Assembly: GCA_013361935.1 (NCBI GenBank)
Contig: JABFXC010000054.1
Location: 678-64,677 of the forward strand
DNA: 64,000 nt
Origin: Gemmatimonadaceae bacterium
GTDB lineage: Bacteria > Gemmatimonadota > Gemmatimonadetes > Gemmatimonadales > Gemmatimonadaceae
Reading direction: 5' to 3'
Shown: in pieces, positions 1 to 64,000 of the stretch
Layout of the letters: every line of letters starts with the position of its first letter
Position numbering within the stretch: the stretch's first letter is position 1
Program-made: the position numbers and the translations under genes
Notes under the pieces: model-generated
Seen by the model: only the letters and a program-made list of their open reading frames with translations
The model's database searches: none
What the model was told of the DNA's origin: nothing

Positions 1-1294
1 CCCGCGGATACGACACGCGCACGGCGCGCACGCTCGGCGTCGCGCGCCCGTCGGAGCCGAGGGTGATCGCGAGGCGCAGGTAGCGCCCGGGACCGGAGAG
101 CACGAGGCGGTCGGGAACGTCGCTCGGGTAGCGCGGCGGGAGCGTGCCCGGCGTCTCGTCGCGCGCCTCGAAGACGATTCCCGGCGGCAGCACGTCCGGA
201 TCGGCGAGGAGCGCGGGATCGTCGGCGACGACCGTGCGCACCTTGAGCCAGCTTCCCTCGGGGAGATCGGCGTCGATGGTGATCCGGTGCCACTGCGCGC
301 CCGCGGCTCCGCCGTCGAGCGCGGCGCTCACCCAGCGCCCCGCGGTCGCGAACCCCGACGCGAGGCGGAGCCGCGCGAGCCGGATCGCGCGGTGCACCGC
401 GGCGAGCCGCACCCCGCCGTCGTGCGCGGTGCAGGGTGCGGCGCAGCTCCCGCCCCAGAAGCGCGCGACCTCGGCGCCGTAGATCCGCCGCAGCGCGTCG
501 AGCGCGAGCGCCCCCTCGCCGAGCCCCTGCACCAGCGCGGCGAGCGGGACGTCGCCTGACGGTGCGCCCCCGCGGTCGACGCGAATGAGCCGCGGGTGCG
601 ACGCGTCGGCGACGAGGATCGCGTCGCCGTCCACCATCACCGCGATCGGTGCCGGGTGCGCGGGCAGTCCGTCGGGCGTGCGCGGCACGAACGACGCACA
701 GCGCTCGTGCCTGACGTTCCAGACGCTGATCTCCCCCGCCTTGCGGTCGGCGACGTAGATCCAGCCGTCGGGGGCGACGGCGACGTCGACGGGCTCCTGC
801 AGCCCGGCGACGAGCACGTTCGCGACGTGGCCGTCCTCCGGATCGACGACGACGACGCGGCCGGCGAGCGCGTCGGCGACGTAGAGCAGCCCGCGCCGAT
901 CGAGCGCCAGGCCTGACGGGCGCATGAAGACGCCGGGCTCGATCACGAGCGGGCACTCGCTCCCGTCGCAGCGGCGGACGAGCAGGACGCCGCGCTCGTC
1001 GACGCGGTAGATCTCCCCGTCGAGATCGACGGCGAGCCCGGCGAGCGGCTCGACCGGCGCCGCCAGCGGCACGGGCATCAGCTCGAGCACGTGGCGCGCG
1101 TCGTCGTAGAAGACGCTCGGCTCGAGCCGCGGCAGCCGCCATTCGTCGACGCCGGGCGCGGCGTTGCGGCGCTCGAAGTCCGCGGCGTAGCGGAGGACGT
1201 ACCAGGCCGCGTCGTTCGCGTCGCGGGCGAAGGTCGCCCGCGCCTGGAGCATCCGCGCCGTCGCGGTCGGGTCGAGGAGCGCCGGAAGGGTCAT
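1..1294 (-). CDS. eCIS baseplate protein with NHL-type repeats (Afp12/Pvc12 position); C-terminus lies beyond the window edge
   Basis: Absent from the ORF track because there is no stop inside the window. Manual minus-strand translation from the ATG at 1292-1294 (1 nt after the stop of the upstream gene) reads MTLPALLDPTATARMLQARATFARDANDAAWYVLRYAADFERRN... and stays open to position 1. Repeated blocks GLALDRRGLLYVADALAGRVVVVD, PVDVAVAPDGWIYVADRKAGEISVWN and PIAVMVDGDAILVADASHPRLIRVD look like NHL repeats. The gene sits directly after the baseplate J-like gene. Confidence 0.7.
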   Translation of the reverse strand, partial: MTLPALLDPTATARMLQARATFARDANDAAWYVLRYAADFERRNAAPGVDEWRLPRLEPSVFYDDARHVLELMPVPLAAPVEPLAGLAVDLDGEIYRVDERGVLLVRRCDGSECPLVIEPGVFMRPSGLALDRRGLLYVADALAGRVVVVDPEDGHVANVLVAGLQEPVDVAVAPDGWIYVADRKAGEISVWNVRHERCASFVPRTPDGLPAHPAPIAVMVDGDAILVADASHPRLIRVDRGGAPSGDVPLAALVQGLGEGALALDALRRIYGAEVARFWGGSCAAPCTAHDGGVRLAAVHRAIRLARLRLASGFATAGRWVSAALDGGAAGAQWHRITIDADLPEGSWLKVRTVVADDPALLADPDVLPPGIVFEARDETPGTLPPRYPSDVPDRLVLSGPGRYLRLAITLGSDGRATPSVRAVRVSYPR

Positions 1295-1295
1295 C

Positions 1296-3725
1296 TCAGA
1301 CGACCGTGCCGAGCGTGAGCGAGGTCGCGTCGAAGGAGACGCACTCCTCGGGGCCGAGCAGCACGCGGTCCACCTGCCCGGACTGCGACGGGCAGAGCAC
1401 CAGTTGGCCCTGCCGCGGCGTCGCCGCGCTCGGCGTACGCGTGAACCACGCGGTGAGCGACTCGACGCGCTCCACCCCTTCGGTGCGCGTGACGAGCGCG
1501 ACGAGATCGGCGATGTGCACCTGCCCGCCGAAGGGGAAGCCGGCGCCGTCGTCGCCGCCGGTGAGCGGATGCAGCCACCGCGCGAGCCGGGCGCCGACGA
1601 GGTCCTGCAGCTTGCTCCGCGTGTACCCCGGGCGCGCCTGCACCGCGACCTGCACGTCGCAGAAGCGGCAGTACTGCGGCGGGATGACGTGCACCTCGGT
1701 CGTCACGAGCCGGTGCGCGTCGAGCCAGCGGCAGACGGCGCGGAGGAAGGAGCGCGTCGGCACCGGTTCGCTGCCCGGGAGGTCCGGCACGACGACGACG
1801 CTCACCGCGCCCGCCGCGACGCGCGGGTCGATGCCCAGCGGACCGTTAGGCACCGTCCCGCAGCGCATCGCCAGCGGCGGGGTCGCCGGCACCGGCGTGC
1901 CCGAGCCGGGCCCCGCGGCGATCGTCCGCGCGAGCGGCCGGCGAAGCGGGATCACCACCGCGCGCGCGACGCGCACTTCCGGCGTCTGGCTGGCGATCCA
2001 CTGGAAATCCTCCGCGGTGACCGCGCGGCTGCGGCTGGAGATCTCCTTGCGGACGCGCTCCTCCGCCTGCTCCAGCGTCTCGGCATCGCGGCCGCCGGTC
2101 GCGGGCGTGGGGTTCACGACGCCGGCCACGCCGGCGGCGCCGCTGTCGAGCACCGTGATCGCGCCGACGCCCACCTCGCCGGCGAGCCCGCCGCCCCAGC
2201 GATAGCGCAGCGCGACCACGTCACCCGTGCCCGGAACCAGGGGGATGATCCGTCCGTGCTCGCCGTCGCCGCTGGCGATCGCGCCCGCCTCGCGGTCCAG
2301 GGTGTAGACGCGGGCGAACGGGTCGGCGGCCTCGATCGCGTCGGTCTCGCTCCACTCCTCGAGCGGCGTCGCCGCGTCCACCGACTCCTGCACCGCGAGC
2401 TGCAGCGTCCCGGCGAGCACGTTGCGGTTGGCGAGCGCGAACTCCTGGCGCGGCCGGCCCGTCCCGCGGCCGAGCACCTCGTTGCGGACCGTCGTCGCGT
2501 TGGTCGCGTGCACCGCGTTCAGCGTCACCATGCGCACGCGCATCGCCGGGGTCGCCGCCGTGCCCGGCGGGAGCGCCACGCGGAGCCAGCAGTGCACGCG
2601 CGTGACGGCGCGCAGCGCCGGGTCCAGCGGATGCGCGACCGGAGGCTGCGTCGCCGCCGCCTGCGCCGCCGCCGCGTCGATCCCGTGCTGGATCACCTCG
2701 CGGTACTTCGTCTCGGTGAGCGTGAGCATCGGCGACAGTGGCTGCAGCTGGTCCTGCATCGCCGCGCCTAACGCGAGGCACGCCTGCAGCGGCGTCGTCG
2801 TGCCGGCGGCGCGCATCGGCGCCCAGCTCGCGTCGGGAATCGGCCCGACGGTCATCGGAACGCCGAAGCGCAGCGTTCCCGAGCGCGTGAATCGTGCGGT
2901 GGTGTCGTCGATGCGCCCGGAGATCTGACGCATCGCGCCGGCGGGCGCGTCGTAGTACGCGAGCCAGTCGATCGGCACCGGCGTCTCGCCGGCGGCGACG
3001 GCGGTGCCGCAGCGCTCGTCGGCGGCGAGGTCGGGACGCTCGTCGTCGTCGAAGGAGACCGAGAGCGTCACGCGCGCGCCGCGGAAGCCGGCGTCGGCGG
3101 CGAGGTTCGCGGCGAGCCCGATCCAGAGGTACCGCTGCGCGGCGCGCCCCACGAGCCGCACCGGATCGAGCGGGACGTCCTTGAGCTTCGGCGTCTTCCC
3201 GTCCCAGGTGACGGTGAGCCACTCGGTGTCGTTCGCCGGCACCTGCGGGTAGACCGCCGGCGTCTCGCGCCCGCTCTCCGTGGCGAGCACGTCGTGGATG
3301 AACGGGTTTTTCGTCGTCGCGAGCAGCACCGGCTCCGCGGGCACGACGTCGATCGCGTCGTCGGTCTCGTACGAGGGCGGCGGCGTCCCGACCTTCGCGC
3401 GGACGCGCGCGCCGGCCGCCAGCGTGTAGCCGGCGAGCGTGGTCGGATCGGTGAGCAGCAGCGCGAGCATCGTCGACGCGGCGTGCGCGGGCTGCAGCCG
3501 CACGCCGAGGATCTTGAGCAGCTCGACCTGGGCGCTCTCCGGCACGCGATTGAGCCGCCATCCCACCTGCTCGGCGAGGTACGCGAAAAGCTGGATGAGG
3601 GCGATCCCCGGATCGCTCGCGTTGCGGTCCGTCCACTCCGGCGCGTAGACCGCGATCCGGCGCTCGAGCTCGGCGACGGTGCGGTCGAAGGTGATGTCGT
3701 CCAGCTGCGGCAGCTCGATCGGCAT
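1296..3725 (-). CDS. Baseplate J / T4 gp6-like baseplate wedge protein (Afp11/Pvc11 equivalent)
   Basis: 809-aa ORF. The N-terminus MPIELPQLDDITFDRTVAELERRIAVYAPEWTDRNASDPGIALIQLFAYLAEQ is the typical opening of baseplate J family proteins. There is a 2-nt gap to the upstream gp25-like gene. Confidence 0.85.
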   Translation of the reverse strand: MPIELPQLDDITFDRTVAELERRIAVYAPEWTDRNASDPGIALIQLFAYLAEQVGWRLNRVPESAQVELLKILGVRLQPAHAASTMLALLLTDPTTLAGYTLAAGARVRAKVGTPPPSYETDDAIDVVPAEPVLLATTKNPFIHDVLATESGRETPAVYPQVPANDTEWLTVTWDGKTPKLKDVPLDPVRLVGRAAQRYLWIGLAANLAADAGFRGARVTLSVSFDDDERPDLAADERCGTAVAAGETPVPIDWLAYYDAPAGAMRQISGRIDDTTARFTRSGTLRFGVPMTVGPIPDASWAPMRAAGTTTPLQACLALGAAMQDQLQPLSPMLTLTETKYREVIQHGIDAAAAQAAATQPPVAHPLDPALRAVTRVHCWLRVALPPGTAATPAMRVRMVTLNAVHATNATTVRNEVLGRGTGRPRQEFALANRNVLAGTLQLAVQESVDAATPLEEWSETDAIEAADPFARVYTLDREAGAIASGDGEHGRIIPLVPGTGDVVALRYRWGGGLAGEVGVGAITVLDSGAAGVAGVVNPTPATGGRDAETLEQAEERVRKEISSRSRAVTAEDFQWIASQTPEVRVARAVVIPLRRPLARTIAAGPGSGTPVPATPPLAMRCGTVPNGPLGIDPRVAAGAVSVVVVPDLPGSEPVPTRSFLRAVCRWLDAHRLVTTEVHVIPPQYCRFCDVQVAVQARPGYTRSKLQDLVGARLARWLHPLTGGDDGAGFPFGGQVHIADLVALVTRTEGVERVESLTAWFTRTPSAATPRQGQLVLCPSQSGQVDRVLLGPEECVSFDATSLTLGTVV

Positions 3726-3727
3726 GG

Positions 3728-4147
3728 TCAGCCTCGGCCCTCGAGCAGATAGAAGGGGAAGACGCGGTTGTACGCCTCGTTCGTCACCTCGACCACGTAG
3801 TCGACGTGGACGAGGATCAGCTCCGGCGTCTCGTCGGATGCGACCGCGTCGACGCGCTCGAGGCGGATGCGCGGCTCCCAGTCGCTGAGCGCGCGCCGCA
3901 CCAGCTCGGCGATGCGCGAGCGCGTCGCCGGACCGTTCGGCTCGAACACGAGGTCGCGCACCCCCGCCCCGAACTCGGGGAGCATCACGCGCTCGCTCTG
4001 CGCGGTGAGCAGCACGATCTGGATCGCCTGCTCGATGTCCTCCTCGTAGCGCGCGTAGCGCAGCGATCCGCCCACGGGCTTCACGGGAAACGACCAGCCG
4101 ACGCCGAGATGCGCCTTCGGGTTGCGCTCGCCGGAGGGCGTCTTCAT
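3728..4147 (-). CDS. GPW/gp25-family baseplate protein (Afp9 equivalent)
   Basis: Last 139 codons of tracked ORF 3728..4894, starting MKTPSGERNPKAHLGVGWSFP. Contains LPEFGAGVRDLVFEP and SDWEPRI, typical of the gp25 lysozyme-like fold. ATGA overlap with the upstream spike gene. The remaining N-terminal part of the tracked ORF is Arg/Gly-rich shadow sequence. Confidence 0.85.
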   Translation of the reverse strand: MKTPSGERNPKAHLGVGWSFPVKPVGGSLRYARYEEDIEQAIQIVLLTAQSERVMLPEFGAGVRDLVFEPNGPATRSRIAELVRRALSDWEPRIRLERVDAVASDETPELILVHVDYVVEVTNEAYNRVFPFYLLEGRG

Positions 4148-4920
4148 ATCGCGACTCCGCCGGTGAACGGCGCCGGCGCCTCGTTCGGCGGCCGATGGCG
4201 GTGGAGCTTGTACGGCGTCCCGTCGATGATCGAGCTTCCCGCCGACGACATCATCGTGACGACGTTGCCGGTGATGGTGATCGTCGGCGCGCTGAGCTGG
4301 ATCGAGATCGACGACTCGATGGTCATCGCCCCCGGCTCCTGCATCGTGATCTGCGACGTCGGCGTCCGGATGCTGAGCTTCTGCCCGATGTCGTCGAGCT
4401 CGATGGTGCGCCCGCCGGCGCTCGCGAGGGTGACCTTGAAGCCGCCGACGGTGTCGTCGAGCTCGACGGAGTGCCCGTGGTTCGTGCGCAGCGTGATCTT
4501 GCCGCGGTTGGGCGCGTCGTCGAAGGTGAGCTCGTGGCCGCTCCGCGAGACGATGGTGCGGACGTCGTTGTCCGGCGACTGACGCGCTTGGGCGGGAGCC
4601 GTCGCGTCGCGGTTCCACACCGCGCCGAGGATGATCGGGATGTTCGCCTCCCCGGACTGGAAGCCGACGACGACCTCGTCGCCCTTCTCGGGAAAGAAGT
4701 GCATCCCGCGGTTGGCGCCGGCCATCGGCATCATCACCCGCGCCGGCGCCGAGCGGTCGTCGTCGTCCTGGCCGCTCATGCCGAGGAAGTGCAGCCGGTA
4801 GGTGCCGTCGTCCTCGATGGACACGACGCGCGCCGTGGCCAGCCCGCTCACCGGACGCTGGCGATCCTCCGCCGCGCGCGGGGCGAAGATGCACTCGAGG
4901 ATGTTGTCGAGCTCACTCAT
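4144..4920 (-). CDS. Baseplate spike, gpV/VgrG-like (Afp8 position)
   Basis: 258 aa. OB-fold region GLATARVVSIEDDGTYRLHF...PARVMMPMAGANRGMHFFPEKGDEVVVGFQSGEANIPIILGAVWN is followed by short beta-helix-like repeats (TFDDAPN, VELDDTVGG, IELDDIGQ). 4-nt overlaps with both neighbours. Confidence 0.85.
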   Translation of the reverse strand: MSELDNILECIFAPRAAEDRQRPVSGLATARVVSIEDDGTYRLHFLGMSGQDDDDRSAPARVMMPMAGANRGMHFFPEKGDEVVVGFQSGEANIPIILGAVWNRDATAPAQARQSPDNDVRTIVSRSGHELTFDDAPNRGKITLRTNHGHSVELDDTVGGFKVTLASAGGRTIELDDIGQKLSIRTPTSQITMQEPGAMTIESSISIQLSAPTITITGNVVTMMSSAGSSIIDGTPYKLHRHRPPNEAPAPFTGGVAI

Positions 4921-6323
4921 CGGGCGGATCCCTCGCGATAGGGCGGCAGCTCCATCCCCGGGCGCGACGCGGAGAAGCGCGTTCGCAGCCCGTCGGAGCC
5001 GAGCGTGTGCACGGTGCGGGTGACGTAGTAGAAGCCGTTGAAGGGCGGCCGATAGCCGCGGATCTCCACGTGCCGGCCCGGGCGCAGCCGCGGAAGCCCG
5101 ATCGCCGTCCCCTCGATGGTCAGGAGCTCGCGCGCCTTCTTCCGCAGCAGCGTCTGGGCGTACCAGGTGGCCCGCGTGTCGTCGAGGTTCGAGACGTTAG
5201 GCGGGCCGGCGCGATTCTCGCGCCCGGGAAGGAAGTGCGCGCGGACGAGCGGACCGGGAGTGAGGGTGCCGTCCACCGCCGGATCGACGTGGAGCTCGTC
5301 CTGCACGATCGCGCCGAGCGCGACGCCGCGGACTTCGCGCGGCGTGTGCGGATCGCGGTGCCGGCCGCGCACCTCGGCGGCGGTGAACTGGTCGACGACC
5401 TTCAGCGTCGGCGCGAACTCGAGCAGGCTCTGCTCGCGGTCGAGGCGGAAGATCACGTCCTGCCGCTCGATCGGGTTGGCGCGGCCGCGGTACGGCTCGA
5501 AGCGGAGCACCAGCGGCGCGTTGGTGCGGTCGAGGCTCGCGAACTCGAGGCAGACCTCGTAGTCGAGACGCTCGGCGAGCTTCTGGATGAACTCGAGGTA
5601 CGACTGTCCCTTCTGCACCGCGTCGTTCAGCCCCTGCGAGTCGTTCGTGGCGAAGGAGGGATGATCGACGAGCGGATCGGCGGGGGAGGAGATTGGATAG
5701 TGCGCGCGCTGGAGGACGCGGCGCACCATGCTCGTCTCGCTCAGCCGGTCGAGCTCGATGCGGCGCTCGGTGCGGTCCTTGAGCGTGTTGAGGTCGTCCT
5801 CGCCGGAGATCACGACCTGCGCGCCCTGGCCAGCGGCGAAGGTGAAGCGCATGTCGGTGATCGGGCCGGCGACCATCGGCACCCAGCGCTGCGGGTCGGC
5901 GGTGACGGGCGCGGCGGAGGCGGCGCGGTCGGGCCAGTAGCGGAAATCGACGCGCAGCCGGTCGCCAAAGCCGAGCACCGCGAAGTCGTCGTACTTGAAG
6001 CGCGGCCAGTACGGCGTGCGCCGCGGGTCGAGCCGCTCGCGGGCGTCGATGGGGCCGGCGCTGCCGCCCGTCGGATCATCGGAGGAGCGGTCCGCCGCGG
6101 TCGAGAGATACGCGTTGTTGAGGGTGAGCGAGTACGTGGCGAGCCCGCTGTTCGTGAGCGTCACCTCGGCGCGGACGACGTCGGCGTGGATGTCGGGCGG
6201 GAGGACGTCGCCGGCCTCGCCCTGGGGCTGGAGGGTGGCCGCGAGCTTGGCGAGGCGGACGCCGGGGGCGAAGTAGGCGCTCCCCGGACGCGGACCGTTA
6301 GGCGCTGGCGCGGTGACGGTCAT
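4917..6323 (-). CDS. Baseplate hub, phage late control D / gp27-like
   Basis: 468 aa. The C-terminus LLTIEGTAIGLPRLRPGRHVEIRGYRPPFNGFYYVTRTVHTLGSDGLRTRFSA resembles gpD-type hub proteins. Translationally coupled on both sides. Confidence 0.7.
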   Translation of the reverse strand: MTVTAPAPNGPRPGSAYFAPGVRLAKLAATLQPQGEAGDVLPPDIHADVVRAEVTLTNSGLATYSLTLNNAYLSTAADRSSDDPTGGSAGPIDARERLDPRRTPYWPRFKYDDFAVLGFGDRLRVDFRYWPDRAASAAPVTADPQRWVPMVAGPITDMRFTFAAGQGAQVVISGEDDLNTLKDRTERRIELDRLSETSMVRRVLQRAHYPISSPADPLVDHPSFATNDSQGLNDAVQKGQSYLEFIQKLAERLDYEVCLEFASLDRTNAPLVLRFEPYRGRANPIERQDVIFRLDREQSLLEFAPTLKVVDQFTAAEVRGRHRDPHTPREVRGVALGAIVQDELHVDPAVDGTLTPGPLVRAHFLPGRENRAGPPNVSNLDDTRATWYAQTLLRKKARELLTIEGTAIGLPRLRPGRHVEIRGYRPPFNGFYYVTRTVHTLGSDGLRTRFSASRPGMELPPYREGSAR

Positions 6324-6523
6324 ACGCGGCCCCGGCGCTGCAGCTCGCGCAGCTCGTCGTGGAGGACGTCGAGCACCAGCGAGCGAAGGCGCGCGCGCGA
6401 TCCCGGGTCGTTCTCGAGCAGGCGCAGCATCGCCTCGGCGCCGGCGGTGCCGGGCGCGCCGACGGGCGGCTCGTCGCCCGGGACGAGCTCCACTTCGCTG
6501 TGCACGCGATCGATCTGGAGCAT
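6320..6523 (-). CDS. Small conserved-position hypothetical protein of the eCIS operon (67 aa)
   Basis: MLQIDRVHSEVELVPGDEPPVGAPGTAGAEAMLRLLENDPGSRARLRSLVLDVLHDELRELQRRGRV. Fits exactly between the LysM and hub genes, with a 4-nt overlap downstream. No recognisable motif. Confidence 0.5.
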   Translation of the reverse strand: MLQIDRVHSEVELVPGDEPPVGAPGTAGAEAMLRLLENDPGSRARLRSLVLDVLHDELRELQRRGRV

Positions 6524-6533
6524 GGCGGCGTCC

Positions 6534-7178
6534 TCAGAGCGCGGGGATCCGCAGCGCGGTCCCCGGTGGCACGAACCGCGGGCGCTCGATGTCGTTCTCG
6601 CGGGCGATCGCCCGCCAGAGCCGCGGGTCGCCGTACGCCTCGCGCGCGAGCTGGGCGAGAGTCTCTCCCTCGCGCAGCACCCGCACGCGCGTGCGGTCGG
6701 GGCTGTGCAGCGCCATCCCGCGCAGCTGGACCTCCGGCGCCTGGTACGACTTGAACGTCGTCGTGACGCGCGCGCGGAGGACGGCCCCCGTCTCGCTGAA
6801 GAGCGTATAGCGCTCGCGCAGCTGCGTGACGACGCCGGTGAAGTGCACGTCGCCCCAGGTGAACAGACAGACCGGCGGCGCGTGCAGCTCGCTCTGCACC
6901 GTGACGAAGGTGCGCAGCGCGGCGAGCCGTCCCTCGACCGTCTTGTCGGGGGCCGCGCTCTGCCGCTTGTCCGTGCCGTCGAGGAAGAGCTCGAGCGTCA
7001 GCGTCTGCGCGTCGCCGCGCACGAACTGGAGCAGCGGCATCTGCAGCCCCGGCACCTGCAGCTCGGCGTAGGTGACGCCGCGGTCGACACCGTACTCCGT
7101 CGGGTTGAACTGCACCTCCACCGCCTCGGGCGCGGGGGAGACCGAGATGTTCTGGAGGGTGGCGAGGGCGAGGGTCAT
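6534..7178 (-). CDS. Tube-fold protein with C-terminal LysM domain (tube initiator-like, Afp7/Pvc7-like)
   Basis: 214 aa. N-terminal tube-like region FNPTEYGVDRGVTYAELQVPGLQMPLLQFVRG. C-terminal LysM-like VRVLREGETLAQLAREAYGDPRLWRAIARENDIERPRFVPPGTALRIP. Confidence 0.8.
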   Translation of the reverse strand: MTLALATLQNISVSPAPEAVEVQFNPTEYGVDRGVTYAELQVPGLQMPLLQFVRGDAQTLTLELFLDGTDKRQSAAPDKTVEGRLAALRTFVTVQSELHAPPVCLFTWGDVHFTGVVTQLRERYTLFSETGAVLRARVTTTFKSYQAPEVQLRGMALHSPDRTRVRVLREGETLAQLAREAYGDPRLWRAIARENDIERPRFVPPGTALRIPAL

Positions 7179-7180
7179 CG

Positions 7181-7789
7181 TCAGATCCCCAGCGCGTCCA
7201 TCGCCGCGCCAGCGCCGCCGGGCAGCATCGACGCGCCGACGCGATACAGCCCCTCGTGCGCCAGCTCCAGTGTCTCGATCGCGATCTCACTCGACTTCGC
7301 GTTGAGGCCGGGGCCGTGCATCTTCTCCGGCAGCGCGTTCCGGCAGAACCACACCGCGATCGGCAGCCGGTCGAGCACGGGAAGGCCGAACGAGGTCGGA
7401 CCGCCGGCGAGCGCGCTGATCCCCGTGCCGCGGTCGGTGAGCATGACGAGCACGTTCTTGCGCGCCGGGTCGGCCGTCTTGTAGAGCGTCGCGTAGTACC
7501 AGTCCCAGAGGTCGGGGTTCAGCGTCACCCCCCGCTTGAGAACGAGGTTGGGATACTTCCCCCACTTCACGAACTTTCGCGGCGCGGTGTTCGACCCGCC
7601 CTGCCGGTACTCCTCGGTCTCCATCTCGGCGTCGAGCCCCGAGACCTCGGAGAAGGTGCCGACGATCGCCGCCTTGGCGACGCCTAACGCCGCGCCGGCG
7701 ACGTCGGCGGCGCCCATGCTCGACAGCGGCTTGGCGTCGAGCATCATGACCGTGAAGTCGAAGACAGGGACGGGGTTGACGAGGGTCAT
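7181..7789 (-). CDS. Tail tube protein 2 (T4 gp19-like, Afp5 position)
   Basis: Last 202 codons of tracked ORF 7181..8515, starting MTLVNPVPVFDFTVMMLDAKPL. Motifs FSEVSGLDAEMETEEYRQGG and KYPNLVLKRG parallel tube protein 1. 2-nt gap to the upstream sheath gene. Confidence 0.85.
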   Translation of the reverse strand: MTLVNPVPVFDFTVMMLDAKPLSSMGAADVAGAALGVAKAAIVGTFSEVSGLDAEMETEEYRQGGSNTAPRKFVKWGKYPNLVLKRGVTLNPDLWDWYYATLYKTADPARKNVLVMLTDRGTGISALAGGPTSFGLPVLDRLPIAVWFCRNALPEKMHGPGLNAKSSEIAIETLELAHEGLYRVGASMLPGGAGAAMDALGI

Positions 7790-7791
7790 CG

Positions 7792-9633
7792 CTACTCCAG
7801 GACCTCGATCACGCCCTCGCTCCGGCCGAGGCGGAAGACGAGGAACTCTCCCGGCGCGGCGACCGCGACCCCGAGCTCGACGACGAAGCGCCCGGCGGCG
7901 ATCGACTCCGGCGGGTTCACGCTCGCGTCGCAGCGCACGTAGAACGCTTCCTCGGGGCGCTCGCCGCGCAGCACGCCCGCCTCGAAGAGCGGGACGAGCA
8001 CGCCGAGCGCGATCGTCGCGACGTGCATCCAGAGCGCCGGCGTGTTCGGCTCGAAGACCAGCGGCTCGAGCGCCGCGCGCATCCGCAGCTCGACGGCGGT
8101 GAGCACCCGCCGCACGGGCACGAAGCGCAGCCAGGTGTCGGTGGAGAGCGTGCGCGCGCCGAACAGCTGCACGCCGTAGCCTGGGTACGGACGCATCACG
8201 TTCACCGACGCGCCGGCGATCCCGCTCGCCCCCGGCTCGGGCGTGTAGAGCGCGGCGTGCGCGGCGTCGTCGACCGGCGCAGCGACGCCGACCACCTGCC
8301 GCAGCGTCTCGTTCGCCGGAGCGACGCCCGGCCCGCGCGCGAGGTCGCGCCGCGCGAGGACCCCCGCCGCGTACGCCGCCGGCGGCACGGTGAGCGTCGG
8401 CGCGCCGATCATCTCCTGCGTCAGCAGCCAGGGCCAGTACATCGCCCCCGCCGACATCTCGAGCGTGTCGGCGAACCCCTCGAGCTGGACGAGCCGGTCG
8501 AACTGCGCGATCCACTGCCGCGCCTCCGGCGCGCCCGGCGGGACGTAGCGGCCCGTCGCCGCGTCGGGCATCTCGGGGACGGCGAGCAGGAGCAGCATCC
8601 GCCAGCGCGTCTCGACGCAGCGCGCGAGGAGTGTCCGCTGCGTGGCGAAGAGAGGGCTCATCGCGCCGCCGGCGTAGAGCGGCATCGAGTCGAACAGCGG
8701 CAGCGTCACCGGCTCGCCGGCGACGTCGACCACCGCGCCGGAGGGCACGACGTCATCGCAGGGGATGAAGCACCCCTCGCGCTCCGGCGGCGCGAGCGTC
8801 ACCTGCCGCACCGGACGGTCGACGCGGCGCGCGTGGAGGTCGGGGACGTCGCAGGCGGTGACCTCGTCGAGGAGGAGCAGCCGCTCGAGCCCCGTCGCCT
8901 CGCGCTCCGGCACGCCGGGCACGCCGGCCATCTCGGCGCGCGCGCGATCGAGCTCCACGGCGTCGTCGAAGCGCGGGCGGCGCACGGTCTCCACCCAGCA
9001 GCGGCGGCCGCCGTTCGCGAAGTACGCGCGCACCGCCGAGCCGAGAAACGTTCCGTCGTCGCGCGGCTCGCCGAAGGCGAGCAGGTAGTCGCGCCAGTCG
9101 TCGCAGCGCGCCGCGTCCAGTGCCGGGAGCACCGTCATGCCTAACGCGCCGGCGTCGCGGCGGTAGACGATGTCCGCGACCCGCGCCCACGCGCGGTGCA
9201 TCCCCGGCATCGGGTTGACGCGGAGCTCGAGCTGCGCGTCGTCCGGTGCGCGCTCGGTCCCCGTCGCCGCCGCGTTCCCGCGCACGACCATCAGCTCGGC
9301 GAACGGTCCGTCCTGCTCGGCGGCGACGAGCGCGAAGACGATGCTCTCGCCGGCGAGCATCGGGATCCAGAGCGCGCCGCTCGACACGGCGAGGTTCCGC
9401 GTCTCCGGAACGAGCACGCGCGCGCCGCCGAGCACGAGCTGGAATCCGGCGACGTCGGCGCGGAAGTCGTGGCCCGTCGCCGGGCTTCCGGTCAGCGCCG
9501 ACGGCGTCGTCCCGTCGCGCACCCGCGGCTCGAGCCCGACGAAGCCGACGACGTCCGTGCGCGCGACGACCACCGGCGCCACGCGCGGACGCCGCTCGAC
9601 GTAGACCCCCGGGACGCGGTAGGCGACTCCCAT
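7792..9633 (-). CDS. Contractile tail sheath protein 2
   Basis: 613 aa. N-terminus MGVAYRVPGVYVERRPRVAPVVVARTDVVGFVG and C-terminal RFVPVRRVLTAVELRMRAALEPLVFEPNTPALW...GEFLVFRLG are sheath-family hallmarks. Confidence 0.85.
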   Translation of the reverse strand: MGVAYRVPGVYVERRPRVAPVVVARTDVVGFVGLEPRVRDGTTPSALTGSPATGHDFRADVAGFQLVLGGARVLVPETRNLAVSSGALWIPMLAGESIVFALVAAEQDGPFAELMVVRGNAAATGTERAPDDAQLELRVNPMPGMHRAWARVADIVYRRDAGALGMTVLPALDAARCDDWRDYLLAFGEPRDDGTFLGSAVRAYFANGGRRCWVETVRRPRFDDAVELDRARAEMAGVPGVPEREATGLERLLLLDEVTACDVPDLHARRVDRPVRQVTLAPPEREGCFIPCDDVVPSGAVVDVAGEPVTLPLFDSMPLYAGGAMSPLFATQRTLLARCVETRWRMLLLLAVPEMPDAATGRYVPPGAPEARQWIAQFDRLVQLEGFADTLEMSAGAMYWPWLLTQEMIGAPTLTVPPAAYAAGVLARRDLARGPGVAPANETLRQVVGVAAPVDDAAHAALYTPEPGASGIAGASVNVMRPYPGYGVQLFGARTLSTDTWLRFVPVRRVLTAVELRMRAALEPLVFEPNTPALWMHVATIALGVLVPLFEAGVLRGERPEEAFYVRCDASVNPPESIAAGRFVVELGVAVAAPGEFLVFRLGRSEGVIEVLE

Positions 9634-9639
9634 CGCGCG

Positions 9640-10083
9640 CTACTCGATGTCCAGCCGGTCGTAGGCCAGTTCCATCGTCTCGATCGCGATCTCGTTGCCT
9701 TTCGCGTTCAGCGATGGACCGGTGAGCTTCGTGCACCACGCGTTGGTCAGCTTCCACTTGAGCACCGCGTTGTGCTGGTCGTCGAGGAGGTTGATGGTGA
9801 CGTTGCGCGTCGGCGGGAACGCCGTCCCGCCGTCGCGCACCTCCTTGCGCCATTCCCAGAGGACGAGCGAGCCGGTGATCCCGCGCTTGCAGGTGCAGTT
9901 CGGGTACTTCTCGATGCCGGGGAGCTTGCGCACCGTGTTCATCGCGTCGGCGCCCTCGCGGTACTCGATCGGCGTGTTCTCGCTGTCGAGCCCCGAGACT
10001 TCCTGGAAGGCGGCGATCTGCGCCCCGTCGATCTCGACGGTGAAGTTGAAGGCGCTGTACGGATTCGGTCGTGTGATGGCCAT
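9640..10083 (-). CDS. Tail tube protein 1 (T4 gp19-like, Afp1 position)
   Basis: 147 aa. MAITRPNPYSAFNFTVEIDGAQIAAFQEVSGLDSENTPIEYREGAD...KYPNCTCKRGI is the canonical tube signature. Confidence 0.9.
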   Translation of the reverse strand: MAITRPNPYSAFNFTVEIDGAQIAAFQEVSGLDSENTPIEYREGADAMNTVRKLPGIEKYPNCTCKRGITGSLVLWEWRKEVRDGGTAFPPTRNVTINLLDDQHNAVLKWKLTNAWCTKLTGPSLNAKGNEIAIETMELAYDRLDIE

Positions 10084-10107
10084 GGGCGGCGCTCGGGAGG
10101 GCGGGGG

Positions 10108-12222
10108 TCAGGTCTGGGTCGCGAAGCCGGTGATCTGCTCGATGCGGAAGATGACGAACTCGGCCGGACGCACGATCGCGACGCCGATCTCACAGATGAG
10201 CCTGCCGTTCTGGACGTCGTCGACCGTCATCGTCGACTCGTCGCAGCGCACGCGGTACGCGTCCTCGGGGCGGCGGCCGAAGAGCGCGCCGTCGCGCCAC
10301 TGCGTGTGGAGGAAGGCGCTCACGCTGTCGACGACGCGGCTCCAGGTGTCCGGAGCGTTAGGCTCGAAGACCACCCACTGCGTGCCGCGGTCGATCGACG
10401 CCTCGAGAAAGATCAGGAAGCGGCGGACGTTGATGTAGCGGAACTCGGGATCGCTGGAGAGCGTGCGGCCGCCCCAGACCCGGATGCCGCGCCCCTCGAA
10501 GCGGCGGATGACGTCGACGCCGCGCGGATTGAGCACGTCCTGCTCGCCCGTCGTCACGTACGCGCGCAGCCCCGTCACCCCGCGCACGACCTCGTTCGCC
10601 GGCGCCTTCCACACCCCGCGGTCGTTGTCGACGCGCGCGTAGATGCCGACGACGTGCCCCGACGGAGGCAGCCGCAGCGTGTCGTCGCCGACGGGCACCT
10701 CGACCCACGGCGTGTAGTACGCCGCGTACGACGAGTCGTAGAGATTGCGCGCGGCGAGCAGCGCGTTCACCGACTGCGGGTCCGATGGCGCGTCGAGCAC
10801 GGCGAAGCGGTAGCGCAGCCGCTCGGCCTGCGCGATCAGCGCCGTCTGCACCAGCGCCTGCGTCTCGCCCGGCGCGGCGAGGATGCGCACGTCGTCGATG
10901 TCGGCGAGCGCCTGCAGCCCGGTGCGCAGCCCCGGCCCGCCGTCGACGCCGACGATGTGCGTCCGCGCGCCGACCACCGGTGCGCCATCGGCGCCGCTTC
11001 CCGGCGCCGGACCGCTCGCCTGGCCGTTGAGGTTCACCGGCATCACCGCCTCGGTCGCCGGATCTTCCGCCGAGCCGCCGAACGCCCACGGCGGCTCGAC
11101 CCAGACGAGGCTCGAGCGCTGGTTGATCACCGTCGAGTAGTGGCGGCGCCTGACGGCCGGCGCGGCGTTCCCGGTCCAGGCGAGCCCGCGGAACACCTCC
11201 GTCGTCCGCGACGCGGTGTCCTCGACGGTGACGTCGATCTCGCGCACGATGACGACGCCGGCGACCGTGACGTTGTTCACCGGGGCGCTCACGCGGACCC
11301 GGCTCCCGGGCAGGATCTCGCGCACCGTCAGCTGCGTCACGACCATCGCGCCGCCGTGGACGAGCATGATCGACGCGCCGGGATAGAGCGACGTCGTCGA
11401 CTGCAGCTGGATGATGTCCGTCGCCACGGCGATCGCCGCCGTCACCGCGACCGGAGGCCGGTCGGCGGGAACGACGGTGATCATCAGCCGGTTGCCCCAG
11501 TCGCCCGGGCTCCGCGCGTAGAAGCGCGGACCGGCCGCCGGAGTGACGGGCGCGGTCGCGCTCGAGAATCGCACGATCACCCGGTCGGGCTCGAGCAGCG
11601 TCGGCGTCGCGCCGGCGCCGACGGTCACCGTCACCGCGCCCGTCGCGAAGTCGACCGCCGTGATCCCCATCGCCGTGAGCGCGGTGGGACCGGCGCTGAT
11701 CGGGGCGCCGTTCGCGCCGGTGATCGACACCGTCGTCGTGCCGGCGGGCGTCAGCGGCGCGACGGGGCCGGTCGGGGCGATGCCGACGAGCGAGGAGAGG
11801 AAGAGAACGTTGGACCCGCTCCGCACCTCCACGGTGCTCCGCAGCCGCGTCACCGAGCCCTGGTTGAGCTGGTGCACGGCGAAGGCGAACCCCGGCCGCA
11901 GCGCGCGCGCGATGTAGGCGCGCCGTCCGCCGTTGTCGAAGAAGGCGCGTACCGCGTGGCCGAGGAAGCGGTCGGGGCCCGGCGCATCGGCGGGCGCGCC
12001 GAAGGTCCGCTGGTAGGCGCCGAAGTTCGTGACGAGCAGCGGCGCGTCGTCCGGCGTGATCGCGAAGCCGCCGCCGGCGCCCACCGGGGGCAGCACCCCC
12101 GGCGCCGGCCCGCGGTCCGATTCCCCGACGAAGCCGGCCGTGCTCGTGCTCACTCCCTCGATCGCCTTCAGCCGGGCGGGGATCTCCTCGATGAATACGC
12201 CTGGGGATAGATACTCGGGCAT
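10108..12222 (-). CDS. Contractile tail sheath protein 1 (long form, 704 aa)
   Basis: MPEYLSPGVFIEEIPARLKAIEGVSTSTAGFVGESDRGP at the N-terminus. C-terminal INVRRFLIFLEASIDRGTQWVVFEPNAPDTW...AEFVIFRIEQ. Carries a large Thr/Ala/Val-rich central insertion. Confidence 0.9.
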   Translation of the reverse strand: MPEYLSPGVFIEEIPARLKAIEGVSTSTAGFVGESDRGPAPGVLPPVGAGGGFAITPDDAPLLVTNFGAYQRTFGAPADAPGPDRFLGHAVRAFFDNGGRRAYIARALRPGFAFAVHQLNQGSVTRLRSTVEVRSGSNVLFLSSLVGIAPTGPVAPLTPAGTTTVSITGANGAPISAGPTALTAMGITAVDFATGAVTVTVGAGATPTLLEPDRVIVRFSSATAPVTPAAGPRFYARSPGDWGNRLMITVVPADRPPVAVTAAIAVATDIIQLQSTTSLYPGASIMLVHGGAMVVTQLTVREILPGSRVRVSAPVNNVTVAGVVIVREIDVTVEDTASRTTEVFRGLAWTGNAAPAVRRRHYSTVINQRSSLVWVEPPWAFGGSAEDPATEAVMPVNLNGQASGPAPGSGADGAPVVGARTHIVGVDGGPGLRTGLQALADIDDVRILAAPGETQALVQTALIAQAERLRYRFAVLDAPSDPQSVNALLAARNLYDSSYAAYYTPWVEVPVGDDTLRLPPSGHVVGIYARVDNDRGVWKAPANEVVRGVTGLRAYVTTGEQDVLNPRGVDVIRRFEGRGIRVWGGRTLSSDPEFRYINVRRFLIFLEASIDRGTQWVVFEPNAPDTWSRVVDSVSAFLHTQWRDGALFGRRPEDAYRVRCDESTMTVDDVQNGRLICEIGVAIVRPAEFVIFRIEQITGFATQT

Positions 12223-12232
12223 TGCCCCTCCC

Positions 12233-12949
12233 TCACGGGATCGTGATGAACAGCGTGGATGGCTGGCCGATCGTGACCGGCAGCGGGAACACGGGTGACG
12301 CCGGCGCGACGAGCGCGGCGAACGCGGGCGGCGCGCGGAGCTCGACGCCGATCGACGCCGCGGCGCGGATCGCCGACGCCGGCGGGGGCGAGAGCGTCCG
12401 CACGTTAGGCAGCCGCAGGAGAAAGTCGCCGCCGGCGTCGGTGTACCCGTACGGCGCGCCGGCGGGGATCGGCGGCTCGCCGAGCGTGACGCGGTAGCCG
12501 GCCGCGGGCGCGCCCGCCGCGGTGCGGACGTTCCCGATCACCGCGGTCTCCCCCACCGGCAGGGCGAGCTGGCGCGTCGGCCAGAGACGGCGCGTGACGA
12601 TGAAGTCGCTCCGCACGGGAAAGAGGCCGGCGATCGGCCGCGGCAGCACCACCGCCGCCGGCTCGCGGTCGGCGTACTCACCGCCCGGCGCGCTGACGAC
12701 GACGTCCACCGCGCCGACCGGAGGAAGCGTCGCGTTCGACGCGAACAGCCGGTACGTCCCGTCGGCGGCGCGCCGCGCCGTCCATGGAAGCCGCGGCATC
12801 TCCGGGTACGGCGGGGCGATCGTCTCGACGCGCACGTCGAGGGGAAGCGTGATGGGCGCGCCGGTGAACGCGTCGACGAAGCGGAACGCCACCGCGAGGC
12901 GGTGGCGCACCCACGGATGCGAGATCGGCGCGAAGCCCGGCGCGGTCAT
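12233..12949 (-). CDS. Hypothetical eCIS-associated protein with carboxypeptidase-regulatory-like beta-sandwich
   Basis: Last 238 codons of tracked ORF 12233..13957, starting MTAPGFAPISHPWVRHRL. The segment GNVRTAAGAPAAGYRVTLGEPPIPAGAPYGYTDAGGDFLLRLPNV resembles a CarboxypepD_reg-like domain. ATGA overlap with the DUF4255 gene. Confidence 0.6.
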   Translation of the reverse strand: MTAPGFAPISHPWVRHRLAVAFRFVDAFTGAPITLPLDVRVETIAPPYPEMPRLPWTARRAADGTYRLFASNATLPPVGAVDVVVSAPGGEYADREPAAVVLPRPIAGLFPVRSDFIVTRRLWPTRQLALPVGETAVIGNVRTAAGAPAAGYRVTLGEPPIPAGAPYGYTDAGGDFLLRLPNVRTLSPPPASAIRAAASIGVELRAPPAFAALVAPASPVFPLPVTIGQPSTLFITIP

Positions 12950-13515
12950 GCGGGCACTCCGATCCGCGCGTCGATCACCGGCGCCGGCACCGGTCCCGGC
13001 GGCGGCGAGATGCCGACCACGCGCGCCATGTACGTGAGCGAGAGACGATACGGCACGTCGGCCGCGTCCCAGATGCGGTAGTGATCGTCGAGGCCCAGCG
13101 TCTCGAGCACGAGCTGCACGCCCTCGCCCGCCTCCCACGCGCTCCCGACGAGGTTCGCCGGCCCGAGCTCGGCGCGGTCGTACAGCACCTGCAGCACACG
13201 GCCGAGGATCAGCAGCTCCGCCGCGGTCTCCCGCGCCCACGCGGTGATCAGGTAGCACAGCTCGAGCGGGAGCGGCTGCCGCTGCACGCGGCCGTCGGGA
13301 AGGGTCCGCCTCCGCTCGTTGCGCATCTGCGGGTTGATCGCCACGCGGTAGAGGAAGACGGTGAGCGCGGGACGATCGGGGTTCACGTAGTCCCCGAAAT
13401 CGTCGGGCGTCGCGGCGACGATGCGCAGCGGGTCCACCATCGCCGCCGGGATCCCCGCACGCAGCAGTGTGAGGATCGTCTCGGTCATGTCGCGGAGGAC
13501 GTCGGCGCTCGCCAT
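12946..13515 (-). CDS. DUF4255 / Pvc16 N-terminal domain protein (tail terminator/cap, eCIS hallmark)
   Basis: 189 aa. MASADVLRDMTETILTLLRAGIP...PALTVFLYRVAINPQMRN...LPLELCYLITAW matches the conserved DUF4255 pattern. First structural gene of the operon. Confidence 0.8.
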   Translation of the reverse strand: MASADVLRDMTETILTLLRAGIPAAMVDPLRIVAATPDDFGDYVNPDRPALTVFLYRVAINPQMRNERRRTLPDGRVQRQPLPLELCYLITAWARETAAELLILGRVLQVLYDRAELGPANLVGSAWEAGEGVQLVLETLGLDDHYRIWDAADVPYRLSLTYMARVVGISPPPGPVPAPVIDARIGVPA

Positions 13516-13518
13516 CGC

Positions 13519-13920
13519 TCAGTCCGTACCGCGCTCGACCGGCGCGAGCCGCGAGAGGATCGCCGCGCCGAGTCCGGCCGGCGTGACGTCGGAGACGCTG
13601 CGATGCGTCGGCGTGAGCTCGTGCAGCCGGGCGCTCGCGCCGCGCTCGCTGACGAGGAGGATGCGCGTCCGCGGCGACTGGAAGAGGGCGCGGACGATTT
13701 CGTCGCGCGCGGTCGCGTCGCCGTCGCCGAGGGCACCGAGTATCACACCGTCCGCCCGCGTGCGCGCGACGATCGCGCCGATGTCGTCGTGGCCCTGGTC
13801 CTCCTCGACGTCGACGCGCGGGTGTCGCTCGAGCGCGTCGCGGAGCAGGTCGCGCAGCAGGCGCGGCATGCGCGCCAGCACGATGCGGATTCTGGTCGGA
13901 AGCTCGGCGGGAAGCGTCAC
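13519..13920 (-). CDS. Stand-alone degenerate receiver-like protein
   Basis: 133 aa with a CheY-like alternation (IRIVLARMP..., ADGVILGA..., RILLVSE) but lacking the acidic DD pair and the conserved Lys. Its stop is only 3 nt from the DUF4255 start, so it is probably co-transcribed. Confidence 0.55.
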   Translation of the reverse strand: MTLPAELPTRIRIVLARMPRLLRDLLRDALERHPRVDVEEDQGHDDIGAIVARTRADGVILGALGDGDATARDEIVRALFQSPRTRILLVSERGASARLHELTPTHRSVSDVTPAGLGAAILSRLAPVERGTD

Positions 13921-14014
13921 GCCCGAGAAGTGCGGCCGACCGCTCCTCGTCCGCCATGCACCTTCCGGTGCATCATGGATGGAGGCGGGATCTACACCCT
14001 CGCCTCCATCCCGC

Positions 14015-14749
14015 TCAGACGCGCGGCGATTCTTCCGGGGTCGAGCGCGCCGCGAGCGTGCGCGGCGCGTGGCGGCGCAGCTGGGCCACCGCCTCGGCGC
14101 GGCCGGAGACGCCGAGCTTGTCGAGGATGTTGTGGACGTGCTGCTTCACCGTCGCCAGCTCGATCCCGAGCCGCGCGGCGATCGCCTTGTTCGAGAGCCC
14201 GCCGTCGAGCAGCTCGGCGATGTCGCGCTCGCGCGCGGTGAGCGCGAGTGGGAGCTGGGCGGCGGCGAGCGGCCGGCGGCCTAGCTGGCGGAAGAGCGGT
14301 GCGGCCATGCACGACGAGCAGACCGTGCCCCCGTCGGCGACGCACTCGACCGCGCTCACCAGGTCGGCGAGCGATCCGTGGCTCGGCACGTAGCCGTCGA
14401 CGCCCGCCTCGGCGCAGGCGAGGACGTTCGCCGCGACCTCGATCAGCGCGTAGGCGACGACGCGCACCGCCGGCGCCTCGCGCACCGCGCGGCGGACGAG
14501 CGAGAGGGCGTCGGGCATGGCCATGTCGAGCACCGCGACGTCGACGCCGCCCGCGCGCATCCGCTCGAGCGCGGCGTCCGCGTTGTCCGCCGACGCGATC
14601 ACCTGCACGCAGCCGCGTCCGCTCAGGCTCTGCGCCAGCCCCTCGCAGTAGAGCCTAACGTCCGACACGACCAGCACGGCGATCGCGCGGGGACGAGCCT
14701 TGGCCGGCTCGAAGCCGCTCGCCGATCCCGACGAGGTGATGGGCGACAT
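14015..14749 (-). CDS. NarL/LuxR-family response regulator with atypical receiver domain
   Basis: 244 aa. LuxR HTH: LTARERDIAELLDGGLSNKAIAARLGIELATVKQHVHNILDKLGV. The receiver retains VAVLDMAMPD, but DD is SD (LVVSD), the T/S position is Ala (VVAYAL), and the Lys position reads GYVPSH. Confidence 0.85.
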   Translation of the reverse strand: MSPITSSGSASGFEPAKARPRAIAVLVVSDVRLYCEGLAQSLSGRGCVQVIASADNADAALERMRAGGVDVAVLDMAMPDALSLVRRAVREAPAVRVVAYALIEVAANVLACAEAGVDGYVPSHGSLADLVSAVECVADGGTVCSSCMAAPLFRQLGRRPLAAAQLPLALTARERDIAELLDGGLSNKAIAARLGIELATVKQHVHNILDKLGVSGRAEAVAQLRRHAPRTLAARSTPEESPRV

Positions 14750-14941
14750 GATGTCACCGCGAATCCATTGTCACGAGCGCCGGCCCCGCGACGGGCCGGC
14801 ATGCGATCGGCAATCTGCGTGATTTGTCGCACAAGGGAAGAGGGAACTTCGCGCCCGGTTAACCGTCGCTAATAAACAACTGAGGGGCGGCGGAGGTCCG
14901 CGTGCCCAGCGCGGCGGCCTAACGTTCCACCGACGGTTTGC

Positions 14942-17900
14942 CTAACGGTGGCAGCCGTGCTCCATCGACTCGCGGACCGACCCTTCGATGTCGTCCCCGA
15001 AGGTGGTGTCGAAGACGTAGTACGCGATGAGCCCGCCGGCGAACCCGACCACCGCGCCGACGGTCCCGCAGGCGACCGTTCCGACGCCGGGCACGACCAC
15101 CGTGCATGCGCCGCCCGCGCCCTCGCCGCCGACGATCGCCGCCGCGATCGCCGTCGCCAGCGCGCCGCCGGCCCCGCCGACGGTCCCCGAAACGGAGGCA
15201 CGCGCGGTCTTCGACCAGTAGTCGCTCGGCCCGAAATCGGTGCCGAGCAAGGATTCCTGCAGATACATCCCCCCGAGCGTGATCCCGCCCGACGCGACCC
15301 CGCCCCACGCCGTGCTCCCGGCGAAGCGCGCCGTCGGCGCGAGCATGCTCACCGGCGCCACCGACATCCCGCGCGCGGCGAGCATCTCCGCGGTGAGCAG
15401 CCCGCCCTGCGAGATCCCCATCCGCACGAGCTGGTCGCCGGTCACGGAGATCACCCCGCCCGCGCCGCCGACCCCGACGTTGAGCAGATACCGCCGCCCC
15501 GCGTACGGATCGGCGTTCCACGTCTGCGCCATCTGCGGAAGCCCGAGCAGCGCGCTCGTCGCGAGCCCCACCGCGCCGCCGACCCCCGCCGGCCTGCCGA
15601 GCGTCGCCGGGACGCCGTGCAGCTGCGCTTCCATCAGCTCCGGCGTCGCGATGCGCTCGAAGTACTGCCGCTGCAGCTGCGTCGCCGCGGTGCGGCCGGC
15701 CGGCGTGTCGGCGAACCCGGCGAAGTCGGACGCGCCGCGGAAATCGAAGCGCTGCCGGTAGTCGAGCAGCGGTCGGAGATGCGTCTCGGCCCCGATCCCG
15801 CTCGAGACGACCTGCGACCGGGCACGGTTGGCGACCTGCGCGATCGCGGCGCGGTAGCGGGCCTCCGAGATCTTTCCCGCGACGTAATCGGCGTTCAGCG
15901 CGGTGAAATCGCCGTACGTCACGACCGCCCCCGACGTCCCCTTGTGCTGCACCTGGATCGGCTGCTGTTGCATGAGCGCGGTGAGGATAGGCTCGTAGGC
16001 CGCCGGTCCGCCGCGGATCGAGGCGACGAGCGAATCCTGCGCCGCGGCGAGCGTCTCCGGGTTCACCGCGAAGCGCGTGTTGAGGAGCATCTCCTGCAGC
16101 GTCAGGTTCGGGTTCCCCTGCGTGCGCAGCAGCGCGAGCGCCTGCAGCCGCAGCGCCGGATCGCCCTGCGCGAACGCGACACGCCACGCTTCCTGGACCG
16201 TCGCCAGGCTCGGCGTCCCCCCCGGCGTTCCGGGGAGCTGCGTCTTCAGCTGCGTGTTCAGCCCGGTCGTCGGATCGAGGAAGTCGTATACCGGCGCGTT
16301 CGCCTGCACGTCGTTGAGGTCGATCACCCTCGGCGTCGTCGATCCCGGCATGATGGTCGCCGAGGCGTAGAGCGCCTCGCCCATCGCGCCGCGCCAGTTC
16401 ACGCGAAAGCCGCCGACCTGATCCGGGGTGAATGCGTAGGGCCCGGCGGTGACGACGGGGTCGACGAAGGTCCCCCAGTTGTATCCGGTGGCGGGAGTTC
16501 GCGGCAGCCCTCCCGCGAGCGCGAACCCGCCGCCGATCTGCGGCATTGCCGTGAGGCCTAACGGCGGAAGGAGGGGCGACATCGTCGTTCCCTGGCCGCC
16601 GAGCGACAGAAGTCCCGCCGTCGTCGAGACCGCGGGCGTCATCTGCGCGACGGGCTGCGGCGGGACCGACAGCACCATCGGCCCGGCCGTCGCCGCGGTC
16701 TGCCGCGCGAAGAACTCGGACGGCGACATCCGTGGGATCCCGAGCCGCTGGAGCATCCGGTCGAACTGGTCGGGGGTGACCACGAGCGCGCCACCCGTCG
16801 ACGCGCTCGTCGCCTCGGCATTCGAGTCGGCGCGGTCGATCACCAGCGTCGACGGGATGAGCCCCGGCTCGATCCGGTAGAGCGTCGCCGGCACGGCACT
16901 CACGTCCTCGTTCAGCCACGCGTGACCCGCCTGCGCGCGCCGGTCGCGCTCCGCGCCGACGCGACGCGCGAGGTTCGCGTAGTCCCAGTACTGATCCTCG
17001 CCGTGCCGGTGCGCCGCGTCCTTCGCCCGGATGTAGTCATGCGCCAGCCGCCAGTCGTCGAGGAGCCCCTGGTTGTCGAGCGAGCGCTCGTCCACCGCGC
17101 ACGGATCGAACGCCTGCGCGAGCGTCGCGTAATCGGGGAGCCAGCCACCATCGGTGACACTGGTGTCCGTCGGCCCGGGGGTCCCACCGGCCAGCGTTCC
17201 GTAGTCGGGGAGCCGGCCCGCATCCGAGCTTCCGCCGTCGGCGGTGCCTGCGTCGGCGGTGCCGGCGTCGGTCCCGTGATGCTCCTCCTGCCGCTGCACG
17301 CTCGGCCGCGCGATCGTGCCCTCGCGCTGCTGCACCACATGAACCAGCTCGTGCGCGATCAGCTCGCGACCGGCGCGCGACCGGGGCGCATATTCTCCCT
17401 CGCCGAACACGATGTCGCGGCCGGTCGTGAAGGCACGCGCGCCGAGTGCAGCGGCCGCGTCGGCCGCCGCGCCCCCGGTGTGCACGCGCACCTCATCGAG
17501 CGGCGCGCCGAGTCTCGGCTCGACGAAGGCGCGCGTCTCGCCGTCGAGCGGACGGCCGGCACCGAGCGCGGCAAGCAGCGCCGCCGGCGCATCGCTCCCC
17601 GCGCCGCCCGTGTCGCCGCGCTTCAGGAGCAGCTCCTCCTCGCACTCGGCGCAGAGCGGACGCCCAGCGGCGCACGCCGCGCAGCGCTGCACCATTCCAG
17701 CCGAGCCCGCCCCGCGCGGACTCACCGCCGCGTGCTCCTCCCCGCCGACGAGCCGCTGCGCGACTTCGTTCGCCTCGCGCTCGCGTGCATCCGTCGCGGC
17801 GACGACGCGTGGCTTCGCGCGGATCGCGAGGGCGCGGAGCAGCCTGCGGTTTCCGCGCGCGAGCAGCGCGTCGAGCGCGCCGCGGCCAGACGCGCGTCCG

Positions 17901-17968
17901 CCGCCGCGCGGGGAACTTCCCCGCGCGCGCGCCGGTTGAGCCTCCGCCGTGGTCGTTCGCCCGGACAT
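14942..17968 (-). CDS. DUF4157 (zincin-like, HExxH) domain protein with large unknown middle region and glycine-zipper hydrophobic C-terminus; candidate eCIS cargo/toxin
   Basis: 1008 aa. Disordered basic N-terminus, then Cys cluster QRCAACAAGRPLCAECEEE. DUF4157 core ETRAFVEPRLGAPLDEVRVHTGGAAADAAAALGARAFTTGRDIVFGEGEY...ELIAHELVHVVQQ. The last ~200 aa are Gly/Ala/Val-rich (GVGGAGGVISV, GGVASGGITLGGMY, GTVGGAGGALATAIAAAIVGGEGAGG, GTVGAVVGFAGGLIAYYVF). Confidence 0.85.
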   Translation of the reverse strand: MSGRTTTAEAQPARARGSSPRGGGRASGRGALDALLARGNRRLLRALAIRAKPRVVAATDAREREANEVAQRLVGGEEHAAVSPRGAGSAGMVQRCAACAAGRPLCAECEEELLLKRGDTGGAGSDAPAALLAALGAGRPLDGETRAFVEPRLGAPLDEVRVHTGGAAADAAAALGARAFTTGRDIVFGEGEYAPRSRAGRELIAHELVHVVQQREGTIARPSVQRQEEHHGTDAGTADAGTADGGSSDAGRLPDYGTLAGGTPGPTDTSVTDGGWLPDYATLAQAFDPCAVDERSLDNQGLLDDWRLAHDYIRAKDAAHRHGEDQYWDYANLARRVGAERDRRAQAGHAWLNEDVSAVPATLYRIEPGLIPSTLVIDRADSNAEATSASTGGALVVTPDQFDRMLQRLGIPRMSPSEFFARQTAATAGPMVLSVPPQPVAQMTPAVSTTAGLLSLGGQGTTMSPLLPPLGLTAMPQIGGGFALAGGLPRTPATGYNWGTFVDPVVTAGPYAFTPDQVGGFRVNWRGAMGEALYASATIMPGSTTPRVIDLNDVQANAPVYDFLDPTTGLNTQLKTQLPGTPGGTPSLATVQEAWRVAFAQGDPALRLQALALLRTQGNPNLTLQEMLLNTRFAVNPETLAAAQDSLVASIRGGPAAYEPILTALMQQQPIQVQHKGTSGAVVTYGDFTALNADYVAGKISEARYRAAIAQVANRARSQVVSSGIGAETHLRPLLDYRQRFDFRGASDFAGFADTPAGRTAATQLQRQYFERIATPELMEAQLHGVPATLGRPAGVGGAVGLATSALLGLPQMAQTWNADPYAGRRYLLNVGVGGAGGVISVTGDQLVRMGISQGGLLTAEMLAARGMSVAPVSMLAPTARFAGSTAWGGVASGGITLGGMYLQESLLGTDFGPSDYWSKTARASVSGTVGGAGGALATAIAAAIVGGEGAGGACTVVVPGVGTVACGTVGAVVGFAGGLIAYYVFDTTFGDDIEGSVRESMEHGCHR

Positions 17969-18097
17969 GGATTAGTGTCCAGTCATGAGCGGGAAGTGTC
18001 GCGTGCCGCGCCGCATCGCGCCGATGCGCGGCGACGACCAGCATAGCGTTTGCCATGCGTCGTGAACAGGGGGCCGGCTTCGACGATCGGAGGATTC

Positions 18098-18643
18098 ATG
18101 AGCACCGACAGCATGCGCGCCGCCACTGGCGGTGACGAACGGGAGACAGCGCGCCGCACCGAGATCGCCGTCCTCGCCGGCGGGTGCTTCTGGGGAATGG
18201 AGGACATCCTCCGCGACGTTCCCGGCGTCCTCGACACGGACGTCGGCTACACGGGCGGGTGGCTCGTCAATCCGACCTACCACGACACGCACGACAGCAA
18301 GAGCGGCCACGCCGAGGCGGTGCGCATCACCTTCGATCCGTCGGTGATCGGCTACGAGGAGCTGCTCGAGAAGTGGTTCTTCCGCCTCCACGATCCGACG
18401 ACGCTCAACCGCCAGGGAAACGACGTCGGCACCCAGTACCGCTCGGCGATCTTCCCGCAGTCGCCGGAGCAGAAGGAGATCGCCGAGCGCGTGATCGCGC
18501 GCGTGAACGCATCCGGCAAATGGAAGCGCCCGATCACGACGAGCATCGAGCCTGCGTCCACGTGGTACAGCGCCGAGAAGTACCACCAGGATTACCTGCG
18601 GAAGAATCCCGGCGGCTACACGTGCCACTACTTGAGGGACTAG
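18098..18643 (+). CDS. msrA: Peptide-methionine (S)-S-oxide reductase
   Basis: GCFWGMED active-site motif with conserved downstream GYTGG, HAEAV, QGNDVGTQYRSAIF and YHQDYL. The ATG at 18098 is preceded by GGAGG. The tracked ORF begins at an upstream TTG (18050). Confidence 0.9.
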   Translation: MSTDSMRAATGGDERETARRTEIAVLAGGCFWGMEDILRDVPGVLDTDVGYTGGWLVNPTYHDTHDSKSGHAEAVRITFDPSVIGYEELLEKWFFRLHDPTTLNRQGNDVGTQYRSAIFPQSPEQKEIAERVIARVNASGKWKRPITTSIEPASTWYSAEKYHQDYLRKNPGGYTCHYLRD

Positions 18644-18720
18644 GGGTCGGGGGTCGGAGGTCGGGGGGTCAGCGGTCAACGCCGACGGCTGACTCCCGAC
18701 CCCTGACCCCCTGACTGTTG
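18644..18720. terminator. Imperfect long palindrome built from GGGGTC(R) heptamer repeats between convergent msrA and radical SAM genes
   Basis: ggggtcgggggtcggaggtcggggggtcagc...gctgactcccgacccctgaccccctgac. The right arm overlaps the last codons of the radical SAM ORF. Coordinates are approximate. Confidence 0.4.
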
Positions 18721-20658
18721 GCCCCCGACCCTCTGATGCCGGACGATCCCCGTCATCACGATCTCGTAGTGCAGTCCCTTGATCGCCAGGTTGAACGCTT
18801 TCACGAGATACGTTCCGGGGAAGCGATGCAGCCGACGCTGGCGGGTGAAGTATTCGCCGCTCCAGCGGTAGAGCGCACGCAAGTCGTCGACCGTCGGTGA
18901 GCGGCGCTCGATGCGCTCCTTGAGCCCCGACGCCCACGTCGCGATCTCGTCGAGCCGGCGGCCGGGGTCGGCACGCACCACCGCGTCGTGCGCGCGATCG
19001 ACCAGCGCCGTGAGACGCGCGACGTCCACCTCCGCGATCCGCGCCTGCCCCGAGCTGGCGAGCGCGCGCAGCCGCTTTCGCAGCTCGCTCACCGCTCGCC
19101 CCGCTTCGCGCAGGCTCGCGCGGTCGAGACGCATCGCCTGCCAGAGCAGCCGATAGTACTCGCGTCGCGGCGCGCGGACGAACCCCTGCTTCCAGAGCGA
19201 GCGCGCCCCGGCGAGCAGGTCGGCGCCGCGCATCTCGCGGCCGTGGAAGATGTGCGGCTCGATCCGCTCGAGCAGCGCGCGCGAGCGCCGGTACATCTCG
19301 CCCGGTGAGAAGAGCCGCTGCAGGATGCGATGGTAGCCGCGCTGCATCTCCTCCATCGACATCCGGCGCGGCGAGAACTGCACGTCGTCGTCCGTGTTGT
19401 TTCCGGAGAACTCCGCCTCTCGGAGCCTGCCCTCGGCGCGCAGCCGTTCGGCGAGCGGCGTGTACGGCACGGGCGTGAGCATCCCCGTCATCGCCGTCGG
19501 GATCGCGACGTCGGTCGCGAAGGCGGCGATCGCGTCGGCGGTGTCGAGGGTGTCCTCGTCGCAGCCGAAGATGAACCCCGCCATCACCTCGATCCCCTCG
19601 TGCTGGATCCGCGCCACCGTCGCCCGGATGTCCACCTTCAGGTTCTGCTTCTTGTTCATCCCCTTCAGCGCCGCCGGATCGGGATTCTCGATGCCGAGGA
19701 ACACCTCGGCGAACCCGGCCTCCTTCATGAGAGGCAGCAGGTGCGCGAGCTTCGGGGTGCCGAGGTCGAGGCTCGCCTGCGTGTAGAACGAGAACGGGTA
19801 GTCGTGCTCGCGCTGGAAGTCGATCATCACCTGGAGGATCGACTCGATCGCCTCCGGGTTGCCGACGAAGTTGTCGTCGACGGTGAAGATCCCGCCGCGG
19901 TACCCCAGCGCGTGGAGCGCGCCGAGCTCGCGCCGCACCGACTCGAGCGTCTTCGGCCGGGTGAAGCCGCCGTTGAACTGGATGATGTCGCAGAAGTCGC
20001 AGCGGAAGCGGCAGCCGACCGTCGTCTGCATCATCATCGAGCGATAGTCGCGCACGTCGATCAGGTCCCAGCGCGGAGGCGGGATCGTCTCGAGATCGCG
20101 GAAGATCGTTCGGTCGTTGAGCGCCTTGCGTGAGCCCGGCTCCTGCGCGGCGATCGCCGCGGGGATGAGCAGCAGCGGCTCGCCCTCGGAGTGGCGGCGC
20201 TTCTCCGTCGTCAGCAGGCGATCGATCGTCTCGACCCACTGCCCCCCCTCTCCCCACACGAGAACGTCGAGCCCGCGATGGAGGATCTCGTCGGAGGGCG
20301 TCCGCGGCTCGAGGATGTGCGCGCGATAGCTCGATGGATACGGACCGCCGAGTATCCACGGCGTGTCGAGGCCGCGCGCCGGCCCGTCGAGCACGCGGAC
20401 CAGCGATCGCTTCTGCACCGACATCGCGCTCACGAACACCGCATCCGCCGCGGCGATGCGCAGGCGCAGCTCCTCGTCGCTCGGCCGATCGACGTTGAGG
20501 TCGAGCAGCTCGAGCTGCCAGTGGTCCGGGAGCAGCGCGGCGAAGGTGAGGAGCCCGAGCGGCGGGAAGGCCGCCTTCGCGCCGACCATCGGCATGATGT
20601 GCCGATAGCTCCAGAACGAGCTGGCGGGGAACTCCGGGTAGAGCAGGAGCCCGTGCAT
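18676..20658 (-). CDS. B12-binding-domain radical SAM protein with long C-terminal helical extension (DUF4070-like)
   Basis: CRFRCDFC is the CxxxCxxC cluster motif. The N-terminal Rossmann-like region (AADAVFVSAMSVQ, LGGPYPS) resembles a cobalamin-binding domain. Start taken at ATG 20658, with GGAGG 5 nt upstream; the tracked ORF starts at 20673. Confidence 0.85.
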   Translation of the reverse strand: MHGLLLYPEFPASSFWSYRHIMPMVGAKAAFPPLGLLTFAALLPDHWQLELLDLNVDRPSDEELRLRIAAADAVFVSAMSVQKRSLVRVLDGPARGLDTPWILGGPYPSSYRAHILEPRTPSDEILHRGLDVLVWGEGGQWVETIDRLLTTEKRRHSEGEPLLLIPAAIAAQEPGSRKALNDRTIFRDLETIPPPRWDLIDVRDYRSMMMQTTVGCRFRCDFCDIIQFNGGFTRPKTLESVRRELGALHALGYRGGIFTVDDNFVGNPEAIESILQVMIDFQREHDYPFSFYTQASLDLGTPKLAHLLPLMKEAGFAEVFLGIENPDPAALKGMNKKQNLKVDIRATVARIQHEGIEVMAGFIFGCDEDTLDTADAIAAFATDVAIPTAMTGMLTPVPYTPLAERLRAEGRLREAEFSGNNTDDDVQFSPRRMSMEEMQRGYHRILQRLFSPGEMYRRSRALLERIEPHIFHGREMRGADLLAGARSLWKQGFVRAPRREYYRLLWQAMRLDRASLREAGRAVSELRKRLRALASSGQARIAEVDVARLTALVDRAHDAVVRADPGRRLDEIATWASGLKERIERRSPTVDDLRALYRWSGEYFTRQRRLHRFPGTYLVKAFNLAIKGLHYEIVMTGIVRHQRVGGQQSGGQGSGVSRRR

Positions 20659-20790
20659 GCAGACCTCCGGCATTAGTCGCTGTCCGCGACTATATAGCGC
20701 CTTCCTGGCCCGTTGTCACCCCGAGCCGCATCCGCCGCTCGAGCCCGCCGCGCGCCGCACCCCTCGCCGGAGGACTGTCCGGCCGCCATC

Positions 20791-21426
20791 ATGGCGGCTT
20801 ACCAGCCAATGGAGCGAATGCATGACGGCCGAGCCGAGCGGGACGAAGCAGACTCTCGATCGCGAGCGGTACCGCCTCGCGACCTGATCCCGGCGGTGCG
20901 CGTGCTCGGGATCTTCCGCGCCGTGCGCGCGCTCGGCGCGCTGCGCGGCGCGAGGCTCGTGCGAGTCGCGAGCAGCGCGAACCGCGGGATGCGCGCGCTC
21001 GGCAGCGTGATGGGGCGGCGTGGCATCGGCTACGTCGCCACTCTCTCGCTCGTCGTCACCCTCACCGGCGCGGCGGGGATGTACGCATTCGAGCGCGGCG
21101 TCCCCGGCAGCACGATCGACAGCTTCGCCAGCGCGCTCTGGTGGACGGCGATGATCCTGACGACGATGGGCTCCGACTACTTCCCGCGCACCGCGGAGGG
21201 ACGCCTGCTCTGTCTTCTCCTCGCGACCTACGGCTTCGCGATCTTCGGCTACGTCGCCGCGACGATCGCCAGCTTCTTCGTCGCCCGCGACGCGGACACC
21301 GACCAGGGCGAGATCGCCGGCGCCAAGCAGATCGTCGCGCTCGAGCGCGCGGTAGCCGGACTGAGGTCGCGCATCGACGTCCTCATCTCGACGCTCGGGG
21401 AGTCAGGGGTCAGGCGCCAGGAGTAA
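20791..21426 (+). CDS. Ion channel, S4-like helix plus pore domain (Ion_trans_2-like), non-canonical filter
   Basis: S4-like RVLGIFRAVRALGALRGARLVRV followed by S5, pore helix SFASALWWTAMILTTMGSDYFP and S6. Start uncertain; the ATG at 20791 was chosen and the tracked ORF starts at 20713. Confidence 0.7.
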   Translation: MAAYQPMERMHDGRAERDEADSRSRAVPPRDLIPAVRVLGIFRAVRALGALRGARLVRVASSANRGMRALGSVMGRRGIGYVATLSLVVTLTGAAGMYAFERGVPGSTIDSFASALWWTAMILTTMGSDYFPRTAEGRLLCLLLATYGFAIFGYVAATIASFFVARDADTDQGEIAGAKQIVALERAVAGLRSRIDVLISTLGESGVRRQE

Positions 21427-21494
21427 GGAACTGCGTTGACTGCGGCTGACGCCGTTCCTCACGCCCGGCCGCTGGCCCCGGTAGATTCCCCATC

Positions 21495-22454
21495 GTGCCC
21501 CCCGCTGATCTTCTCGAGTCCTACCGGCCCGCGCTCACCGGCCACTGCTACCGCATGCTCGGCTCCGTCGTCGACGCCGAGGACGCGGTGCAGGAGGCGA
21601 TGCTCCGCGCGTGGAAGGCGATGGACCGCTTCGAGGAGCGCGCGTCGCTGAAGACCTGGCTCTATCGCATCGCGACCAACGTCTGCCTCGACCAGCTCGA
21701 GTCGAGCGAGCGGCGGCGGGTCCGTCCCCTCGACCTCTCTCCGGTACCGGGCGAGGTGCGCGAGGACATGGCGCTCCCGCAGCGCGGACGCGAGCACTGG
21801 GTCGAGCCGATCCCCGACGCGATGGCCCTCCCCGCGGAAGGGACGCTCGATCCCGGCGAGCGCGCGTTGCTGAAGGAGAGCATCCGTCTCGCCTTCGTCG
21901 CCGCGCTGCAGTATCTCCCGCCTCGGCAGCGTGCGGTGCTGCTGCTGACGCAGGTGCTCGAGTTCAGCGCCGCGGAGACGGCGAAGTCGCTCGACATGAG
22001 CGTGGCGGCGGTGAACAGCGCGCTGCAGCGTGCTCGCGGGACGCTCGATGCGCGCAACCCCGCCGTCACCCCGCGCGCGCTGAGCGGGGAGCAGACGCGG
22101 CTCGTCGCACGCTACGTGGATGCCTTCGAACGCTACGACGTCGCCGCGCTCACCGCGCTGCTTCACGAGGAGGCGACGCTCTCGATGCCGCCGTACGAGC
22201 TCTGGCTCCAGGGGCACGAGCCGATCGCGCGGTGGCTGCTCAGCTACGGGATCGGCTGCCGCGGGTCGCGGCTCGTTCCGGTGGACGCGTGCGGCGGGAC
22301 GCCGGCATGGGCGCAGTACCGCGACGGGGGCGCGACGCCATGGGCGCTCCTGATGCTCGAGATCGACGGCGACCGGATCCGCGGGATGACCTCGTACCTC
22401 GACGTCGAGACGCTCTTCCCGCGGTTCGGGGTGCCGATGCGGCTGGGCAGTTAG
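21495..22454 (+). CDS. ECF sigma factor with C-terminal SnoaL/NTF2-like extension (ECF41/SigJ-like)
   Basis: Region 2: [42 protein letters not shown]. Region 4: [44 protein letters not shown]. About 120 aa of extra C-terminal domain ([28 protein letters not shown]). Confidence 0.85.
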
Positions 22455-22460
22455 CGGGGC

Positions 22461-22603
22461 GACGTGGGAGGGACGTGGGGACGGGGGAGCGAGTTGGGGA
22501 GGCGGGGACGACGTGGGACGTGGGAGGTGGGAGGGAGGACTCACACGTCAGACGTCGTCCCAGCCCTGCCCTCGCTCCCCCGTCCCACGTCCACTCCCAC
22601 GTC
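22461..22603. repeat. ~143-nt nested inverted repeat (33-nt outer arms, 10-11-nt inner arms) built from GACGTGGGA units
   Basis: The left arm gacgtgggagggacgtggggacgggggagcgag pairs with the right arm ctcgctcccccgtcccacgtccactcccacgtc (two indels). Inner arms are gggacgacgt / acgtcgtccc. Lies in the sigma-DoxX spacer. Confidence 0.7.
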
Positions 22604-22678
22604 GAGGTCGACCGGCGACGACCGATGAGTTTTCCAGAGAGTGGCCGTCCAACCATGTGAACCCCAACCGAGGTCACC

Positions 22679-23095
22679 ATGACGACGCTTCCTTTCTCCC
22701 TCGCTTCCGACGCCTGGTCGCCGTCGCGCGCCGCGCGCTGGACCGGCCGCGTGCTCAGCGCGATCGCCGTCCTCTTCCTCACCTTCGACGCGGCGATCAA
22801 GCTCGCCGGCGCGCGCGAAGCGATCGAGGGAACGACGCAGCTCGGCTGGCAGCCGCATCATCTCCCGATCCTCGGGGCGATCCAGGTCGTCTGCCTCGTC
22901 GTCTATCTCGTCCCCCGCACCGCGCCCCTCGGCGCGATCCTCTGGACGGGCTACCTCGGCGGCGCGATCGCCACGCACCTGCGGCTCGACAACCCCCTCT
23001 TCACGCACATCCTCTTTCCGATCTACGTCGCGGCGCTGCTCTGGGGCGGGCTCTATCTCCGCGACCCGCGCGTTCGCGCTCTCGTTCGCCGTTAG
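22679..23095 (+). CDS. DoxX-like integral membrane protein
   Basis: 138 aa with four hydrophobic helices (VLSAIAVLFLTFDAAIKL, ILGAIQVVCLVVYLV, LGAILWTGYLGGAIATHL, ILFPIYVAALLWGGLYL). This is a typical partner of ECF41-type sigma factors. Confidence 0.7.
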   Translation: MTTLPFSLASDAWSPSRAARWTGRVLSAIAVLFLTFDAAIKLAGAREAIEGTTQLGWQPHHLPILGAIQVVCLVVYLVPRTAPLGAILWTGYLGGAIATHLRLDNPLFTHILFPIYVAALLWGGLYLRDPRVRALVRR

Positions 23096-23130
23096 GCAGC
23101 GCGCATCCATCACCTCTCACACCGAGACCC

Positions 23131-23592
23131 ATGTCCACCAGCCAGTCGCCCGCGCCGCGCATCAGGAAGCCCGCGACGAAGGCGCCGAAGCCGCGCAAGC
23201 TCTTCGTCAACGTCCCCGTCGCCGACGTCCAGCGCTCCATCGATTTCTTCGAGGCCCTCGGCTTCAGCTTCAACGCCCAGTTCACCGACGCGACCGCCGC
23301 CGCGATGCTCGTCGGCGAGGACGCGTACTTCATGCTCCTCATGCCCGACAAGTTCGCCAGCTTCACGAAGCGCCCGCAGGGCGACCCGACGCGCGAGACG
23401 AACGCGCTCTTCGCCGTGGGCCTCGACAGTCGCGCCGAGGTCGAGGCGATGGTGAAGAGGGCCATCTCCCTCGGCGGCTCGCACGCGCTGGATCCGCAGG
23501 ACCACGGCTTCATGTACGGGTGGAGCTTCTACGACCTCGACGGGCACCACTGGGAGGTCTTCTGGATGGATCCGTCGGTCGTGCAGGGATAG
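23131..23592 (+). CDS. VOC/glyoxalase-fold family protein
   Basis: Last 153 codons of tracked ORF 22513..23592, from MSTSQSPAPR. Contains LFVNVPVADVQRSIDFFEALGF and FYDLDGHHWEVFWMD, typical of the glyoxalase/bleomycin-resistance fold. Confidence 0.75.
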   Translation: MSTSQSPAPRIRKPATKAPKPRKLFVNVPVADVQRSIDFFEALGFSFNAQFTDATAAAMLVGEDAYFMLLMPDKFASFTKRPQGDPTRETNALFAVGLDSRAEVEAMVKRAISLGGSHALDPQDHGFMYGWSFYDLDGHHWEVFWMDPSVVQG

Positions 23593-23693
23593 GGGCCAGG
23601 GCCACCGGCGAGGCGTGAGGAGCCGCGGTGACGGCAGTTGCCGCCGTTCCTTCCGCCTGGCCCCCGGCCCCCGCAAGTGCGGTACATTCCCTC

Positions 23694-24650
23694 ATGCGCG
23701 ACATCCGAGCAGCGACGACGCAGTTCCAGCATGCGCCCGGCGACAAGGCGTACAACCTCGGCCGCATCCGGCACTTCGTCGAGCGGGCATCGAGGGAGAA
23801 GGTCGAGATCATCGCCTTCCCCGAGATGTGCATCACCGGCTACTGGCACACGCGGAAGCTCGATCGCGACGCCTTCGCCGCGCTCTCCGAGCCGGTGCCC
23901 GAGGGTCGGTCGACGCAGGAGCTGCTCGGCCTCTCGCGCGAGCACGGCATGACGATCGGCGCCGGGCTCGTCGAGCGCGACGAGGAGGGGCGCTTCTACA
24001 ACGCGTACGTCGTCGCGATGCCTGACGGGACCTGGGCGGTGCACCGCAAGCTGCACGTCTTCGTGAGCGAGTTTCTCACCCCCGGCGACCACTACACGGT
24101 GTTCGACACTCCGCACGGCTGCCGCGTGGGGGTGCTGATCTGCTACGACAACAACATCGTCGAGAACGCGCGCGCCACCGCGCTCGCCGGCGCGGAGATC
24201 CTCCTCGCCCCGCACCAGACGGGCGGGTGCAACTCGGTGAGCCCGCGCGGGATGAAGCCGATCGACCGCGCGGTATGGGACGCCCGAGCCGAGGATCCCG
24301 CGACGTGCGAGGCGGAGCTCTGCGGGCCGAAGGGGCGCGGGTGGCTGATGCGCTGGCTGCCGAGCCGCGCGCACGACAACGGGATGTACATCCTCTTCGC
24401 CAACGGCGTCGGCCCCGACGACGACGAGGTCCGCACGGGGAACGCGATGATCCTCGACCCCTACGGTGAGATCGTCGCCGAATCGCGCGCGCTCGGCGAC
24501 GACATCGTCGTCGCCGAGCTTGACGCATCGCTGCTCCCCACCTCGTCGGGCCGCCGCTGGATGCGCGCGCGGCGGCCCGAGCTGTACGACTCGCTCACCC
24601 GCCGGACGGGGAACGAGCAGGAGACCCGGCAGGTGCGCTTCGGGAAGTGA
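23694..24650 (+). CDS. Carbon-nitrogen hydrolase (nitrilase superfamily)
   Basis: Glu-Lys-Cys triad contexts: IIAFPEM, AVHRKLH, VGVLICYDN. Start taken at MRDIRAATTQ (ATG 23694). Confidence 0.85.
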   Translation: MRDIRAATTQFQHAPGDKAYNLGRIRHFVERASREKVEIIAFPEMCITGYWHTRKLDRDAFAALSEPVPEGRSTQELLGLSREHGMTIGAGLVERDEEGRFYNAYVVAMPDGTWAVHRKLHVFVSEFLTPGDHYTVFDTPHGCRVGVLICYDNNIVENARATALAGAEILLAPHQTGGCNSVSPRGMKPIDRAVWDARAEDPATCEAELCGPKGRGWLMRWLPSRAHDNGMYILFANGVGPDDDEVRTGNAMILDPYGEIVAESRALGDDIVVAELDASLLPTSSGRRWMRARRPELYDSLTRRTGNEQETRQVRFGK

Positions 24651-25686
24651 AGGCGCCGCGCAGCGACTCCGCCGCGAGCTGCTGCGCCTCGCGCGCCTTC
24701 GCGAGGACGGGCGTCATCCCGAAGAACTCGTGTGTCACGCCGTCGAACACGCGGCGCTGCACGTCGACCCCGCTCTCGCGCAGGCGCCGCTCGAGAAGCT
24801 CGCCCTCGCTCCGCAGCGGGTCGAGCTCCGCGTTGATGATCGTCGCCGGCGGCAGCCCGGAGAGATCGGTGCGGTCGAGGGAGATCGCCGGTGTGGCACC
24901 GTCGGCCGGGGTCCGCAGGTACTGCTCGAAGAACCACTCCATCGCCGGCTTGTCGAGCGGCTGCGCCTCGGCCATCTCGCGATAGCTCTCGGTGTTCGTG
25001 TCGTAGCCGGCGATCGGGTAGACGAGCACCTGGTGCAGCGGGAACTGGATCCCCGCGTCGCGGGCGTTCAGGCAGACGACGGCCGCCATGTTTCCCCCGG
25101 CGCTCTCGCCGACGATCGCGACACGCGAGGGATCGCCGCCCAGCTCGCGCGCGTTGGCGATCACCCACCTGTAGGCGGCGAAGGTGTCCTCGTGCGCGGC
25201 CGGAAACTTGTTCTCCGGCGCCTGACGGTAGTGCGTCGAGACCACGATGCAGTGCGCCTTGTTGCAGATCGCGCGCGCCGACGAGTCGTACGTGTCGATC
25301 GTCGCGATCACCCAGCCGCCGCCGTGGATGTAGAGCGCGACCGGGAGCAGTTGGTCCGACGCGGCGCTCGCCGGCTTGTAGACGCGGATCTCGATGTCGC
25401 CGCCGGGACCGTCGATCTTCCGGTCGTCCACGTCGCCGACCTCCTCCGGGTCGGTGCTCTCCCCACGCTCCCTGAGCAGCGCCTTCACCGCGTCCGCGGG
25501 GGTCGGGTGCTTGCGCGCCAGCTTCGGCGGCAGCTCGTAGAAGGGCCTGGGGTCGGAGGAGATCATGACGCGCAGTACCGCCGCCATCTCCGGGTCGGGC
25601 CGCCGGCCGTCGAACTTCTCGGCGAGCGCCGCGATCTGCTGGGGCGAGCCGTCGTGCGACTTGTCGAAGTGCTGTTGAAGATCCAT
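24595..25686 (-). CDS. Alpha/beta hydrolase, hormone-sensitive-lipase-like esterase
   Basis: HGGGW oxyanion motif (ALYIHGGGWV), nucleophile elbow GESAGGN, and late DPL and H (VTHEF). Its 3' end overlaps the convergent nitrilase gene by 56 nt. Confidence 0.85.
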   Translation of the reverse strand: MDLQQHFDKSHDGSPQQIAALAEKFDGRRPDPEMAAVLRVMISSDPRPFYELPPKLARKHPTPADAVKALLRERGESTDPEEVGDVDDRKIDGPGGDIEIRVYKPASAASDQLLPVALYIHGGGWVIATIDTYDSSARAICNKAHCIVVSTHYRQAPENKFPAAHEDTFAAYRWVIANARELGGDPSRVAIVGESAGGNMAAVVCLNARDAGIQFPLHQVLVYPIAGYDTNTESYREMAEAQPLDKPAMEWFFEQYLRTPADGATPAISLDRTDLSGLPPATIINAELDPLRSEGELLERRLRESGVDVQRRVFDGVTHEFFGMTPVLAKAREAQQLAAESLRGAFTSRSAPAGSPARSPSGG

Positions 25687-25767
25687 CGAGAGAGGTCCTC
25701 GTCAGAAGGAGTCCGCGAGAGACCCCGCCCCCGGCATCGGGAGCGGGGCCGTTCGCGTCGGGGTGCC

Positions 25768-26757
25768 TTACGCGAGGCTCGGAATGAAGAACGGCTGCAC
25801 GATCGCGATGACTTCGGCCTTCGTCAGCGGCTCGTCGAACGCTTCCGTCACGGCATCGGTGCCGCCCATGATCCCGCTCAGCGACGCGGCGTTGATCGAC
25901 GCCTCGGCGCTGCCGTTGAAGACGACGTGCGTCGTGTTGCTCTCCGGCGTCGCGCCGCCGTAGATCTTGCCGAACGCGGCGACGACGTCGGCGCTCGGCG
26001 AGCCCGTCGCGCCGGCGGCCGCGGCGCCACCGCCGCGGATCGTACCGCTCAGCCGCACGACGTCCGGTGCGCCCATCGCCAGCCGGCGGATGCGGCGGAT
26101 GCGCGCGGCGTGGCGCGCTTCCACCGAATGGATGCGCAGCGCCGCCTCGAGCACCGCGTTGTGCGTCGTGTCGTTGTTGCCGATGAGATTCCCCGCCTGC
26201 CCCTTGTAGGCGCGGACGCCCGTGTCCTCGGCCCCCTGGGCGACGGCGAGGAGGAAGGCGGCGTCGGTCGTCGCCGGCTTGAAGGGACCGTTGCCGCTGC
26301 CGCGGCCGCCGGTGAAGTCGAAGTCCGTCGCCGTGAGCGCGCTCGTCGCGCCCTGCTGCTCGAGAAACGCGACGTGCTGCGCCTCGTGCTTCTGGATCTG
26401 CTGCACCGTGGCGAGCGCGGCGCCGGTGATGCTCGCACGAACGCCGACGAAGGCGGCGTTCTGCGCGGCGGAGCCGCTCGTGCCGAGCACCGCCTTGTAG
26501 AACTCGTTCTCGAAGATCTCGAGCGCGAGCGCGAAGTCGAGCACCGCCTTGATGTCGGCGGGGAGCGCGGTGCCCTGGCCGAAGGCCTCGCGCGAGAGCG
26601 CGGCGAGGGCGACGGGGACCGAGGCCATCGCGAGCCCCATGGCGACGGTCGAGCCGACGGCGGCCCCCTTGGCGATCGCCGCGCGGCGTGTGACGAGCCG
26701 GTCGGTGATCTCGGGATCGATCGCGTCGAGAATCGGGACGTTGGTTGTGCTGGTCAT
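25768..26757 (-). CDS. Tat-signal ferritin-like domain protein
   Basis: 329 aa. RRAAIAKGAAVG twin-Arg region. Ferritin-like helices LDFALALEIFENEFY, KHEAQHVAFL, GAEDTGVRAYKGQA and SVEARHAARIR. Confidence 0.75.
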   Translation of the reverse strand: MTSTTNVPILDAIDPEITDRLVTRRAAIAKGAAVGSTVAMGLAMASVPVALAALSREAFGQGTALPADIKAVLDFALALEIFENEFYKAVLGTSGSAAQNAAFVGVRASITGAALATVQQIQKHEAQHVAFLEQQGATSALTATDFDFTGGRGSGNGPFKPATTDAAFLLAVAQGAEDTGVRAYKGQAGNLIGNNDTTHNAVLEAALRIHSVEARHAARIRRIRRLAMGAPDVVRLSGTIRGGGAAAAGATGSPSADVVAAFGKIYGGATPESNTTHVVFNGSAEASINAASLSGIMGGTDAVTEAFDEPLTKAEVIAIVQPFFIPSLA

Positions 26758-26789
26758 GATGAGTGATGCTCCTCGAGTGATGGCGTGAG

Positions 26790-27569
26790 TCAGGAAGCGA
26801 CCGGTGCCGGCTGGTCGGCGGTCGCGGCGTCGGTCTGCTGCTTGGCCACGCTGATCGGCGTCGTCACGAGGTTGAGAGCGGTCACGCGCGCGAGCACCGC
26901 GGCCGGCTCCATCTTCACGTCGAGCCCGCCGATGACGACGTCGTCGCCCGCGAAGGCCCTGCCCGTGGTGTCGCGCGCGTCGCGGATCGCGGCGGCATGG
27001 CGCGCCTCGACGGAGACGATCTTTCCGGCGACGAGCAGATTGCGCGCGTCCTTGAGCTGCTTGCCGGCGCCGTTGTAGGCGGCGACGCCGAGGTCCTCGA
27101 AGCTCTGGGCGTTCTTCAGGATCGTGGCACGGTCGGCGGTGAGCGCGGCGACCGTCGTCGTGTTGAGCGCGAGGGCCGGGATCGCGCTCGAGCCGAGCGC
27201 CGCCTTCAGGAACTCGCGGTGCACGACCTCGTGGTTGCGGATGTCGGTGAGGAGCTCGCGCTCGTTGGTGTCGGTGAAGAGCGTCGCGAAGTTTGCCGCG
27301 CCGACGACCGTGCTGTAGAACGCCGCCTCGAGCTGCTCGAGCGCGTAGGCGTAGTTGAAGATCCCGATGTCGGTGCTCAGGTCGAGCTGGGCGCCGCCGC
27401 CGTTAGGCTGGACGGGATTGTTGTCATCGCCGCTGCACGCGGCGAAGAGCGTCGGGGCGAGCGCGATCGTGCCGCCGACACCGAGCAGCCGGAGGAAGGA
27501 CCGGCGCGTCGACGAGCGCCAGAGATCTTCCGGGCTGTCGATGACGAGCGAGCTGCGGGGTTCGGACAT
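26790..27569 (-). CDS. Tat-signal lipoprotein, ferritin-like domain protein (paralogous partner)
   Basis: Starts MSEPRSSLV (GGAGG upstream). Tat motif TRRSFLRLLGVGG and lipobox LFAAC. Helices NYAYALEQLEAAFY, NHEVVHREFL, FEDLGVAAYNGAG and SVEARHAAAIR. Confidence 0.8.
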   Translation of the reverse strand: MSEPRSSLVIDSPEDLWRSSTRRSFLRLLGVGGTIALAPTLFAACSGDDNNPVQPNGGGAQLDLSTDIGIFNYAYALEQLEAAFYSTVVGAANFATLFTDTNERELLTDIRNHEVVHREFLKAALGSSAIPALALNTTTVAALTADRATILKNAQSFEDLGVAAYNGAGKQLKDARNLLVAGKIVSVEARHAAAIRDARDTTGRAFAGDDVVIGGLDVKMEPAAVLARVTALNLVTTPISVAKQQTDAATADQPAPVAS

Positions 27570-27761
27570 CAGGAGCCTCCATCGGGTGCCGGCCGCATGT
27601 GCTGCGCGCCCCGGCCGGATCGGGACGCGTGCTGACGTCGGCTCATCTGGCACTCGGTGTGGTGGGGCGTTACCGTGCTGCCACCCTCGACCATTCGCGC
27701 GACTGTCGCGCGAGCTCGCGCCTTCGAACCGGCGCGAGCAGGTCCGCATTATGCGGGCCAT

Positions 27762-27784
27762 TCTGTTCCGAATTACCGAACAGA
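27762..27784. promoter_or_regulatory. Candidate operator palindrome upstream of the GntR gene
   Basis: TCTGTTCCG-aatta-CCGAACAGA (8 of 9 positions complementary), located in the most AT-rich part of the divergent spacer about 55 nt upstream of the GntR ATG. Confidence 0.3.
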
Positions 27785-27838
27785 TGCGCTTCAGTCCGAT
27801 AAATTGAACACGTCCTCTGATCAGTTGATCGACCGCTC

Positions 27839-28804
27839 ATGGCAGAATCGACCGTCGAACCCGGCACGACCGTGAGCGATTCGCGCGAGCTCATCGCCGA
27901 CTCGATCCGCCGCCGCGTCCTCCGCGCCGTCCAGGCGGGAACGCTGCGGACCGGCGACCGGCTGCCGAGCGCGCGCGAGCTCGCCGGCGAGTTCGGCGTC
28001 GACTACCGGCTGGTCATCGCCGCGTACAAGGAGATCGCCGGCGAGGGGCTCGTCGAGCTCCGGCCGCGGGGCGGGGTCTACGTCGCCGCGCGCGCCGCGG
28101 GGACGCGTGGCATCCCGCCCCTGCCCGAAGGCTGGTTCGCGGACGTGCTGACACAGGCGCTCGCCCGCGAGATCCCGGTGACGGAGCTGCACGAGTGGCT
28201 GCGGCGCTCCACCGAGACGCTGCGCCTGCGCGCCGTGGTCGTGACCACCACCGCCGATCAGGTGCTCGGGCTCTGCCGCGAACTGCGCGACGACTTCGGC
28301 TTCGAGGCGGAGGGGCTCACCGTGGACGAGCTGCGCGCCGCGGCTTCACCGCCCATCGCGCTTCGCCGCGCCGATCTCGTGGTCACCACCGCCGCGCATG
28401 GTGATTGGCTGCGCACGATCGCCGCCGACCTGCGCAAGCGGCTGATCGTGATCGAGGTCCGGGCCGATCTGGTGATCGGAGAGTGGGCGCTCCTCCTCCG
28501 GCGCCCGGTGTATGCGGTGGTCGGGTCGGTGGAGTTCGGGGAGATGCTGCGGAAGTTCTTCGCGACGACGCCCGGCGTGGCGAACCTCCACGTCCTCGTG
28601 CTCGGGCGCGACGATCTTTCCGCGATCCCCGCCGACGCGCCGACCTACGTGACGCAGCAGGTCCGGCGCGACCTCGGCGGCGCGGTGATCCGCGGCCGCA
28701 TCCTTCCCGCGGCGCGCACCATCTCCAGCGAATCGGCGCGCGAGATCTTCGGCTTCATCGTCCGCCAGAACGTGGAGGCGATGTCGGGGCGGGAGGGACA
28801 TTGA
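27839..28804 (+). CDS. GntR-family transcriptional regulator with uncharacterised C-terminal domain
   Basis: N-terminal wHTH: IRRRVLRAVQAGTLRTGDRLPSARELAGEFGVDYRLVIAAYKEIAGEGLVELRPRGGVYV. Confidence 0.85.
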   Translation: MAESTVEPGTTVSDSRELIADSIRRRVLRAVQAGTLRTGDRLPSARELAGEFGVDYRLVIAAYKEIAGEGLVELRPRGGVYVAARAAGTRGIPPLPEGWFADVLTQALAREIPVTELHEWLRRSTETLRLRAVVVTTTADQVLGLCRELRDDFGFEAEGLTVDELRAAASPPIALRRADLVVTTAAHGDWLRTIAADLRKRLIVIEVRADLVIGEWALLLRRPVYAVVGSVEFGEMLRKFFATTPGVANLHVLVLGRDDLSAIPADAPTYVTQQVRRDLGGAVIRGRILPAARTISSESAREIFGFIVRQNVEAMSGREGH

Positions 28805-29363
28805 CCTCGCCCGCGGCTCGAAGGTCCCCGCGCTCGGCGAGCCAGCGGACGAAGAGCGGAGCGGCCATCTCGAGCACGGCCTGCTCGGCGCGCGGGAGCA
28901 GGCGCGGCCGCAGATCGAAGTGGCAGAGCGTTCCCCATGCGTGGCCGTCGTGCAGGCGCAGCGGCACCCCAGAGTACGAGATCACCGAGTCGCGCGCCGG
29001 ATGGGCGACGAGTCGCGCGTCGCGCGGCGCGTCGCGCGTCGCGAACGCCGCCTCGCGCGCGCAGGTGAGCGCGCAGTAGGTCTCGTCGAGCGGGCACACC
29101 GCGCCCGAGACATTGACCGCCGGGTTCTCGCGGTCGACGAGGAAGATGTTCCGCAGCAGCGGCGGTTCGGCCCGGTAGATCCCGGTGAAGCGGAAGCGCG
29201 TGCGCGCGTTCAGCAGCGCCAGCGCATCGCGTGGGCCGCGCTCTTCGAGCCGCGCCATCACCGCCGCGACGACGCTCGCCGGGGACTCGCCGCTCGACGC
29301 GTGCACCCGCGCGCGATCCAGGCGCGACTCGACGACGCGCTCGCTTTCCCTCTGCCGCTCCAT
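28755..29363 (-). CDS. GAF-like domain protein
   Basis: Last 202 codons of tracked ORF 28755..32042, from MERQRESERV. Contains FRFTGIYRAEPPLLRNIFLVDRENP and SYSGVPLRLHDGHAWGTLCHFD. Start uncertain. Overlaps the GntR 3' end by 50 nt. Confidence 0.6.
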   Translation of the reverse strand: MERQRESERVVESRLDRARVHASSGESPASVVAAVMARLEERGPRDALALLNARTRFRFTGIYRAEPPLLRNIFLVDRENPAVNVSGAVCPLDETYCALTCAREAAFATRDAPRDARLVAHPARDSVISYSGVPLRLHDGHAWGTLCHFDLRPRLLPRAEQAVLEMAAPLFVRWLAERGDLRAAGEVNVPPAPTSPPRSGGR

Positions 29364-29437
29364 CCTGCCTCCAACGGGGTGTGGAGGGGCCGGATTGCAC
29401 AGGCCACGCCACGCGCCTCGCGGCCGTCGGGAGCGGG

Positions 29438-30193
29438 CTACGGTGGAAGAATCGCCGGCCCCGCGTCGTGCCGCACGAACGCCTCCGCCGCCTCGCAGCC
29501 ATGCTCCATCCCGCGGAACCGGCCCATCCGCTCGTGCACGGGATACCACTCCTCGGGCTTCTGGCTCGCGTGCGCGAAGCAGGCGTCGCGCTTGCGTCGC
29601 GCGACGGCGGTGATGTCGACGTAGTCGGTGGGACGGAAGACCTCGGTCTGCTCGCCGGTGAGGACCTCGAAGTAGGCGAGCGGCACCTTTCGTCCCATGC
29701 GCATCCAGGCGTCGTACACGAGGAGCGACGCCGCGCGGTGATCGGGATGCGTATCGACGGGCCAGTGGGTGAAGATCAGGTCCGGCTTCTCGCGTTCCAT
29801 CACCTCGCGCATCGCCGCGTAGGCGTCGCGGTCGACGCGGGTGTCGCCGTCGACCTGGCCGAAGAAGACCGGCCGCGCGCCGAGGATCCGGCAGGCGCGC
29901 TCGGATTCCGCGGTGCGGATGCGCGCCGCGTCGGCGTGCGTGGCGCCCTCGATCCCGGCCTCGCCGCGCGTCAGGTAGAGCGCGACCACCTCGTGGCCGG
30001 CGTCGGCGTAGCGGGCCATGGCGCCGCCGCACCCGCTCTCCGGATCGTCGGGATGTCCCCCGGCGACGAGCACCTTCAGCCGCGCCCCGGACCGCGCGCC
30101 GCGCATCCCGATGCCCGACGGGGCGACGCCGAGCGCGGCGAGCCCGACCGGGGCGGCGAGGAGGCGGAGGGCGTCGCGGCGGGAGACGGGCAT
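29438..30193 (-). CDS. PIG-L/LmbE-family deacetylase with Tat-type signal
   Basis: VLVAGGHPDDPESGCGG and THWPVDTHPDHRA motifs. N-terminal SRRDALRLLAAPVGLAALG. Confidence 0.85.
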   Translation of the reverse strand: MPVSRRDALRLLAAPVGLAALGVAPSGIGMRGARSGARLKVLVAGGHPDDPESGCGGAMARYADAGHEVVALYLTRGEAGIEGATHADAARIRTAESERACRILGARPVFFGQVDGDTRVDRDAYAAMREVMEREKPDLIFTHWPVDTHPDHRAASLLVYDAWMRMGRKVPLAYFEVLTGEQTEVFRPTDYVDITAVARRKRDACFAHASQKPEEWYPVHERMGRFRGMEHGCEAAEAFVRHDAGPAILPP

Positions 30194-30199
30194 CGCTGC

Positions 30200-31978
30200 C
30201 TAACGTGTGGGGTGGTGGGCGCCGATGCTCGCCGCGGCGGGGAGCCAGAGGGTGAAGCAGGACCCCTTCCCCGGCGTGCTGCTCACGGTGACGTCGCCGC
30301 CCATCAGCCGCGCGAGCCGGCGGCTGATCGTCAGGCCCAGCCCCGTGCCGGGCTGCTCGCGCGTGTAGCGACCGTCGCCCTGCACGAAGGGCTCGAAGAT
30401 CTTCTCGCGCTGGGCTTCGGCGATCCCGATCCCCGTGTCCTCGACGTCGAAGGCGACCCACGGGCCGCCGCCGAAGAGATGCGCGCCGCGCGGACCCGCG
30501 GCGACGCCGTGCGCGCAGAGCGTCACGCGTCCGCCCGACGGTGTGAACTTCACCGCGTTGGCCAGCAGGTTCACGACGATCTGCCGCGCGCGCTGCTCGT
30601 CGCCACGGAAGCACAACTCGCCCTCGCCCGTCCAGTCGAGCGTCAGCGACAGCTCCTTCCGCGCCGCCTGCGGCGCGACGAGGGCGAGGGCCGCGTCGGC
30701 GACCGTGCGCGCGAGCACCGGCGCCGTCGCGACGACCATCTGACCCGCCTCCACCTTCGCGAGATCGAGCACCTCGCTCACCAGCGCGAGCAGGTGCTCG
30801 CTGCTGACCCGGATGCGGTGGAGCTGCGCCTGCTGCTCGCCGTTGAGCGGACCGGCGACCTCCATCTCGAGCAGCTGGGTGTAGCCGATCACCGCGTTGA
30901 TCGGGGTGCGGATCTCGTGGCTCATGTTGGCGAGGAACTGCGACTTGAGCCGGTTCGCCTCCTCGGCCTCGCCGCGCGCACGGAGCTGCGCCCGGGAGAG
31001 GAGGAAGAGGACGACGCTCACCGTGACGCCTCCGACGATCAGGGGGACGACGAGCGAGCGCACCGCCGACTCGAAGTTGTGCGTCGACTGGAAGACGATC
31101 GTCCACACCCGTCCCGCGACCTCGATGCGCCTGGTGTCGACGTACGCCGGCGAGCGCGCGCGATCGCCCGCCCTCCCCGACGCGTGCAGCAGCGCCGCCG
31201 AGTCGACGCGCCCCCCGTCGTAGACGGCGAAGTCCACCCGCGGACTGCGCTCGCTGCCGAAGATCCCGGCGAACAGATCGCCGGCGCGGAAGGGCGCGTA
31301 CACGAATCCCGCGAGCGCGGCACGCCGCGCGGCGACCGTCGGCGGCGTCTCCGCGCCGCGATACACCGGCACGTAGAGCAGAAAGCCCGGCTGCTTCCGC
31401 GCGTCGATCTCCTGGACGAGGGTGACGCGCCCGGTCGACGCGGGGCCGCCCTGATCGCGCGCCCGCTCCATCGCCGCGCGGCGCGTAGAATCGGTGAACA
31501 TGTCGTAGCCCAACGCGGCCTGGTTGCGGCGATCCTGCGGCTCGAGGTAGACGATGGTGTGGTATTCGGCGCGCGCCGAGTCGGGCCAGAGGTGGAAGGA
31601 GGCGGCGTCGTGCGCGCGCACCGCGGCCAGGAACCGCCGCAGCTCGGCGGCGGTCACTCGCCGGCTGAACCCGACGCCCTGGATGCCCGGATAGCGCTGG
31701 CCGACGTGCAGCCGGCCGACATATTCCCGGAAGTCGGCGCGCGTGACGGTGTCCGACGCGGCGAACAGTCCCGCCGCGCCGCGAAGGAGCGTGGTGTACG
31801 TGTCGAGTCGCCCGGTGATGCGGTCGCGCGTGCTCTCCACCGCGTTCGCGAAGCGCGCCCGGTCCCGCGCGCGCTGCGCCATCGCCATCAGCGACGCCGC
31901 GGCCGCCGTGAGCAGGAGCGACGCGGCGAGCACGGCGTACGGCAGGGTCGCGCGCGAGAGAGCGGGGAATCGTGACAC
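30200..31978 (-). CDS. Sensor histidine kinase with periplasmic CHASE1-like domain
   Basis: CHASE-like region YPGIQGVGFSRRV...YHTIVYLEP...ALGYDMFTD...FLLYVPVY. H-box FLANMSHEIRTPINAVIGY. N and G boxes LLANAVKFTP, DTGIGI and GTGLGL. Confidence 0.85.
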   Translation of the reverse strand: MSRFPALSRATLPYAVLAASLLLTAAAASLMAMAQRARDRARFANAVESTRDRITGRLDTYTTLLRGAAGLFAASDTVTRADFREYVGRLHVGQRYPGIQGVGFSRRVTAAELRRFLAAVRAHDAASFHLWPDSARAEYHTIVYLEPQDRRNQAALGYDMFTDSTRRAAMERARDQGGPASTGRVTLVQEIDARKQPGFLLYVPVYRGAETPPTVAARRAALAGFVYAPFRAGDLFAGIFGSERSPRVDFAVYDGGRVDSAALLHASGRAGDRARSPAYVDTRRIEVAGRVWTIVFQSTHNFESAVRSLVVPLIVGGVTVSVVLFLLSRAQLRARGEAEEANRLKSQFLANMSHEIRTPINAVIGYTQLLEMEVAGPLNGEQQAQLHRIRVSSEHLLALVSEVLDLAKVEAGQMVVATAPVLARTVADAALALVAPQAARKELSLTLDWTGEGELCFRGDEQRARQIVVNLLANAVKFTPSGGRVTLCAHGVAAGPRGAHLFGGGPWVAFDVEDTGIGIAEAQREKIFEPFVQGDGRYTREQPGTGLGLTISRRLARLMGGDVTVSSTPGKGSCFTLWLPAAASIGAHHPTR

Positions 31979-32100
31979 GGCCGGCGAACATATCCCATCC
32001 GGCTCGACTTCTCCACCCGCGTGAGGCGCCTTTGCCCTGCACCGCCGCGGCCGCTATGCTATGGCGCGCCCGACATCATCGTCCTCGATCCGTCCCCGCC

Positions 32101-33021
32101 ATGAAGATGCACGCCTCCCTCCCGCTCGCGGGAATCGTCCTCGCGCTCGCCGCCCAGGGCTGCGGCAACCAGCCTTCGCGCGGCGCCGAGTCCGCCGCCG
32201 CCGGCCCCGCGGTCACCGCACACGCGATCAGCTACTCCGGCGACTTCCGCGCGCCGCTCGGCGTCCAGCTCTGGACCTTCCGCGAGCTGGCGAAGACCGA
32301 TCCCGTCGCGATGATGCGCACCGTCAGGCGGCTGGGCTTCACGCACGTCGAGACGGCGGGGCTGTACGACATGCCCATCGAGAAGTTCGCGCAGGCGCTC
32401 AAGGACGCCGGGCTGCAGGCGACGTCGATGCACGTCGGCTACGAGGACCTGCGCGATCATCCGGAGACGGTGATCGCGAACGCGAAGGCGCTGGGCGCGA
32501 AGTGGGTGGGGCTCGCCTGGTATCCGCACGAAGGCGCCTTCACCGAGGCCGACGCGCGCCACGCGGTCGCCGACTTCAACAGGTTCGGCCGGACGATGAA
32601 GGACGCGGGGCTCTCCTTCTTCTACCACGACCACGGCTTCGAGCCGGTGCCTAACGGCGACGGGACGCTGCTCGACCTGATGATCCGCGAGACCGATCCG
32701 CAGCTCGTCCACTTCGAGATGGACGTGCTCTGGACCTGGCTGCCCGGCGTCGATCCGGTCGCGCTCATCAGGAAGTATCCGGGGCGCTTCCGGCTCATGC
32801 ACATCAAGGACATGAAGCCCGGCGTCCCGCGCGGCTCGCTCACCGGCGGGCTCCCCGACTCGCTCGAGGCGGCGATCGGCGAGGGACAGGTGCCCTGGCC
32901 CGCGCTCATGCAGGCGGCGCAGCAGGACGGCTTCGAGGAGTACTACATCGAGGATGAGACGCCGGCGCCACTGACCAACGTCCCGAAGAGCATCCGCTAC
33001 CTGGAGACGCTGCGCTACTAG
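32101..33021 (+). CDS. Sugar phosphate isomerase/epimerase (xylose isomerase-like TIM barrel), lipoprotein signal
   Basis: Starts MKMHASLPLAGIVLALAAQGCG (lipobox). Contains GFTHVETAGLY, WYPHE, FYHDHGFE, FEMDV and MHIKD. Confidence 0.8.
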   Translation: MKMHASLPLAGIVLALAAQGCGNQPSRGAESAAAGPAVTAHAISYSGDFRAPLGVQLWTFRELAKTDPVAMMRTVRRLGFTHVETAGLYDMPIEKFAQALKDAGLQATSMHVGYEDLRDHPETVIANAKALGAKWVGLAWYPHEGAFTEADARHAVADFNRFGRTMKDAGLSFFYHDHGFEPVPNGDGTLLDLMIRETDPQLVHFEMDVLWTWLPGVDPVALIRKYPGRFRLMHIKDMKPGVPRGSLTGGLPDSLEAAIGEGQVPWPALMQAAQQDGFEEYYIEDETPAPLTNVPKSIRYLETLRY

Positions 33022-33485
33022 AAGCCGACGTCGAGCGCCGGTAGCACGAGGGAGCGGAAGTAGTCGTTCGCCTCGCGCGCCGGCACCGGCGTCGGGCTTT
33101 CTTCCCACCACTCGAGCACCTGCACGAAGGTGGAGGCGAGGTGGCGCGCGAGAAGCTCGTCGGGAAGGGCGTCCTCCGCCGTCTTCTCGCGCGGGCGGAG
33201 CGCGCGCAGCTCGGCGAGCACGAGATCCGTCAGCAGTCCGAGCAGCCGGGCGCGCGCGGCGGGCCGGTCGTCGTCGCCGAGCGCGGGCAGCCCCTCGGCG
33301 CGATCGAGCTCCACCTGCTCGAGGATGCGCATGCCGAACTCGACGATGCGCTCCCGCGCCCGCGCCGCCGCCGCCGCGCGCGACTCGACGGCTCGCACGA
33401 GCACTTCCTTGATCGCGATCGCGTCATACGCGTCCGCGTACGCGTCGTCCATCGCACCCATGACCGGAGCGTAAGGCGGTCGCAT
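33018..33485 (-). CDS. Orphan TetR-family C-terminal (ligand/dimerisation) domain-like protein lacking an HTH
   Basis: 155 aa. ...LARHLASTFVQVLEWWEESPTPVPAREANDYFRSLVLPAL resembles TetR C-terminal domains. No N-terminal HTH is present in this or an adjacent frame. Confidence 0.4.
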   Translation of the reverse strand: MRPPYAPVMGAMDDAYADAYDAIAIKEVLVRAVESRAAAAARARERIVEFGMRILEQVELDRAEGLPALGDDDRPAARARLLGLLTDLVLAELRALRPREKTAEDALPDELLARHLASTFVQVLEWWEESPTPVPAREANDYFRSLVLPALDVGF

Positions 33486-33513
33486 CGCGGAGGCAAGCGC
33501 CTTTCAACCGCAG

Positions 33514-33729
33514 GCTCCTCCAACTGCAGGGGCTTTATTTGGTGACTGCAACCGCATCAAGGAGTGCCCGAGCCGAGGAGTTTGGGGAGGTCAGGAGCCA
33601 TGGCTCCTGGTAGTCCTCCCCGAACTCCCCGGCTCGGCGTACCAAAGCGTGGTTGCAGTTACCCCATTAAAGCCCAAGCTGTTGCCGAGCCATGTCGCCG
33701 AGCAATGTTGCCGAGCGATGTTGCCGAGC
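33514..33729 (+). repeat. Palindromic MITE-like or structured-RNA-like element, copy A
   Basis: Terminal arm GGGGCTTTATTTGGTGACTGCAACC (33529-33553) pairs with GGTTGCAGTTACCCCATTAAAGCCC (33651-33675). Apical hairpin ggggagg-tcaggagccatggctcctg-...-cctcccc. The 3' side carries four 13-nt units of nATGTTGCCGAGC. Shares its conserved flanks with copy B at 40962-41160. Confidence 0.8.
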
Positions 33730-33782
33730 CGCCGTGAGCGCGTAGGATTCCCCCGGGCACCGACTCACCTCCTCCCCTCGCG

Positions 33783-35546
33783 ATGCGGCTCACCTCACTC
33801 GACTGGATCATCGTCGTCGTCTCGATCGGGATCTCCTTTCTCCCTGCCGTGCTCCTCGCGCGGCGCGCCGGGTCGAGCACGGCGGAGTTCTTCACCTCGG
33901 GACGAGCGGCGCCGTGGTGGCTCATCGGCGTGTCGATGGTCGCGACGACGTTCAGCACCGACACCCCGAACCTCGTCACGAACCTCGTCCGCGAGCACGG
34001 CGTCGCCAACAACTGGGCGTGGTGGTCGTTCCTGCTCACGGGGATGGCGACGGTGTTCTTCTACGCGCGGATGTGGCGGCGATCGGGCGTGCTCACCGAC
34101 CTCGAGTTCTACGAGCTGCGCTACTCCGGACGCCCGGCGACCTTCGTCCGCGGCTTCCGCGCGCTCTACCTCGGCCTCTTCTTCAACCTCGTCATCATGG
34201 CGACGGTGAACCTCGCCGCCGCCAAGATCGCCAACGTCCTCCTCGGCTGGCCGATGGTGAAGACGCTGAGCATCTGCGCGCTGCTCAACGTCGCCTTCGC
34301 CGCGACGTCCGGGCTGTGGGGCGTGCTCGTCACCGACTTCATCCAGTTCGGGATCGCGATGACGGGCTCCTTCGCCGCGGCGTATTACGCGGTGCAGCGT
34401 CCCGAGGTCGGCGGGCTGCACGGGCTGATCACGCGCATCGATCCGAAGACGCTGGGATTCGTCCCCGACTTCGGCGACTGGGGACTGATGCTCGCCGTGC
34501 TCATCATCCCGCTCACCATCCAGTGGTGGTCGGTGTGGTACCCGGGCGCGGAGCCGGGGGGCGGGAGCTACATCGCCCAGCGCATGCTCGCCGCGAAGAG
34601 CGAGAACGACGCGCTCTCCGGGACGCTCTTCTTCAACGTCGCGCACTACGCGCTGCGGCCGTGGCCGTGGGTCATCGTCGCGCTCGCGTCGATGCTCGTC
34701 TTCCCGCAGCTGGCCGACATCCACCGCGCACTGCCGTACGTCGATCCCTCGCTGATCGGCCACGACATGGCGTACCCGGCGATGCTCACCTTCCTGCCGC
34801 ACGGCGTGCTCGGTCTCATGATCGCCGGGCTGCTCGCCGCGTACGTGTCGACGCTTTCGACGCACCTCAACTGGGGGACGTCGTATCTGGTGCACGACTT
34901 CTACCGGAGGTTCGTGCGGCCCGGGCGCGACGAGCGGCACTACGTGATGATCGGACGCATCATCACGGGACTGCTGATGGTCTTGGCCGCGCTGCTCACC
35001 TTCGTGCTCCAGTCGGCGCGGCAGAGCTTCGAGCTGATGCTCTCCATCGGCGCGGGGACGGGGCTGCTCTATCTGCTGCGCTGGTTCTGGTGGCGCGTGA
35101 GCGCGTGGAGCGAGATCGCGGCGATGGTGAGCTCCTTCCTCCTCGCGCTGCTCTTTTTCGCCCTCGCGAAGGGAGGCGCCACGATCCCCTCGCACATCAC
35201 GCTCATCATCTCCGTCGCCGCGACGACCGTCGTGTGGGTCGCCGTGGCGTACCTCGCTCCGCCGACCGACCGCGCGACGCTGCTCTCCTTCTACGAGAAG
35301 GTCCGCCCGCCCGGCCCGGGCTGGAGAGCGATCCGCTCGAGCTCGACGCTTCCTCCCTCTCCCGACAGCCTGCCGATGATGTTCCTCGGCTGGACGTTAG
35401 GCTGCGCTTTCGTGTACGCGGCGCTCTTCGGGGCGGGGAGCTTTCTGTATGGGAGGAACGCGCAAGGAGTCGTGTGGTCGGTGGTGTTCCTCGTGAGCGG
35501 AGTCGGGCTGCTGCGGCTGCTGCCGAGGATGTGGGCGCGGCGGTGA
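33783..35546 (+). CDS. Sodium:solute symporter family transporter
   Basis: 587 aa, about 13 TM helices. N-terminal LDWIIVVVSIGISFLP...EFFTSGRAAPWWLIGVSMVATTFSTDTP is typical of the SSF family. Confidence 0.85.
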   Translation: MRLTSLDWIIVVVSIGISFLPAVLLARRAGSSTAEFFTSGRAAPWWLIGVSMVATTFSTDTPNLVTNLVREHGVANNWAWWSFLLTGMATVFFYARMWRRSGVLTDLEFYELRYSGRPATFVRGFRALYLGLFFNLVIMATVNLAAAKIANVLLGWPMVKTLSICALLNVAFAATSGLWGVLVTDFIQFGIAMTGSFAAAYYAVQRPEVGGLHGLITRIDPKTLGFVPDFGDWGLMLAVLIIPLTIQWWSVWYPGAEPGGGSYIAQRMLAAKSENDALSGTLFFNVAHYALRPWPWVIVALASMLVFPQLADIHRALPYVDPSLIGHDMAYPAMLTFLPHGVLGLMIAGLLAAYVSTLSTHLNWGTSYLVHDFYRRFVRPGRDERHYVMIGRIITGLLMVLAALLTFVLQSARQSFELMLSIGAGTGLLYLLRWFWWRVSAWSEIAAMVSSFLLALLFFALAKGGATIPSHITLIISVAATTVVWVAVAYLAPPTDRATLLSFYEKVRPPGPGWRAIRSSSTLPPSPDSLPMMFLGWTLGCAFVYAALFGAGSFLYGRNAQGVVWSVVFLVSGVGLLRLLPRMWARR

Positions 35547-35565
35547 GCGGGTGGAGGCTCGACAT

Positions 35566-36257
35566 CCGGCTCGGCTGTGATAACAGGGAGCCGGGGAGGG
35601 ACGGGAGAGCGCTGTTTGCAGAGATTGCTCGGCCGTTCCTTGCGACTCTCTCTGGCTTACTGTGAAGAATCGAGCTGGACGCTACGGTTCGCGGCGGAAA
35701 ACCGGATCCTTCAGCTCCAGTCGCCGGATCCCATCCTTCATCAGCTCGACGTGGCAGTTGCAGAGAAGTCCGACGGAAATTCCGGAGAGCTTCATGTACG
35801 TGAGCAGCTGGGCAGTGCAAATCGGGTGCAGATGCTCGACCGCCTTCACCTCGACGATCACCTGCCCTTCGACGATCAGATCGATCCGGTAGCCGGCATC
35901 GATGTCGAATCCTTTGTATCGTAGCGGGAGATATACCTGGCGCTGCACCTCCAGCCCGCGCAACCCGAGCTCGAACGCCAGGCAGTTCTCGTACGACGAC
36001 TCGAGCGCGCCCGGCCCGAGGAACTTGTGCACCTCGATCCCGCCTCCGATGATCTCCTCCGTGAGGGCGTCGTCCACCGGCGACATTCGTCGATTGTTCA
36101 TACCCTATCGCTACACCGGCCCGTCAATCGATCGTCATCTCGTCGCCCCTGACGTCCAAGCGCCGGCGTGGAGCAGAGGAGAAGGTCGGCCGGGCGACGG
36201 CTCCCCCTGAAACGTCTCCCCCGCCCTCGCCGGCTCCCTGTTACACACAGCCGAGCC
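35566..36257. mobile_element. ~690-bp lower-GC cassette bounded by ~42-bp imperfect inverted repeats, carrying a GxxExxY gene
   Basis: The left end CCGGCTCGGCTGTGATAACAGGGAGCCGGGGAGGGACGGGAGA (35566-35609) matches the reverse complement of the right end tctcccccgccctcgccggctccctgttacacacagccgagcc (36215-36257) at about 37 of 42 positions. It fills the whole spacer between the symporter stop (35546) and the kinase start (36272). Confidence 0.65.
35682..36101 (-). CDS. GxxExxY protein (PD-(D/E)XK nuclease-like family)
   Basis: 139 aa. GPGALESSYENCL contains G-x-x-E-x-x-Y. The following RIDLIVEGQVIVEVKA fits a D...E-x-K nuclease core. GC content is visibly lower than in the neighbours. Confidence 0.8.
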   Translation of the reverse strand: MNNRRMSPVDDALTEEIIGGGIEVHKFLGPGALESSYENCLAFELGLRGLEVQRQVYLPLRYKGFDIDAGYRIDLIVEGQVIVEVKAVEHLHPICTAQLLTYMKLSGISVGLLCNCHVELMKDGIRRLELKDPVFRREP

Positions 36258-36271
36258 AAGAGCCCAACCCC

Positions 36272-37585
36272 ATGACCGCCACCTCCGCCCTCCTCTCCGC
36301 CGGGATGAGCCTCGACGCGGCGCGCGCGAAGGCCGAGCTGTTCGCGCGCGCGCGGGGTGCGCTCGGGCGAGCGGGCGGCGGCGCGCACGCGCTCGCCGTG
36401 TTCGTTCCCGGCCGCGTCGAGATACTCGGCAAGCACACCGACTACGCCGGCGGACGCAGTCTGCTCGCGGCCATCGAGCGGGGAATCTGCCTCGTCGCCG
36501 CGCCGCGACCGGACCTCATGATGCGCATCATCGACGCGCGCTCCGGAGAGGAGGCGGGGTTCGCGATCGATCCCGCGCTCGAGCCGGTGATGGGACAGTG
36601 GGCAAACTATCCGATGACCGTCGCGCGGCGACTCGCGCGGAACTTCCCCGAGCTGTCGCGCGGCGCCGACGTCGCCTTCGCGAGCGACCTGCCGCTGGCG
36701 GCCGGGATGAGCAGCTCGAGCGCACTGATCGTCGCCGTGTTCCTCGCGCTCGCCGAGCTCAACGCGCTCGACCAGCTCCCGTCCTACCAGGCCGCGATCC
36801 ATACGCGCGAGGATCTCGCCGCATACCTCGGCTGCGTCGAGAACGGGGAGAGCTTCGGCCCGCTCGCCGGCGATCGCGGCGTCGGCACCTTCGGAGGGAG
36901 CGAGGATCACGTCGCCATCCTCTGCAGCGAGCCGGGCGTCCTCTGCCAGTACGCGTTCTGCCCGGTGAGTTTCGAGCGCTCGATCCCCTTCCCGGCGAGT
37001 CACGCTCTCGTCATCGTGACGAGCGGGGTGGTCGCCGAGAAGACGGGGGCGATGCGTGAGGCGTACAACCGCTCGGCGCGGAACGCGCACGCCGTGCTCG
37101 ACGCCTGGCGCGCGGCGACCGGAGACGATGCGTCGTCGTTAGGCAGGGTGCTCGCCCGCGGGCCGGACGCCGCCGAGCGCCTGCGTGCCGTCGTCACCGA
37201 CCCCGTGCTGCGGGCGCGGCTCGAGGTCTTCGTCGAGGAGACGGCGTCGATCATCCCGCTCGCCGGAGAGGCGCTCGCGCGGGGAGAGCTGGACACGTTT
37301 GGCGCGCTCGCCGCCCGCTCGCAGGAGAACGCCGAGCGGCTCCTCGGCAACCAGGTGCCGGAGACGGCGCATCTCGCGCGCTCGGCGCGGAAGCTCGGCG
37401 CGGACGCGGCGTCGGCGTTCGGTGCGGGCTTCGGGGGGAGCGTCTGGGCCATGGTGCGGGCAGTGGACGCCGAGCGCTTCGCGCACCGGTGGCTCGAGGA
37501 GTACGTCGCCGCCTTTCCGCGGCATGCGGCGCGCGCCGGGACCTTCTCGACGCGCCCCGGTCCGGCGGCGCTGCGGGTGGAATGA
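36272..37585 (+). CDS. GHMP kinase, galactokinase-family sugar 1-kinase
   Basis: GRVEILGKHTDYAGG is the galactokinase signature. SDLPLAAGMSSSSAL is GHMP motif II. TFGGSEDH is also present. Confidence 0.8.
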   Translation: MTATSALLSAGMSLDAARAKAELFARARGALGRAGGGAHALAVFVPGRVEILGKHTDYAGGRSLLAAIERGICLVAAPRPDLMMRIIDARSGEEAGFAIDPALEPVMGQWANYPMTVARRLARNFPELSRGADVAFASDLPLAAGMSSSSALIVAVFLALAELNALDQLPSYQAAIHTREDLAAYLGCVENGESFGPLAGDRGVGTFGGSEDHVAILCSEPGVLCQYAFCPVSFERSIPFPASHALVIVTSGVVAEKTGAMREAYNRSARNAHAVLDAWRAATGDDASSLGRVLARGPDAAERLRAVVTDPVLRARLEVFVEETASIIPLAGEALARGELDTFGALAARSQENAERLLGNQVPETAHLARSARKLGADAASAFGAGFGGSVWAMVRAVDAERFAHRWLEEYVAAFPRHAARAGTFSTRPGPAALRVE

Positions 37586-38412
37586 GCGGGCGCGAGGGGC
37601 TTCCGCGGAAGGCGGTGATCCTCGCCCGCGGGCTCGGCACGCGCATGCGCGCGCGCGACGAGACGGCAGCGCTCGCCCCCGAGCAGGCCGCCGCCGCCGA
37701 CCGCGGGGCGAAGGCGATGATACCGTTAGGCGGGGGCCCTTTTCTCGATTACGTGCTCTCCGCCGTCGCCGACGCGGGGTTCACGGAGGTCTGCCTGGTC
37801 GTCGCGCCGGAGCACGAGGCGATGCAGCAGCGCTACACGCGCGAGGTGGTTCCCCGCCGGCTGCACCTCACCTTCGCCGTGCAGCGCGAGCCCCGCGGCA
37901 CCGCCGACGCCGTGCTCGCCGCGGCCGCGTTCGTGGGCGAGGACGCGTTCCTCGTCCTCAACGGCGACAACTACTATCCGCCCGCGGTGCTCGCCGCGCT
38001 GCGCGAGACGCCGGCGCCGGCGATGGTCGGCTTCAGCCGCGCGGGACTCGTTCGCGACGGGCAGATTCCGCCCGAGCGCATCGCGCGCTACGCGCTGCTC
38101 GACGTCAACCCCGACGGGCTCCTCCGCCGGATCGTCGAGAAGCCGGACGAGGAGACCGCGCGCGCCCTCGGCGACGCGCCGGTGAGCATGAACTGCTGGC
38201 TGCTGACGCCGGCGATCGTCGACGCGTGCCGGCGCGTCGCTCCCTCCCCGCGCGGGGAGCTCGAGCTGCCGAGCGCGGAGCAGCTGCCGATCGACACGAT
38301 GGGGGTGCACGTGCACGTGCTTCCGGCGGACGCATCCGTCCTCGACCTCTCGCACCGTGCGGACGTCGCGACGGTCGCCGCGCGGTTGGAAGATGTGCGC
38401 GTGGCGCTTTGA
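37582..38412 (+). CDS. Sugar-1-phosphate nucleotidylyltransferase (NTP_transferase fold)
   Basis: Starts MSGREGLPRKAVILARGLGTRMR (G-x-G-T-R motif). Contains PRGTADAV and LNGDNYY. ATGA overlap with the kinase gene. Confidence 0.8.
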   Translation: MSGREGLPRKAVILARGLGTRMRARDETAALAPEQAAAADRGAKAMIPLGGGPFLDYVLSAVADAGFTEVCLVVAPEHEAMQQRYTREVVPRRLHLTFAVQREPRGTADAVLAAAAFVGEDAFLVLNGDNYYPPAVLAALRETPAPAMVGFSRAGLVRDGQIPPERIARYALLDVNPDGLLRRIVEKPDEETARALGDAPVSMNCWLLTPAIVDACRRVAPSPRGELELPSAEQLPIDTMGVHVHVLPADASVLDLSHRADVATVAARLEDVRVAL

Positions 38413-38431
38413 CCTTGCTCGCGTGGGTTGG

Positions 38432-38498
38432 ACACGAAGGACACGGAGAAACACGAAGTTGGCGCAATACCCTTCGTGCGCCTTCGTGTCCTTCGTGT
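38432..38498 (+). terminator. 27-bp-stem hairpin made of ACACGAAG-type repeats downstream of the nucleotidylyltransferase gene
   Basis: ACACGAAGGACACGGAGAAACACGAAG, a 13-nt loop, then CTTCGTGCGCCTTCGTGTCCTTCGTGT (23 of 27 paired), followed by tgatttc. Confidence 0.5.
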
Positions 38499-38556
38499 TG
38501 ATTTCAAGAGCACGGTCATCTCGCGGCGCGTACGGTTTTGAGTTACGATCCGGCCC

Positions 38557-39468
38557 ATGCGCACCTCGCTCGTCATCGTCGCGCTCCTCATCGTCGCCGC
38601 CTGCACGGGCGCGCCGGCGCGGATCGTCGTCGGCACTTCGGACAGCGTCGTCGTCAACAACCGCCGCGCGGTTCAGCTCGCGGCGCGCGTGCTCGACGCG
38701 CGCGGACACGCGCTCCCCGACACCGGCGTGCGCTTCGAGTGGCTGTCGGGGACGCTGGCGACGGTGTCGCCGGAAGGGGTGGTCATGTGCAATCGCGCCG
38801 GAGATGCCGTCGTCCGCGCGTCGCTCGGCGCCGTCTTCACCGACGTCCACCTCCTCTGTCGGCCGATTCGAACGCTGCGCGCGCTGTCCGAGCTCCGGTT
38901 CGTCGCCGGGGATTCGACGCAGCCGATCCTCCTCGAGGCACTGGGCCTCGACGGCACGCCCGTGTCCCAAATCGCCGGAGTCGCGACGATCCAGGACGAC
39001 AGGGTGGCGACGCTTACCGGGCTGCGCGTCACACCGCGCGCGCCTGGAAAGACGTACGTCACCGTGCACGTCGGCGATCGCGGCGTCGGTACCGGCGTGA
39101 TGGTCTACGCCCGCGCGGCGACGCTGGCCCCGCCGCGCCCGGAGCAGCCGGGGGTCGCCGTGCCGGTGACGCTGCAGAGCGGCGAAACGCGGCGCTGGCG
39201 GCTGCCGCGCGGCCGCTACATCGTCGGGCTCCTCCCCGATTCGACCGGGGTTCACTTCACCGTGCTCGGCGCCGGCTGCGTGCGTCTCCCCTGGGATCGG
39301 CGGATGATGTGCGAGGCCGATGACGGCATGACGGTGATCGCCTACGCTCCATGGTCGCCCGGAGCAGCGCCGGAGGCGACGGGGGCGATCACCCTCGAGA
39401 CGCTCGTCGGCGGCGACACGCGGCACGCCTCGGCGACACCAACCAGCAACCCCGGACCCCCGCGATGA
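38557..39468 (+). CDS. Lipoprotein with Ig-like (Big_2-like) repeats
   Basis: MRTSLVIVALLIVAACTG is a lipobox. Repeats resemble Big_2 (VVVNNRRAVQLAARVLDARGHALPDTGVRFEWLSGTLATVSPEGVVMCNRAGDAVVRA; DDRVATLTGLRVTPRAPGKTYVTV). Confidence 0.6.
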   Translation: MRTSLVIVALLIVAACTGAPARIVVGTSDSVVVNNRRAVQLAARVLDARGHALPDTGVRFEWLSGTLATVSPEGVVMCNRAGDAVVRASLGAVFTDVHLLCRPIRTLRALSELRFVAGDSTQPILLEALGLDGTPVSQIAGVATIQDDRVATLTGLRVTPRAPGKTYVTVHVGDRGVGTGVMVYARAATLAPPRPEQPGVAVPVTLQSGETRRWRLPRGRYIVGLLPDSTGVHFTVLGAGCVRLPWDRRMMCEADDGMTVIAYAPWSPGAAPEATGAITLETLVGGDTRHASATPTSNPGPPR

Positions 39469-40853
39469 GCGCCGACATCGAACGCCGCGACTTCCTGAAG
39501 ACCATCGCCGTCGCCGGCGCCGGGCTCGGACTCGGCTGCCACCCGGCGGCCGTCGGGCCTAACGCTCCGCCAGGTGCCACCGCGACTCGCGTCGCCCCCG
39601 GCGTCGCGCCTACCGCGCTCTTCACCGCGCCGCCCATCCCGACCGTGCGCGTCGGCTTCGTCGGCGTCGGGCATCAGGGGACGAGCCACGTCGAGAACTT
39701 CACGAAGATCCCGGGGGTCGAGATCCGCGCGATCTGCGACCTTCTCCCCGAGCACGTGGAGCGGGCGCAGAAGATCGTCACCGACGCCGGGCAGCCGAAG
39801 CCGGAGGGCTACTCGCGCGGGCCGGAAGACTACCGGCGCATGTGCGACGAGGCGCAGCTCGACCTCGTCTTCAACGCGACGCCGTGGGAGCTGCACGCGC
39901 CGGTGATGCTCGCGGCGATGAACGCGGGGAAGCACGCGGCGACCGAGGTCCCGATGGCGGCCTCGCTCGAGGAGCTGTGGGCGCTCGTCGAGACCGCGGA
40001 GCGGACGAAGCGGCACTGCGTGATGATGGAGAATTGCTGCTACGACCGGACGGAGATGATGATCCTCCGCATGGTGCGCGAGGGCGCCTTCGGCGAGCTG
40101 CTGCACGGCGAGTGCGGCTACCTGCACGACCTGCGCACCCTCAAGCTCACCGACTACTACGTCAATCGCTGGCGGATCAAGCATTCCATCCGCCGCAACG
40201 GCGACCTCTACCCGACGCACGGCGTCGGACCGGTCGCGCAGTGGATGAACGTCAACCGCGGCAACCGCTTCGACTATCTGGTCTCGATGGCGACGATGTC
40301 GCGCGGGCTGAACCTCTGGGCGGCGGAGCACATCGGCCCGGAGAGCGCCGAGGCGCGGCAGCGGTACGCGTTAGGCGACGTCTGCACGACGGTGATCCGA
40401 ACGACCGGCGGCCAGACGATCGTCGTCACCCACAACACGAGCAACCCGCGCCCGTACAGCCGCAACATCCTCCTCCAGGGGACGAAGGGCCTCATCCGGA
40501 AGTACCCCGAGGAGAAGATCTATCTCGAGGGGCGCAGCCCGAACGACCGCTGGGAGCCGACGACCGCCTACCAGTCACAGTACGAGCATCCGATCTGGAA
40601 GTCTCTCGAGGAGCGCTCCGCGGGCGCGGGCCACGGCGGGATGGACTACATCGAGGACTTCCGCCTCGTCGAGAGCCTTCGCGCCGGCGCACCGACCGAC
40701 ATGGACGTCTACGACGGCGCGGCGTGCACCAGCGTGATCATGATGAGCGAAGCCTCGATCGCGGCGAAAGGCCAGCCGCAGCAGATGCCCGACTTCACGC
40801 GCGGGGCATGGCAGTCGCGGCCGCCGTTAGGGATCGTGCAGGCGGCGGGGTGA
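39465..40853 (+). CDS. Gfo/Idh/MocA-family oxidoreductase with Tat signal (GH109-like architecture)
   Basis: Starts MSADIERRDFLKTIAVAGAGLGLG (twin-Arg). Rossmann motif VGFVGVGHQGTSH. Contains ATPWELHAPVMLAAMNAGKHAATEVP and MENCCY. ATGA overlap with the upstream gene. Confidence 0.85.
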   Translation: MSADIERRDFLKTIAVAGAGLGLGCHPAAVGPNAPPGATATRVAPGVAPTALFTAPPIPTVRVGFVGVGHQGTSHVENFTKIPGVEIRAICDLLPEHVERAQKIVTDAGQPKPEGYSRGPEDYRRMCDEAQLDLVFNATPWELHAPVMLAAMNAGKHAATEVPMAASLEELWALVETAERTKRHCVMMENCCYDRTEMMILRMVREGAFGELLHGECGYLHDLRTLKLTDYYVNRWRIKHSIRRNGDLYPTHGVGPVAQWMNVNRGNRFDYLVSMATMSRGLNLWAAEHIGPESAEARQRYALGDVCTTVIRTTGGQTIVVTHNTSNPRPYSRNILLQGTKGLIRKYPEEKIYLEGRSPNDRWEPTTAYQSQYEHPIWKSLEERSAGAGHGGMDYIEDFRLVESLRAGAPTDMDVYDGAACTSVIMMSEASIAAKGQPQQMPDFTRGAWQSRPPLGIVQAAG

Positions 40854-40865
40854 GGCCCGGCCGTC

Positions 40866-40960
40866 CAGCCTCAGCTCTTCCAAACAGCCTTGCTCTTCCA
40901 AACAGCCTGGCTCTTCCAAACAGCCTGGCTCTTCCAAACAGCCTCGCTCTTCCAAACAGC
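40866..40960 (+). repeat. Tandem repeat, ~5 copies of the 18-nt unit GCTCTTCCAAACAGCCTN
   Basis: gctcttccaaacagcctt, gctcttccaaacagcctg (twice), gctcttccaaacagcctc, gctcttccaaacagcagg. One degenerate copy (gctcctccaactgcagg) precedes element copy A. Confidence 0.9.
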
Positions 40961-40961
40961 A

Positions 40962-41160
40962 GGGGCATTATAGGGTAACTGCAACCACATCAAGGAGTGC
41001 CCGAGCCGAGGAGGCCGGGGAGAACTGCCTCGGGGAGCTGTTGCAGTTGCAAACGCAACGGCTCGTGCAGTTCTCCCGGAACTCCCCGGCTCGGCGTACC
41101 AAAGAGTGGTTGCCGTTACCCTATTAAAGCCCTAGCTGTTGCCGAGCAAAGTTGCCGAGC
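40962..41160 (+). repeat. Palindromic MITE-like or structured-RNA-like element, copy B
   Basis: GGGGCATTATAGGGTAACTGCAACC (40962-40986) pairs with GGTTGCCGTTACCCTATTAAAGCCC (41108-41132). Shares the blocks CATCAAGGAGTGCCCGAGCCGAGGAG and GAACTCCCCGGCTCGGCGTACCAAAG with copy A. The apical hairpin differs (gggagaactgc...gcagttctccc). Two GTTGCCGAGC units lie at the 3' side. Confidence 0.8.
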
Positions 41161-41242
41161 CGCCGGGCGTAACCCCGTGCACGAGTCGGGCGTCCTCTTT
41201 CACCACGAAAGAAGACCATTACCACCGACTCCGAGCACGCCA

Positions 41243-41851
41243 ATGCAGATTCGCCACCTCGCCGCCGCTTTCCTCGTTTTCACCGCCAGCGCCGCCGCCG
41301 CGCAGGCGCCGCAGGCCGCACCGAAGGCCCGCAACGTCGTGCCGACGCTCGGCTTCTCCATCGGCGCCGCCTCGCTCGATCCCGATGCCGCCGCGAGCTC
41401 CAGTGTCGGCGACCAGGCGTGGGGGATCCAGCTCGACGGCGGGGTCGTCGTGAAGAAGCGCTTCCTGCTCGGTGTCGACGTCGGCGGGCAGTTCCTCGAC
41501 GACAAGGCCCAGTTCACCCAGTCGACCACCGGCGGCGACATGAAGTCGAGCGCGTCGGTGACGTACTTCTCGGCGATGGCCGGGCTGCGCAGCGGGATCC
41601 CCGCCTCCTTCCCCATCGGGCTCGCGGTCAATGTCGGCGCCAGCGCGACGGTGGGCCGCCGGAGCATCGACAACTGCGTCGACTGCCACACCGACAAGCT
41701 GAAGATCCCCGGCGGCGGGTTCGTCGAGCCGACGCTGCTGCTCCGCGTGCGGAAGTTCATGATCCGGGCGACGGATCGCGTCTACCTCGGCGGCGACGGG
41801 ATGCGCAGCGTGATCTCGGCGGGAATGCAGTTCGACTTCCACGGCCGTTAG
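41243..41851 (+). CDS. Small outer-membrane beta-barrel-like protein
   Basis: Starts MQIRHLAAAFLVFTASAAAAQA (signal peptide). Alternating-hydrophobic strands. Ends GMQFDFHGR. Confidence 0.6.
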   Translation: MQIRHLAAAFLVFTASAAAAQAPQAAPKARNVVPTLGFSIGAASLDPDAAASSSVGDQAWGIQLDGGVVVKKRFLLGVDVGGQFLDDKAQFTQSTTGGDMKSSASVTYFSAMAGLRSGIPASFPIGLAVNVGASATVGRRSIDNCVDCHTDKLKIPGGGFVEPTLLLRVRKFMIRATDRVYLGGDGMRSVISAGMQFDFHGR

Positions 41852-41862
41852 GCGACACAGCA

Positions 41863-41899
41863 CCGGGCACGCGTCGAGTCCGGTTCGACGCGTGCCCGG
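41863..41899 (+). terminator. Perfect 15-bp stem hairpin after the OMP-like gene
   Basis: CCGGGCACGCGTCGA-gtccggt-TCGACGCGTGCCCGG followed by ttcgatc. The tail is T-poor. Confidence 0.5.
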
Positions 41900-41979
41900 T
41901 TCGATCACACGTCGTCACGAAAACACTTGACGGGTGTGATCCGGAGCGCCACTTTGCGCGCCCGTACGATTCGCACCTG

Positions 41980-42456
41980 ATGCCGGTGGCGGCGCGATGC
42001 CGCGCGCCACGGCGGGCGGCGAGCAAGTCGCAAGGGAGGTGGATCGTGACCGACGCGCGCACCGAGCCCATCGAGGCAGACCCGTTGGAGAGCACGCTGC
42101 CGGCCGCTCCGCTCTCTCCGGACACGGCGATGGAGCTGTGGAGGTGGCTGCGCGCGCAGCGCACCGCGCACTCGTGGGGACTCGCCATCGGTCCGGCGGA
42201 GGTCCGCGCGGTGATGCGTCCCCTCTGCGAGGAAACGCGCGCCCGCGGCGGCCGCGTCGAGCAGCTCATCGTGCTGCTCAAGGAGCTGTGGACGCTGCTC
42301 CCGGCCGAGTCGGGAAGCGGGCAGCCCGCCGACGTCCCCGCGCCCGGCTGGCGTGCGAGCGAGCGCGAGGTGCTCCACGTCGTCGTGCGGCTCTGCATCG
42401 ACGAGTTCTATTCTCCAGTGCCCTTCGTGGACGAGCGTCCGCGCCCGCGCGCCTAA
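41980..42456 (+). CDS. Hypothetical protein
   Basis: 158 codons from MPVAARC (a GTG start a few codons later is also possible). Protein-like segment ELWRWLRAQRTAHSWGLAIGPAEVRAVMRPLCEETRARGGRVEQLIVLLKELWTLL. No recognised motif. Confidence 0.45.
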   Translation: MPVAARCRAPRRAASKSQGRWIVTDARTEPIEADPLESTLPAAPLSPDTAMELWRWLRAQRTAHSWGLAIGPAEVRAVMRPLCEETRARGGRVEQLIVLLKELWTLLPAESGSGQPADVPAPGWRASEREVLHVVVRLCIDEFYSPVPFVDERPRPRA

Positions 42457-42713
42457 CGGCGCCAGCTGAGGGCGAGCAGGTCGGAGGCGGGGAGGGTGCG
42501 CCAGTCGGCGGGATAGTCCCAGACCCGGCGGACCGTGCCGGTGCAGGTGAAGATCAGGCAGACGTCGGCCTTCGCGCCCGGATCGTGGCGTGCGTCGCGC
42601 TCGCTCACCCGCCACTGGACGTAGGACGGATCCACGAAGTCCACGAAACCGCCGCCATCGGCGGTGTCGAGGTACGTCGGGATCGAGCCGTGGATCATCG
42701 CAGCGCGTTGCAC
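42453..42713 (-). CDS. Hypothetical small protein (86 aa)
   Basis: MQRAAMIHGSIPTYLDTADGGGFVDFVDPSYVQWRVSERDARHDPGAKADVCLIFTCTGTVRRVWDYPADWRTL has balanced composition. Its stop overlaps the stop of the convergent gene. Confidence 0.5.
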   Translation of the reverse strand: MQRAAMIHGSIPTYLDTADGGGFVDFVDPSYVQWRVSERDARHDPGAKADVCLIFTCTGTVRRVWDYPADWRTLPASDLLALSWRR

Positions 42714-42819
42714 GGGGGGACGTGCGGAATCGACCGTGGTGCGGCGGGAATCGCCGTGCGCGGTCCGTACAGATTAATACGCAATAATGAAGCCGGTGGT
42801 CGCCGCGGGCGGCACGGTC

Positions 42820-45684
42820 TCAGGGCCGCGCGGGCGGCTGCCGGTCGAGCTCGCGCAGGACGTCGCCCAGCCTGCGCATCTCCTCGCCGTAGGTCGCCCA
42901 ATCGTCGGCGCGCTGCGCCGCACGCGCGCGGTCGTAGTGCTCGCGCGCCTGGCGGAGGAGCGCCGCCGTCTCGCCCGTGACGGCGGTCTCGGGCAGCCGA
43001 AGCGCGGGCGGCTCCGCCGTCGCGCCCCGCTCGTAGAGCGCCGAGAGCGCGTCGTCGAGCGACTCGCCCATCGAGACGCGTCCCTCGTGCACCGCGACCA
43101 CGCGCTTCAGCTCGGGGATCCGTCCGCCCTGCGCACGCAGGTAGATCGGCTGCACGTAGATCAGCGAGCCTTCGACGGGGAGCACGAGCAGCTCGCCGCG
43201 CAGCACCTCCGATCCTCGCTGGTCCCAGAGCGTCACCTGCCGCGAGACCTCGGTGTCCTGGTTGATGCGGTTGACGACCTGGTTCGGGCCGAAGACCAGC
43301 CGCTGGCGCGGGAAGCGATAGACGGCGAGCTCCCCATAGTGCGCGCCGTCGTTCCGGGCGACCATCCACGCGGCGAGGTTGTCCTTCTGCCGCGGCGTGA
43401 AGGGACGCATGAGGATGAACTCCGGCTCCGTCTCGCCGGGCAGGCGCATCACCATGTGCCGCAGGAACGCCTCGCCCTCGCCGCGCCGCGGGTCGCCGAT
43501 CGGACCCGCGGTCCCCGCGCCGCCGGGGATCTGCCACTCGTCCTCGCGGTGGTAGAAGGTCTCCGGGTTCACCATGTGGTACGTCGCGTAGAGCTGCGTC
43601 TGCAGACGGAAGAGATCCTCCGGGTAGCGGACGTGCGCGCGCAGGTCGGCGGGCATCGACGCGAAGGGACGCAGCAATCCCGGATACATCCGGTCGATCG
43701 TGCGGACCATCGGGTCGCGATCGTCCACGCGATAGGCGGCCACGCTGCCGTCGTACGCGTCGATGACGACCTTCACGCTGTTGCGCATGTAGTTGACGCC
43801 GCCGGCGACGCCGCGCGCATACGGGTAGTGATCGGTCGCGGTGTACGCGTCGAGCATCCACGAGAGCCGGCCGTCGGCGCCGATCACGAGATATGGATCG
43901 CGATCGAAGAGCACGAAGGGAAGCGCGCGCCGCGCGCGCTCGCGGACGTCGCGGTAGTAGAGGATACGCGTCGCGCTGGTGAGGTCGCGCGAGAGCAGGA
44001 TGTTGAGCGACCCGAATCGCACGGCGAAGAGCAGGCGGTGGAGGAAGGAGCTCACCGGCACCCCGCCGCGCCCGTCGTACTGCGAGTACACCGCCGCGTC
44101 CCCCTCCCCCGAGGGGAAGTCGAACTCGCGCTGCCGGCTCGGCGCGAGCACGAAGTCGTTCGAGAGCTCGCCGTAGTAGATCTGCGGGCGCGTGACGCGG
44201 ACGTCGACGCTCGACGCCGGCGGCAGGTCCTTGATGAAGAGCACCGGCAGCCCCTCGGCGGTCACCGCGTTCGAGGGCCCGAGGGCGAGCCCCATGCCGT
44301 GCGTGTAGGTGAGGTGCTCGTTGATGAAGCCGCGCGTCGGCAGCGACTGCGTGTCGAGCTCGCGCGGAGAGAGCAGCACCTGCCGCAGCTGGCCGCCCAG
44401 CCGGTAGCGATCGTCGTCGACGGAGACGAAGTCGTAGTAGGTGCGGATCGACTGGATCTGCCCGAAGGTCTGGAGCAGCGGCTCGCGATCCCAGAGGCGG
44501 ACGTTGTCGATGGTCGCGCGATTGCGCGCGACCAGCTCCGCCGTGAGCGGCATCGCCGTGCCCAGCTCCGCCGGCTCGACGCCGTCGATTCCCCACGCCT
44601 GACGCGTGGCGCGGATGTGATCGACGATCTGCGGCATCTCGCGCGCCAGCTCGTTGGGCTGCACGGCGAGTCGCTGCACCAGCGCCGGCACCGCCGCGGC
44701 GAGCACCGCGACCACGAGATAGCCGACGACGACGCGCCCCGCCGTCGCGACGAGCCGCTGCCGCGCCGCGCCCCAGACGATCAGCGCCCCACCGACCAGC
44801 GCGGCGACGCTGAGCACGTGCAGCGCCGGGATGCGCACGTGCAGATCGACGTAGCTCGCGCCGGTCAGTGGAAGGTGCTCGCCGAAGAGCAGCCCGGGGA
44901 TCCCGGCGAAGTGGATCCGCACCGCCATCACGATGAGGAGAAGCGCGGCGAGCGCGGCGAGCTGCGCCTCGCCTCGACGCCCGAGCACCGGCCGCCACCT
45001 GTTCCGGCGTCCCGGCGCGCGGCTGAGGTGGAAGGGGAGCGCGGCGAGCATGGCGAGCACGATGAGCCAGATCGCCGCTCCCGTCACGAGCTCGATCACC
45101 GGCAGGGTGAAGATGTAGTACCCGACGTCGCGCCCGAAGACCGGATCGACGGTACCGAACGGCGTGCGATACCAGTACTGGAGGATCGTCCGCCACTGCG
45201 CGGCGATCGCGAGGCCGAAGACGAGGGATACGAGGACCGCGATGGTTGCGCTGAGGTACCGCACCGCGCGGTCGAGCCCCGAGCGTGCGACGTCGGTGAT
45301 GCCGGACCGTTCGTAGATGTCGCTCATGCGCGTCGCGAGCGCTCGCGTCGTGGATCCGGCGGCCGCGATGCGTGCGCTGGCATAGAGCACGGCGAAGGCG
45401 ACGAGCCCCGCGGGGAGGCCGAGCGTCCACTGGGCGACGATCTTCGTGAAGAAGACGCGCTCGAAGCCGATCTCGCGATACCAGAGCCAGTCCGAGAGCC
45501 GGGTGGCGACGACGGGGAGGACGAGGAAGAGCGCGAGGAAGACGATCAGCGCGTAGAGGATCCACCGGGCGCGGCGCGGGTGGATCTCGACGGGGCGGGC
45601 GCCTAACGGCGGCAGGGGGCGGATGCCGGCGTCGCGGAGGCTGCGGATGATCGGATCGTCGTCGGGGGGCATTCGCTCGCTCAT
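42820..45684 (-). CDS. UPF0182-family large membrane protein
   Basis: 954 codons from MSERMPPDDDP within tracked ORF 42820..47601. Opening RWILYALIVFLALFLVLPVVATRLSDWLWYREIGFERVFFTKI is the family's characteristic start. Multi-TM N-terminal third and a large soluble C-terminal part. Confidence 0.85.
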   Translation of the reverse strand: MSERMPPDDDPIIRSLRDAGIRPLPPLGARPVEIHPRRARWILYALIVFLALFLVLPVVATRLSDWLWYREIGFERVFFTKIVAQWTLGLPAGLVAFAVLYASARIAAAGSTTRALATRMSDIYERSGITDVARSGLDRAVRYLSATIAVLVSLVFGLAIAAQWRTILQYWYRTPFGTVDPVFGRDVGYYIFTLPVIELVTGAAIWLIVLAMLAALPFHLSRAPGRRNRWRPVLGRRGEAQLAALAALLLIVMAVRIHFAGIPGLLFGEHLPLTGASYVDLHVRIPALHVLSVAALVGGALIVWGAARQRLVATAGRVVVGYLVVAVLAAAVPALVQRLAVQPNELAREMPQIVDHIRATRQAWGIDGVEPAELGTAMPLTAELVARNRATIDNVRLWDREPLLQTFGQIQSIRTYYDFVSVDDDRYRLGGQLRQVLLSPRELDTQSLPTRGFINEHLTYTHGMGLALGPSNAVTAEGLPVLFIKDLPPASSVDVRVTRPQIYYGELSNDFVLAPSRQREFDFPSGEGDAAVYSQYDGRGGVPVSSFLHRLLFAVRFGSLNILLSRDLTSATRILYYRDVRERARRALPFVLFDRDPYLVIGADGRLSWMLDAYTATDHYPYARGVAGGVNYMRNSVKVVIDAYDGSVAAYRVDDRDPMVRTIDRMYPGLLRPFASMPADLRAHVRYPEDLFRLQTQLYATYHMVNPETFYHREDEWQIPGGAGTAGPIGDPRRGEGEAFLRHMVMRLPGETEPEFILMRPFTPRQKDNLAAWMVARNDGAHYGELAVYRFPRQRLVFGPNQVVNRINQDTEVSRQVTLWDQRGSEVLRGELLVLPVEGSLIYVQPIYLRAQGGRIPELKRVVAVHEGRVSMGESLDDALSALYERGATAEPPALRLPETAVTGETAALLRQAREHYDRARAAQRADDWATYGEEMRRLGDVLRELDRQPPARP

Positions 45685-45882
45685 CCGGACCTCCAGCGGG
45701 ATCGGTGCGGACGGGGGGGAGACTCCGCGCACCCGGTCAATCTGGGGGAGGGGACGCGGGGTCGCGAGCCGGTAACGGTCCGGCGATCCCCCTCGCGTTC
45801 CAGGCCGGGGCGCGTAGTTTCGGCGGGGATCGCCTCCCGACGCCGGGGGCGCATCGATGACCGACTCTCTGGAGGACCGTGC

Positions 45883-47388
45883 ATGACCAGCCCCCGCAGT
45901 CGTCGCTTCCCCCGCGCTCTCGCCGCAGCGGCGGCACTCGCCTTCGTGCTCGCCGGATGCGAGCGCTCGGCCACCGCGCCCGTCGCGCCCGCTCGCGCCT
46001 TCGCCGGCGCACCATCCTTCGCCACCGTCCCGGCACAGGGCACGGCCGGCACCCTCGACTTCGCGACCTGGAACATCGAGTGGTTCGGCGACGCGGCGAA
46101 CGGCCCCACGAACGAGGCGCTGCAGCAGTCCAACGTGCGTGACGTGATCGCCGGCGCTGACGCAGACATCTGGGGACTCGAGGAAGTCGTCTCGAAGAGC
46201 GCCTTCGATACGCTCGTGGCGCGCCTTCCCGGATATGCCGGCATCCTCGCGAACGACTCCAGCGTCGTGAACGGCCCGCAGTACTACAGTGACTTCAGCA
46301 ACACCGAGCAGAAGGTCGCGCTGGTCTGGAAGACCTCCGTCGCCACGCTGCGCGGCGCGAAGATCATCCTCACGGCGTCCGACTACGACTTCGCGGGCCG
46401 CCCCCCGATGGAGGTGCAGCTCACCACGACGCTGAACGGGGTGACGCAGGACCTCGTCGTGATCGTGCTCCACATGAAGTCCGGCGCGGACGCCACGAGC
46501 TGGCAGCGGCGCCAGAACGCGGGCAATGCGCTCAAGAGCTACCTCGACACGACGTACCCGACGCAGAAGGTGATCGTCCTCGGCGACTGGAACGACGACG
46601 TCGACACGTCGATCCTCGCCGGCAGCCCGACCCCCTACGCGAGCATCGTCGCGGACAGCGCGCGCTACCGCTATCCCCTCAAGGCGCTCTCCGACGCGGG
46701 GCAGACGTCGGAGGTGAACTACGCCGGCTCGCTCATCGACCAGCACCTCGTGACGAACGAGCTGCTCGCCGACTACGTCGCCGGCTCGGGAGAAGTGTTC
46801 CGCGCCGACCAGTACGTGACGAGCTACGGCACGACGACGAGCGACCACTATCCGACCATCACGCGCTACGGCGTCTCCGGCGGCGGCGGAAGCACGAACG
46901 CGGCGCCGACGGCGAGCTTCACGAGCGCCTGCACCGACCTGTCCTGCACCTTCACCGACGCGAGCACCGACAGCGACGGCTCGATCGCCGCGTGGAGCTG
47001 GAACTTCGGCGACGGCGCGACGTCGACCGCGCAGAGCCCGACCCACGACTACGCCGCCGCGGGGAGCTACACGGTGACCCTCACCGTCACCGACAACGCC
47101 GGCGCGACCGGCACGACGACGCGCAGCGTGAGCGTCACCGCGCCGGCGAGCGGGATCACTCTCTCGACCCGCGGCTACAAGGTGAGGGGGAGCGCCCGCG
47201 TCGACCTCACCTGGAGCGGGGCCACCGGCGCGACGGTGGACGTGTACCGCAACGGGACGAGAGTCGCGACGCCCTCGAACACGGGCGCGTACACAGACGT
47301 GCTGGGCAAGGTGAACGGCACGTTCACGTACAAGGTCTGCAACGCGGGCACCACCGTGTGCTCGCCGAATTCGAGCGCGACGTTCTGA
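45883..47388 (+). CDS. Secreted endonuclease/exonuclease/phosphatase-family lipoprotein with PKD-like and C-terminal beta-sandwich domains
   Basis: Lipobox LAFVLAGC. EEP motifs FATWNIEWFG, DIWGLEEV, VIVLHMKSG, GDWNDD and SDHYP. PKD-like FTDASTDSDGSIAAWSWNFGDGATS...HDYAAAGSYTVTLTVTDNAG. Confidence 0.85.
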   Translation: MTSPRSRRFPRALAAAAALAFVLAGCERSATAPVAPARAFAGAPSFATVPAQGTAGTLDFATWNIEWFGDAANGPTNEALQQSNVRDVIAGADADIWGLEEVVSKSAFDTLVARLPGYAGILANDSSVVNGPQYYSDFSNTEQKVALVWKTSVATLRGAKIILTASDYDFAGRPPMEVQLTTTLNGVTQDLVVIVLHMKSGADATSWQRRQNAGNALKSYLDTTYPTQKVIVLGDWNDDVDTSILAGSPTPYASIVADSARYRYPLKALSDAGQTSEVNYAGSLIDQHLVTNELLADYVAGSGEVFRADQYVTSYGTTTSDHYPTITRYGVSGGGGSTNAAPTASFTSACTDLSCTFTDASTDSDGSIAAWSWNFGDGATSTAQSPTHDYAAAGSYTVTLTVTDNAGATGTTTRSVSVTAPASGITLSTRGYKVRGSARVDLTWSGATGATVDVYRNGTRVATPSNTGAYTDVLGKVNGTFTYKVCNAGTTVCSPNSSATF

Positions 47389-47470
47389 GCTGGTGACTTG
47401 CGGCTGTCCGGGGGTGGGGCGAGCTTCGTCGCTTCGAGAGGCCCTGCCCCGCCCCCGCACCGCCGCCCAC

Positions 47471-48763
47471 ATGCAGACCCGTGCCTGCCTGACGCTCCTC
47501 GCCGCGCTCGCGCCGGCGCTTCCGCTCCTCGCGCAGAGCAGCTCCCCGTCATACGCGCGCGTCGATTCGGCTGTGGTCGACGAGCTGCGGCGAACGAGCA
47601 CACCCGGCGCCGCCGTAGCGCTCGTCGTCGGCGACAGCGTCGTCTACGCGAAGGGGTTCGGGAGCACGGCCGCGGATGGCGCGGCGGTGACGCCGGCGAC
47701 GACCTTCCGCATCGCGTCGATCACGAAGGTCTTCACCGCCGCGACGCTCGTCTCGCTCGCCGAGGCGGGGCGCGTCGATCTCGCGGCGCCGATCGGCGCG
47801 CGGCTGGGCGAGCTCCCCGACTCGCTCCGCCGCATCACCGCGCACCAGCTCCTCAGCCATACCGCGGGCCTCATCATGATGCCGGCGCCGGCCACCGGAG
47901 CCGATCCCGCGACCGCGCTCGCCGACGCGGCGGCGCGGGTGCCGGCGCGCGCGGCCTTCACCGCGCCCGGCGAGATCTTCTCCTACTCCAACCTCGGCTA
48001 CCAGCTCGCCGGCCGGCTGATCGAGGTGGCGGGCGAGCGGCCATACGCCGAGCAGGTGCGGCGGACGCTGCTGATGCCGTTAGGCCTCACGGCGACGAGC
48101 TTCGATTCCACGGTGGGACTGGGGGCGCTCCCCTTCGCCGGGCTGTCCTCGAACGTGCTCGACCTGTCGCGCTTCGCGATCGCCTTCATGAACGCGGGAC
48201 GCCCGGACGGATCGCGCGCGCTCACGTCGCCGATGGTCGCCCGCCTCACGGCGCCCGCCGCGCGCTTCCAGAGCGGCCCCGGCGACTACGGCTACGGGCT
48301 GCGGCTGTACCGGCATCGCGGGGTGGACGTGGTGGAGCACGGCGGCGTAGATCCCGCGGGCTATCGCAGCCTGCTGTACATGGTGCCCTCGCGGCGGGTC
48401 GCGGTGATCGTGCTCGCGAACCGCGCCGGGCGTCGGCCGTACGCGATCGCGGACGCGGCGCTCGATGCGCTGATTCCCGGTGCGGTGACGCCGGTCGTCG
48501 CTCCGGCGGCGGTGGTGCCGATGGACTCGGCGGAGATGACGCGCTACACCGGGCGGTACGCGGGCGGGCTGGTCGTGGAGGTCAGCGTCGACAATGGAGT
48601 GCTGACGCTGCACCAGGGCGCGCAGGCGCTGTCGATCCGGAAGCTGGCGAGTGGGGAGCTGGTGGCGGGGGGAGAGGAAGGTCAGTTCATCGCCTTCGTG
48701 CCGGGGAGCGACGGCGCGGTGAAGTACCTGCACTTCAACATGCGGGCGTTCCGGCGGATGTGA
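47471..48763 (+). CDS. Serine hydrolase, beta-lactamase class C / PBP4*-like family
   Basis: Signal peptide MQTRACLTLLAALAPALPLLAQ. SxxK motif FRIASITKVFTA. YSN motif (FSYSNLGY). Confidence 0.85.
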   Translation: MQTRACLTLLAALAPALPLLAQSSSPSYARVDSAVVDELRRTSTPGAAVALVVGDSVVYAKGFGSTAADGAAVTPATTFRIASITKVFTAATLVSLAEAGRVDLAAPIGARLGELPDSLRRITAHQLLSHTAGLIMMPAPATGADPATALADAAARVPARAAFTAPGEIFSYSNLGYQLAGRLIEVAGERPYAEQVRRTLLMPLGLTATSFDSTVGLGALPFAGLSSNVLDLSRFAIAFMNAGRPDGSRALTSPMVARLTAPAARFQSGPGDYGYGLRLYRHRGVDVVEHGGVDPAGYRSLLYMVPSRRVAVIVLANRAGRRPYAIADAALDALIPGAVTPVVAPAAVVPMDSAEMTRYTGRYAGGLVVEVSVDNGVLTLHQGAQALSIRKLASGELVAGGEEGQFIAFVPGSDGAVKYLHFNMRAFRRM

Positions 48764-48812
48764 GCCCTGATCGCCAGCGGGTTCGACCACATCGACCGGG
48801 TGGCGACGCGCG

Positions 48813-49742
48813 CTAGAAGAAGCGCCGGACCAGCTGGACGTTCACGCTCGTCGCGATCACCGGCCGGCACGCCCCCTTCGTCGGGCAGAACGCGGCGAGG
48901 TCGATCGTGCGCAGGTGCACCACCGCGCCCCACAGGTCGGCGTGCGTCAGCATGTCGTGCTGGTACGCGGCGGCCACCCCGAGGTGGTTCACCAGCCGCG
49001 CGACGGTGTTGTTCGCGAAGAAGTAGTAGCTCATCCCGAGCTGCGTCACCGGCGACGACGGCCGGAATCCCCCGACGCTCGGCTCGTACTGGTAGCCGAT
49101 CACCTGCTCGCGCGCGATGAATTCCCAGTGGGTGGGCATCGCGACGACGCTGTTGATCGTCGGGTTCGTGAAGGCGTCCTCGGTGAGCACCATCTCGAGC
49201 AGGTTGAGCCGCTCGCTCGCGTCGCCGTACTTGATGAAGAAGCGGCGGTAGTACTCGTCGAGCTGGAGGGCGAGCCGGTCGAGGAGGCGCTGCGTGATGC
49301 GGTTCGCGGGGCCCGCGAGCGGCGCGGGGACCGTCCCGTTCCGGTAGATGTCACGCCTCACGCTCTCGAAGAGCGCGCGCAATCCTTCGAGGATCGGCCG
49401 AGCGATGTCGGTCGACGCGCGACGGTCGCCGACGACGCGCAGCAGCTCGCGCAGCTCCTTCTGCGTGTTGCGCACGCCCGTCTGGCCGGCGGGATCGCTC
49501 GCGAGGCCACCCCACCCACCGGGCTGCTCCGTGATCCGCGTCAGCTCGGCGTCGTACTCGCCGAACCACTTCCGGATGTCCTCGAAGTCGTCGAAGGTGA
49601 GCGCGAAGTCGTCCTGCGGCGGGCGCGCCGCCGCGGCGACGACGGGCGTCGGTGTCCCCGGCAGCCGGACCGCCGGCGCCTGCGCGCGCAGCGCGGCCGG
49701 GATGAGCGCCGTGGCGAAGAGTGTCGCTCTCAGAAGAGCCAT
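48813..49742 (-). CDS. Secreted hypothetical protein, possible OM beta-barrel C-terminal half (third gene of hydrolase operon)
   Basis: 309 codons from MALLRATLFATALIPAALRAQA (signal peptide). Helical N-terminal half, then strand-like alternation ending VNVQLVRRFF (terminal aromatic). 13-nt overlap with the upstream gene. Confidence 0.6.
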   Translation of the reverse strand: MALLRATLFATALIPAALRAQAPAVRLPGTPTPVVAAAARPPQDDFALTFDDFEDIRKWFGEYDAELTRITEQPGGWGGLASDPAGQTGVRNTQKELRELLRVVGDRRASTDIARPILEGLRALFESVRRDIYRNGTVPAPLAGPANRITQRLLDRLALQLDEYYRRFFIKYGDASERLNLLEMVLTEDAFTNPTINSVVAMPTHWEFIAREQVIGYQYEPSVGGFRPSSPVTQLGMSYYFFANNTVARLVNHLGVAAAYQHDMLTHADLWGAVVHLRTIDLAAFCPTKGACRPVIATSVNVQLVRRFF

Positions 49743-50581
49743 GACGCGATCACCTCCCGGTTGTGAGCGATGTACGACTCGATCATCGAGTGTCCTTCCC
49801 AGAAGCGCTTGAGCGGCGTGTCCGTCGAGAAGAGGCGGAATTCGTCCACGAGGTCGTTGTCGGGGGTGCGCGCGTAGAAGGCGGCGTCGTTGATGTGGAT
49901 GAAGGGGTCCTTGCGGTTGTAGAGCGCGCCGCAGCGGCGGATCATGCTGTACCAGCGCCCGCTCGCCGTGCGCTTGTATGGCTTCCGGCACGCGTTCTCG
50001 GTGAGGTAGCGGTCGGCGCCGAGCGCGTGCAGCACGTGGTAGATCGGCGCGAGCATCGGCGCACACGTGACGAGATTGACGTCGACGACCTGCACGAGCG
50101 CCGCGGTGTCGAAGGCCCGGTAGATCCCCTCGTAGCCGATGTAGGTGCCGAGGCTGTGCGAGAGCACACCGATCCGCGCGTCGTGGATGTCCCCGGTCGG
50201 ACCGACGAGCTCCAGCGCGCGCTTGAGTGCACGCGCATACGTCTGGACGAAGCGGAGCTGCGCCGCATCGAGCGCGCCGCGGAGGAGCACGTTCTCGACG
50301 ACGTCGTACGCGTAATCCTCGAGCGAGTCCTTCACCTGCTCGGGCGTCGCGCTCGGGAGGAGATGGCTGAGCGTCTCGAACTTCTGCCGGATCGCCTCGT
50401 TCGAGTCCTCGTAGATCACCTCGAAGAGATGGATCTCGCGCGCGCCGGTGTACATGACCTTCCGATCGCCCGTGGTGACGAGGGAGCCGCCGGGAAAGAG
50501 TGCCTGCGCCCAGGCGTCGGTGTCCCCCGACTCCGGGTCGCCCATCCCCACGATCATGATCAGGATCTCTGGTATCGGCAT
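49730..50581 (-). CDS. Alpha/beta-hydrolase-like (lipase-like) protein, divergent
   Basis: 283 aa. N-terminal strand ILIMIVGMGD and nucleophile-elbow-like IGVLSHSLGTYIG. No signal peptide. Confidence 0.6.
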   Translation of the reverse strand: MPIPEILIMIVGMGDPESGDTDAWAQALFPGGSLVTTGDRKVMYTGAREIHLFEVIYEDSNEAIRQKFETLSHLLPSATPEQVKDSLEDYAYDVVENVLLRGALDAAQLRFVQTYARALKRALELVGPTGDIHDARIGVLSHSLGTYIGYEGIYRAFDTAALVQVVDVNLVTCAPMLAPIYHVLHALGADRYLTENACRKPYKRTASGRWYSMIRRCGALYNRKDPFIHINDAAFYARTPDNDLVDEFRLFSTDTPLKRFWEGHSMIESYIAHNREVIASWLF

Positions 50582-50612
50582 CGCTCGCTCGCGTGTGAGG
50601 GTGTGGCGGACG

Positions 50613-53114
50613 TCACCCGATCAGGGTGTCGATCTCGGTCGCGACGTCCTTGCTGGTCCAGTAGCGCGTATGCGTCCCCGCGCCGAGGCATCGCTCGGTG
50701 CGGCGATCGCCCGCCCGGCAGAAGCCGGTCGACCAGACGTCGTCCCAGTCCTCCGGCTGCCAGAGCGTGCGGCCGACGTAGTCTCCGGTGGTGTAGAGGT
50801 TCACCCACTTGCTGACCGCGAGGGCGCGGGGATCGGGAGTGCGATCCTCGAAGTCGACCGGCTTCGCGTCATCGTCGCTCGCGTCCACCCAGCGATAGAG
50901 ATGGGGAAAGTTCTTCGCGTAGAGCTGGCGGAGGGGCGATCCCATCGTGAGCAGCCTGACGTCCATCCCATCGAGCGGGACGCTCGGATCCTGCGTCGCG
51001 ACGAGAAAGCGAAGGAAGTCGGCGCTGATCACCGTCCCCTGCGAGTGCGCGACGATGACGATGCGGTCGAAGTATGGGCGTTCCTGCTCCGTCGCGGTGG
51101 CCGGCGCCTTCCGCGCGACGATGTAGCGCAGGAGCGACGCGTAGCGCTCGGCCATCCGCGCTCGCGGCGTGCCGTCGACGGGCGACTCGCGCAAGTAGTT
51201 GTCCACGTCGAGGAGGATGCCGAGGGCGGGACGGGCGCGATTCGCCAGCGTCTTCACGCGCAGCCAGAGCGCGGCGATCGTTGCCGCCGACGCGCCGAAG
51301 ACGATCGCGATGCGCGTGAGGATCGGCGTCATCCCGTTCGGATCGAGGAGCCTGCGCAGCCATGGCCACGACGGCAGCGCGCCGACGTCGCGCAGCGTGT
51401 CGGCCAGTAGGCCGATGAGGATGAAGGCGAGGACCGCCGTGACGAGCACTAGGCCCGCGGCGCGGAGGAGCGCGAAGCCGTCGGTCATCCAGTCGCCGAG
51501 GCGCGACCAGCGCGGAGAGTCCGCGGGCGGCGTCCAGATGCTCGTCGAGATCACGATGACGACGAGCCACGACGCGAGGATCCCGGCGAGGAGCACGATC
51601 ACCAGCGCCAGCCGCAGCCCGGAGGTCCCGCTCTGGGCGATGAGCTTCTCGAGGAAGCGGTGCGTCTGCTCCCCCGGCTGTCCCGGCGGGTCGACCTCGT
51701 CGCGCGGCAGGTCGGGGGCGAGGAAGCGGCTGACGATCGGCAGCGGCGCGCTGGCCGTCGCGTGCGGGAAGATGTCGAGTCGCTCGTGATATCGCGTCGC
51801 GACGTTCAACAGCGACTCGTAGAGCACGAGCGCCGTCATGATGAAGAAGAAGACCGTGACCGCGATGGTGACGCGCGCGGTCCACGAGGCGCGCCCGGCG
51901 CGCGCCTTCTCCGGTTGCGTGCGAGCCGCGCGGTAGACGAGCAGCCGCAGCCCCGACGCGACGAACATCGCCAGCCAGAGCGCGATCCAGCTCAGCATGA
52001 GCGCGACGTAGCTCCACTGGAAGCCGACGAAGCCGACGTTGCGCAGCCGCTCGACGAGAGTCGGCGCGGCGACGAGGGAGCGGCTCGCCCAGACCGGGAC
52101 GATGACGGCGAGGACGATTCCCCATCCCCAGCCGAGCGCGCCGGGGCGCGTCGAGTGGTAGCGGGCGAGGAACCAGGCGAAGGTCGCGATCGCCAGGACG
52201 ACGGCGAGCACCGCGATCGCGACGGACCCGATCCCCTCCGTCCTCGCCTTCGGCGCGTACACGATGGCACCCACCGCTCCGCCGACGGCGAGCAACGCGA
52301 CCGTGATGACGACTCGGGCGGCGTGCCTCATCCGCGCCGCGAAGCCCGCGACCATCATCGCGATGACGACCAATCCGATCGCGGCGATCGCGACCGCGAT
52401 CGGGAATCGCAGCGAGGGACGGAGCGCGGCGGGGACGAAGAGGAAGAGCCAGTCGAGCATCAGCACCGTCGCGACCGGCACCGCGATGGTGAAGAGCCGC
52501 ACCGCCATCGCGTGTACCCGCCGGTACCTCCCCGCGGCCCGCGCGTGGCGGGAACCCTGGTCGTCGGCGCGCGCCTCCTCGAAGGCGATGTCGAGCGTCT
52601 TCCGGCCGAGGTGACAGACGTGCTGGAGGAGCTGGTAGAGCGCGCCGAGCATCCGGAGGAACCCCGCGCCGACGCGCGAGAGGTCGGCCCAGTGCATCTC
52701 GTAGATGTGGACCGTGGTCTCCGTGATCTCCCTGGTCTCCTTCTCTTTGCGCCGGCGCGTACCCGTGAGCTCGATCGTCGCGTACGGCTGCCGGTCGCTC
52801 CGGTATCCCGCGAGCTGCCGTCGCATGAACTGCACGTCGGGGCGGAACGGCTTCAGCTCCGTGTCCAGCTCGACGCGGTCCTCGAAGCGGAAGGCGTTGC
52901 GGATGCGCGCCCAGAACGAGGGGCGGGTCCCGTCCCGCGCGGGACCGGCGCCGACCGGGTCGGTGGGGAGGATGACGTGCTGCTCGCTGAACGCGCGGTA
53001 GTCGGACGCGTTAGGCGCGCAGCGGACGAGCAGCTCGGCGATGCTCCGCGCGGTGGCGTCCTGCGGCGGACTGCCGACGCCATGGACGGCGATAACGGCG
53101 ACGTGCTCGGGCAT
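50613..53114 (-). CDS. Alpha/beta-hydrolase (lipase-like) split by a ~450-aa polytopic membrane insertion
   Basis: 833 aa. N-terminal VAVIAVHGVGSPP (strand plus HG oxyanion-type motif). About 11 predicted TM helices between roughly residues 200 and 620. C-terminal IVIVAHSQGTVISADFL (G/A-x-S-x-G elbow) and LLTMGSPLRQLY. Confidence 0.7.
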   Translation of the reverse strand: MPEHVAVIAVHGVGSPPQDATARSIAELLVRCAPNASDYRAFSEQHVILPTDPVGAGPARDGTRPSFWARIRNAFRFEDRVELDTELKPFRPDVQFMRRQLAGYRSDRQPYATIELTGTRRRKEKETREITETTVHIYEMHWADLSRVGAGFLRMLGALYQLLQHVCHLGRKTLDIAFEEARADDQGSRHARAAGRYRRVHAMAVRLFTIAVPVATVLMLDWLFLFVPAALRPSLRFPIAVAIAAIGLVVIAMMVAGFAARMRHAARVVITVALLAVGGAVGAIVYAPKARTEGIGSVAIAVLAVVLAIATFAWFLARYHSTRPGALGWGWGIVLAVIVPVWASRSLVAAPTLVERLRNVGFVGFQWSYVALMLSWIALWLAMFVASGLRLLVYRAARTQPEKARAGRASWTARVTIAVTVFFFIMTALVLYESLLNVATRYHERLDIFPHATASAPLPIVSRFLAPDLPRDEVDPPGQPGEQTHRFLEKLIAQSGTSGLRLALVIVLLAGILASWLVVIVISTSIWTPPADSPRWSRLGDWMTDGFALLRAAGLVLVTAVLAFILIGLLADTLRDVGALPSWPWLRRLLDPNGMTPILTRIAIVFGASAATIAALWLRVKTLANRARPALGILLDVDNYLRESPVDGTPRARMAERYASLLRYIVARKAPATATEQERPYFDRIVIVAHSQGTVISADFLRFLVATQDPSVPLDGMDVRLLTMGSPLRQLYAKNFPHLYRWVDASDDDAKPVDFEDRTPDPRALAVSKWVNLYTTGDYVGRTLWQPEDWDDVWSTGFCRAGDRRTERCLGAGTHTRYWTSKDVATEIDTLIG

Positions 53115-53299
53115 GGCGCTCCGGGGGGAGGAGGGTCGCGTGCGTCGGCGTCGAGCATGGGCGGGACGGGGAGGATGAGCAAGCTCTCATCGAGTGGTAG
53201 TTGCAGCTGCCCTATCGAAGTCCTGCTGTCGGCCGGCCGCTGTCGTTGAGCCGCTGTTGCCGAACAGCCGGGTCGACGGCGAGGGATCGCGGACGACGC

Positions 53300-54475
53300 T
53301 TACAGCGGTTCCGTCCCCTCCTCGAGGATGCGCAGGTACGCGGAATACCCGAAGAGACGGTTTCGCCGCCGTCCCGTGAGCTCGCGCGCAATCTTCATGT
53401 CGCGCAGTGTCATCAGCGACTTCGTAATCGCGGGAACCGACATCCCCGTTGCGGCAGCGACTTGGCCGATCGATGCCACTGGACGCGCGCGCAACGCGCC
53501 GTGCACTCGCAGAACGGTGCTGGCGGCGCGGCCGAGTTCCTGGATGCGATCCTGATCGCGCTTGAACAGTTTGACGAGCCGCTGGGCTGTGTTGACCGCG
53601 CCGCTCGCCGTCTCGGTCACTCCGTCCGCGAAGAACCCGACCCACCCTTCCCACTCGCCCTTCGTCCGAATTCGATCGAGCCAGCCGTAGTACGCGTCGC
53701 GATTTTTCTTCAGGTAGAGACTGAGATAGAGCAGGGGTTCGCTCAGCACTCCCTCGACGCAAAGAAGCAGTGTCACCATGAGTCGCCCGAGGCGCCCATT
53801 CCCGTCGAGGAAGGGGTGGATCGTCTCGAACTGCACGTGCGCGAGAGCCGCTTTGAGAAGTGGGGAAGTACGCTCCGGTTGATCGTGCAGCCACTTCTCC
53901 AGCGCGCCCATGCAGTCGGGGAGATGTTGCGGCGGTGGCGGGACGAACGATGCGTTTCCTGGGCGGCTTCCCCCGATCCAGTTCTGCGACGTGCGGAAGT
54001 CGCCCGGCTGCTTCGCTCGCCCCCGCCCTCTGGACAGCAGCACTCCGTGGATCTCGCGGAAGAGCCGATTGGAAAGTGGGAAGCCCTCGCGAATTCGCTT
54101 CAGCCCGTGATCGAGTGCCGCGACGTAGTTCGAAACCTCGACCACGTCGTCCATCGGCACCCCCGGCGCATCGCTGGCTTCGAAGAGCAGAAGATCCGAA
54201 AGGGACGACTGAGTGCCCTCGATCTGGGAGGAAAGTACCGCTTCCTTCCTGACGTATGTATAGAGGAAGAGGTGGGTATCCGGCAGCAGCGTCGTCACGC
54301 TATCCAGGCGACCGACCGCGAGCAATGCAGCATCGAGTTTGTCGCGCAGCGCCGCGTCGATCTGAAGCGGTGGCTCCGGCGGCAGGGGTGCCGGAATGAA
54401 GGCCTTGACGCGTTCGCCCCCGACTACCGAAGTGGTCTCGTACCGGCCGGTTGGGCCGCGGGTTGTCTGCCGCAT
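53300..54475 (-). CDS. Fic-family protein (class II, intramolecular inhibitory helix) with C-terminal wHTH-like tail
   Basis: HPFLDGNGRLGR is the Fic motif HxFx(D/E)GNGRxxR. The N-terminal VLSSQIEGTQ contains (S/T)xxxE(G/N). C-terminal IGQVAAATGMSVPAITKSLMTLRDMKIARE looks like an HTH. Confidence 0.9.
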   Translation of the reverse strand: MRQTTRGPTGRYETTSVVGGERVKAFIPAPLPPEPPLQIDAALRDKLDAALLAVGRLDSVTTLLPDTHLFLYTYVRKEAVLSSQIEGTQSSLSDLLLFEASDAPGVPMDDVVEVSNYVAALDHGLKRIREGFPLSNRLFREIHGVLLSRGRGRAKQPGDFRTSQNWIGGSRPGNASFVPPPPQHLPDCMGALEKWLHDQPERTSPLLKAALAHVQFETIHPFLDGNGRLGRLMVTLLLCVEGVLSEPLLYLSLYLKKNRDAYYGWLDRIRTKGEWEGWVGFFADGVTETASGAVNTAQRLVKLFKRDQDRIQELGRAASTVLRVHGALRARPVASIGQVAAATGMSVPAITKSLMTLRDMKIARELTGRRRNRLFGYSAYLRILEEGTEPL

Positions 54476-54517
54476 TCGGATAGGCCGCTATTAAACACTG
54501 GTGAATAGGCGATACCG

Positions 54518-54549
54518 TTATTAAACAAATATGGCGTTTTGTTTAATAA
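54518..54549. promoter_or_regulatory. Perfect 12-bp AT-rich inverted repeat immediately upstream of the Fic gene (candidate operator)
   Basis: TTATTAAACAAA-tatggcgt-TTTGTTTAATAA. An additional half-site CTATTAAACA lies at about 54489-54498. This is the most AT-rich stretch in the window. Confidence 0.5.
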
Positions 54550-54572
54550 GCGCAACCACGTCCTGAGATAGC

Positions 54573-57500
54573 TCAGGCCACCGCCGCAGCGAATGCCTGG
54601 AACAGATCCCCCGGCAATGGATGCCGTAGCCGCCACGTCACCGCCATCGGTAGCTCACCGACGTGCTTCACATACGTCGCCGGCCCGAGAAAGTAGAAGG
54701 CGCGATCATCGGCATTGAGTCGCGCGAAGAGAAGGATCTGGTGCCCCATCGCGACGTGATTCTGGTACCGGCGCCCCATCGGACTCCCGGCGCGCGTAGT
54801 CGACTGGCTCTCCCAGTGAATGAGCTCCCGGCTGATCGCATAGTCCCGATAGCGCGTCGTCGGCGAGAACTGGCCGCTCGTCTTGTCGAGGGTGAAGACG
54901 AAGAGATCCGCCTTCAGCGCCTTGTCGAAATACAGTCCCTCACGCCAAGGCCGCACCTTCACCTTGTCGTCCGCGCCGCAGGCAGCGAGCATCTCGAGGC
55001 GCGCGTACCGGGCGTGCACGTTCAGCGGGACTTCAGGCAGCACATCGAGCGCGAGCGCCACGTGCGGGATGCGCTCGGCGAGAACGTCGAACAGCTCGAT
55101 CAACTCGACCCGGATCGCGGCGTGCTTCCAGACCAGCCGCGCACCTTCTTCCAACGTCGTGTCCGACTCCGCGATCCGGTCGAGCAGTTGTACCACGAGC
55201 ATCCTGAGCAGCCGGCGCTCGCGCAGCGGCAGGGAGGCGACCGCTGGCGGCTCGTCGCCGCGCAGCCACTGCCGCCAGGTATCGAGTCGCTCCCGGTCGT
55301 CCACATGGAGAAGACGGCCGCACGCACGCCGCAGCGTCTCTTCTTCGTCTCCCGAGACCACCGGGCCGAGCCCCGCTGCCGCTCGCAGGTCGGCCCATGA
55401 GTACTTCCCGGTGTAGACGTCCTCGAGATCGAGCCCCGACCCCCGCAGAAACTGACCGAGCGTGATCCCCGGCTGCTCGGTGGCGAGTGCCTTCAGCTCC
55501 GCCGCCTTCTCGCTCCAGCGGTTAGGCACCGAGTATCTGATGTTCTCGAGCACCCGCTCGGTCGCCTTCCGATCGAGCTCCATGTGGCAGCCCGCCGGAA
55601 GGAAGGGGAATCCTTCGGCGACCTGCCGAGTCACGGATGCTCGACTCCCGCCGAGCAACGCCTGGAAGCGCCGATCGTAGCGGAACTCCTTCCGATGCTC
55701 ACCGACGAAATCGAGGACGGTGCACAACGTCTTGTCCGGAGCCTTTCGCAGCCCGCGGCCGAGCTGCTGGAGGAAGAGCACCGCGCTGTCGGTCGGCCGG
55801 AGCATCAACAGCGCATCCACGGCCGGAACGTCGACGCCTTCGTTGAAGAGATCGACCGAGAAGAGGACGTTGATCTCACCCTTTGCGAGCCGGGCAAGTG
55901 CCTGGCGTCGCTCGTCGTCGGGCGTGTCCGCCCATACCGCGACCGCGCGCACCCCCTGCTCGCTGAACACCCGCGCCATGTACCGCGCGTGAGCGACGCT
56001 GACACAGAAGCCGAGAGTGCGAAAGCGATCGATGCGGCCGACGTGCTTCGCGAACTGCTGAAGGACGCTGCGCGCCCATGCGTCGTTCGCGGTTATGAGA
56101 TTCGTCAGCCCTTCGACGTCGTAGCCGGTGCCTCGCTTCCAGGGGATTTCGCGCAGGTCGAGATTGTCGGCGACTCCGTAGTACGCGAAGGGAGTGAGCC
56201 GATGCTGATCGATCGCGTCCCAGAGCCGCAGCTCGGCGGCGATGCGGTCGTCGAACCAGTGGAGGATCGGCAGCCCATCGCTGCGCTCCGGTGTCGCGGT
56301 GAGCCCGAGAAGCTCGACCGGCGCGAGCTTCGACAACAACCGCTCGTACGACGCCGCCGCCGCGTGATGGAACTCGTCGATGATGACGACGTCGAAGTGC
56401 TGCGGACTCAGGTCGGCGAGGCCACTCGCGCTCAGAGACTGGATCGAGGCGAAGACGTGCTCGAAGTCGCGTGGCCGTTTGCCGCCGACCCAGAGCTCCC
56501 CGAAGTTTGCGTCACGCTGCGCATGCGCGAAGGTGCGGCGGCTCTGCTCGAGGATCTCCTCGCGGTGGGCGACGAAGAGAAGCCGGGCGCGCTTGAGCGT
56601 ACGACGAAGCCGCGCATAATCGACCGCAGCCATGACTGTCTTGCCGGTCCCAGTCGCGGAGACAAGCAGGTTGCGGTGACGCCCCTGCTGACGGGCGAGC
56701 TCGATCTCCTCGAGAAGCCGCTCCTGAAACGGCTCGAGGCGGATCTCGATCGGACTCAGTGTGAGACCTGCCTCCGCCTTTTCATTCGTGCCGATTGCTT
56801 CGACGAACCGTTCGCGGTCGTACGGGGCGAAGTCAGGCTGCTGCCAATAGCTGTCGAAGACGGCTGCAATCTTCTCGATGACGGGCCGATTGCGGGCGCT
56901 CGACACGCGCACGTTCCACTCGAGCCCAGTCACCTGCGCCGAGTGCGTGAGGTTCGAGGAGCCGACGTAGGCAGTCGAGTAGCCGGAATCGCGATGGAAG
57001 AGCCACGCCTTCGCGTGCAGCCGCGTACCGCCCGTCTCGTACGACACGCGCACCTCGGCGCCGAGCTCGGCGAGGAGGTCGAGCGCCTCGGCTTCGGTCG
57101 AACCCGTGTAGGTCGTGGTGAGCACGCGGATCGGACGGCCAGCGTCGACATGTCGCTGGAGCGCTTCGCGCATCGGGTTGATCCCGGTGCGTCGGATGAA
57201 GGCCATGACGATGTCGATCCGGTCCGCGGAGGCGATCTCCGCCTGGATCTGGTGTCCGACGCGTGGCTCTCCGGGCGCGTTGGTGAGGAGCGTCGTGTCG
57301 AGGAGCGGGATCAGCGGCGCTTCGAGCTCGTCGACGCTGCCATCCGGCTTTCGTCCGCGGATCGCGCGGAGGATCCGGGCCGGATCGACGGGACGCTCGG
57401 CGCCGAGTGCCTCGGTCTTCGGCTCCTGCGCGATCTGATCGACGAGGCGGCGCGCGATGGCGGTGCCAAGGTTGGCTCGCTCCTCGAGAGGGAACGTCTC

Positions 57501-57668
57501 GACAGCACGTTCGACGACGGAGGCGATGTGAAGGGCGATGCGGTCTGCTGCCTCCGCATTGCGCAGATCGGCGATGGCCGGATCGCCCGGGAGGCCGGGC
57601 TGAGCTAGTTGCTCGGCGAGCGATTCTGTGAGCAGAAGCTCGTAAAGGCCGCGGGGGCGGGGAGGCAT
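54573..57668 (-). CDS. HKD (PLD-like) nuclease - SF2 helicase - DUF3427 fusion protein
   Basis: 1031 aa. HKD motif RLHAKAWLFHRDSGYSTAYVGSSNLT. Walker A SATGTGKT, DEFHH box, TATPER, and motif VI QQLGRGLR. The C-terminal DLFVFTLDKTSGQFSPTTRYRDYAISRELIHWESQSTT...ILLFAR matches my memory of DUF3427. Confidence 0.85.
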   Translation of the reverse strand: MPPRPRGLYELLLTESLAEQLAQPGLPGDPAIADLRNAEAADRIALHIASVVERAVETFPLEERANLGTAIARRLVDQIAQEPKTEALGAERPVDPARILRAIRGRKPDGSVDELEAPLIPLLDTTLLTNAPGEPRVGHQIQAEIASADRIDIVMAFIRRTGINPMREALQRHVDAGRPIRVLTTTYTGSTEAEALDLLAELGAEVRVSYETGGTRLHAKAWLFHRDSGYSTAYVGSSNLTHSAQVTGLEWNVRVSSARNRPVIEKIAAVFDSYWQQPDFAPYDRERFVEAIGTNEKAEAGLTLSPIEIRLEPFQERLLEEIELARQQGRHRNLLVSATGTGKTVMAAVDYARLRRTLKRARLLFVAHREEILEQSRRTFAHAQRDANFGELWVGGKRPRDFEHVFASIQSLSASGLADLSPQHFDVVIIDEFHHAAAASYERLLSKLAPVELLGLTATPERSDGLPILHWFDDRIAAELRLWDAIDQHRLTPFAYYGVADNLDLREIPWKRGTGYDVEGLTNLITANDAWARSVLQQFAKHVGRIDRFRTLGFCVSVAHARYMARVFSEQGVRAVAVWADTPDDERRQALARLAKGEINVLFSVDLFNEGVDVPAVDALLMLRPTDSAVLFLQQLGRGLRKAPDKTLCTVLDFVGEHRKEFRYDRRFQALLGGSRASVTRQVAEGFPFLPAGCHMELDRKATERVLENIRYSVPNRWSEKAAELKALATEQPGITLGQFLRGSGLDLEDVYTGKYSWADLRAAAGLGPVVSGDEEETLRRACGRLLHVDDRERLDTWRQWLRGDEPPAVASLPLRERRLLRMLVVQLLDRIAESDTTLEEGARLVWKHAAIRVELIELFDVLAERIPHVALALDVLPEVPLNVHARYARLEMLAACGADDKVKVRPWREGLYFDKALKADLFVFTLDKTSGQFSPTTRYRDYAISRELIHWESQSTTRAGSPMGRRYQNHVAMGHQILLFARLNADDRAFYFLGPATYVKHVGELPMAVTWRLRHPLPGDLFQAFAAAVA

Positions 57669-57719
57669 CCCGCCGAAGATACGCCTAACGGGCTGCTTGG
57701 CCAGGCTGGCTGCTTCGGG

Positions 57720-58127
57720 TCAGCCCCGGATGGGCTGGCGTGAGGCGCGTTGTGCGAGCGCGAACTCGACGAATTGGCGGTCGGTGGGGGCGAGGGGGAG
57801 CGATTGGATCTCGTGGAGGGTTGCCCAGCGGAGCTCGGAGTGCTCGACGCAGGTGGGGTCGCCGCGGATCTCGGTTGGGACGAACTCGATGACGAATGGG
57901 GAGCCGGGGTCGGCAAACGACACTAACGGTTCGCCGACTTTGACGGCGGCTACGCCGAGTTCTTCCTGGAGTTCGCGGTTGGCGGCGTCGAGAAGGGATT
58001 CGTCAGGCTCGAGTTTGCCACCGGGGAATTCCCAGAGGTTTCCGTGGCGTTTGTGGGGTGGGCGTTTGCAGATGAGGTAGCGGTCGGCGCGCTTGATGAC
58101 GGCGGCGAGAACTTGGATTGCGGACAT
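57720..58127 (-). CDS. NUDIX hydrolase, MutT/NudG-like
   Basis: 135 aa. Nudix box GGKLEPDESLLDAANRELQEELGV, preceded by WEFPGG. Confidence 0.85.
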   Translation of the reverse strand: MSAIQVLAAVIKRADRYLICKRPPHKRHGNLWEFPGGKLEPDESLLDAANRELQEELGVAAVKVGEPLVSFADPGSPFVIEFVPTEIRGDPTCVEHSELRWATLHEIQSLPLAPTDRQFVEFALAQRASRQPIRG

Positions 58128-58289
58128 GTGTTGCTGGCGTGGCTTGGAGAGGCGCGATAATAGCGGCGGCGCCGCGCCGCGGGGAGATCCCTCCGTGGCG
58201 AGGCAATAGGACCGGCCAACGAGGCGTTACGGAGCGACCCGCGTTTCGGCCGCGTTCGTCACGCGACGACGCCTGCGTTCACCTCACGA

Positions 58290-60782
58290 TCACGACGCGG
58301 GTTTCGCCGACTCCTTCACCATCCGCTCGAGCTCGCGGGCCACGGCGCGCCGTGTCTCCGGGTACTTCAGCGTCGCCTGCGCCGCCTGGAGCGCCGGGAG
58401 CGCCACCTTCGAATCCATCCCGCGCGTCAGAGCGCTGACCGCCCATCGCCGCACCCACGCGCGCTGGTCGTTCAGGTCGGACACGAGAAGATCGAGCGCG
58501 TGACGGCTGCCGCGCGATGCCATCGCGCCGAGAGCGAAGACGGGGAGCTGCTGGTCGCCGACGAGCTGTTGCACCTGGGCGAGCATCGTCGTGTCGGCGG
58601 TCCGCACGATCGCGCGCAGCGCCGCGGTCTGGATCGCGTCGCGGTAGCTCGGCGTCGAGAGCCCCTGCGTGATCAGCGCACGGCGGCTCGCGCTGTCCAG
58701 TCGAATCAGCGCGTCGAGCGCGGCAGCGCGCACCGCGTAGCTCGAGTCGCTCTGCCAGGCCGCGCGCGCCAGCTCGATCGAGCGCGCGCCGCCGAGCTGA
58801 CCGAGCGCGGTCATCGCCGCCTGCCGCACCTGGCTGGAGGTGTCGTGTGCAACGCGTGCCAGCGCGGCTGACGAGACCTCGCCGGGCACCGCGCCGAGCG
58901 CGGTCGCGGCATGCACGCGCGTGAGGTAGTAGTCGGCGCCTGTAGCCGCCTCGGCGAGGGCGCGAGCGGCGGCGCTGTCGGCGGGACGCTTCGCGAGCTG
59001 CGCGATCGCCCACTGGCGGTCCCACAGGTCGGCGTCCGAGCGGAGCTGCTGCGCCAGCCACGCCGTCGGCTGGTCGAAGGTCAGCTTCTTCAACACGTGG
59101 TTGCCGTCGTCGAACACGACCATCGTCGGCGCGCCGGTGAGCGAGTCGACGACGACGGTGTCCTCGCGCTGATCGATCGTCACGCGGCGTACGACGTCCC
59201 CGCTCACGGTCCCGACGCGCACGTCGAGCGGCATGCGGAACACTTCCGGAACGACGTAGCGCATCCCCGCGCTGTCGGCCGGGAGCGTATCGCGCTGCGT
59301 CTGGCGCACCACGAGCCGCAACCGCCGCGCGGTCGAGTCATACGCGGCACTCACCGTGAACTCCGGATAGCCCGCTGAGTAGATCCACTCGTTCCAGAAC
59401 CAGTCCAGGTTCTCGCCGGTCGCGTCGAGGAAGGCCTGCCGGAGATCGTCGGTGGTGGCGTTGTCGAGCGCGTGCCGCGCGAGGTAGCGGTTGATCCCCG
59501 CCCAGAAGCGCTGCTCGCCGAGATGATGCTTCAGCATCTCGAGGACGAGCGCGCCCTTCGGGTAGATGTTGTTCGACTCGAGGGCGGCGAGCGGCATCCG
59601 GCGCCGCGCGTCGATGTCCATGAACGAGCGGTACTCGTCGACGTAGTAATCCTGCTCGGCGTGCGCGCCACGCTTCGTCGCCCAGTACTGCCCGGGCATG
59701 AACTCGGCGAACCCTTCGTTGAGCCAGCTGTTCGCCCAGTTTTCCGTGGTGACGTAGTCGCCGAACCACTGATGCGCGAGCTCGTGCGGGATGAGGATGT
59801 ACTGGTACCATGGGCGGTCCTGATACGCGCGCGCGTCGGGGAGCCAGTCGACGAGCGTGGTGGCGCTCACGTTCTCCATCCCGCCGAAGAAGTCGGCGAC
59901 GGTCGTCTGCGCGTACTTCGCCCATGGGTAATCGACGCCCGTCAGGCGCGAGTACACGGCGATCATGTCCGGCGTGACGTGAAAGAGCCGCCACGCGAGC
60001 GCGCTGTCGGCGTGATAGACGTAGTAGTCCACCGGCACGCCGCGCCACGAGTCGTGCACCTTCGCCAGCGGCGCGACGATCAGCGACACGAGGTACGTCG
60101 CGCTCGGGCGTTCCTGGGTCCACGTCATGGTTCGCGTGCCGCCGGCGCCGCGGGTGTCGCGCGCGAGCCGGCCGTTGGAGACGGCGACATAACCCGCCGG
60201 CACCGTCGCCTCGAGCTCCCAGGTCATCTTGTCGTTCGGGAAGTCGTACGTCGGGAACCAGAAGTGGTTGTCCATGTCCTCGCCCTGACTCCAGATCTGG
60301 CGAGGCGTGTGCGGCCGCTGCTCGATGTAGGTGAGCCCGCGGCCGTTCTCGACCTTCCCGTCGTAGTCGATCGTGAAGCGCACCGTCTCTCGGAAGGCCG
60401 CCGGCCGAGCGAGGAAGACGACGAGCGTGTCGCCGTGCCTGGCGGTCCGGAGCGGGGTCCCGCGCGCGTCCTTCACCGTCCGCACGCCGAGCAGCGCGCC
60501 GGCGTCGAGGACGACGGAGTCGAGCGCGGGGCGCAGCGCGACGAGGGTGGTGGCGACGCTGCCCTTGAACGAGGTCGAGTCCCAGTCGAAGTCGCGCAGC
60601 GCGATGCGCTGATGCACGAGGTCGTAGTCGTGCGAGCGCGTGTAGCGGTCGTTCGCGATGCGCTCGAGGTTCGGATTCCCCGCCGGCGCCGTGGGCGCGG
60701 GGCGCGGGGCGGGCGTCGGCTGCTGAGCGGCGAGCGGCGAGGTCGCGAGCGCGACGGCAGCGAGGAGGGGTACGGGTCGCAT
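58290..60782 (-). CDS. M1-family aminopeptidase (aminopeptidase N-like) with C-terminal HEAT-like repeats
   Basis: GGMEN exopeptidase motif, HELAHQWFGD zinc motif and downstream WLNEGFAEF. Start taken at MRPVPLLAAVALATSPLAAQ (signal peptide); an alternative ATG lies at 60836. Confidence 0.85.
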   Translation of the reverse strand: MRPVPLLAAVALATSPLAAQQPTPAPRPAPTAPAGNPNLERIANDRYTRSHDYDLVHQRIALRDFDWDSTSFKGSVATTLVALRPALDSVVLDAGALLGVRTVKDARGTPLRTARHGDTLVVFLARPAAFRETVRFTIDYDGKVENGRGLTYIEQRPHTPRQIWSQGEDMDNHFWFPTYDFPNDKMTWELEATVPAGYVAVSNGRLARDTRGAGGTRTMTWTQERPSATYLVSLIVAPLAKVHDSWRGVPVDYYVYHADSALAWRLFHVTPDMIAVYSRLTGVDYPWAKYAQTTVADFFGGMENVSATTLVDWLPDARAYQDRPWYQYILIPHELAHQWFGDYVTTENWANSWLNEGFAEFMPGQYWATKRGAHAEQDYYVDEYRSFMDIDARRRMPLAALESNNIYPKGALVLEMLKHHLGEQRFWAGINRYLARHALDNATTDDLRQAFLDATGENLDWFWNEWIYSAGYPEFTVSAAYDSTARRLRLVVRQTQRDTLPADSAGMRYVVPEVFRMPLDVRVGTVSGDVVRRVTIDQREDTVVVDSLTGAPTMVVFDDGNHVLKKLTFDQPTAWLAQQLRSDADLWDRQWAIAQLAKRPADSAAARALAEAATGADYYLTRVHAATALGAVPGEVSSAALARVAHDTSSQVRQAAMTALGQLGGARSIELARAAWQSDSSYAVRAAALDALIRLDSASRRALITQGLSTPSYRDAIQTAALRAIVRTADTTMLAQVQQLVGDQQLPVFALGAMASRGSRHALDLLVSDLNDQRAWVRRWAVSALTRGMDSKVALPALQAAQATLKYPETRRAVARELERMVKESAKPAS

Positions 60783-61009
60783 GAAGGCTGGGCTCCAACG
60801 GCTGAACTGCGATTGCACGGGCGGCGCGGACGACATGGATACTATAGCTCCGTCCGCGTCATCCGTATCGGCCCTCCGCGCCCGGCATAGGGCGCTCGCC
60901 CTATTCCGGCGCACCGCTGTGTGCCAAACATTCGTGTCGACGAAGAACCGGGCGTGTGCCAACCAATTGGCGACGCTGGTTCGGCCCTCACCCCCCGGAG
61001 GTAGTTCGC

Positions 61010-62629
61010 ATGAAGCCCTTCGCTCGACACGCCCCGCCCCTGCGCGGACGCACCCTCGCCGGCGCCCTTGCGCTTCTCGTCGCGATCTCCGCCTGCTCCG
61101 ATCGCACCGCCGTCGGCCCGGACCGGCATGCCAGCCCACGGTCGCCCTCCGCGTCGCTCAACGACGGGACGACGCCGGCCGACGACGAGTACCAGCTCAC
61201 CGAACCGGCAAGTCTCGGTTCCCCCTTCCTCGGCCCCGCGGCGTTTGGGCCGCGGCTCCAGCAACTTCCGGGCGGCGCGATCACGGGACAGCCGGCGTTG
61301 GTGTCGTCCGGCCTGCCGAGCGCAGCGGGGTGCACGTCGTTCACCGACGACGTCGCCGGGAAGATCGCCCTCATTCGTCGCGGGACATGCGCCTTCACGG
61401 TCAAGGTGAAGAACGCACAGGACGCCGGGGCCATCGCCGTCATCATCTATGACAACGTGACCGAGGTGCTCCGCGGCATGGCGGGTACCGACGAGACGAT
61501 CACCATCCCAGCTCTCTTCGCCAGCGCCGCCCTCGGGCAGCAGCTGATCTCCACGAACCCGGCGGCGGAGACCCTGAGCGCCGTGGCCGGTGAATTCCCC
61601 ACCCTGAACCTTCCCGCGGACCTCACTGTCACCGCGACCACGGCGACGGCGACCGGCGTCGCCGTGCGCATTTCCATCGGTGCGACGGACAACTCGGGGT
61701 CGGCCAGCGTGAGTTGCTCTCTGCTCGACGACACCGGCAAACAAAATACGGTTCGGTCCTCGACTCTCACCGACGGCACCTTCGTCCTGCAGGACGTCAT
61801 CCCCTTCGGGAGCTGGACGGTGCGCTGCACCGCGAGCGACGCGGCCCAGAACACGACCTCCGGGAGCTTCGCGCTCGTCAGCCGCCCGATGGACACGACG
61901 CCGCCGACGGTCATGGTCCCGCCCGACCTCACCGTCGAGGCGACGGGTCCCGCCGGCGCAGCCGCCAGCTTCGCCGTGACCGCGACCGACGACAGGGATG
62001 GCCCCATCGCGCCCACCTGCACGGCGCCGTCCGGGTCGACCTTCCCGCTCGGCGTCACGACGGTGAGCTGCACTGCTACCGACGCCGCCGGGAATTCAGC
62101 GTCCGCCTCCTTCATGGTGAACGTCGTCGACACGCAGGCGCCGACGATTTCCGCACCCACGCCGATCACGGTGGACGCGACCTCGCCGGCAGGCGCGGTC
62201 GTGACCGTCCCCGCCCCGAACGCGACCGACGTCGTCGGCGTCGCGTTGGCGACGTGCGGAAGTGGCGCGCCGAGCACCTTCCCGATCGGGACGACGAACG
62301 TCACGTGCACCGCCTCCGACGCCGCGGGGAACGTCAGCACCGCGACTACCACGGTCACCGTCCGCGGCGCCCCCGAACAGATCGCCAACCTGATCCAGGC
62401 GACGACTGGCCTCGCTCTCTCGCCGACGCAGACGGCGCAGCTGGTGTCGGCGCTGCAGACCGCGCTCGACGATCCGCGCAACCTCCCGCGCGCATGCCGT
62501 GCGCTGGACGGCTACATCGCGCTCGTGCGGCTCGCCTCGCGCGGGACGCAGCCGGCCATCTCCATGGACCAGGCCGCGAAGCTCATCACCGATGCGACCC
62601 GCATCGAGGCGGTGCTCGGCTGCCGGTGA
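61010..62629 (+). CDS. Lipoprotein with PA (protease-associated) domain and about three HYR-like Ig repeats
   Basis: Lipobox LLVAISAC. PA domain GKIALIRRGTCAFTVKVKNAQDAGAIAVIIYDN. Repeated PPDLTVEATGPAGAAASFAVTATDDRDGPIAPTCTAPSGSTFPLGVTTVSCTATDAAGN-type modules. Confidence 0.75.
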   Translation: MKPFARHAPPLRGRTLAGALALLVAISACSDRTAVGPDRHASPRSPSASLNDGTTPADDEYQLTEPASLGSPFLGPAAFGPRLQQLPGGAITGQPALVSSGLPSAAGCTSFTDDVAGKIALIRRGTCAFTVKVKNAQDAGAIAVIIYDNVTEVLRGMAGTDETITIPALFASAALGQQLISTNPAAETLSAVAGEFPTLNLPADLTVTATTATATGVAVRISIGATDNSGSASVSCSLLDDTGKQNTVRSSTLTDGTFVLQDVIPFGSWTVRCTASDAAQNTTSGSFALVSRPMDTTPPTVMVPPDLTVEATGPAGAAASFAVTATDDRDGPIAPTCTAPSGSTFPLGVTTVSCTATDAAGNSASASFMVNVVDTQAPTISAPTPITVDATSPAGAVVTVPAPNATDVVGVALATCGSGAPSTFPIGTTNVTCTASDAAGNVSTATTTVTVRGAPEQIANLIQATTGLALSPTQTAQLVSALQTALDDPRNLPRACRALDGYIALVRLASRGTQPAISMDQAAKLITDATRIEAVLGCR

Positions 62630-62671
62630 GCGGGTGCCATGTCCTCGTAACAGCTAGCAACGGAGGTACGC

Positions 62672-62720
62672 GGGTCGGGACGGAGTTTCACGGAGCAGTC
62701 CGTGCGACTCCGTCCCGCCC
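62672..62720. terminator. Nested hairpin between convergent HYR-lipoprotein and ettA genes
   Basis: gggtcgggacggagt...cacgga-gcag-tccgtg...actccgtcccgccc. The outer stem is about 14 bp with one mismatch. Confidence 0.45.
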
Positions 62721-62730
62721 GATCACGCCC

Positions 62731-64000
62731 CTACGCCCTCACCAACTTCTTGTACGCAATCCGATGCGGCTGATCCGCATCCGGTCCCTTCCGCTTCTTC
62801 AGGTCCTCGATGTACGCCTGGAAGTTCCCCTCGAACCAGACGACTTCCGAGTTCCCCTCGAACGCCAGGATGTGCGTCGCGACGCGATCCAGAAACCACC
62901 GATCGTGCGAGATGACGACAGCGCACCCCGCGAAGTCCAACAGCGCCTCTTCAAGAGCACGCAGCGTGTCGACGTCGAGGTCGTTGGTGGGTTCGTCGAG
63001 CATCAGCACGTTCCCGCCTTCCATCAACGTCTTCGCCAGGTGCAGCCTGTTCCGCTCGCCCCCTGACAGGTCGCCCACCTTCTTCTGCTGATCCGTCCCC
63101 CTGAAGTTGAAGGAGCTCAGGTACGCCCGCGAGTTGATCTCCTTCTTCCCCACCATGATCTGCTCCTGCCCTTTGCTGATCTCCTGCCACGCCGTGTTCC
63201 CCGCGTTCAGCGTCCGGTTCTGATCCACGTACGCCAGCTGCACGGTCTCGCCGATCTTCAGATCACCCTCGTCTGCCGTCTCCTTGCCGACGATCATCCG
63301 GAAGAGCGTCGTCTTTCCGGCGCCGTTAGGCCCGATGATCCCGACGATCCCGCCCCGCGGCAGGCTGAACGACAGTCCCTCGAACAGCAGCTTGTCCCCG
63401 AACGCCTTCTTCAGGTTCTTCGCGATCACGACGTCGTTGCCTAACCGCGGCGCTGGGGGGATCACGATCTCGTTCGCGGCGATCTTCTCCTGCTGCGCCT
63501 CGCTCGCCAGCTGCTCGTACTGCTGGATGCGCGCCTTGCTCTTTCCCTGGCGCGCGCGCGGCGACATCCGCACCCACTCGAGCTCGCGGTCCAGCGTCCG
63601 CTGCCTGGCGCTCGCCTGCTTCTCCTCGGTCTGCAGACGCGTCTTCTTCTGCTCCAGCCAGCCGCTGTAGTTCCCCTCGTACGGGATCCCCTTTCCGCGA
63701 TCGAGCTCGAGGATCCACTTCGCGACGTTGTCCAGGAAGTAGCGATCGTGGGTGATCGCCACCACGGTCCCGGGATACGCCTCGAGGTGATGCTCGAGCC
63801 ACGCCACGCTCTCCGCGTCGAGATGGTTCGTCGGCTCGTCGAGGAGCAGCATGTCGGGCTCCTCGAGCAGCACCCGGCAGAGCGCGACGCGGCGCTTCTC
63901 TCCACCCGACAGCTTGCTCACGTCGGCATCGGCCGGCGGCAGGCGCAGGGCGTCCATCGCGATCTCGACCTTGTTGTCGAGGTTCCACAGGTCGTGCTGG
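62731..64000 (-). CDS. ettA: ABC-F ATPase, energy-dependent translational throttle protein EttA; N-terminus beyond the window edge
   Basis: The frame is open to position 64000 ([22 protein letters not shown]...). Two ABC signatures [13 protein letters not shown] and [13 protein letters not shown], second Walker [10 protein letters not shown], and a linker rich in Q/E/K/R. The tracked ORF begins at an internal Met. Confidence 0.85.

Follow-up and report, generated by a model that had tools for sequence, protein, structure and literature searches.

A widespread, unnamed family of predicted inner-membrane serine hydrolases and an adjoining gene pair in a Gemmatimonadaceae bacterium

Described hydrolases and the layout of the locus

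Proteins of the alpha/beta-hydrolase superfamily (Pfam clan CL0028; the DUF676, PGAP1, and Lipase_2 group) carry an HG oxyanion motif after the first core strand, a small-x-Ser-x-small nucleophile elbow linking a strand to a helix, a G-x-P motif past the next strand, and catalytic residues in the order Ser, Asp, His. To our knowledge, the membrane helices of membrane-anchored hydrolases, such as PGAP1, ABHD6/12, and PlaF, lie to the sides of the hydrolase domain and do not interrupt it. Some proteins that act on envelope substrates do combine a polytopic membrane domain and a serine hydrolase-type domain in one chain, examples being the AT3-SGNH proteins OatA and OafA and the RND-GDSL protein QsdH (PMC3466314). 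They consist of two complete domains of other folds (SGNH/GDSL) fused end to end, with the hydrolase usually in the periplasm.

The locus considered here lies in a 64,000-nucleotide stretch of a Gemmatimonadaceae bacterium contig (the window) and comprises three co-directional ORFs on the minus strand (Table 1). Gene 1 shares the HG motif, the elbow (AHSQG), the G-x-P motif, and the catalytic order of CL0028. In contrast to members of that clan, its catalytic core is interrupted by a ~430-residue, 10-helix membrane domain, and scores fall under the cut-offs of the clan's families (at best, 14.5 bits versus 20.3 for DUF676 and 20.3 versus 26.3 for Abhydrolase_6). Unlike in OatA, OafA, and QsdH, the membrane domain here is enclosed by an alpha/beta-hydrolase core, which is predicted to be cytoplasmic. 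The commonest weak match of the family, always at the nucleophile elbow and present in seven of eight full-length homologs, is to Tle3 (PF24322), a T6SS phospholipase effector domain. However, Tle3 scores reach at most 18.2 bits where the cut-off is 27, only ~30 residues align, and no T6SS genes occur among the neighboring genes scanned; moreover, Tle3 is a secreted effector acting in the periplasm, whereas gene 1 encodes an integral inner-membrane protein with a predicted cytoplasmic active site.

The ORF positions, motifs, signal peptide, and 13-nt overlap between genes 2 and 3 were as first noted from the sequence, and the three lengths, the order, and the overlap recurred when 24+ metagenome contigs from the same population were called independently. 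Genes 1 and 2 are separated by 31 nt, no terminator-like site was found between the genes, and the gene 3 ORF starts with MALLRATLF. Because each product has conserved homologs, all three genes are judged to be real. As also noted originally, they adjoin a Fic gene and a helicase-nuclease gene, now matched to SoFic (PADLOC, E = 1e-115) and to a type IV restriction enzyme (PADLOC mREase_IV, E = 2e-245). A tie between the operon and these neighbors is undermined by composition, since GC3 is host-like in genes 1-3 (0.92-0.95; host background ~0.92) and lower in the Fic (0.765), restriction enzyme (0.825), and NUDIX genes (0.77-0.83 overall). Thus, genes 1-3 are compositionally native, and the Fic/restriction island is foreign. 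The octamer GCCTAACG occurs 28 times in the window versus ~1 expected. Its single copy in the operon, at 53009, had been read as a deficit; the copy is there, but with 1.95 expected the deficit is not significant (P(<=1) = 0.42).

Table 1. Features of the locus and its neighbors (window positions)
Feature	Position	Strand	Evidence
Gene 1, polytopic inner-membrane serine hydrolase (predicted), 833 aa	50613-53114	-	ORF, homologs, family-wide motifs, AlphaFold2
Gene 1 residues 1-185, N-terminal hydrolase piece	52560-53114	-	Invariant columns, AlphaFold2 strand-helix-strand order
Gene 1 H11-G12 codons	53079-53084	-	VAVIAVHGVG, residues 5-14
Gene 1 residues 205-618, inserted membrane domain, 10 spanning helices	51261-52502	-	Hydropathy, AlphaFold2 helices, loop charge
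Gene 1 residues 620-833, C-terminal hydrolase piece	50616-51257	-	Motifs, sub-threshold alpha/beta-hydrolase matches
Gene 1 Ser691 codon	51042-51044	-	VIVAHSQGTVI, residues 686-696
Gene 1 Asp778 codon	50781-50783	-	GDY
Gene 1 His815 codon	50670-50672	-	GTHT
Gene 2, cytoplasmic alpha/beta-hydrolase-like protein, 283 aa	49730-50581	-	Homologs, sub-threshold matches
Gene 2 Ser143 codon	50153-50155	-	SHSLG
Gene 2 Asp225 codon (candidate)	49907-49909	-	
Gene 2 His264 codon (candidate)	49790-49792	-	
Gene 3, exported protein, 309 aa	48813-49742	-	Signal peptide, homologs
Gene 3 signal peptide	~49680-49742	-	
Fic/SoFic protein, neighbor outside unit	53300-54475	-	PADLOC, Pfam Fic_N + Fic, GC3
PLD-helicase-DUF3427 type IV methyl-directed restriction enzyme, neighbor outside unit	54573-57668	-	PADLOC, Pfam, GC3

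The gene 1 family and its membrane domain

Protein searches recovered 34 homologs of gene 1, and 80 loci were located in species-representative genomes, spanning Gemmatimonadota, Cyanobacteria, Burkholderiales (including cultured Variovorax), Gammaproteobacteria, and Methylomirabilota. The architecture is kept in all 68 full-length relatives recovered (780-944 aa, roughly 10 membrane helices each), which represent at least five phyla. The original view that this arrangement falls outside characterized families was borne out, as no significant match was found in Pfam, NCBIfam, PADLOC, PHROGs, or PDB; a member from Cupriavidus is named "hypothetical protein" in RefSeq. The recurring sub-threshold matches are exclusively to alpha/beta-hydrolase families (Tle3, DUF676, DUF900, and Abhydrolase_6), with Tle3 in 15 and DUF676 in 7 of 17 stitched family sequences, and they center on the C-terminal piece. 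The top PDB profile match (7x2p, "putative lipase", E = 0.32) aligns HG and elbow/TMGxP motifs in the same order as in gene 1. Gene 1 falls within a widespread, unnamed bacterial inner-membrane family in which a lipase-like domain is cut by a ten-helix domain.

As originally described, alpha/beta-hydrolase-type motifs are split by the polytopic membrane domain; HG lies ahead of it, and Ser691, Asp778, and His815 lie behind. The N-terminal piece contains the first strand, the HG motif, a strand hairpin, and the invariant E139, W142, and D144 in EMHWADLSR; the C-terminal piece contains LDVDNYLRESP and TMGSP (residues 723-727) in addition to the motifs of Table 1. Among 69 family sequences, at least 95% conservation was found for H11, G12, E139, W142, D144, H690-S691-Q692-G693, G725, P727, D778, and H815. 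A simple pattern search located HG plus HSQG in 68/68 full-length proteins, and GDY[VI] and G[AT]HT in 66/68 each. In or beside the membrane domain, only W376, T412, F487, G540, and W542 reach this level, and the domain thus lacks a polar catalytic or transport signature.

The hydrophobic stretch reported originally was confirmed, but its ~11 helices resolve by hydropathy and AlphaFold2 into 10 membrane-spanning helices and one short non-spanning helix (residues 482-495). For one hydrolase domain to lie wholly on one side of the membrane, the count must be even. The membrane domain also has a long periplasmic loop (residues 434-499). Across the 69 sequences, successive loops alternate in net charge, and at equal loop length the cytoplasmic side carries 15.4 K+R versus 6.6 on the periplasmic side; by these loop charges, both soluble parts are predicted to be cytoplasmic. 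Loop 7-8 contains at least two Cys in 25% of members.

AlphaFold2 modeled gene 1 with confidence (pLDDT 82.6, pTM 0.83). The model begins with strand-HG-helix-strands and continues with the membrane helices and helix-strand-Ser-helix-strand; further on come a strand that leads into Asp778, another that leads into His815, and a last helix. Foldseek returned no significant match to the full model, the best alpha/beta-hydrolase matches being HSL-type esterases (E ~0.14, TM-score 0.27). The order of elements is consistent with the two pieces folding into one domain.

Genes 2 and 3 and their genomic settings

Neither gene 2 nor gene 3 has a significant match in Pfam, NCBIfam, PADLOC, PHROGs, or PDB. 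Gene 2 lacks a signal peptide, and its hydrolase-like nature, proposed from the SHSLG elbow, gains from sub-threshold Abhydrolase_6, DUF676, and Lipase_3 matches; the candidate triad is Ser143, Asp225, and His264. Members of its clade have xGMG in place of the HG motif, which distant relatives retain. The AlphaFold2 model is poor (pLDDT 56), with a hydrolase-like strand order in the first half. A description of gene 2 as paralogue-like to gene 1 finds little backing, the profile-profile similarity being limited to ~44-83 columns around the nucleophile elbow (E = 2e-4 to 1e-3, probability 17-45%).

Gene 3 has the features first ascribed to it, namely a signal peptide, a strand-rich C-terminal half, and a terminal RRFF; its N-terminal half is helical, and two Cys (C286 and C292) lie in the C-terminal half. 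A scan of 1.84 billion proteins yielded 29 representative clusters and no more. In an alignment of 28 sequences, every full-length member begins with a signal-peptide-like hydrophobic segment, 20 terminate in F or L or carry a short tail right behind F, and invariant polar residues are kept across ~15% identity.

Adjacent genes 2 and 3 were seen in ~11 distinct contig settings (the window, L001, L006, L007, L088-L090, L092/93, and L095-L097), with an overlap of 1-13 nt wherever the junction is readable. They are a tight, translationally coupled, rare pair. In eight of these settings the upstream side is informative. A gene-1-like protein precedes the pair in two (the window, and L001 together with the P0044 contig), a membrane/TIG protein unrelated to gene 1 stands immediately upstream in three (L095-L097), and no co-oriented partner is present in the remaining three (L006, L007, and L092). 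The gene-1-like protein of the second lineage is divergent (32% identity in the C-terminus); given its position, gene 1 and the pair may be functionally linked.

Two of the three membrane/TIG settings also hold a SIR2-like gene. In L095 it overlaps the end of gene 3 and matches PADLOC SIR2 (E = 4e-5, this protein only); in L097 the Pfam SIR2 match is faint, and the pair belongs to a four-gene overlapping cluster adjoining an Mrr restriction gene. These arrangements resemble effector-swapping defense systems with SIR2 domains (Thoeris ThsA, DSR, and SIR2-HerA) in the overlapping SIR2-like genes, the partners that differ among genomes, and the restriction genes adjoining in the window and L097. 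In contrast to those systems, the pair has no match among the PADLOC models, the SIR2-like proteins match SIR2 weakly, TIR, HerA, and STAND partners are absent, and the association comes from a handful of short contigs.

Viewed from gene 1, the three-gene operon is not a conserved unit: neither gene 2 nor gene 3 was found within the flanks of any of the 80 gene 1 loci, and the pair recurs elsewhere without gene 1. No conserved neighbor of gene 1 was detected across these loci, where shared neighbors reflect lineage-specific synteny or ubiquitous families only. Synteny is stable across 8-11 Variovorax species, and other loci have metabolic or regulatory neighbors.

Function of the locus

With a probability of roughly 0.55, the interval is best explained as two separable things, namely a lone membrane serine hydrolase (gene 1) and an accessory module (genes 2 and 3). 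The roles suggested originally were envelope lipid remodeling, a membrane-disrupting effector system, and defense. As a single envelope-spanning lipid-remodeling machine, the three genes would divide the work: gene 1 would extract or deacylate an inner-membrane lipid, which gene 2 would go on to process in the cytoplasm, and the place of action of gene 3 would be the periplasm or outer membrane. The tight, terminator-free spacing, the gene order fixed throughout the window's population, the divergent gene-1-like protein of the second lineage, and the membrane protein directly ahead of the pair in three further lineages all speak for such a machine; it is nevertheless rather unlikely given the 0/80 count, the three settings where the pair has no co-oriented upstream partner, and the unrelatedness of the membrane/TIG protein to gene 1. 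An anti-phage defense system, in which envelope perturbation would be detected by the exported gene 3 protein or by the membrane partner, and gene 1, gene 2, or the SIR2-like protein would be membrane-damaging or NAD-depleting effectors, would account for the adjoining SoFic and type IV restriction genes and the L095 and L097 arrangements. The variable partners also recall the effector swapping that occurs in defense systems. This explanation is distinctly unlikely, as genes 1-3 have no PADLOC match and no relatives in the viral contigs searched, genes 2 and 3 have none in the plasmids searched, gene 1 is syntenic in Variovorax with metabolic or regulatory neighbors elsewhere, and native composition separates genes 1-3 from the foreign island. 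In L092, moreover, the pair sits among housekeeping genes, between alaS and recX-recA.

A signal-less lipase-like protein followed by a translationally coupled exported protein would also suit an interbacterial lipase toxin with a periplasmic immunity protein, like the T6SS Tle/Tli pairs, and a distant gene 2 relative has weak Tle3 and DUF676 matches. However, VgrG, PAAR, Hcp, and Rhs are absent among the neighboring genes scanned, all Tle3 scores are far under threshold, and Tle effectors are much larger than gene 2 (283 aa); the invariant polar residues of gene 3 are more enzyme- or receptor-like than expected of a fast-evolving immunity protein, making this pairing very unlikely. It is most improbable that gene 1 is inactive, be it a transporter, sensor, or scaffold whose hydrolase-like domain has degenerated, or a protein whose N-terminal piece is an unrelated domain. 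The lack of a significant hydrolase family or structure match and the large, confidently modeled membrane domain would fit; yet pseudo-enzymes usually lose catalytic residues, while Ser, Asp, His, and HG are each at least 95% conserved across five phyla, and the membrane domain has no polar catalytic or transport signature.

In the preferred reading of two separable parts, the first ~185 and last ~215 residues of gene 1 would form an alpha/beta-hydrolase-type catalytic domain on the cytoplasmic side, interrupted by the 10-helix bundle after the early strands and before the helix that leads to the nucleophile strand. Ser691, Asp778, and His815 would be the catalytic residues, and H11-G12 would supply the oxyanion hole. 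The bundle may serve as an oversized lid or substrate-access domain, and by analogy with OatA, OafA, and QsdH it would present a membrane-borne substrate, handing a membrane-embedded acyl ester to the cytoplasmic active site. From the membrane setting and the weak lipase-family similarity, the substrate may be a lipid, a phospholipid or another anionic lipid being the likeliest candidate. Gene 1 would act alone, with no fixed partner.

Genes 2 and 3, as a cytoplasmic hydrolase-like protein and an exported two-domain protein, would move between genomic contexts, recruiting a gene-1-like membrane hydrolase in the present lineage and a second one, and elsewhere a TIG-domain membrane protein and a SIR2-like protein. 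The likeliest reading of the pair is a rare accessory module that may be related to conflict or defense; the link to conflict or defense draws on three or four short contigs, and L092 is a clear counter-example. In the window's lineage, gene 1 would be the membrane partner of the pair, and the locus would thus provide a lipid-type serine hydrolase at the cytoplasmic face of the membrane beside an accessory, possibly conflict-related pair.

Layout and setting of the three genes

Genes 1, 2 and 3 share one direction, with a 31-nt gap between genes 1 and 2 and a 13-nt overlap between genes 2 and 3, and neither a sigma-70-like promoter nor a terminator-like site was found between them; their orientation, short or overlapping junctions and lack of an internal terminator are those of an operon. 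Genes called on over 24 metagenome contigs from the same population had identical lengths and stood in an identical order: first the restriction enzyme and Fic, then genes 1, 2 and 3, and last a convergent beta-lactamase-like gene. The motifs named in the original prediction were all recovered: VAVIAVHGVG (residues 5-14), VIVAHSQGTVI (686-696) and TMGSP (723-727) in gene 1, the SHSLG elbow in gene 2, and the signal peptide and RRFF ending in gene 3. Its interpretation was borne out for the split architecture of gene 1 but not for the three genes as a conserved unit, since none of 80 gene-1 loci from other genomes (0/80) carries gene 2 or gene 3.

The surrounding window genes encode a UPF0182 protein, an Exo_endo_phos-PKD protein, the beta-lactamase-like protein, Fic, the restriction enzyme, a NUDIX protein, and an M1 peptidase. 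Third-position GC content (GC3) is 0.934, 0.919, and 0.952 in genes 1, 2, and 3, and 0.90-0.94 in five other window genes, vs 0.765 in Fic, 0.825 in the restriction enzyme, and 0.779 in NUDIX. Genes 1-3 are thus host-like in composition and appear to be native genes that merely border a foreign island of ~5 kb. That segment (53300-58127; Fic/SoFic, PLD-helicase-DUF3427, and NUDIX genes; GC3 of 0.77-0.83 vs 0.90-0.95 around it) looks like an inserted defence-type island. On the other side of the cluster lie two genes 4 nt apart. The first (45883-47388) encodes a secreted Exo_endo_phos nuclease/phosphatase with PKD domains, and the second (47393-48763), which is convergent with gene 3, encodes a beta-lactamase-family protein of 456 aa that has a signal peptide.

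The octamer GCCTAACG occurs 28 times in the window on both strands (~1 expected from shuffles; shuffle maximum, 5), or ~1 per 2.3 kb (e.g., at 1844, 14917, 14940, 45601, 53009, and 57683). It resembles a word enriched throughout the genome, which might be a signal of the uptake, Chi, or repeat type. Its proposed scarcity in the operon does not amount to a significant deficit (1 copy vs 1.95 expected; P = 0.42).

Window genes, predicted elements of gene 1 (AlphaFold2; standard alpha/beta-hydrolase labels are our assignment), and settings of the gene 2-3 pair
Feature	Position	Strand	Description
Gene 1	50613..53114	minus	ORF, 833 aa
Gene 2	49730..50581	minus	ORF, 283 aa
Gene 3	48813..49742	minus	ORF, 309 aa from MALLRATLF
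Fic	directly upstream of gene 1		PADLOC SoFic, E 1e-115
PLD-helicase-DUF3427 protein	upstream, beside Fic		type IV restriction enzyme (mREase_IV), E 2e-245
Gene 1, HG strand	residues 3-10		strand, then HG
Gene 1, helix A	residues 20-31		helix
Gene 1, early strands	residues 37-49, 111-123, 130-140		strands
Gene 1, membrane domain	residues 189 to 641		ten long helices
Gene 1, helix B	residues 650-667		helix
Gene 1, elbow and helix C	residues 684-690, 691, 692-707		strand, Ser691, helix C
Gene 1, strand before GSP	residues 718-724		strand, then GSP
Gene 1, strand before acid	residues 769-774		strand, then Asp778
Gene 1, strand before histidine	residues 805-809		strand, then His815
Gene 1, last helix	residues 822-832		helix
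Pair, window			gene 1 upstream
Pair, L001 and P0044 contig			divergent gene-1-like protein upstream, 32% identity in C-terminus
Pair, L006 and L007			divergent, unrelated genes upstream
Pair, L092	between alaS and recX-recA		pair alone
Pair, L096			membrane protein (3-4 helices) with C-terminal TIG domain, then pair
Pair, L095			membrane/TIG protein, pair, then SIR2-like gene
Pair, L097			SIR2-like gene, membrane/TIG protein, pair; Mrr restriction gene nearby

Gene 1, a predicted hydrolase with a nested membrane domain

Gene 1 has no significant match in Pfam, NCBIfam, PADLOC, or PHROGs, and a sequence search of the PDB returned only chance matches to membrane helices. The split layout, described in the original prediction as unrecognised, indeed matches no characterised family in the curated libraries searched, and no description of the family was found in literature on nested architecture, the Tle3 structure, or PDB entry 7x2p. 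A protein search recovered 34 homologues (29-44% identity), none with a Pfam domain and all hypothetical or unnamed, the few with a named organism being from Gemmatimonadaceae. A scan with one genome per species extended the family to 80 loci in Gemmatimonadota, Cyanobacteria (Microcoleus, Allocoleopsis, Waterburya, Leptolyngbyaceae, and Coleofasciculus), Burkholderiales (including cultured Variovorax boronicumulans, V. gossypii, and Variovorax sp. Root473), Gammaproteobacteria, and Methylomirabilota/Rokubacteria. Among viral contigs and plasmids, the single relative found was a 751-aa member of the same layout on a Cupriavidus pinatubonensis megaplasmid, labeled "hypothetical protein" in RefSeq.

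In all 68 full-length proteins taken from these loci (780-944 aa), HG lies within residues 10-60 and HSQG within residues 640-765, with 7-11 crude hydropathy peaks (mostly 8-10) between them; GDY[VI] and G[AT]HT were each recovered from 66 of the 68 by simple pattern matching. In a 69-sequence alignment, residues conserved in at least 95% of members are H11, G12, E139, W142, and D144 in the N-terminal piece, followed by R628, D636, D638, N639, H690-S691-Q692-G693, G725, P727, D778, Y779, C809, and H815; H11-G12 is also invariant in a smaller, 28-sequence alignment. The AlphaFold2 model built from 28 aligned sequences (mean pLDDT 82.6; pTM 0.83) orders its elements such that the membrane domain is placed between the early strands and helix B, and this order, together with the pTM, is consistent with a single, mostly parallel sheet joining the N- and C-terminal strands.

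Three of the five defining alpha/beta-hydrolase features examined were found in gene 1. The nucleophile elbow, VAHSQGT, lies between a strand and helix C; nucleophile, acid, and histidine follow in the canonical order (S691, D778, and H815), the latter two each after a strand and all at least 95% conserved; and H11-G12, at the position of the oxyanion hole, directly follows the first strand. By hydropathy, the protein spans the membrane ten times within residues 205-618; with an even number of crossings, the two soluble pieces would lie on one and the same side. Loop charge alternates perfectly across the family (K+R of 15.4 in putative cytoplasmic vs 6.6 in periplasmic loops of equal total length), and the long loop that joins helices 7 and 8 contains at least two cysteines in one quarter of the members. 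Since the 200-residue N-terminal domain has no preceding signal peptide, the catalytic domain is predicted to be cytoplasmic.

Comparison with known hydrolases gave weak matches of a uniform kind. Gene 1 scored below the Pfam gathering threshold throughout and matched nothing in NCBIfam. When the membrane insert (in gene 1, the part between residues 1-185 and 620-833) was computationally removed, Tle3 was matched in 15 of 17 family members and DUF676 in 7 of 17, with DUF900, Abhydrolase_6, Lipase_2, and PE-PPE among the other matches; all were sub-threshold, as were the matches of full-length family members, and all are alpha/beta-hydrolase families. The match to the type VI secretion effector Tle3 (PF24322) reached at best 18.2 bits, against a gathering threshold of 27, over ~30 residues at the elbow, and the VgrG, PAAR/adaptor, and Tli3 immunity genes of the Tle3 context were not found among the window neighbours. 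Sequence and profile searches of the PDB with genes 1, 2, and 3 and their alignments yielded nothing significant; the first hit of the gene 1 profile was a 252-aa "putative lipase" (7x2p, E 0.32), whose HG strand and elbow/TMGxP region align to gene 1 in the same order. This hit and the matches obtained without the insert lend indirect support to a single sheet made of both pieces. Foldseek likewise found no significant PDB match to the full model, the best hydrolases being esterases of the hormone-sensitive-lipase type (E ~0.14), a sequential aligner being unable to bridge the 430-residue insert; its top matches, kinesin motors at an rmsd of 15-20 Å, were spurious. Gene 1 is predicted to be alpha/beta-hydrolase-like in its working, yet it reaches the threshold of no curated family, Tle3 and DUF676 included.

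No conserved partner of gene 1 emerged when all flanking ORFs of 85 loci were clustered, and tblastn of genes 2 and 3 against the 80 gene-1 loci, with flanks of up to 8 kb on each side, found neither. Shared neighbours were limited to Variovorax-specific synteny (in 8-11 species) and to families that are ubiquitous, among them AMP-binding, ABC ATPase, and response regulators. At ten diverse loci, the nearest same-strand neighbours were mutually unrelated by Pfam: PNPOx, lactonase, GT2, DUF4329, aldo-keto reductases, RtcB, a xanthine dehydrogenase subunit, a hybrid kinase, and a Ser/Thr kinase. Synteny that holds within a genus, combined with neighbours of metabolic or regulatory function, makes a physiological role for the family more likely than one in defence.

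In one Gemmatimonadaceae lineage, a gene for a 921-aa protein with a sub-threshold Patatin match (L003:5212-7977; E 5e-5) ends 24 nt before a gene 1 homologue; the same gene is present at L004, L005, and L011, and the gene 1 family member of the Cupriavidus plasmid has a gene annotated as a patatin-like phospholipase (L094:2722-3456) at a distance of ~1.8 kb. These neighbours may reflect a lipid-related theme or coincidence.

The gene 2-3 pair and its changing partners

Gene 2 has only 14 close relatives (61-74% identity), in which G12, E54, Y57, H142-S143-L144-G145, D225-P226-F227, and H264-S265-M266 are invariant; the canonical HG is restored in distant relatives (LFVHGIG at L092 and FAHGMG at L097), and a metagenome scan yielded only two short loci. 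Pfam gave sub-threshold matches to Abhydrolase_6, DUF676, and Lipase_3 alone. The AlphaFold2 model was poor (pLDDT 56.4), so that its Foldseek matches are meaningless; its better-scored first half follows the strand-helix order of gene 1 minus the insert. Gene 2 had been described as paralogue-like to gene 1. However, alignment of the two profiles by hhalign never extended past the elbow region (E 2e-4 to 1e-3; probability 17-45%), and paralogy is therefore not established.

Gene 3 has 6 close relatives, and only 29 clusters were matched when 1.84 billion representative proteins were scanned exhaustively with an HMM; no relative was found in Pfam or the PDB. In a 28-sequence alignment reaching down to ~15% identity, all full-length members begin with a signal-peptide-like hydrophobic segment, and G173, N180, E183, R211, G236, Y240, H253, G255, A257, and G272 are invariant, with H276 nearly so; in 20 of the 28 the C-terminus is F, L, or a short extension directly beyond F. 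At L091:2-1939, the gene directly before a distant relative, P0074, is of the radical-SAM/SPASM type and not related to gene 2.

Genes 2 and 3 are adjacent in the window and at L001, L006, L007, L088, L089, L090, L092/L093, L095, L096, and L097, overlapping by 1-13 nt wherever the junction is readable. Across 8 informative lineages, the upstream position is occupied by a gene-1-like protein in 2 and by a membrane/TIG protein in 3, with no co-oriented partner in the other 3. The distant version of the pair at L092:5174-7029 (and L093), in whose genome a Por secretion tail protein is encoded as well, stands in a housekeeping setting, which counts against a purely mobile or defence role; no relatives of genes 2 and 3 were found in viral contigs and plasmids. 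The membrane/TIG protein was considered as a homologue of the gene 1 membrane domain, and no relation was found. Overlapping four-gene and three-gene clusters that draw on SIR2-like, membrane/TIG, gene 2, and gene 3 relatives occur at L097:2038-6113 (four genes), L095:2-3600, and L096:208-3055, the SIR2-like assignment coming from PADLOC at L095 (E 4e-5) and from a faint SIR2_2 match in Pfam at L097. This combination is a candidate novel system, for which PADLOC gives a weak SIR2 match alone.

Proposed roles and alternatives

We infer the following roles for genes 1-3. On the best-supported reading, gene 1 is a predicted serine hydrolase of the inner membrane, its active site (Ser691-Asp778-His815) facing the cytoplasm and its oxyanion hole formed by HG. 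A 10-helix domain would interrupt its hydrolase core and act as a lid, or as a conduit for the substrate, an acyl ester embedded in the membrane, and arginines invariant in the 69-sequence alignment near its motifs (R147, R628, R657, R702, R729, and R782) would fit an anionic substrate such as phospholipid. A non-catalytic gene 1 could also be entertained, given that no hydrolase family was matched above threshold, and is less well supported; the putative triad is nearly invariant across phyla. Genes 2 and 3 would form an independent accessory pair, a cytoplasmic hydrolase-like protein and an exported one, with interchangeable partners, the membrane-partner position being filled by gene 1 in this lineage.

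The operon-like layout and its constancy within the population speak for a single three-gene lipid machine, a reading that commands less support than the independent pair, given the absence of genes 2 and 3 from the 80 gene-1 loci scanned. An anti-phage system is suggested by the adjoining island and is likewise less favored: genes 1, 2, and 3 match no PADLOC-DB v2 family at E <= 1, and only their neighbours do (SoFic and mREase_IV). Genes 2 and 3 do share with Tle/Tli toxin-immunity pairs a signal-less lipase-like protein beside an exported one, gene 2 beginning straight at its first strand without a signal peptide; a toxin-immunity pair of this type nevertheless ranks below the accessory pair. 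The boldest readings are two: gene 1 would found a new enzyme class, its nested 10-helix domain gating bilayer lipid to a cytoplasmic active site within an alpha/beta-hydrolase core, and the pair would be the conserved core of an unrecognised envelope-spanning conflict or defence system with an interchangeable gene-1-type hydrolase, membrane/TIG protein, or SIR2-like NADase. We regard these proposals as improbable, at roughly one chance in five.

With its SIR2-like and membrane partners, the pair may be something newer, as seen on a few short contigs; a rare, tightly coupled cytoplasmic and exported pair with such partners is a pattern of the sort that led to earlier recognition of defence or envelope-signalling systems.

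Alpha/beta-hydrolases are among the best-studied enzyme folds. To our knowledge, their elaborations comprise lids, caps, and terminal anchors, and the membrane-bound hydrolases known so far have terminal anchors or end-to-end fusions. A catalytic core that houses a complete polytopic membrane domain, in lineages from Gemmatimonadota to Cyanobacteria and Proteobacteria, would be a new coupling of this fold to the bilayer. Because this surprising, widely conserved, and entirely unannotated architecture occurs in culturable bacteria, including tractable Variovorax, the chemistry and physiology of the gene 1 family are directly testable.
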